DNA from: a virus
Taxonomy: Duplodnaviria > Caudoviricetes
Virus record (IMG/VR): IMGVR_UViG_3300010362_000103
Location: 1-24,129 of that record
Reading direction: 5' to 3' (one strand)
DNA: 24,129 nt
The notes beneath the pieces were generated by a model that did no database searches, was not told where the DNA came from, and worked only from the letters and a program-made list of their open reading frames with translations. The position numbers and the translations under genes are program-made. The stretch's first letter is position 1. Every line of letters begins with the position of its first letter. Positions 1-24,129 of this stretch are shown one piece after another.

Positions 1-342
1 TGGCTCAAGGTTCTCGGAGGCGACGAGAAGGTTGTGGGCATGGCGGGAGCCGGCGATTTCGGCCGGTGACTTCTCCCATCCCTTGCTATTCCCACCTCCG
101 CCGGATCCACCGCCGCCTTTCGAGGCGAGGCGGAACCGCCACTTGCCGCCCTTCTCATAGAATTCGCCGTCCAGCGCTTCGCCGACGACCGGGTCCTTCG
201 GGTCCTTTTTGCCCCATTCGGCCTTGAAGTCGGAGCCGTTGCGTTCGAAGACCACCGGGAAGAAGGTGAGGTTGACCTTGCCATCGGGGCTCGACCAGGC
301 GCGCCCAGGCTCGAAGGACTTGACGACGACCTGCTCACTCAT
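1..342 (-). CDS. Hypothetical protein, possibly a phage single-stranded DNA-binding protein (3' end truncated by window edge)
   Basis: Not in the ORF track. ATG at 342 overlaps the upstream TGA (ATGA). Translation MSEQVVVKSFEPGRAWSSPDGKVNLTFFPVVFERNGSDFKAEWGKKDPKDPVVGEALDGEFYEKGGKWRFRLASKGGGGSGGGGNSKGWEKSPAEIAGSRHAH... is open to base 1. A beta-rich aromatic domain followed by a Gly linker is SSB-like (inference). Confidence 0.6.
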   Translation of the reverse strand, partial: MSEQVVVKSFEPGRAWSSPDGKVNLTFFPVVFERNGSDFKAEWGKKDPKDPVVGEALDGEFYEKGGKWRFRLASKGGGGSGGGGNSKGWEKSPAEIAGSRHAHNLLVASENLEP

Positions 343-638
343 CTAGGCATCAGTCCTTCTTCGAGGAATTCGAGTGCGAGTTCCAACTTGAGCGCCCGGT
401 CCCGAGCTCCGCACTCATTCGCCCGCTCGATGTAGCCGCGGATGGTCCGCTTGCAGGCGGCCAGTTCGTGAATCGCCTCGATGTGGTCGCTGACAACCTG
501 CAGGGTTCGATCGAAGGTCTGTCGAGTGAGCTGATCGGCTGTGCGCTGGCGCTCGAGCTCGAAGTTGTTAATCGACTCGCCCTCATCGGGCACAGCCCTC
601 AGGTGGCGCTCGACCATCGGCCTGCGGAAGCCGCTCAT
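339..638 (-). CDS. Hypothetical phage protein (99 aa, helical)
   Basis: ORF coupled by overlapping stop/start codons to both neighbours (638 and 339-342). Confidence 0.7.
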   Translation of the reverse strand: MSGFRRPMVERHLRAVPDEGESINNFELERQRTADQLTRQTFDRTLQVVSDHIEAIHELAACKRTIRGYIERANECGARDRALKLELALEFLEEGLMPR

Positions 639-865
639 CAGAGCCGCTCCTTGCCGGTCGGGTGCTCAATAAAGGGGCCGCGGCTACCGCCGATCACCCG
701 CAGGTCGGGCGGAAGCTCGGAGCGGTAGGAGGCCTCCCGATGCTGGCGCTGATAGGTAATGCGGGCGATGCCGACCGCCAGAACGGCGAGGTCGGTGACC
801 AGGACCGAGATCAGGATCGTCCAGGCGATCCAGCCGAGGTCGGGGATCCCGAGCAGGGCGGTCAT
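638..865 (-). CDS. Small membrane protein (75 aa)
   Basis: ATG at 865 overlaps the upstream TGA at 862-864. Hydrophobic segment LGWIAWTILISVLVTDLAVLAVGIA. Confidence 0.7.
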   Translation of the reverse strand: MTALLGIPDLGWIAWTILISVLVTDLAVLAVGIARITYQRQHREASYRSELPPDLRVIGGSRGPFIEHPTGKERL

Positions 866-1389
866 GTGAGCCCGCGCTCCTTCCGCCACCAGTAATTCTG
901 TTCGCGCCGGCAGGTCCGGCAGCCCTTTCGGAACTCGGGTCCGTAGGTGTTCTCCGGGATCAGCTCATGGCCATTGGGGCAATGGGTCTCAGGGCCGAGC
1001 GCCCGTTCGGCCGCCGCGAGCTTCGCGAGCAGGTCTCCGGAGCGCTCCCGGACCTCCTGCTCGGCGAGGCGCTCGGCCTCTGCACCGGCTCCTTCGAGCT
1101 CCTCCACCAGCGCCGCAAGCTGGCCCTGATCGAAGCTGACGGCCTCGACCATCGAGCCCCGTTTGCCGATTATCGCGACCTGGATCGCTTCGCCATTTAG
1201 GCAAACGCGAACAAGGACTTTGCGCCCATCGGTAGTAGCGACCTCCCGCTCCAACCGAGGGAATGCTGACGCCTGGCTGATGCGTGGCGAAGGTCGCTGG
1301 CCGAATGTCTGCCGATTTCGCTTCTCCGCACTTTGCGGAGATTTGACGGTTATGTCCCCTCGCTGCGCAAAAAAAGAGGCGGTCGTCAC
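862..1389 (-). CDS. Hypothetical protein with C-terminal zinc-finger motif of the kind attached to actinophage HNH proteins; start uncertain (GTG 1389 or TTG 1254)
   Basis: C-terminal THCPNGH...ENTY...CRTC motif. The GTG at 1389 overlaps the RHH stop and follows AAGGAGG, but lies inside a terminator-like hairpin. Confidence 0.65.
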   Translation of the reverse strand: MTTASFFAQRGDITVKSPQSAEKRNRQTFGQRPSPRISQASAFPRLEREVATTDGRKVLVRVCLNGEAIQVAIIGKRGSMVEAVSFDQGQLAALVEELEGAGAEAERLAEQEVRERSGDLLAKLAAAERALGPETHCPNGHELIPENTYGPEFRKGCRTCRREQNYWWRKERGLT

Positions 1390-1406
1390 GACTTCGCCCC
1401 CTCCTT
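1369..1406 (-). terminator. Intrinsic terminator/attenuator at the end of the RHH gene
   Basis: Minus strand AAGGAGGGGGCG-AA-GTCG-TGA-CGAC-CGCCTC-TTTTTTT: a GC stem followed by 7 T. Confidence 0.6.
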
Positions 1407-1559
1407 CGTGGCCTCACGACTGAGGTGCTCTTCGATCGCGATGCCGGCCTGGTGGGACATCGCCCGCCGCTCCCGCACCGCCAGCTCTTTGAGTTGCCGG
1501 TGGGTCTCCGGTGAGAGATTGACCAAGATGGCTTTGCTCCGGTCGGCATCTGCAGCCAT
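1386..1559 (-). CDS. Ribbon-helix-helix (Arc/CopG-like) DNA-binding protein, 57 aa
   Basis: Not in the ORF track. MAADADRSKAILVNLSPETHRQLKELAVRERRAMSHQAGIAIEEHLSREATKEGAKS has an alternating beta strand (AILVNL), helix A (PETHRQLKELA), an R-x-M-S turn and helix B (AIEEHL). Confidence 0.8.
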   Translation of the reverse strand: MAADADRSKAILVNLSPETHRQLKELAVRERRAMSHQAGIAIEEHLSREATKEGAKS

Positions 1560-1565
1560 GACCAA

Positions 1566-1596
1566 AGACTAAAGCATCGCTAGGACAGAATGTCAA
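1566..1596 (-). promoter_or_regulatory. Sigma70/SigA-type promoter, probably giving a leaderless RHH mRNA
   Basis: Perfect TTGACA (1596-1591). The -10 is either TAGTCT (1571-1566, 19-nt spacer, 6 nt before the ATG) or TTTAGT with a 17-nt spacer and TG extension. No SD precedes the ATG at 1559. Confidence 0.65.
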
Positions 1597-1599
1597 GCA

Positions 1600-1637
1600 A
1601 AGAAAAAAGCCCCCACCGCAAATTGCGATGAGGGCTT
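1600..1637 (-). terminator. Intrinsic terminator ending the late/lysis transcript
   Basis: Minus strand AAGCCCTCATCGCA-ATT-TGCGGTGGGGGCTT-TTTTCTTT: a long stem with G-U pairs plus a T-tract, about 40 nt after the Rpf-like stop. Confidence 0.85.
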
Positions 1638-1675
1638 CTCGTAACTCTTGCGTCGGCAAGGGCATCACCTCTTCC

Positions 1676-2239
1676 TCAGAATGGATGAGGCTCGCCGTCC
1701 GATTTGCATTCCCAGGCGCCTTCGCCGTAGCGATCCCAGCCGACCGCTGCGGCCAGATCCTGGGTGCGCTTGGAGTATTCACCGGCATGGCCCCCCAGTC
1801 CGCCCGACCATTCATGCCAGGCCGGGTCCAGGATCGAGTAGTAGCCATAGGTGAAGTTGATCCCGCTCGACTCGCAGATCACCATCGGATACGGGATCGC
1901 CCACCATTTGCCACCGCCATAGAACGGCGTTACTCGCTCGCGGAAGAGGTAGATCCTGCGGCGGCTGTTGTAGCGATGCTTGCCTCGCTCCCAGCTCCGC
2001 TTCATGGCCCGGCGGTGGCCCGGGCCGGCGGCGCATCGGAGCTTACGTTTTCGAGCCTTCCAGGTCGACCGCGGAGGTGATCCCCGGTGGAGATCGACAT
2101 CCCAGACCCTCTGACTCCAGGTCCGGAAGTGGCTCGCGGTTACAGCTCGCCCGCATTGACTGACGGACGTATGTGGGTGGGCGCTCGGCGCGATGAAGGC
2201 AGCGCTGATCGCCGCTATGAGTAACGGCTTCGAGAGGAC
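1676..2239 (-). CDS. Secreted Rpf-like (resuscitation-promoting factor/lysozyme-like) transglycosylase; start codon uncertain
   Basis: C-terminal WAIPYPMVICESSG...GYYSILDPAWHEWSGG...AGEYSKRTQDLAAAVGWDRYGEGAWEC matches the Rpf pattern (CES with catalytic Glu, W..GG, Q..A, G..AW.C). The frame stays open upstream of the ATG at 2005 to 2302 and encodes a signal-peptide-like VLSKPLLIAAISAAFIAPSAHP from 2239. Confidence 0.75.
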   Translation of the reverse strand, partial: VLSKPLLIAAISAAFIAPSAHPHTSVSQCGRAVTASHFRTWSQRVWDVDLHRGSPPRSTWKARKRKLRCAAGPGHRRAMKRSWERGKHRYNSRRRIYLFRERVTPFYGGGKWWAIPYPMVICESSGINFTYGYYSILDPAWHEWSGGLGGHAGEYSKRTQDLAAAVGWDRYGEGAWECKSDGEPHPF

Positions 2240-2349
2240 AGATCCCCCTTGGTCGTTTACAGGGCGCCCGATCGGGGCATCCAGGAAGCAGGAGGGGCGA
2301 CCTCAGCAGCGGTTCGTCACTGCGAATAGCCTGCGGGTCGCCCCAAGCT

Positions 2350-2649
2350 CTAAGGCCAGTCGGATTCGGGGATCCAGTCGATGCGCTGGCCCCTGACGCA
2401 GGCCAGCCACCGAGCTCCCCCCACCGGAAGCAGAATCTCCTTCATCGCCTCCCGGTCGGGCTTGCGGAATCCCTCATATGGGTTCTTCCGGCACTTGACC
2501 TCGATCAGCCAGGTGAGACCGTCGCCACGAACGGCGAGCAGATCGCCCGGGCCCGGGATGTGTCGGCGCGAGCCGACGAGGAAGCCTTTGGCCTCCAGGT
2601 CCTTGACGACCAGGCGCTCGGCCGCCGAGCCTTTACTTACGGCGTTCAC
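2350..2649 (-). CDS. Hjc-like Holliday junction resolvase / PD-(D/E)XK nuclease
   Basis: KG..AER....LEAKGFLV ... DLLAVR ... LIEVK motifs typical of the Hjc family. Confidence 0.8.
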   Translation of the reverse strand: MNAVSKGSAAERLVVKDLEAKGFLVGSRRHIPGPGDLLAVRGDGLTWLIEVKCRKNPYEGFRKPDREAMKEILLPVGGARWLACVRGQRIDWIPESDWP

Positions 2650-2818
2650 GGCCCTTTACCGGCGTGACCAGTTCTCGCTGCAGATAGGTGATCGCGGCGA
2701 TCGCGAGCAGGCCGGGCCAGCCGATCAGGTCCTGCTCGATCGCAGCTGCGACCGCGACCTGGCAGACGCCGAGGAAGACGACCGGGTTTCGATACAGGAT
2801 CTTGGCGACGGTTGCCAA
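2633..2818 (-). CDS. Putative holin (61 aa)
   Basis: Two hydrophobic segments, an R..VTP motif like actinophage holins and a basic C-terminus. It lies directly after the endolysin, with SD GGAGG before a TTG start. Confidence 0.7.
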   Translation of the reverse strand: MATVAKILYRNPVVFLGVCQVAVAAAIEQDLIGWPGLLAIAAITYLQRELVTPVKGRERRK

Positions 2819-2868
2819 TGACTTACCTCCGGTAAGTAGCTATACAGGGTGAAGCGGCGGGAAGATCC

Positions 2869-3387
2869 TCAGAGGCCCAGGGCCTTGTCGAAGTTGCGGT
2901 GGATCGGGAATTCCTTGATCCGCTGCTCCGGGCTCAGCCCCATCCCCCGCCCCGGCGTGAACCACGAGGGCCCGCCGCCCGAGCTCGGGTTATCGGAGCC
3001 GCCACACTGGACCCAGCGATACTTCGTCTTTCCGAAGTGCCAGGGGCGGGGACGCTTGCGCATCCGGCAGATCACGTGTTCATCACCGGGCGGGTTCTTG
3101 ATGAAGAGCGTGAAGACGGTGCTCGTGCCTTTCTGCCCTTCCCCAGCCAGGCTCCAGGTCGAGCCTGTCGGGCTCTTGAGATTGATCCCGGCGACCGCGC
3201 AGAGATACTGCGCAAGGCCACTGCAATCGCTCCATCCCTGGCCCGCCGAGCTCGGCGGGATCATCGCGCCGCCGTGGCGAGCGCCTCCCCAGAGATAGAT
3301 CAGCCGCATTCGCTGCAGGCGAGATGCCGCCTTCTCCATCCGACGGATCCGTTTCCTGGTCCCTGCGGACAGGGGTTTATTGGCCAT
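2869..3387 (-). CDS. NlpC/P60 (C40)-like peptidoglycan peptidase, probable endolysin
   Basis: YLWGG...DCSGL...EHV catalytic Cys/His motifs; SD GAAAGGAG; adjacent to the holin. Confidence 0.8.
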   Translation of the reverse strand: MANKPLSAGTRKRIRRMEKAASRLQRMRLIYLWGGARHGGAMIPPSSAGQGWSDCSGLAQYLCAVAGINLKSPTGSTWSLAGEGQKGTSTVFTLFIKNPPGDEHVICRMRKRPRPWHFGKTKYRWVQCGGSDNPSSGGGPSWFTPGRGMGLSPEQRIKEFPIHRNFDKALGL

Positions 3388-3407
3388 CGTGGCTCCTTTC
3401 GTGAGGG

Positions 3408-3590
3408 TCAGCGCCGGTGCTTGCGGACCCGCGCTATGCGGTGATCGAGGGTGTCGTTGAAGCCGAAGGCGGCGAGAAGGATCGCCACCGCCACCGTTTC
3501 GGGATCGATCTCATAGGTGCCAGCGCGAAGGTGGAGCTTGATCAGGGCGATCCGCTCAGCCCGGGACGCAGGCGAACGTGCCATCGCCAT
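3408..3590 (-). CDS. FlgM-like anti-sigma-28 factor C-terminal domain peptide
   Basis: [29 protein letters not shown] matches the FlgM C-terminal pattern R.EKV..IK..I..G.Y.VD...IA..L. The ORF fills the gap between the collagen and endolysin genes; no clear SD. Confidence 0.65.
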
Positions 3591-4197
3591 TGTCGGTGCA
3601 GATCAAGGTCGTCGGGGTTGGTCCCGGTGGACCTTCCGGTCCTGGTGGACCCTGAGGTCCTGGTGGACCTTCGGGCCCAGGCGGACCCTGTAGACCCATG
3701 CCGCCTTCGGGTCCCTGGGTGCCAGCTTCGCCACGTTCTCCGCGTTCTCCGCGTTCGCCCGCGGTGCCCTGGGCGCCTTGCGCGCCGGCTTCGCCGCGAG
3801 CACCTTCCAGTCCCTGTGGCCCGATCAGCCCAGCGCTCCCCACCGGTCCCGGCGGCCCCCGTTCACCCGGCGGTCCTTGTGGCCCCGGCTTGCCGGGCGG
3901 GCCGGGTTCGCCGAGATGGCCTTCGGTGCCGGGCACCCCCGGGAGGCCGCGTTCGCCGCGCAGGTAGCGGGTGATTTTGCGGACTTTGTGCTGGGCCCGC
4001 TGGGCTTTGCGGGTCGCATGTTTGCCGATCGTCTTCGCCTTCTGGGCTTCATGCTTGGCCTGTTGTGTTTCGGCGGTTTCGGTGTTGCGCTGCGAGCGCA
4101 GTGCGAGCGCCAGGCCGACTAGGCCGATCAGGACGACCACGACCAGCCCAGCCAGGATCGCCTTCTCACGCGTGCTCAGCTTGACCTTCGGTTTCAT
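3556..4197 (-). CDS. Membrane-anchored collagen triple-helix repeat protein
   Basis: N-terminal TM ([21 protein letters not shown]), basic helical region, 38 uninterrupted G-X-Y triplets, C-terminal C-x9-C motif. Confidence 0.9.
3616..3957 (-). repeat. Collagen G-X-Y coding repeat (includes GER x3 and GPPGP[EQ] repeats)
   Basis: 9- and 18-nt periodicity is visible, e.g. ggtggacc units at 3626-3690 and cgttctccg units at 3734-3757. Confidence 0.9.
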
Positions 4198-4493
4198 GTG
4201 CCCACCCCATTGGCGAAGGCGATGATCAGACCGATGATCAGCGTCGCGGACAGGGTCCCGAGTGCGCCCCAGAAGCCGACTTTGGTCCTGATCATCACCA
4301 GCTCTTCACGGATCACGTCGATCGCCTCCCAGATCTCCTTGTCGCCCTCCTGGCGCTCGTCGTCAAGGCGCTCGAGGTCATCGCGCATGTGCCCAAAGCG
4401 CCGGTCGGTCGACGAGCGGTCCTGGTTGACCTGCCCTTTCCACTCGGCATATTCCTGTCGGAGTCGGTCTGTTTCGGGGTCACGGTTCACCAT
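4194..4493 (-). CDS. Coiled-coil protein with C-terminal transmembrane helix (holin-like/lysis accessory)
   Basis: Charged heptad region then [23 protein letters not shown]. It is the first gene of the lysis-type region and its stop overlaps the collagen ATG. Start ATG 4493 (TTG 4499 possible). Confidence 0.7.
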
Positions 4494-4690
4494 GCCCAAC
4501 CCCGTGGCGCTCTCGGATCGCGGCTGAGGGCCTCCATCGCATGAGCGCCTCCTTTCTGATCAGTTCTGACAGCGAAAATTCGGTAGGACTTTCGCGGAGA
4601 GGGTGAAGAGCGGTGCTACCTTTGACCCACGTAAATGCCCCGGCAACGCGGTCAGGCGTCCCGGGGCCGGCCATCAGGAGGTAAGTCCCG

Positions 4691-5272
4691 ATGACAGACC
4701 CAGTGAATCAGACTCCCCCGCCGGGTTTCTATGAAGACAGCTCTGGAGCGCGGCGCTGGTGGAATGGCAGCGAATGGGGTGAGCAGCGTGTCGAATCGCC
4801 GCCTGATGACATCGGCATCGGCAGCAAGATCCTGATCGTCCTCTTCCCCATCCCGGCCCTCTTCATCGGCTTCCTGATGGGAGCCTTTGGTCATCGCCAC
4901 ACCTGGAAGGTCGTGCGGCTGGCGCTGATCGTGACCGTGATCGAGGTAGTGTTGGGATTCGTGTTCGCCATTGCCGCCGGCTCGAGCGAAGCCTCGCAGC
5001 CAGAAGGACTAAAGCGAGGGCCGACCATTCGTAAGCACCTCGCTGAGGTAGTGGTTCTCCACACACTTCACGACAACCGACGGTGGAGAACCCGCGAGTG
5101 GGGCTTTATCAACTGCGACCACGGGCGCGTGAATCGCGTCAATTGGAGGTGCCGGATCGGGTGGCGCAACGGCCTGCGGCAGGTCTGGTGTGGCTACGCG
5201 CTCGTTACAGGAGAACGGTTCGGCGAACGGCAGCCTTGGTATCGCACTACCTGGAATGCGAGGTTGTGCTGA
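4691..5272 (+). CDS. DUF2510-like domain membrane protein
   Basis: N-terminal PPPGFYEDSSGARRWWNGSEW matches the DUF2510 pattern (PAGWYPDP...RYWDG..W). Two TM segments and an Arg/Trp/Cys-rich C-terminal domain follow. SD AGGAGG at 4677-4682. Confidence 0.8.
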   Translation: MTDPVNQTPPPGFYEDSSGARRWWNGSEWGEQRVESPPDDIGIGSKILIVLFPIPALFIGFLMGAFGHRHTWKVVRLALIVTVIEVVLGFVFAIAAGSSEASQPEGLKRGPTIRKHLAEVVVLHTLHDNRRWRTREWGFINCDHGRVNRVNWRCRIGWRNGLRQVWCGYALVTGERFGERQPWYRTTWNARLC

Positions 5273-5811
5273 TGAAACGCCTCCTTCTCATCGCGGTGAT
5301 GCTGGGTCTCGTCATAGCCAGCGATGCCCAGGCCGCCGACACAGTGCCGCCAAACCTTGCCCCGGCCTATGATCAGGCGCTGGCCTTCTGGGGCATCGCT
5401 TCGGTTCCGGGCTGCGAAGTGACAGTTGAAGAAGTTGCTTTCGATCTTCCAGCCGAGGGTGTCTCATATGGGTGCCACATGACCCATGCTGAATCGGACA
5501 CCGGATTCATCCGCATCCATCCGACTGATTCCACGCCAGCATGTCTTGTGGCCGAAACCATCGCGCACGAGATGGGGCATCTGCTCGGCTATGAACACTC
5601 CGCCGACCGCGATTCGATTATGTATCCGAGCGGGTCGCGGCTGACTCCGTTCTGCTCATCCGAACAGGCCGCCTATTGGGAAGGGCGGGCGGACCGTGAA
5701 GCAGAACGCTGCCGACACCGCCGGCGCGGGCATCGGTCCCCCTGCTGGGAACAGGCGCGATCGATGCGGGGGGAAGCGGCGCGGCTCTGGGCTGTTTCGT
5801 CTATCCGATAA
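5272..5811 (+). CDS. Secreted matrixin-family (metzincin, M10-like) zinc metalloprotease
   Basis: Signal peptide MKRLLLIAVMLGLVIASDAQA starting at ATG 5272, which overlaps the upstream TGA. HEMGHLLGYEH is HExxHxxGxxH and SIMYP is the Met-turn. Confidence 0.88.
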   Translation: MKRLLLIAVMLGLVIASDAQAADTVPPNLAPAYDQALAFWGIASVPGCEVTVEEVAFDLPAEGVSYGCHMTHAESDTGFIRIHPTDSTPACLVAETIAHEMGHLLGYEHSADRDSIMYPSGSRLTPFCSSEQAAYWEGRADREAERCRHRRRGHRSPCWEQARSMRGEAARLWAVSSIR

Positions 5812-6361
5812 CTCGGACCCAGAGTTTCCGGTCCTTGGCCGTGACCGAGCCCGATGTAGCTCTGAATTTCACGGCGACCGCGTATGTGCCCGCCGCCAAG
5901 AAGCACTCAAGCGCGTTGCCCGCAACCTGGCCGGTCGTCACATCGGCTTCGCCGACCGCCGATGCTTCCAGCGTCTTCGCGTCGGTATAGATCTCACGGA
6001 ACCCGGTGCCGACCGTTGATGCTTCCGTCAGATATTTCAGCGTGTTGGCGCCAATGTAGATCTGCACACGCCCGGCCGCGGAGACTGACGATTTCACACT
6101 CGCGTGATAGGTGATAAGCAACAGCCCGTTTTCCGGTACGACGATATTTGTGATTTCGTCCGCTGTGGCGAGCGTTCCGAATTCGGTGCTTTCTCGCGTC
6201 TGTTCGGTGGCGATGATTTTGGGCGTGTAGGGCGTCAGCTTTGGAGCATTGAGGAGCGTCTCGAGCCGTTCCGCCATCGATTTCGTGATCGTAGGCACGC
6301 TCGGCGGTTTGTCCGCGCCGAGGGCATAGGGGATTTTCTGTTTGCTCGTTTCGCCAGGCAT
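5801..6361 (-). CDS. Short tail fibre / minor tail protein
   Basis: Last gene of the baseplate module. N-terminal IPYALGAD.PP.VP motif like actinophage minor tail proteins; beta-rich C-terminal domain. Confidence 0.65.
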   Translation of the reverse strand: MPGETSKQKIPYALGADKPPSVPTITKSMAERLETLLNAPKLTPYTPKIIATEQTRESTEFGTLATADEITNIVVPENGLLLITYHASVKSSVSAAGRVQIYIGANTLKYLTEASTVGTGFREIYTDAKTLEASAVGEADVTTGQVAGNALECFLAAGTYAVAVKFRATSGSVTAKDRKLWVRVIG

Positions 6362-6370
6362 CAGCAGCTC

Positions 6371-6976
6371 CTAGAGGTCGGTGGGCAGGGCGTTTTCGAG
6401 TGCTTCGAAGTCTTTGAAGCCCCCTTCGAGCGCAGTGAAGGTTTCGTATTTCACGCTGGCTTCGACAGTCGTCCAAGTGACGCCTTCGATCGCTTCATAG
6501 ACCAGCACCATCCAGGCCGGCACCAGCGATCGGGCGATCCGTTCCGTCCGCGTCGGGCTGGGGGTCTCCGCGGCGAGAGTCGCGATGTAGGTCTTCCCGG
6601 TTTCCGGTTTGTTCGGTCGGATCGAGACCCACTGGGTTCCGGTCAGGGTGCGCCGTACCCCGATGTCGATCGTCGGTTCCTGGCCGCGTTCCCACCCGGT
6701 CGGCTTGGCGATCTCGGCGCGGATCTGTGCCTCTGTCATCTCCGGAGTGATCACAACGCCCACCCATTGCGCCAGCCATGGCAGGACGGAGGCCGGAGCG
6801 TTTTCGACATCGAAGGCGAGCGACCATCCAGGCGAGCCGTCTTCTTCCTGACCGACAACGGATGCGACCTCCTCAGCGGGTGAGGCGAGGGCATCGCAGA
6901 ATTTCTGCAGATCGCCGCTAACGTCATCCTCGGCGAAGGGACCGAGCGTGCCATAGAGAAGTTCGCCGAGCGTCAT
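6371..6976 (-). CDS. Baseplate wedge protein (P2 gpI / tail protein I-like)
   Basis: APASVLPWLAQWVGV motif; follows baseplate J. Confidence 0.8.
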   Translation of the reverse strand: MTLGELLYGTLGPFAEDDVSGDLQKFCDALASPAEEVASVVGQEEDGSPGWSLAFDVENAPASVLPWLAQWVGVVITPEMTEAQIRAEIAKPTGWERGQEPTIDIGVRRTLTGTQWVSIRPNKPETGKTYIATLAAETPSPTRTERIARSLVPAWMVLVYEAIEGVTWTTVEASVKYETFTALEGGFKDFEALENALPTDL

Positions 6977-8151
6977 TCAGCGGTCACCGTCAGGGTGAAG
7001 GGTTTGGTCAGCGGCGCCGGCGCCGTCAGGGTGATGTCTTTTTCTTCGAGGGCGCTCCCGTGTTTGGCGAGTTTCAGCGTCACCACCCGCCCCACTCCCT
7101 GCACCTGGTCGACCACCGAGATCAGCTCATTGCGGTAGAGCGTGGTCGAGTTGGTCCAGCTCGTCGCGGTGCTTTCATCCCCCAGGGTCGACACCCCCCA
7201 GTTCGCGGGCGAGAGATATTCTTCGAGCCGCGCTTTCACCGCTTCTTTGACCGCGGTCGTGGTGAAGCCGGTGATCGCCGTGACTTTGGCTTCGACATCG
7301 ATTTCGGTGACTGTTGGGTCGCCCACTTCGACGATCACGCCGGATGGGACCTTGGCGGCCTCGCGGGTCTGCAGCGCCGTTTTCGCTTCGGCGCTCAGTT
7401 TGGTCCCGGAGGCATCGACCGGGAAGACCGTCACGAACAGCGGTTTGCCTTCTTCTTTGGTCGACCACTTGTAGCCGGGGATGCAGAGGGCGCGTGCGAT
7501 CCCCGCCACCGAGCGGGCGTCGATCTCGAAGTCGCGCTGGACGATCAGCGACAGCGAAAGCAGCTGCAGCTCTTCGGTCAACCGGTTCAGATAGGCATCT
7601 TCTTCCTCTTCCTCGACCCCGCCCGATGTCGCGCCGACCAGTTTGATCCCGCCCGGGTCGACCACGTAGGCCAGGGTGTCGATCAGTTCGGGATCGCTGG
7701 TCAGTCCGTTCCCGGCTTCGCCCGGTTCGACCGCCCGCAGCAGCACCTGACCGGCGCTGGTCGACGTGGACCCCGGCGGTACGACGACGGTCGCCACCAC
7801 TTCGAAGCCGAGTGATTCTTCCCCGGAGGCCGGGATCGCCACTTTGGTCCCGGCCGGGATTTCGTAGCCGGCGTTGTTGATCATCGTCCAGGTGCTGGTC
7901 ACCGAAGCGGGCGTGGCGAGGATCGGTGGGACGTTGGCGATCGTTTCGCCGAAGCGCTTGAAGGCAGCGGCACCGGTGACCGATGCCTGTTCGCGCACCA
8001 GGGAGGAGAGCCGCGAGAAGGCTTTGATCAGCCAGACGTCGAGGTTCCCTTCGGCCGGTTCCCAGTCTTCGAACTGCGCTTCGAGTTCTTCATAGATCGT
8101 GAGCTCGAGCAGGTCGGCATCGTTTTCTTCGAGCAGATCGACAAAGGTCAT
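6973..8151 (-). CDS. Baseplate J/gp47 family protein
   Basis: IPAGTKV, AVEPGEAGN, GGVEEEEEDAYLNRL, DFEIDA and VDQVQGV motifs; position in module. Confidence 0.93.
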   Translation of the reverse strand: MTFVDLLEENDADLLELTIYEELEAQFEDWEPAEGNLDVWLIKAFSRLSSLVREQASVTGAAAFKRFGETIANVPPILATPASVTSTWTMINNAGYEIPAGTKVAIPASGEESLGFEVVATVVVPPGSTSTSAGQVLLRAVEPGEAGNGLTSDPELIDTLAYVVDPGGIKLVGATSGGVEEEEEDAYLNRLTEELQLLSLSLIVQRDFEIDARSVAGIARALCIPGYKWSTKEEGKPLFVTVFPVDASGTKLSAEAKTALQTREAAKVPSGVIVEVGDPTVTEIDVEAKVTAITGFTTTAVKEAVKARLEEYLSPANWGVSTLGDESTATSWTNSTTLYRNELISVVDQVQGVGRVVTLKLAKHGSALEEKDITLTAPAPLTKPFTLTVTAE

Positions 8152-8459
8152 GCGCTCTCGCTTTCAATGGTTATCCGCTCGGCCAGTTCTTCGATCGTCG
8201 CGGTGCCCAGCACTCTCGCCCGCGGCTCCCACTCGCTGATCGCATTCAGATAGGTCTCGGCGGTCGGGTTCGGTTCCAGCTGCTGGAAGGTCTCATCGGG
8301 GATGCCGAAGTCCGGGACCTCCACCCGCGAGCCGGCCATGGTGCGCAGGACCACCTCGACGCAGTCCTCGATCTCCTCGGCTGAGTCCTGCTCGATCACG
8401 GCGAACGAGGAGCCGCTGAGTCGGAACGGTGTGGCGAAGTGAGGGGTCCTCGTTGCCAT
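8148..8459 (-). CDS. GPW/gp25-family baseplate protein
   Basis: VLRT..GSR..VPDFGI...AISEWEPRA motif. Confidence 0.88.
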   Translation of the reverse strand: MATRTPHFATPFRLSGSSFAVIEQDSAEEIEDCVEVVLRTMAGSRVEVPDFGIPDETFQQLEPNPTAETYLNAISEWEPRARVLGTATIEELAERITIESESA

Positions 8460-8465
8460 GGTCTC

Positions 8466-9281
8466 CTAGCCGGCCGCGATCCAGAAGAATTTGACTTTGG
8501 TGCCGGCCGCCGGTTTGGTGCCGTCTACGGTCTTGATGCGGGCTTTGAAGGTCGTAGCCCCGACTTCCGACACGGCCTGACCGGCCCCGTTTACGAGGGA
8601 TTCACCCGTGATGACAACCGAGGTGGGGGTAGTGCCGAGGCTGTGGGTAACGGTTTTTTCGGCCTGTTCCGACCCCCCGGCGAATTCGACTTCTGAGGAG
8701 CCGAAGTTGATCTTGAGAACGCCGGCGACGGCGAGCTGGGGAAAGAGTTCCTTCGCCGCCGTGGCGAGCTGAGAGGTGCCCACCACCCCGGCTCCCAACG
8801 CATGGTTGTGGTCGGCGCGAGCGAAGCTTGAGGAGGTGCCCTCAGCATTGGTACCGCTCACGGTCGAAGCGGCAGCGGCCGCGATCGCGTGCTTGTGGTC
8901 GGCGCGGGCGGCTGAGGCCGAGACGCCGGCTGAGGCCGAATCGTCGGGGAGGATCGTGCCCGGCGTGCCGAAACTCGGTATCGATGCATCTGGCGAACTC
9001 GAGCTCGGCACCCACCAGACGATCAGCGGTGCTCCATCGGGCTGGTAGGAGAGCAGCGCCCGGTCGCCTTCCTTCGGATAGAAGAAGCCGACTGCCGTGA
9101 CGTAGGGCTGCCAGGGCATCGGGTCGGTGGCCGCCTGCTCGCTGTGGCTGGGCACGATGCAGCGGATCGCTTCTCCGGGTGCCGAGGCGTCATCGAGCAC
9201 CACGGCCTCGTGCAGTTCGGGCAGCGGCGCGGTGACGGCCACTGCGGTGAGCTGGGAGGGGTCGAGGGAGATGTCGGTCAT
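8466..9281 (-). CDS. Baseplate spike (gpV/gp45-like OB fold) fused to fibre-like repeats and a C-terminal beta domain
   Basis: ATG 9281 overlaps the hub stop. N-terminal ...YPKEGDRALL..PDG.P (spike P..GD.V motif), two ARADH.H repeats, C-terminal INFGS...VTHSLGTTPTSVVIT...FFWIAAG. Confidence 0.7.
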   Translation of the reverse strand: MTDISLDPSQLTAVAVTAPLPELHEAVVLDDASAPGEAIRCIVPSHSEQAATDPMPWQPYVTAVGFFYPKEGDRALLSYQPDGAPLIVWWVPSSSSPDASIPSFGTPGTILPDDSASAGVSASAARADHKHAIAAAAASTVSGTNAEGTSSSFARADHNHALGAGVVGTSQLATAAKELFPQLAVAGVLKINFGSSEVEFAGGSEQAEKTVTHSLGTTPTSVVITGESLVNGAGQAVSEVGATTFKARIKTVDGTKPAAGTKVKFFWIAAG

Positions 9282-11233
9282 CAGAAGCCGTGTGGGTGCC
9301 GCTTCGTGTGGAATTCGGCGAGTTCGCCGGGGCTCGGATGGAACTCCCCGCAGCCGCCGCTGGTGCCGCCGCATTGGAAGAAGCGCCCGGCGACCTCGAT
9401 GCAGACATGTTCGGTGTGGGGATCGCCGGTGCCGTTCTTGTCGTGGACCGTCACGAATTCCCCCTCCCCCGCCTCGCCCCAGGAGGCGAGCGTCACGGTC
9501 GTCAGCCTGCCGCTGAGCCAGCCGCCGACGTTGAGGGCTTTCGAGACAAAGCCCGAGCAGTCATACCCGGCGGGGCTGAAGCCGCCCCAGACATACGGGG
9601 TCTTCGCCAGGGCTTCGCGTTCGCAGAAGCCGAGCACGCGGGCGACTGTGGGATCGGCGGCGCCGGCGGCAGCCGTGTCTCCTTCCGCGGCCCCGTTCGT
9701 GGAGACCGTCCTCGTTTTCGTCTTCGGGGCAGGCTCGGGAAGCGGAGCGGTCGGCTTGCGCAGTTTGACCGTGATCAGCTTCAGATCGGAGACATCGGAG
9801 TCGCGCAGCGGCGCTTCGATCGATTCGACCAGGTAGCGGGCCCGCCCTTCCCCCGTCTTCGCCTTGCGGTTTGAGCTCAGCCCCTGCAGCTGGCCCTTCG
9901 AGTTGGCCTTGACCGGGGCATCGCCGAATCCGATCGAGGCCGGGCCATAGCCCGCCAGCGTCACCACCGATCCCGGCGGTGGCGTCCAGCGGTTCGCATA
10001 GGCGGAGATCGTCACTTCGGTCGCCGGGCGGTTGAGGTTGAAGGCGAAGGAGACCTTCTCGATCCCCGGTGATTCGCGGTCGATCGCCATCCGCACCATC
10101 CCCCGGAACAGTTCGATCTCGTCGATGAAGAAGAAGCGATGGGCCACAAAAAAGGCCCGCCAGTTGACCTCCTTGGCGAGCCGTTTGATCGCGGTCCAGT
10201 AGTCCTCGTTTTTGTGGACTTCGAATACATAGGGCTCCGTGGTCGTGATCGTTTCGGACCCGCCGCCCGAGTCCTCGCCATCGCCCGCCTGCACCCATTC
10301 GCGGGCCTGCGAGTCCCAGGGGCCGTAGTTGGCCGCGCCGTTGGAGTCGAGGCCCGCACCGGAGCGCTGGACGGCCTGGGCGACTTCATGCGGTGCCGCG
10401 CTGGGGTGGGCGTTGGCGTAGGCGATCGCGCCGCCTTCGCCGCCGAGATAGCCCTTCAGGAAGCCCGTGGCCGCCTCCTCGATCACGGTCGGGCTGTACT
10501 TGCTCCCCGATGCCGTCGTCCCGGTCATCTGGAAGTAGTTCTTCGAGGCCTTGCCGGCGACCGACTCGACAATCAGCGCGACGACCATCGCCACCTTCGC
10601 CAGGGTCGAGGCATCGAGGTGGTCGGCGACCCGCAGGGCGCGATCGATGATTTCGGCCTGCGCCGAGGTTGCCCGATCTTCCTTGACCGAGAGGCCCTTG
10701 GCCGAGTCGCCGATCCCTTTGCCCCGTTCCTCCTGGGCCGAGGCCTTCGCCTGCTTGCCCTGGCGTTCGGTTTTGATCGGCTGCTTTTTGTGCAGCTGCG
10801 GACAGGTGATCGCGATCCGGGGCAGCGCCTGCTTGACCAGGGCGACGATGAACTCGGCGCGGGTCGTCTTCGCCCGGTAGGCCTTCACCGGCCCGCCGAA
10901 TTCGCGCAGCCGCGCCACATCGCGATCCTCGAGCGTCAGGCTGAGCTGTGGGGGATCCAGCTGGGCCGCCATGTAGCGAAACCAGAGGCCGTCGATCTGG
11001 GCCTCGAGTTTCTCGGCGAGCAGGGCCGGTTCGAGGAAGGCGAGGTCGTGGTCATGCAGTGTCAGCGAGATCGAGCTCGAGCCGCCGATCGTTCGCGTCA
11101 GCGTCGGCGTCGGCATCACCGCGCCGCCCAGCTCGAGGGCGAGGTGGCGTCCGTCGCGCAGGACGAGGTCGCCGATGCTTGAGTCGATCCCTTGGACGCG
11201 GCCCAGGGCGCGGGCTGGTGAGATGGACGGCAT
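9281..11233 (-). CDS. Baseplate hub protein with inserted lysozyme-like domain and C-terminal NlpC/P60 peptidase
   Basis: Position between LysM and spike genes; hub motif EDYWTAIKRLAKEVNWRAF; ALIVES...FQ...AQAVQRS insert; PYVWGG...YDCSGFVS...EHV. Confidence 0.82.
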   Translation of the reverse strand: MPSISPARALGRVQGIDSSIGDLVLRDGRHLALELGGAVMPTPTLTRTIGGSSSISLTLHDHDLAFLEPALLAEKLEAQIDGLWFRYMAAQLDPPQLSLTLEDRDVARLREFGGPVKAYRAKTTRAEFIVALVKQALPRIAITCPQLHKKQPIKTERQGKQAKASAQEERGKGIGDSAKGLSVKEDRATSAQAEIIDRALRVADHLDASTLAKVAMVVALIVESVAGKASKNYFQMTGTTASGSKYSPTVIEEAATGFLKGYLGGEGGAIAYANAHPSAAPHEVAQAVQRSGAGLDSNGAANYGPWDSQAREWVQAGDGEDSGGGSETITTTEPYVFEVHKNEDYWTAIKRLAKEVNWRAFFVAHRFFFIDEIELFRGMVRMAIDRESPGIEKVSFAFNLNRPATEVTISAYANRWTPPPGSVVTLAGYGPASIGFGDAPVKANSKGQLQGLSSNRKAKTGEGRARYLVESIEAPLRDSDVSDLKLITVKLRKPTAPLPEPAPKTKTRTVSTNGAAEGDTAAAGAADPTVARVLGFCEREALAKTPYVWGGFSPAGYDCSGFVSKALNVGGWLSGRLTTVTLASWGEAGEGEFVTVHDKNGTGDPHTEHVCIEVAGRFFQCGGTSGGCGEFHPSPGELAEFHTKRHPHGF

Positions 11234-11911
11234 TCAAAGGCTCAGGTCGCGTCCCGCCGGCAGCGGGCGATTGGGATCGTTGTAGGCGGGGTTCTTCTTC
11301 GCGATCTCCCGCCAGCGCCTCCAGTCGCCGAGGATGTGGGCGGCGATCGAGGCGAGCGTGTCGCCCTGGCTGGTCCTATAGGAGACCGCCTGGGCCTTGC
11401 CGAGAGCGAACTTCTTGCCGCCCTTCTTCTTCCGCCGGCGCTTGATCGTGTCGGGGCGGATGTACTCGAGCAGGCTCAGCGTGAATTCGATCCGCAGCAG
11501 CTCACCGTCATCGCGTTTGATCACGCTCGGCCCATTGACCTGGATCCCGTTGTCGCCCAGGACCCAGGCCTTGCCCGGATACTCGACCGCACCATAGGCG
11601 CGGAAGACCGGCGGGACGTTCTCATCGCCGACCGGATCGCGCCCCAGCTTCTTGATCGTGTTCCACTCGCGTTCGACCGACTCCGCCTCGGTCCTGCGGG
11701 CGGGGGCCTTGATCGGAAAGTAACCGTCGAGCAGCAGCGGCACATCCTGGGTCAGTGGTTCCTGGCCTTCCCAGTCGGTCGAGGCGACATCATCCTGGCG
11801 CGGGACCGACGTCCAGCCACCGAGGCCGCCGGTGATCACCGCGGGCCCGTCCCCCATCGCGATCGTGATGTCGATCTCGGGGTCCTTGGCGATCAGCCTG
11901 CATTCCTTCAT
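11234..11911 (-). CDS. LysM-domain tail tube initiator-like protein
   Basis: C-terminal YRTSQGDTLASIAAHILGDWRRWREIAKKN...PNRPLPAGRDL; follows the TMP. Confidence 0.88.
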   Translation of the reverse strand: MKECRLIAKDPEIDITIAMGDGPAVITGGLGGWTSVPRQDDVASTDWEGQEPLTQDVPLLLDGYFPIKAPARRTEAESVEREWNTIKKLGRDPVGDENVPPVFRAYGAVEYPGKAWVLGDNGIQVNGPSVIKRDDGELLRIEFTLSLLEYIRPDTIKRRRKKKGGKKFALGKAQAVSYRTSQGDTLASIAAHILGDWRRWREIAKKNPAYNDPNRPLPAGRDLSL

Positions 11912-13578
11912 GCCAGGGCCGCGGCGTTTTCTCCCTCGCGCAGGAGTCCGTAGGCGATCTCTTTGCCATTCATGTGGAGGTGGATGTGGGTGGGCCCGGT
12001 GGTCCGCATTTGCTCCTTGCGCCCACCGCGTTCGCCGATGCCGAAGGGGTTCTGCGGGTTGGCCGGGTTGAAGCCGGTGCGCGACTTGCCGAGCGGGCCC
12101 CTCGGCACCGGTTTCGAGCCTTCGTTGTGGAGATTGACTTCACCCACATGGCCGAACTGGGGAGCGCTGACGCCGAGGAAGCTGAGGACGTTCGCGTCAT
12201 TGAGGACGCTGTTGATCGCGCTGATCCCCTTGTTGACGACCCAGATGAAGGCGTTGATGAAGTTTTCCGCCGCGTTGATCGACCACTTGCGGAAGGCGCC
12301 ATGAGTCTTTTTGTCGACCTGTTCGGCGATGAAGAAGCCGAGCAGGACCAGGCCCGCCGCCATCCCGATCGCGAACATCCGCCCGGACATCTGGCCCATC
12401 GCGCTGAAGCGTTTGCGGAACAGGGTCGAGAGTGCTTCGCCCTCGGCGAGCTCGACGCCCATCACCGCGAGCATCCTCGTACCGATCGCCTTCGCGATCG
12501 CCCCACCCGCAGCACCGGCGACCTTCTTGATCAGGCCACCCGCGCCCATGTATTTGAGCAGCCAGGCGGTGATCACCAGCTTGCCCGCCAGGTTCGAGTT
12601 CTTGAAGCCGGTCCAGATCGCACCGGCCAGAGCGAGGCCGAGTTTGCCGCCGCTTTCCGCCACCTTCGGCAGCGCATCGGCGATGAATTTGATCAGCGTG
12701 TCCTCGAGCCGTTCGAACATTTTCGAGACGTGGTTGATCTTCTGTTCGGTCGTCAGGTCCGAGTTGAGGACGCGGACGAACTGCTGGAACTCGCCCTCGG
12801 CGTCGGAGAGCACCGGCATCAGGGTCGAGGCGAGCCCGACTTTCAATCCCAGCATCGCGACCTTGGACTCGCGCTGGGCGGTGACGAACGCCATGATCTT
12901 GTCGTTCGTCTTCGTGTCGAGGGTGACGCCGTACTTGTCAGCCCAATGGAGCTGTTCTTTCAGGCCTTTCGCCCCATCGGAGAACAGCGGCAGCAGCGTC
13001 GCGTAGCCTTTGCCGAGCACCGATTTGGCGGCCGTCATCCGTTTCGTGCCGCCGGTCTCATCCCCCAGGGCCTTGGCGGTCCGCAGCAGGATCCAGTTGA
13101 AGTCGCCGCCGTGCTTGATCAGTTCCTGCTGGGTGATCCCCAGCTGGTGGAAGGGCGTCAGCAGCGTCCCGCCTTTGCGGGCGGCTTCCACCGATTTGGC
13201 CGAGAGGATCGAGAAGACGCCGGCGAGCTGTTTGGTATCGATCCCCCGCGCCTCGGCCACCGCTCCCCAGCGTGAGGCTTCCTGGGTGGTGATCCCCAGG
13301 TTGCGGGAGAGGCCGGTGGTCGTCTTCGCGAGCTCGGTCGTCTTTTCGATCGCCGACTTGAGGAAGAAGACCCCGGTCGTGCCGATCGCCAGCAGCCCGT
13401 ATTTGGCAGCCGAACTCAGCCGCGAATAGGCGCGGGAGAGCACGCCCGTTTTCCTCGCCGTGCGCTCGCTCGCGCCCCCGACTTTCGAGATGCCCCGGCC
13501 CGCACGTTCGCCCTCGTGGGCGACCTGGGAGGCGCCCAGGAGTTTCATGCGGATCTCGAGCAGCTCGTTGGATGCCAT
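11908..13578 (-). CDS. Tail tape measure protein (556 aa)
   Basis: Ala/Gly-rich helical protein with hydrophobic segments and C-terminal HIHLHMNGKEIA motif; follows the chaperone; SD AAGGAG. Confidence 0.9.
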   Translation of the reverse strand: MASNELLEIRMKLLGASQVAHEGERAGRGISKVGGASERTARKTGVLSRAYSRLSSAAKYGLLAIGTTGVFFLKSAIEKTTELAKTTTGLSRNLGITTQEASRWGAVAEARGIDTKQLAGVFSILSAKSVEAARKGGTLLTPFHQLGITQQELIKHGGDFNWILLRTAKALGDETGGTKRMTAAKSVLGKGYATLLPLFSDGAKGLKEQLHWADKYGVTLDTKTNDKIMAFVTAQRESKVAMLGLKVGLASTLMPVLSDAEGEFQQFVRVLNSDLTTEQKINHVSKMFERLEDTLIKFIADALPKVAESGGKLGLALAGAIWTGFKNSNLAGKLVITAWLLKYMGAGGLIKKVAGAAGGAIAKAIGTRMLAVMGVELAEGEALSTLFRKRFSAMGQMSGRMFAIGMAAGLVLLGFFIAEQVDKKTHGAFRKWSINAAENFINAFIWVVNKGISAINSVLNDANVLSFLGVSAPQFGHVGEVNLHNEGSKPVPRGPLGKSRTGFNPANPQNPFGIGERGGRKEQMRTTGPTHIHLHMNGKEIAYGLLREGENAAALA

Positions 13579-13586
13579 GGTCTCCT

Positions 13587-13778
13587 TCAGCCCTTCGCCG
13601 TTTGCTTCGCCATCTGTTCTTCACTGCGCCGGCGGATCTCCTCGGCCTCCTGGACGGCAGCCGTCAGCACCAGGAGGTCGGAGTGCTCCATCGCCAGGAC
13701 CCACAGCGGGTCGATGCTGAAATGCATCCCCGCAAGTGCCGCGAGTTTCAGCGCCTCATCGCCGCGGCACTCGGCTAA
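13587..13778 (-). CDS. -1 frameshift extension of the tail assembly chaperone (gpT-like, 63 aa)
   Basis: Not in the ORF track. The -1 frame after GGATTTTT reads LAECRGDEALKLAALAGMHFSIDPLWVLAMEHSDLLVLTAAVQEAEEIRRRSEEQMAKQTAKG* and ends just before the TMP SD. Confidence 0.75.
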   Translation of the reverse strand, partial: LAECRGDEALKLAALAGMHFSIDPLWVLAMEHSDLLVLTAAVQEAEEIRRRSEEQMAKQTAKG

Positions 13779-14341
13779 AAATCCTCGTCGTCCCCCTGGT
13801 TGATCCCGGACATCCAGCCGTCGATCCGTTCGAGGTGGCCGAAGATCGAGAGCTCGGTCGGGAACATCTGGCGGATCAGGGTGCGCACCTTGCCTTCGGC
13901 ATCGGCGCCGATCGCATCAGCGAGGCGCTCGTCGTAGCGCACCGGCTCATCGCCGAAGGCCGGGTCGGTCTCATTCAACGGCTTCATGGTGCCGTTCTCC
14001 TGGCGGCAGAAGATTCCGACGCAGGCGGCGGCGATGGTGTCGATCGTGATCTTCAGCTCCGTCTCCGGATCCTGGGTGCGCGCCATCTTCATCCCGCGCT
14101 TTTTCAACTGCTCGAGCTCCTCGTAGTCGAGGACCCGGTAGCGGCCGACCAGCGTCCCCCAGCCCTCGATGTCCTCCCATCCTGGGATCGCGAGGTCAAG
14201 AGGACGGCGCTCCTCAGCGAGCTTCCGCCGTCGCTGCTTCAGGCGCTCGAGCTGCGAGGTGGGCCTGGCAGGTGGCGTCTCGATCGGTACCTCGGCGGGA
14301 GCCTCGCCGTTGATCCGCTCGGCGCTAACCGACTGTGCCAT
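13775..14341 (-). CDS. Tail assembly chaperone (gpG-like)
   Basis: Between tube and TMP; acidic end DDEDF* on a slippery GGATTTTTAG. Confidence 0.8.
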   Translation of the reverse strand: MAQSVSAERINGEAPAEVPIETPPARPTSQLERLKQRRRKLAEERRPLDLAIPGWEDIEGWGTLVGRYRVLDYEELEQLKKRGMKMARTQDPETELKITIDTIAAACVGIFCRQENGTMKPLNETDPAFGDEPVRYDERLADAIGADAEGKVRTLIRQMFPTELSIFGHLERIDGWMSGINQGDDEDF

Positions 14342-14741
14342 CCACGCTCACCTCAATCGTGACCTGCGCGGCGTCGGAGGCCTCCGAGTCGCGTTCGGGC
14401 GGCGTCACCGACTTCAGCTTTCCGCTCTGCACCAGTGGCGCTCCGAAGACGTTGTCGTCGGGATCGAGCGCTTGGTCCTTGACGACCACCGAGGCCTTGC
14501 CGGCGCGGTTCATCCAGCCTTTGATCTTCGGCAGATCGCGGTCGAGGAAGAAGGTCCGCACCGCGGTGATGTTTTCGGGGATCTGTTTGCCGCCCAGGGA
14601 CTGCGGAGCCTGGCGCCCGCCGGGATAGATTTTCGTGTCGTCGGAGTCGATCATCCCGCCCGACTTTTTCTCCCAGAGCCCGGTGTCGACACCGTCGATC
14701 GTGATCGTGATCGCGGACTGGTCTTTTCGGTTACCCGCCAT
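14325..14741 (-). CDS. Tail tube protein
   Basis: 138 aa beta-rich protein immediately after the sheath. Confidence 0.82.
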   Translation of the reverse strand: MAGNRKDQSAITITIDGVDTGLWEKKSGGMIDSDDTKIYPGGRQAPQSLGGKQIPENITAVRTFFLDRDLPKIKGWMNRAGKASVVVKDQALDPDDNVFGAPLVQSGKLKSVTPPERDSEASDAAQVTIEVSVDGTVG

Positions 14742-16175
14742 CTAGAGCGCCTCCTTTATGACTTCGATCGTTATGTACTCGGCGGCGGGGCTCATCTTCA
14801 CCGCGAGCACCGCGATCAGCTTGCCTTCGGAGATCGTTTTGGTCGTGTTGACCGCTTCGCCCGTCTGGCATTCGAAGGCCTCCTCCGGGGTCTCCCCGAA
14901 GAGAGCGCCCTGGTCATAGAGCGGCAGCAGGACTTCGCCGACCAGGTCGCCGTTGAACTTGCCGATCTCCACCCCGCGCCCATCGATCTGGGCGAACAGG
15001 TGGCGCTCCGCGACCGCGGCGGCCCGCGAGCAGATCGCCATGTTGAGCCGGGCGTTGGAGAGCAGCAGCCAGGTCGAGTCGACGACTGCGTTGATCAGGG
15101 TGACGTTGTCGTAGGGACGGACGGCACCGTTGATCGTCCGCAGGACATTGACCCCGGCTTCGGAGAGCGTGCCCCGTTCGGAGGCGGTCCAGGCGGCCTG
15201 TGAGACCCCGGTGACGTAGCGGGCGATGTTGTTGACCCCGGCGATCGCCTGGTTGGGGTTGCCCCCCGAGCTGTCCGAGCGGGCGCAGAGGCCCGCCTGC
15301 AGGGCGCAGGGCGGGACCGTGCGGGTCGTCCCGGCGGTCAGGCCCGGGATCACGACCCAGGGCGCAAACAGCCCCCCATAGCGGGCGGTTGATTTGCCCC
15401 TCAGGACCAGCGCCTGGGCGGTGAGGGTGGCGACGGTGACGGTGTCGGTCCCGTCCAGCAGCGCCAGCCGGTTCTTTTCTTTGGCGTGGGTGAGGAGGTT
15501 TTCCTGCGCGGTCGCCGTGGTCCGGCCGGGCATCGAGACCTGCCCGGGGCCCAGGTCGGAGGTGAACAGGTTGATCGCCCCCAGCCACTGGGTATCGGTG
15601 ATGCTTGCGCGGTCATCGGCCCCGGTTTTGACTTCGACCGTCTGGGTTTTGGCGATCGTCCCGGTGCCGAATTCGGCGCCTTCCACCAGCCTGATGTAGG
15701 CGCTGTTCGCCGACCAGGAGATCGCTTCCGCGTTGGAGGCGAGGGCCGGAGAGGTTTCGACCACGGTCGAACCCAGTTTGATCACGATCGTCACTTTTTC
15801 CGCCGCCAGGGTGAGTTCGAGTTTGATCGTGTTCGCCCATTCCCCCGGCGAGGTGGCGTTCGCTTTCAGGACTTTTTTCCCGCCCGCGTCGAGGATGTCG
15901 GCCGTTGCGGTGACCGCTCCGGGTCCGACCACGCGGGTGACGTAGGCGCGGGTGCCCCCCTCTTCGAAGAAGGTCTGCAGCGAGTCGTAGAGGACGCCGT
16001 ATGAGACCCGTTCGCCGAAGACGGTCACGTACTGGGAGAGGCTCCGGATCAGGGTCGGCGCCGTGGTCGAGCCTTTTTCGGCAAGCCCGGCGATGAACCA
16101 CTGGCCGGTGTCGGTGGGAGGAGCAGACGAGGGGGCGCTTGCTCCCGATGTGACGGTGACTCCTGGGGTCGGCAT
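14742..16175 (-). CDS. Contractile tail sheath protein
   Basis: MPTPGVTV start, KG...PTLIRS...FG, FFEEGG.RAYV.RV, PGEWAN, APWV...VPP...AG..ARSD, GVNVLR, SPAAEYITI motifs. Confidence 0.95.
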   Translation of the reverse strand: MPTPGVTVTSGASAPSSAPPTDTGQWFIAGLAEKGSTTAPTLIRSLSQYVTVFGERVSYGVLYDSLQTFFEEGGTRAYVTRVVGPGAVTATADILDAGGKKVLKANATSPGEWANTIKLELTLAAEKVTIVIKLGSTVVETSPALASNAEAISWSANSAYIRLVEGAEFGTGTIAKTQTVEVKTGADDRASITDTQWLGAINLFTSDLGPGQVSMPGRTTATAQENLLTHAKEKNRLALLDGTDTVTVATLTAQALVLRGKSTARYGGLFAPWVVIPGLTAGTTRTVPPCALQAGLCARSDSSGGNPNQAIAGVNNIARYVTGVSQAAWTASERGTLSEAGVNVLRTINGAVRPYDNVTLINAVVDSTWLLLSNARLNMAICSRAAAVAERHLFAQIDGRGVEIGKFNGDLVGEVLLPLYDQGALFGETPEEAFECQTGEAVNTTKTISEGKLIAVLAVKMSPAAEYITIEVIKEAL

Positions 16176-16349
16176 CTACTGCTCCTTCTTTCGGGGCTTG
16201 GCGGGGATCTCAATCAGCTTTCCTTCGGCGATCAGCCGCTTGTCGTGTGGGTCCTTGGGATTGGCCTTGGAGGTGGTCTCCCCCGGCGCCACGACGGTGC
16301 CGCAGGCCAGGTCCTCAGGGTGGGTCGATGAGAGGAAGAAGCGGGGCAT
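16176..16349 (-). CDS. Small hypothetical protein upstream of the sheath (57 aa)
   Basis: Not in the ORF track. MPRFFLSSTHPEDLACGTVVAPGETTSKANPKDPHDKRLIAEGKLIEIPAKPRKKEQ. ATG overlaps the upstream TGA and the stop abuts the sheath ATG. Confidence 0.75.
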   Translation of the reverse strand: MPRFFLSSTHPEDLACGTVVAPGETTSKANPKDPHDKRLIAEGKLIEIPAKPRKKEQ

Positions 16350-16945
16350 CAGAGTTTCTCCTTTTCGACTGAGACCTCGGTGTCGGTCACTTCGGGCCAG
16401 TCTTCGGGCTGGGGGTCAAGTTCGGGGTCGGTCGGGCCGGCGCCCACGGTGACGACGTTCTCGCGCTCGATCACGAACGTCGCCCGGGCGCCCGCCTGGG
16501 AGCGGCGCATATCCGAGTCGATCAGCTCGTAATCCTCGCTCGTCCAGTCGGTGCCTTTCATCCCCGCCTCGAGCGAACGGCGGCCCATGATGCAGCCCCG
16601 TGCCGCGGCGATGTAGAGCTGGGCGTTGCGCCGGCACTCGGGCTCGTTCGGTGCGCTCACCGTGATGCAGATCTGGACTGGCCAACTCGCCCGGTAGGTT
16701 CCGGCGCCGTCCTTCTTCGGGCCCTCGGAGATTCCCGGGTTGACGATCACGACCGAGGGCAGCTGCTCTTCGGGCCAATGCTCAAAATCCGAGACCGCGA
16801 TGTAGGAGCGCGGCGCATCGAGCACCACTTCGAGCCCTCGCTGGCGCACGATCTCCCGCAGATAGGTGGGCATCCAGCGTTTCAGGACGTTGATCAGAGC
16901 GGAGTCGATCTGGTCGCCGCCGAAGAGGTCGCCGAAGATGCTCAT
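16349..16945 (-). CDS. Tail terminator / tail completion protein
   Basis: ATG 16945 (MSIFGDLFGG) overlaps the upstream stop; QLPSVVIV motif; position before the sheath. Confidence 0.7.
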   Translation of the reverse strand: MSIFGDLFGGDQIDSALINVLKRWMPTYLREIVRQRGLEVVLDAPRSYIAVSDFEHWPEEQLPSVVIVNPGISEGPKKDGAGTYRASWPVQICITVSAPNEPECRRNAQLYIAAARGCIMGRRSLEAGMKGTDWTSEDYELIDSDMRRSQAGARATFVIERENVVTVGAGPTDPELDPQPEDWPEVTDTEVSVEKEKL

Positions 16946-17397
16946 CGGTCGTGGACCACGTAGTCGGAGATGATCCTCACCGTCTTCAACTGATCGGCAT
17001 GGGTGAATGCGACCAGCTTCCTCGTCGGCTCGCCGCCTTTCGTGCCACGGGCGAAGACGCCGTACCAGACCTTGGTCCCTGCGCGGGCGCCCGATTTGGT
17101 CGCGCTGGTTTTTTTGCCGCGCCCACCGCCGAGCGAGGCCGCCAGGGCGCCAGTCTTGCCATGCATCGGTCGCAGGTCGATCCCTTCGCGGGACTTCCGT
17201 TCGAGTGTTGCTTTGGCGAGCGGCGGCCAGGGATCGCCCGAGTAGCCGCCCTGGGTCGAGAACTGCTTGCGATTGGCCTCGATCATCAGCTCTTTGACCT
17301 TGCGGGTGGCCGGCCGGGCATCGCGGGCGCGGGCCCGCATCTCCTTCAGGTTCGCGAGCACCCTCTCTTCGCCGATGACATCGACGTCGAGCTTCAC
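16942..17397 (-). CDS. Neck protein (phage virion morphogenesis / HK97 gp10-like)
   Basis: QFSTQG...PWPPLAKAT...TGALAASL...GTKVWYG motifs. Confidence 0.8.
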   Translation of the reverse strand: MKLDVDVIGEERVLANLKEMRARARDARPATRKVKELMIEANRKQFSTQGGYSGDPWPPLAKATLERKSREGIDLRPMHGKTGALAASLGGGRGKKTSATKSGARAGTKVWYGVFARGTKGGEPTRKLVAFTHADQLKTVRIISDYVVHDR

Positions 17398-18044
17398 GCC
17401 GCCGCTCCCTCATTCAGGAACCACCACTGCATCGAGCGGCAGAGCGCATCGAGCTCTTCATCGAAGGTGAAGCGAAGGGTCTGGTAGATCGCGGCGCCGA
17501 GTTCGGACTGCTCGGGCAGATAGGAGCGCTCGATCTCGGCCGCCGACCTTACCGCGGCAACCCCCCGGGCGACCTCGAGCAGCTCCCCCGGCACCCGCCC
17601 CACCGAGAGCTCGACGTCCTGGCAGGCCTGCGGGATCAGATCCTGTTCGACCTCGGTGTCGGTCGGTCGTGTATCCGCGTTGAACTCGCCGACCTCTTCG
17701 GAGTTCGTGTCGTAGGTCCGCGCTCGCAGGATCGCGGAGACCTGCGCGAGAGTCGGTCGGAACGGAGGCCCGGCAGCGAAGATCGGCGGCGAGGGATCGT
17801 CCTCCCCCCCAGCTTTGTCGAGGAAGGTAATCCGAAGCCATTCCTTCTCAGAGGTGACAGTGAAGGAGCGAAGCCCCGGCTGGGCCGGGTTCTCATCGGC
17901 TTCCAGGGCGACCGTTTCGAGTTCTGTCCAGACCGCTGGCTCCGGGGGTCCATCGGCCTCCTCGATCCGGGCTTCGGTCCAGGGTTCACTGTCGGCCCGT
18001 GCTGAGGGCCGGAAATCAGCGAGGGTTATGACCCTTCCCGCCAT
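17394..18044 (-). CDS. Head-tail adaptor with extra N-terminal beta domain
   Basis: Position after the capsid; C-terminal half GEFNADTRPTDTEVE...AAEIERSYLPEQ resembles actinophage adaptors. Confidence 0.65.
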   Translation of the reverse strand: MAGRVITLADFRPSARADSEPWTEARIEEADGPPEPAVWTELETVALEADENPAQPGLRSFTVTSEKEWLRITFLDKAGGEDDPSPPIFAAGPPFRPTLAQVSAILRARTYDTNSEEVGEFNADTRPTDTEVEQDLIPQACQDVELSVGRVPGELLEVARGVAAVRSAAEIERSYLPEQSELGAAIYQTLRFTFDEELDALCRSMQWWFLNEGAAA

Positions 18045-18047
18045 CTC

Positions 18048-18251
18048 TCATTTCTGGCGTTTCTCGCCCGGCTTCTTCGTCGCCTGCTCGACGTCGTACT
18101 GCGTCGTCAGCGGCTTGAACAGGTGCTCGAAGTCCTTGAGCAGCGACTGGCCCTTGCGGATGCGGGTCTGGCCCTCGATCACCGTGACTGGGGTGCCGTC
18201 GGGCAGCGAGGTGGTGAAGGTCTCCTTCGCGACCAGGATCTCTCCTGCCAT
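18048..18251 (-). CDS. Small head-associated hypothetical protein
   Basis: 67 aa after the capsid, SD AAGGAG, ends VEQATKKPGEKR, a motif common in this position. Confidence 0.75.
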   Translation of the reverse strand: MAGEILVAKETFTTSLPDGTPVTVIEGQTRIRKGQSLLKDFEHLFKPLTTQYDVEQATKKPGEKRQK

Positions 18252-18272
18252 CGTCTTCTCCTTCTCTCGGCG

Positions 18273-18320
18273 CTGAGGCGGGGCGGATCGCCCGGGATCT
18301 CGCGACCCGCCCGCTCTCAG
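18273..18320 (-). terminator. GC-rich stem-loop after the major capsid gene (partial terminator or mRNA stabiliser)
   Basis: Imperfect inverted repeat ctgaggcggggcggatcgc ... gcgacccgcccgctctcag; no T-tract. Confidence 0.55.
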
Positions 18321-18327
18321 CTAGGGA

Positions 18328-19764
18328 CTATTTGACTTTCAGCCCGCGGAAGGCGGCTTTGTTCACCACTTTGGAGCCGTTGCGCCAGATGGCGTACAGC
18401 CCGCGCTGGCCGGTCGGTCGGGCGTTTTCTTTCCCGAACAGGGTCGGGATCAGTTCGACCGTCATCCCCAGTCGCTCGACGATCACGAATTCGGAGAAGT
18501 CTCCGAAGAAGGCGATCGTTTTGCCCTGGGTGACCGTGGCCTGCATCGTCGAGAGCTCGTGGGCCGGGTAGCCGAGCAGCGTGCCCGCATTCCCTTCCTG
18601 ACCGAGCGACTCACCGATGTAGTGCCAGAGGCCGGCGCCGCCGGCGGTGTCGAACTGGCGCACCTTGTTGTAGATGCCGCGATTGGCGAGAAAGCGCCCT
18701 TTGGTCCTCCACCGCGGAGGCAGCGCTTCTTCCAGCGTGTAGACGTCGGCGATCGCGAACGCTTTTTCCGTCGCGGTTTCGACCAATTCGGTCGCGCCTT
18801 TCGCGATGCCCGCCGGTTTTTCGCCTTCCCCCGTTCCTTCGAGGAATTCGGTCGCCTCGAGGACGTCCTTGGCATCGGCGAGCAGCTGCGCCATCGAGGC
18901 CTCGAGCTGGCCCCAGTCCTGCCCGACCTCGATCGAGTAGGGGACGAACGCCTGCGCCCGTTTGGCCGCGATTTCCGGCTGCGCGAGTTCGGGCGCGTTG
19001 TCGCCGGCTTCTTTGCCCTCCGTCGCGTACGCGGCCGTGATCGCCCCCGACGTGACGCCCTTCCAGGTGTTGCCGGTGATCGGCTTCACGTTGGCGACTT
19101 TCCGGATCGGATTGACCACGTAGTTGCTGATCGGGATGATCGTCGGGTCGAGGGTGAAGGGAACCGCGAAGTTCCCGGTTTTCCCTTCGGCGATCCCCAG
19201 GGCGCGGCTGACCGAGCGAGCCTCCTCGGGGCTGAGCGGCACGCCCTGCAGGGACTTGCCGAAGGCCCTGCGGTACTCCGGGCTGCCGGTTTCGAGCAGG
19301 TGCTGGGAGAGGTCGCCGCGGTCGCTGTCGCAGCGCTCGAGCAGACGCTCGATGTGCTCCTGGGCATCCTCCCGCTTGATGTTCTCCTGCGGGAAGACCG
19401 CGAGCTCGACGGCCCGCTTGGCGCGGTCACGCAGCTCGCGGGTGGCCTGCTGCGGCGAGGAGACCGATGAGCGGATCGTGCTCAGGTCCCAGATCTCGGA
19501 GTCGGAGACCCGGTCAGGCTTGCGGGTCTGGAAGTTCGCCCGCTCTTCCTCGCGGTTCTCCGGCTTGCCGGCGAGTTCCTCGACGCGCTTGCGCATCGCG
19601 AGCTTCTCATCGAGCTCGGTGCGGACGGTCTCCAGCTCGGAGTTGGATTCGTCCCAGTCGGTGCGGTCGTCGTCGGTGAGGTCACCGGACTGTCGTTCCT
19701 TGAAAAGCTCCTGGACGCGGGATTTCAACTCCGCCTCGCGGGCTTCGAGTTCCTCGATATTCAT
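18328..19764 (-). CDS. HK97-family major capsid protein with N-terminal coiled-coil (delta) domain
   Basis: GNFAVP, A..EG, FLEGTG...PAGI, LLGYP, FFGDFS motifs. Confidence 0.95.
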   Translation of the reverse strand: MNIEELEAREAELKSRVQELFKERQSGDLTDDDRTDWDESNSELETVRTELDEKLAMRKRVEELAGKPENREEERANFQTRKPDRVSDSEIWDLSTIRSSVSSPQQATRELRDRAKRAVELAVFPQENIKREDAQEHIERLLERCDSDRGDLSQHLLETGSPEYRRAFGKSLQGVPLSPEEARSVSRALGIAEGKTGNFAVPFTLDPTIIPISNYVVNPIRKVANVKPITGNTWKGVTSGAITAAYATEGKEAGDNAPELAQPEIAAKRAQAFVPYSIEVGQDWGQLEASMAQLLADAKDVLEATEFLEGTGEGEKPAGIAKGATELVETATEKAFAIADVYTLEEALPPRWRTKGRFLANRGIYNKVRQFDTAGGAGLWHYIGESLGQEGNAGTLLGYPAHELSTMQATVTQGKTIAFFGDFSEFVIVERLGMTVELIPTLFGKENARPTGQRGLYAIWRNGSKVVNKAAFRGLKVK

Positions 19765-19768
19765 GGGC

Positions 19769-20605
19769 TCACTCCTTGTTGCTCAGCTGCCACTCGGGCG
19801 CTGGTTTGGCGAGGGTTCTGAACTTCGACTTCGAGCGGCCCGCCTTGGAGTGAGAGCCTTTCTCGGCCCCATGGGAGTGCTGGTCGGAATTGCTAGCAGA
19901 GTCGTCGGACGTATCTTTTGAGTCCTTCTCGGCGGGTTTCTCGAGCAGCAGCGCCCGAACGCGCTCCGGCTCCCGCTTCACCCAGCTCTCGAAGAGCTCC
20001 TCGGCCTCCTCGAAGGTGTAGTGGCGGAAGCGGTCGGTGAGCGAGCGAACACCGGCGCTCGAGCCCTCATAGGCCGGGAAGGTGACGGGCCCGCCCTCAT
20101 AGAGTCGCATTTCGGTGATCGTCCGCTCCGGGATGCCTTCGGGGTTCTCGTCGGAGCGTTCGGGGCTCTTGTTGAAGTCCTCCGAGGTCACCGTGAATTT
20201 GAAGCTCGAGCCGAACTGGCTCGCCTTCAGCGCCGGGACCAGGTCCCGCACATACCCGGCGTCGAAGAGCTCGGGGTCGTCGTAGCGCAGGCCCCGTTCG
20301 TCGGCGATCAGTTCACTCGGGGCGATCGGCTTTTCGCCGACCGTGGGATCCATCCCATGCTGAAAGAGAATCTTGATCGAGTCGCGATTCTCCTGCATGG
20401 TCTTCGTGATCGCTCCTGGTGCGATCCGCTCCATGAAATGGCCCTCGAAGACGCTGTCGATCTCGGCCCATTCATTGAAGCGCAGCATGTAGCCGGTGAG
20501 CCGGGGCATCCCGCCGTCTTCCTCGGCGGCGCGCAGCTCGAGCCCCGGAATGCGGGCGCGGATGAGTTGGTCGGTGGGAGGCATGGGTCCTTTCTCCTTC
20601 TTCAC
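19769..20605 (-). CDS. HK97-family prohead protease
   Basis: LTGY..RFN, FMERIAPGA, LFQHG, SSFKF, EGGPVTFPAY motifs. Confidence 0.93.
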   Translation of the reverse strand: MKKEKGPMPPTDQLIRARIPGLELRAAEEDGGMPRLTGYMLRFNEWAEIDSVFEGHFMERIAPGAITKTMQENRDSIKILFQHGMDPTVGEKPIAPSELIADERGLRYDDPELFDAGYVRDLVPALKASQFGSSFKFTVTSEDFNKSPERSDENPEGIPERTITEMRLYEGGPVTFPAYEGSSAGVRSLTDRFRHYTFEEAEELFESWVKREPERVRALLLEKPAEKDSKDTSDDSASNSDQHSHGAEKGSHSKAGRSKSKFRTLAKPAPEWQLSNKE

Positions 20606-21972
20606 TGCTGCTGTGGGCCGGGGACTGTCGTTGGGTCGCCTTTGCCATTGGACGGCGCCGGCGCTTGTTCTTCGCCTGGTTTCTGAAGCTGGACGCTGAC
20701 GAGACCGGTGTGGACCAGGAGGCCGAGATCGTTGGCGGCGACGGCCGCTGTGGCCGACTCCGGCGTGTAGCCGGCATCGACATAGGTCTTCACCGCGGTG
20801 GCCTGCTTGATTTGGCCGTCAGCTTCGTCGGCGCGGTCCTCGCGCAGATAGGGGATGTCGCGGGAGTCGTAGAAGAGTTCGGCGCCTTCGGGCACTTCGA
20901 TCAGCGGCGCGAGCGCCTTGCAGGCATCCGACCACAGCGGCGAGATCGTGCCGTCCGCGAAGGCCCGGCGGGCCTGGGCGAAATTGGAGTAGGTCGAGGA
21001 CTCGAGTCCTTCGGCGACTCCGGCGATGATCGCCGGCACGCGGGCCGCAACGCAGATCCGGTTCTCGCCCAGGGCCTGGATCGCCTTGAAGTCGACCTTG
21101 GTCATATCGTTGCCGACGACCGTGTAGTCGGCCCCGCCACCGAGGAAGAGCGTCCCGTACGGGTTGCCCTTGCTTTCTTCGAAGATTTCTTTGAATTTCT
21201 GGAATTTCTCCGGCGGGAATTTCGCCTCAGGCTTGATCACCGCGTTCGGAGTGGCGCCGCTCTCGAGGTATTTCAGCTTGTGTTCGGTCGCCGCCTGATC
21301 GCCCATGATGTCGCGGAGGATCGGCTGCAGCCACGACATCCCACGGAAGGCGTAGACCGGATCGGGGATCGGGGCGAAGTGAGCGACTTCGTCGGCGTTG
21401 AGGACGATCGGCGCTCCATCGCCCGCCTTGCCGCCCGGCTCGTAGATATAGCCGACCGGTTCGACGTCGAGGTCCCCATAGCCCACATCGGTCTTTCCTG
21501 GGAGGCGACTGCCGAGGACGATCGTCACCCAGTCGGGCCGCATCCGCAGCAGGCGCCCATTGCGCTTGGAGGCGAAGAAGTTGCCGGCCAGGTCGACGTC
21601 GGTGATCATCCGCCTCAGCAGATCCGCGCTCGAGGCTTCGGGCCAAGGTTCCTCGAGCGGCAGGAGCGCTGGGGTCCCGAACAGTTCTCCCGGTCGGCCT
21701 TTGGAGAGACGCCGGAACTTGAAATTGGCTTCTGAGAACAGCGAGAGCCGCGCCATCATGCAGCCGAAGACGATCGGGTTGGCTCGGAAGAGCTGATTCG
21801 TGAAGCCGGCGAACGTCGGCTGGATTTCCTCCTGCTTGGCGCCTAGCGTCTCCGCCGCGGTGCCGAGCCAGAACGGATAAAGATTGCTGTTGAAGCTCAG
21901 CAGCTCCGCGTATTCGCTGAGTGTCAGCGAGGAATCGCGGGTCAGCGCCGACCAGAGATTCGATCTACTCAC
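20602..21972 (-). CDS. HK97-family portal protein
   Basis: GNFF, EVAHF...GMS, GATPNAVI, ARVP...G...STYSN motifs. Confidence 0.95.
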   Translation of the reverse strand: MSRSNLWSALTRDSSLTLSEYAELLSFNSNLYPFWLGTAAETLGAKQEEIQPTFAGFTNQLFRANPIVFGCMMARLSLFSEANFKFRRLSKGRPGELFGTPALLPLEEPWPEASSADLLRRMITDVDLAGNFFASKRNGRLLRMRPDWVTIVLGSRLPGKTDVGYGDLDVEPVGYIYEPGGKAGDGAPIVLNADEVAHFAPIPDPVYAFRGMSWLQPILRDIMGDQAATEHKLKYLESGATPNAVIKPEAKFPPEKFQKFKEIFEESKGNPYGTLFLGGGADYTVVGNDMTKVDFKAIQALGENRICVAARVPAIIAGVAEGLESSTYSNFAQARRAFADGTISPLWSDACKALAPLIEVPEGAELFYDSRDIPYLREDRADEADGQIKQATAVKTYVDAGYTPESATAAVAANDLGLLVHTGLVSVQLQKPGEEQAPAPSNGKGDPTTVPGPQQQ

Positions 21973-22114
21973 TGGCGCCTCCGAATCCGACCGCGAAGAG
22001 GCCGAAGGCCGTGATCACCGCGCCGGCGATGAGCAGCACCGCGGGCGGGTAGATCAGGCCGACGCCCGCCAGGAAGACGATGAAGCCGAAGAGTGCGAGG
22101 CCAACTGCCGTCAA
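21965..22114 (-). CDS. Small two-TM membrane protein between terminase and portal (49 aa)
   Basis: Not in the ORF track. TTG start after SD GAAAGGA; MTAVGLALFGFIVFLAGVGLIYPPAVLLIAGAVITAFGLFAVGFGGASE. Confidence 0.75.
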   Translation of the reverse strand: MTAVGLALFGFIVFLAGVGLIYPPAVLLIAGAVITAFGLFAVGFGGASE

Positions 22115-22124
22115 GACGTTCCTT

Positions 22125-23585
22125 TCATGCCCCGACCATCACCCAGGGCTCTGCGTGGGACTGATTCTCGGCAACGCTCCAATGGGCGAGGGTGCAGGCG
22201 ACCAGCGGCGAGATGTCGACCGAAGATGACTTCCGCGACCAGGCCCAGGCATCACCCAGCGGGCGTTTGACCGCGCCCTTGATCGCGGCATTCAGCTCGG
22301 GCTGGTTGAGGTGGCGGAGCGTTCCCTGCTCGCAGGCGTCGAAGAAGGCACCGGCTGCCTGTGCGTGCTCCTTCGCGGTGACCGTTTTCACCTCGATGCC
22401 GCGGTTTTCGATCTCGGTGACCAATGAGGCGGCCGGGCCGACGCCATCGCAGATCACCTCGTCGGTGTCGTGCTTCGCGACCAGCTCCTCGATCCGCGCC
22501 GCCACCCAGCCGGTTCCGCGACGATGGGCGACGACCTCGGCGGGAATGGTCTCTCCATCCAGCCCCGAGACGCCGATCGAGGCGAATGAGCGATCCGGGT
22601 TGACATCGAAGGCAAAGCAGACCGGATCGCCGGGTTTTGCATGGCGATCAGCGATTCCGCCCCAGACCTCCTGGTCGATCACTCCCCCGCCGCCGTCGAT
22701 CGCCGGCCAGTCGCCGACGCCGAGACGCTCGACCGCGAAGGTCCGCGGGTCCATCGAGTGGCGCTCGTGCTCGATGTGTTCGGCCGAGATCCGAATCCCG
22801 AGCCCCGGGTTTGCCTGGGCCCATTCCTGGGGGTCCTCGGCGCGATTCCCCACCTTCTCGGGGTTCTCGCAGTCGATCGACCACTCGAAGTAGGCGAGTG
22901 AGGGATCGTCGCCCTTCAGCCCGCGTTCGCGGATCCGGGCCAGGACAACGCCGTTCTGCTGCACCCACTGGTCGACGGCCGAGCCGGTCAGCCAGACCTG
23001 CGGATTCGGTCGCGCCGAGAGGGTCGGGAGCAGCGCACCATGCGCCATCTCGGAGATCTCCATCGCCTCATCGAGGATCAGGCAGTCGGAGGTGAAGCCA
23101 CGGCCGCCGCCCTTGGTCCGGGTGCGGAAGCGGACGCGCTGCCCCGAGTGCAGTTCGATCCCCTCCTCGCCGTGAGAGCGCGATACGCGCTTCACCCGGC
23201 GATCGAAGTCCGGCGTCTCTTCGATGAAGCGAAGCAGCCGGTGGAAGGCCTCCAGTGAGGTGTCGAACTGGTGAGCCGAGTGGATGATCAGCCGCTCCCC
23301 GAGCAGGAAGAGGCCCGCCAGCTCGCGGGCGATCAGGATCTCGTTCTTGCCGTTCTGGCGCGGCGCCACCAGCCCGACCTCGAATGCCGCCCAGCGCTGA
23401 TCCTCGCGTTCACCCAGCGCCTGGACCAGAACGAACTCCTCCCACGGATCGAGCTCCATCCCCGCCATCGCCACCAGCTCGGCGGCTTCGGTGCCTTGGG
23501 AGGTCGAGCAGGGCGGGACGCTAGCTATTCGCGGCCTTTGCACCCCTTGCAAGTCGTTTGGCCCTGCGAGCAACGAGTTCGTCAA
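22125..23585 (-). CDS. terL: Terminase large subunit
   Basis: Walker A APRQNGK, Walker B LILDEA, ANPGLG, nuclease AFDV, DISPLVA. Start placed at TTG 23585 after AAGGA; exact start uncertain. Confidence 0.95.
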   Translation of the reverse strand: MTNSLLAGPNDLQGVQRPRIASVPPCSTSQGTEAAELVAMAGMELDPWEEFVLVQALGEREDQRWAAFEVGLVAPRQNGKNEILIARELAGLFLLGERLIIHSAHQFDTSLEAFHRLLRFIEETPDFDRRVKRVSRSHGEEGIELHSGQRVRFRTRTKGGGRGFTSDCLILDEAMEISEMAHGALLPTLSARPNPQVWLTGSAVDQWVQQNGVVLARIRERGLKGDDPSLAYFEWSIDCENPEKVGNRAEDPQEWAQANPGLGIRISAEHIEHERHSMDPRTFAVERLGVGDWPAIDGGGGVIDQEVWGGIADRHAKPGDPVCFAFDVNPDRSFASIGVSGLDGETIPAEVVAHRRGTGWVAARIEELVAKHDTDEVICDGVGPAASLVTEIENRGIEVKTVTAKEHAQAAGAFFDACEQGTLRHLNQPELNAAIKGAVKRPLGDAWAWSRKSSSVDISPLVACTLAHWSVAENQSHAEPWVMVGA

Positions 23586-23823
23586 GTTGGTCGTCCTTCT
23601 CCTCGGTCGGCGCCAGCTCGCGCAGGCGGTCGAGCACATCGAGCAGCGAGCGGGCACACATCGATTTCGAGGTCGCGGAGTTGTCGGGATCGTCAAGGGC
23701 CCGGGCCAGAGCGAGGGCCGAGGCCGCAAACCCGCTCACAGCCAGGGATTTGTCGCGTTTGGCGAGTTGATCGAGTTCGCTCTGAACCGCGTCGACCACG
23801 GTCAGCGCCTTGCGCGCCATCAC
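23521..23823 (-). CDS. terS: Terminase small subunit (putative)
   Basis: Helical 100 aa ALALARALD...D.LDEL.ARR directly upstream of and overlapping terL. Confidence 0.75.
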   Translation of the reverse strand: MMARKALTVVDAVQSELDQLAKRDKSLAVSGFAASALALARALDDPDNSATSKSMCARSLLDVLDRLRELAPTEEKDDQLDELVARRAKRLARGAKAANS

Positions 23824-24086
23824 CAGTTCCTCGAATGCAGACGCCGGGTCGGCGTCTTGGTCTGGGCCTTGCGCCCGGCGGTCGCCCGGTTGCAGCTCCG
23901 ATGCTCCGGGCCCATATAGACATTCGGATGGCCGTCCAGGTGCCCCAGATCCCAGGCATTCGGATCGCCGCCAGGGATCGGTTTGCCGCAGCGCCAGCAG
24001 AGTTCCATCCCGGCTTCGACTCGGGGCGCCAGCTTCGCCCGCCGCACTCGATGGCGATATCCGTAGCCGCCGGCATCCAGACTCAT
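23820..24086 (-). CDS. Packaging-associated HNH-like endonuclease
   Basis: CWRC...WDLGH...GPEHRSCN motifs; adjacent to terS. Confidence 0.8.
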   Translation of the reverse strand: MSLDAGGYGYRHRVRRAKLAPRVEAGMELCWRCGKPIPGGDPNAWDLGHLDGHPNVYMGPEHRSCNRATAGRKAQTKTPTRRLHSRNW

Positions 24087-24129
24087 CGGGGAGAAACCTT
24101 CAGAAATTCGGGGGAGAGAAAACGGTGAA

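Follow-up and report, generated by a model that had tools for sequence, protein, structure and literature searches.

A contractile-tailed phage probably carries, inside its lysis cassette, a translated gene for a 60-residue protein, here called mini-FlgM, that retains the C-terminal helix-GxY-helix hairpin seen in FlgM, an anti-sigma factor. Our preferred reading, to which we assign a probability of roughly 45%, is that mini-FlgM is the product of a real late gene whose hairpin docks on region 4 of the sigma factor WhiG and damps WhiG-dependent host genes in infection. The phage record, IMGVR_UViG_3300010362_000103, consists of one 24,129-base contig, which was analysed over its whole length (the window) and corresponds to that half of a contractile-tailed phage which carries the structural and lysis genes, with matches to portal, major head, sheath, tape measure and baseplate proteins. 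The features that bear on the argument are collected in Table 1.

Table 1. Coordinates of mini-FlgM, its parts and the neighbouring features in the window
Feature	Position	Strand	Basis or remark
mini-FlgM ORF, 60 aa	3408..3590	-	alternative start ATG at 3584 gives 58 aa
FlgM C-terminal helix-GxY-helix hairpin, residues 10-38	3477..3563	-	Pfam PF04316 above cut-off
C-terminal tail, residues 39-60: AFGFND.L, then basic helix, not FlgM-like	3411..3476	-	
Membrane-anchored collagen-repeat protein	3556..4197	-	Pfam Collagen, E 5.5e-19
Endolysin-like protein	2869..3387	-	weak NlpC/P60 match, PF00877 E 0.015, under cut-off
Small hydrophobic holin-like protein	2633..2818	-	assigned by sequence and position; no family matched
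Coiled-coil protein with C-terminal membrane segment	4194..4499	-	sequence; weak phrog_16654 match
Possible sigma-28-type box, CAAA-N15-GCCGATGA, 2 mismatches	4863..4889	-	chance level

The preliminary description of this DNA had placed a 60-aa ORF between the collagen-repeat and endolysin-like genes, with a FlgM-like motif that begins after only nine residues and a start that overlaps the collagen-repeat gene by 35 nt, and each of these points is confirmed. It had also seen no clear SD, and indeed no SD-like sequence precedes either ATG of the ORF; both ATGs are supplied by the last codons of the collagen-repeat gene (N-G-D-G). The coding signal resembles that of a phage gene. Over the 48 codons outside the overlap the ORF scores 0.425 bits per codon under the phage's own codon model, with a GC3 of 0.83. 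Ranked among 104 in-frame windows this score falls at the 23rd percentile, and it exceeds 519 of the 520 out-of-frame windows and every one of 2000 shuffles. Its removal would leave a gap of 168 nt, and its stop falls just ahead of the strong SD of the endolysin-like gene at 3393-3399. The ORF has already been called as a gene in a public protein collection, and a separate assembly of the possible source run, which is not independent, shows no differences. The missing SD, start codons that belong to the collagen frame, a protein cluster with a single member and the lack of a FlgM match in five partial related viral records all count against a gene. Translation would most likely proceed by re-initiation from the overlapping collagen-repeat gene.

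The protein is recognised as FlgM by its C-terminal hairpin. The search against Pfam FlgM that the preliminary description suggested gives 30.6 bits for PF04316 (cut-off 25; E 3.9e-7), aligning residues 2-38 with model positions 18-54 of 55, so that both the proposed FlgM C-terminal identity and the missing N-terminal region hold up. The equivalog model TIGR03824 is matched over positions 59-94 of 98 only and stays below its cut-off (26.1 versus 40.75). A FlgM family profile returns two solved FlgMs, 9wsf_B and 1rp3_B, as its top matches (E 8.4e-7 and 6.8e-4). All 12 FlgM consensus positions are intact in mini-FlgM, and each is kept as a residue class in 90-100% of 30 cores from short FlgM-like proteins of Solirubrobacterales, the putative host order; L16, L19, V35 and L39 are hydrophobic where the family has polar residues. 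When a profile is built from these 30 host sequences alone, mini-FlgM scores 25.9 bits and the best of 1000 shuffles 12.7, while members of the host family score 49-66 and three full-length FlgMs 27-41. In a six-frame search that took in the window plus 228 kb of DNA from phages, prophages and flanking regions, nothing scored except the mini-FlgM ORF and one known relative, P0021. AlphaFold2 models three helices (residues 10-23, 30-42 and 48-59) at a mean pLDDT of 75.7, with values of about 90 over the hairpin and low values in the tail helix 48-59. Foldseek with the 60-residue model returned nothing at E 0.001 or better, and neither a single-sequence search of the PDB nor the PHROG families gave a match. 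Matches in the ESM Atlas at 0.85-0.87, mostly short actinobacterial clusters, are leads only; three of the four clusters listed are partly annotated as FlgM.

In flagellar FlgM the last two helices are seated on region 4 of sigma-28, and the N-terminus carries the export signal and makes further sigma contacts. The excerpted text of PMC4598750 describes FlgM as wrapping sigma-28 and blocking the polymerase-binding surfaces of domains 2 and 4, and that of PMC3542771 identifies the C-terminal half as the part that folds upon binding. Canonical FlgM (PF04316; TIGR03824; 1rp3/1sc5, 9wsf) and mini-FlgM have the C-terminal hairpin and every consensus residue in common. Mini-FlgM, however, is without the N-terminal half, its GxY tyrosine being preceded by 25 residues where two full-length FlgMs have 70 and 82, and it carries a new 22-residue tail. 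It lies in a phage lysis cassette away from any flagellar gene context, and no sigma-28 promoter precedes it, the best upstream box having 5 mismatches. We regard it as a protein that would work like the C-terminal domain of FlgM, yet do not class it as a canonical FlgM, because it lacks the export region, the flagellar context and the equivalog score.

Relatives are few. A single-sequence homologue search with mini-FlgM returns the protein itself only, and a search of all representatives returns seven proteins: the query, P0004, P0007 and four long proteins built of repeats (Ig, fn3 and DUF4397 among them) that were set aside as repeat artefacts. P0004 (66 aa) is the one full-length homologue; it shares both hairpin and tail (18/43 identical; the tail alone 7/16, pairwise E 2e-4) and also keeps hydrophobic residues at positions 35 and 39. 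The nearest cores belong to three fusions of 91-93 aa in which the hairpin is joined to an HTH that weakly matches Sigma70_r4_2, P0020, P0007 and P0021, identical to mini-FlgM at 20, 19 and 15 of 28 residues, respectively. Over the same 28 residues full-length FlgMs show 11-14 identities; the host cores reach at most 12, with a median of 9. Since full-length FlgM cores match mini-FlgM as well as or better than the host cores do, the sequence leaves the donor of the hairpin unfixed, and 28 residues are too few to settle an origin. Five related viral records, all partial, contain no FlgM match, and scans of viral contigs with P0002, a three-row alignment and P0007 found nothing; the conserved ORF at an equivalent position that the preliminary description proposed to look for in related phages was not found in these records. 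A metagenome scan gave, besides the window's own contig, one match in the wrong frame over a dehydrogenase-like gene, which was rejected, and among GenBank phages the sole match was to an asiA gene at a non-significant tblastn E of 8.

This record of descent can be read in two ways that differ from ours. According to the first, the hairpin derives from a mobile gene of the FlgM-HTH type and now sits behind the collagen gene as a poorly translated passenger that has no effect. The absent SD, the starts taken from another frame, the cluster of one and the five partial relatives in which it was not found all fit such a history, as do a profile score under that of its kin and the identity of 19-20/28 to FlgM-HTH fusions starting M-T-R-A-E-R, exactly at the overlap end. 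We nevertheless hold it to be rather unlikely, given that all 12 consensus positions are kept, that codon use is like that of phage genes, and that P0004 independently retains the non-FlgM tail together with the hydrophobic positions 35 and 39. According to the second, the hairpin is a candidate for a retargeted binder that grips another sigma factor, for example the primary sigma, as AsiA or Rsd do. The joining of the hairpin to an HTH in its closest kin suggests reuse as a module, and surface positions have drifted to hydrophobic residues, but the FlgM consensus is wholly retained, and we consider a change of target highly unlikely.

The case for Solirubrobacterales, which are soil bacteria, as the host order rests on modest evidence. 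NCBI names members of the WhiG cluster of genome G006, which carries P0021, as Solirubrobacterales. Genome G031 of that order holds a tail module of nine matching genes in the same order as in the phage, at 27-50% identity, and its sheath likewise bears the NCBI name Solirubrobacterales. With baseplate J, two out of 251 genomes in the order gave a match (best 36%, E 1.6e-57), as did 2 of 301 in the phylum (best 32%, E 3e-33). Sheath relatives also occur in G197 and G113. No host was indicated by the cluster names of related-virus proteins or by querying the Atlas with the tail tube.

Solirubrobacterales chromosomes themselves encode short FlgM-like proteins. A profile search found 435 short FlgM-like proteins among those of 22-163 residues, and the best 119 of the 435 have a median length of 65 aa and a median of 27 residues before the GxY tyrosine. 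Mini-FlgM fits this layout, with its hairpin near the N-terminus and a length within the host range of 41-98 aa. FlgM above the PF04316 cut-off is present in 35 of the 251 genomes of the order, which are incomplete samples; this is the count used throughout, because a wider set of 105 genome matches takes in weak PF04316 hits at model positions 9-49 that are probably other proteins. Up to four of the genomes counted are marked as unpublished (G042, G063, G181 and G231); none of the claims depends on any single one of them. At the 30 loci examined (L014 and L019-L047), the gene adjoins an AIRS-domain gene in 20, identified as thiL in all four tested, and no flagellar family was found among the 70 scanned of 106 neighbouring ORFs. 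L030 and L047 are arranged differently, the gene there having an FAD oxidase on one side and a metallo-beta-lactamase-fold gene on the other instead of adjoining thiL. A TAAA-N14-16-GCCGATAA box with at most 2 mismatches occurs in 6/30 of the host upstream windows and 0/880 controls, and with at most 3 mismatches in 10/30 and 12/880; since coding DNA makes up most of the control windows and the genomes are related to one another, this enrichment is strong but not clean.

Length, layout (hairpin near the N-terminus, then a tail) and consensus residues are the same in these chromosomal proteins and in mini-FlgM, while mini-FlgM is phage-located, is not beside thiL, has no promoter box and is so divergent that its sequence does not place it within their clade. 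As host-order FlgM is equally short, mini-FlgM has the appearance of a complete protein of the short type, not of a trimmed flagellar FlgM. The idea of a captured, non-exportable FlgM thus stands insofar as the N-terminal region is missing, but this need not reflect a truncation by the phage. The thiL-linked host protein is a candidate second anti-WhiG. As a broader and doubtful proposal, Solirubrobacterales may possess a flagellum-independent circuit in which an export-less mini-FlgM is transcribed by WhiG and feeds back on WhiG beside RsiG, a module that phages would have captured, both as a stand-alone protein and as HTH fusions, to shut the WhiG regulon off. Some NCBI and JGI records already carry the automatic annotation FlgM for the host short proteins, and we found no description of them in the literature. 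Excerpts of PMC10746217 describe FlgM as missing in later actinobacterial classes, those of a 2026 preprint (10.64898/2026.01.14.699351) describe it as lacking in nearly every flagellar cluster of actinobacteria and the anti-sigma of certain WhiGs as unknown, and no FlgM is reported for S. venezuelae in the excerpted text of PMC7005675.

Flagella are an unlikely target in such a host. A WhiG/FliA-type sigma factor above cut-off is found in 221 of the 251 genomes and flagellin in 32, so that most genomes of the order are without it, and the chromosomal short FlgM does not track flagellin, which is present in 4 of the 35 FlgM-positive genomes (Fisher p 1.0). The preliminary description had proposed that the phage protein silences flagellar FliA in a flagellated host, with loss of a receptor or a halt to motility as the result. 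Such a role would be the canonical function of FlgM; the flagellin-positive genomes include G197 and G113 with their sheath relatives, and full-length FlgM cores match mini-FlgM equally to host cores. No flagellin was found, however, in G006 or G031, the incomplete genomes with the closest links to the phage, and together with the tallies above this makes silencing of flagellar FliA decidedly unlikely.

Region 4 of WhiG is instead the likely target of mini-FlgM. A predicted complex with WhiG residues 165-257 of G006, a stand-in from a related genome, scores 0.49 against 0.01 for the best of three controls, with at least 85% of contacts agreeing between runs and a partner pLDDT of 61. The mark applied is reached by 116 of 157 solved pairs and 2 of 215 mismatched pairs; of those that reached it, only 18 solved pairs lie at 0.60 or below, along with both mismatches. 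The prediction lends weak support to binding, and its pass may stem from likeness to the solved FliA-FlgM complex. An anti-sigma-28 role, the core of the earlier proposal, is still the most likely function, its binding step being weakly predicted by the complex modelling that was proposed with a candidate-host sigma.

The c-di-GMP motif of RsiG, which we take to be E-x3-S-x2-R-x3-Q-x3-D on a coiled-coil helix, is not found in mini-FlgM, a protein with no glutamine and no match to such a family. As described in excerpts of PMC7005675 and PMC8325347, RsiG is a c-di-GMP-dependent anti-WhiG, and it likely shares its target sigma and its bacterial class with mini-FlgM; it differs in its unrelated fold, in having no FlgM homology, in needing c-di-GMP and in being host-encoded. 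According to the excerpted text of PMC8325347, WhiG and RsiG are both present in Thermoleophilia, and that the WhiG of this class already has a known anti-sigma counts against our preferred explanation.

If the docking of the hairpin on WhiG is correct, mini-FlgM would be produced late, together with the lysis cassette, and would settle on region 4 of the host sigma, as predicted. WhiG would then likely be held off RNA polymerase, and WhiG-dependent host genes would fall during infection. The inhibitor would stay in the cell, its export region being absent and the host usually having no flagellum. The phage would likely benefit from a reduced supply of new surface appendages and hence from less superinfection or re-adsorption. 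This may be expected from the sister class Rubrobacteria, in which WhiG drives the genes for type IV pili and c-di-GMP, as excerpts of PMC8325347 report for Rubrobacter. A loose search for WhiG boxes in three host genomes led to coding sequence at 11 of the 18 loci examined (of 30 fetched), and no regulon was drawn from it.

Late expression with the lysis cassette leaves little time for altering the cell surface, and this is the main weakness of the proposal. It keeps alive the neutral passenger described above and one further reading, in which the phage uses host WhiG for some of its own promoters and turns these off with late mini-FlgM, a possible feedback on the lysis cassette. The sigma-28-type boxes ahead of the host mini-FlgM genes amount to a feedback design of this kind. 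The window contains five boxes with at most 2 mismatches and a spacer of 14-16 (mean of 40 Markov controls 1.4, none at five), one of which faces the lysis cassette, and the late timing is compatible. Restricting the spacer to 15, however, leaves two boxes, a number equalled or exceeded in 9 of 100 shuffles; four of the five lie inside coding sequence and the fifth runs across a gene start, overlapping its SD. The box that faces the cassette (Table 1) is a lead only. No box precedes the mini-FlgM ORF itself and the contig lacks the early region, so we regard control of phage promoters as unlikely.

Small phage proteins that act on sigma factors or on receptor appendages have precedents. T4 AsiA is a small phage protein that binds sigma region 4; its target is sigma-70 and, unlike mini-FlgM, it is no homologue of a host anti-sigma. 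The pilus inhibitors Aqs1 of phage DMS3 and gp05 of D3112, as described in excerpts of PMC11436027, are small phage proteins too and put an appendage that serves as receptor out of action, Aqs1 acting on the PilB motor whereas mini-FlgM would act on transcription. We found no paper on a phage FlgM in the literature covered, namely open-access PMC and bioRxiv. If mini-FlgM binds its predicted target, it would be an anti-sigma that the phage took over from its host instead of inventing one, and would inhibit sigma-28-family factors with 30 residues. The host proteins matter equally: conserved, outside flagellar clusters and often preceded by sigma-28-type promoters, they are a testable anti-sigma candidate in one order.

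Several further features of the phage and its relatives were observed. The coiled-coil protein is encoded by the first long gene of the lysis cassette, and a 20-codon ORF (4480-4542, minus strand) behind a strong AAAGGAGG SD overlaps the start of this gene and is possibly a coupling leader. Two inserted genes on the opposite strand (4691-5811, plus) separate the tail fibre from the lysis cassette and encode a DUF2510-like membrane protein, whose gene is also present in related virus G004, and a matrixin-type (M10) metallopeptidase. Downstream of the cassette lie genes for a Hjc/RusA-like nuclease (2350-2649, minus) and a ribbon-helix-helix protein (1386-1565, minus), both weak matches. A near-perfect sigma-28 box, TAAA-N15-GCCGATCA with 1 mismatch, is located at 670-696 (plus), antisense within an ORF at 638-889. 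Relatives of the collagen-repeat protein are generic repeats, and the endolysin-like protein has a 61% identical relative in virus L001, which the end region of the baseplate hub-like protein (9281-11233, minus) also resembles. The P0021 gene (L011:6179-6460 in G006) is the first gene, 200 bases past a tRNA-Pro, and is followed by genes without family matches, surroundings that suggest an integrated element. The fusions P0021, P0007 and P0020 could serve to tether sigma region 4 to DNA.
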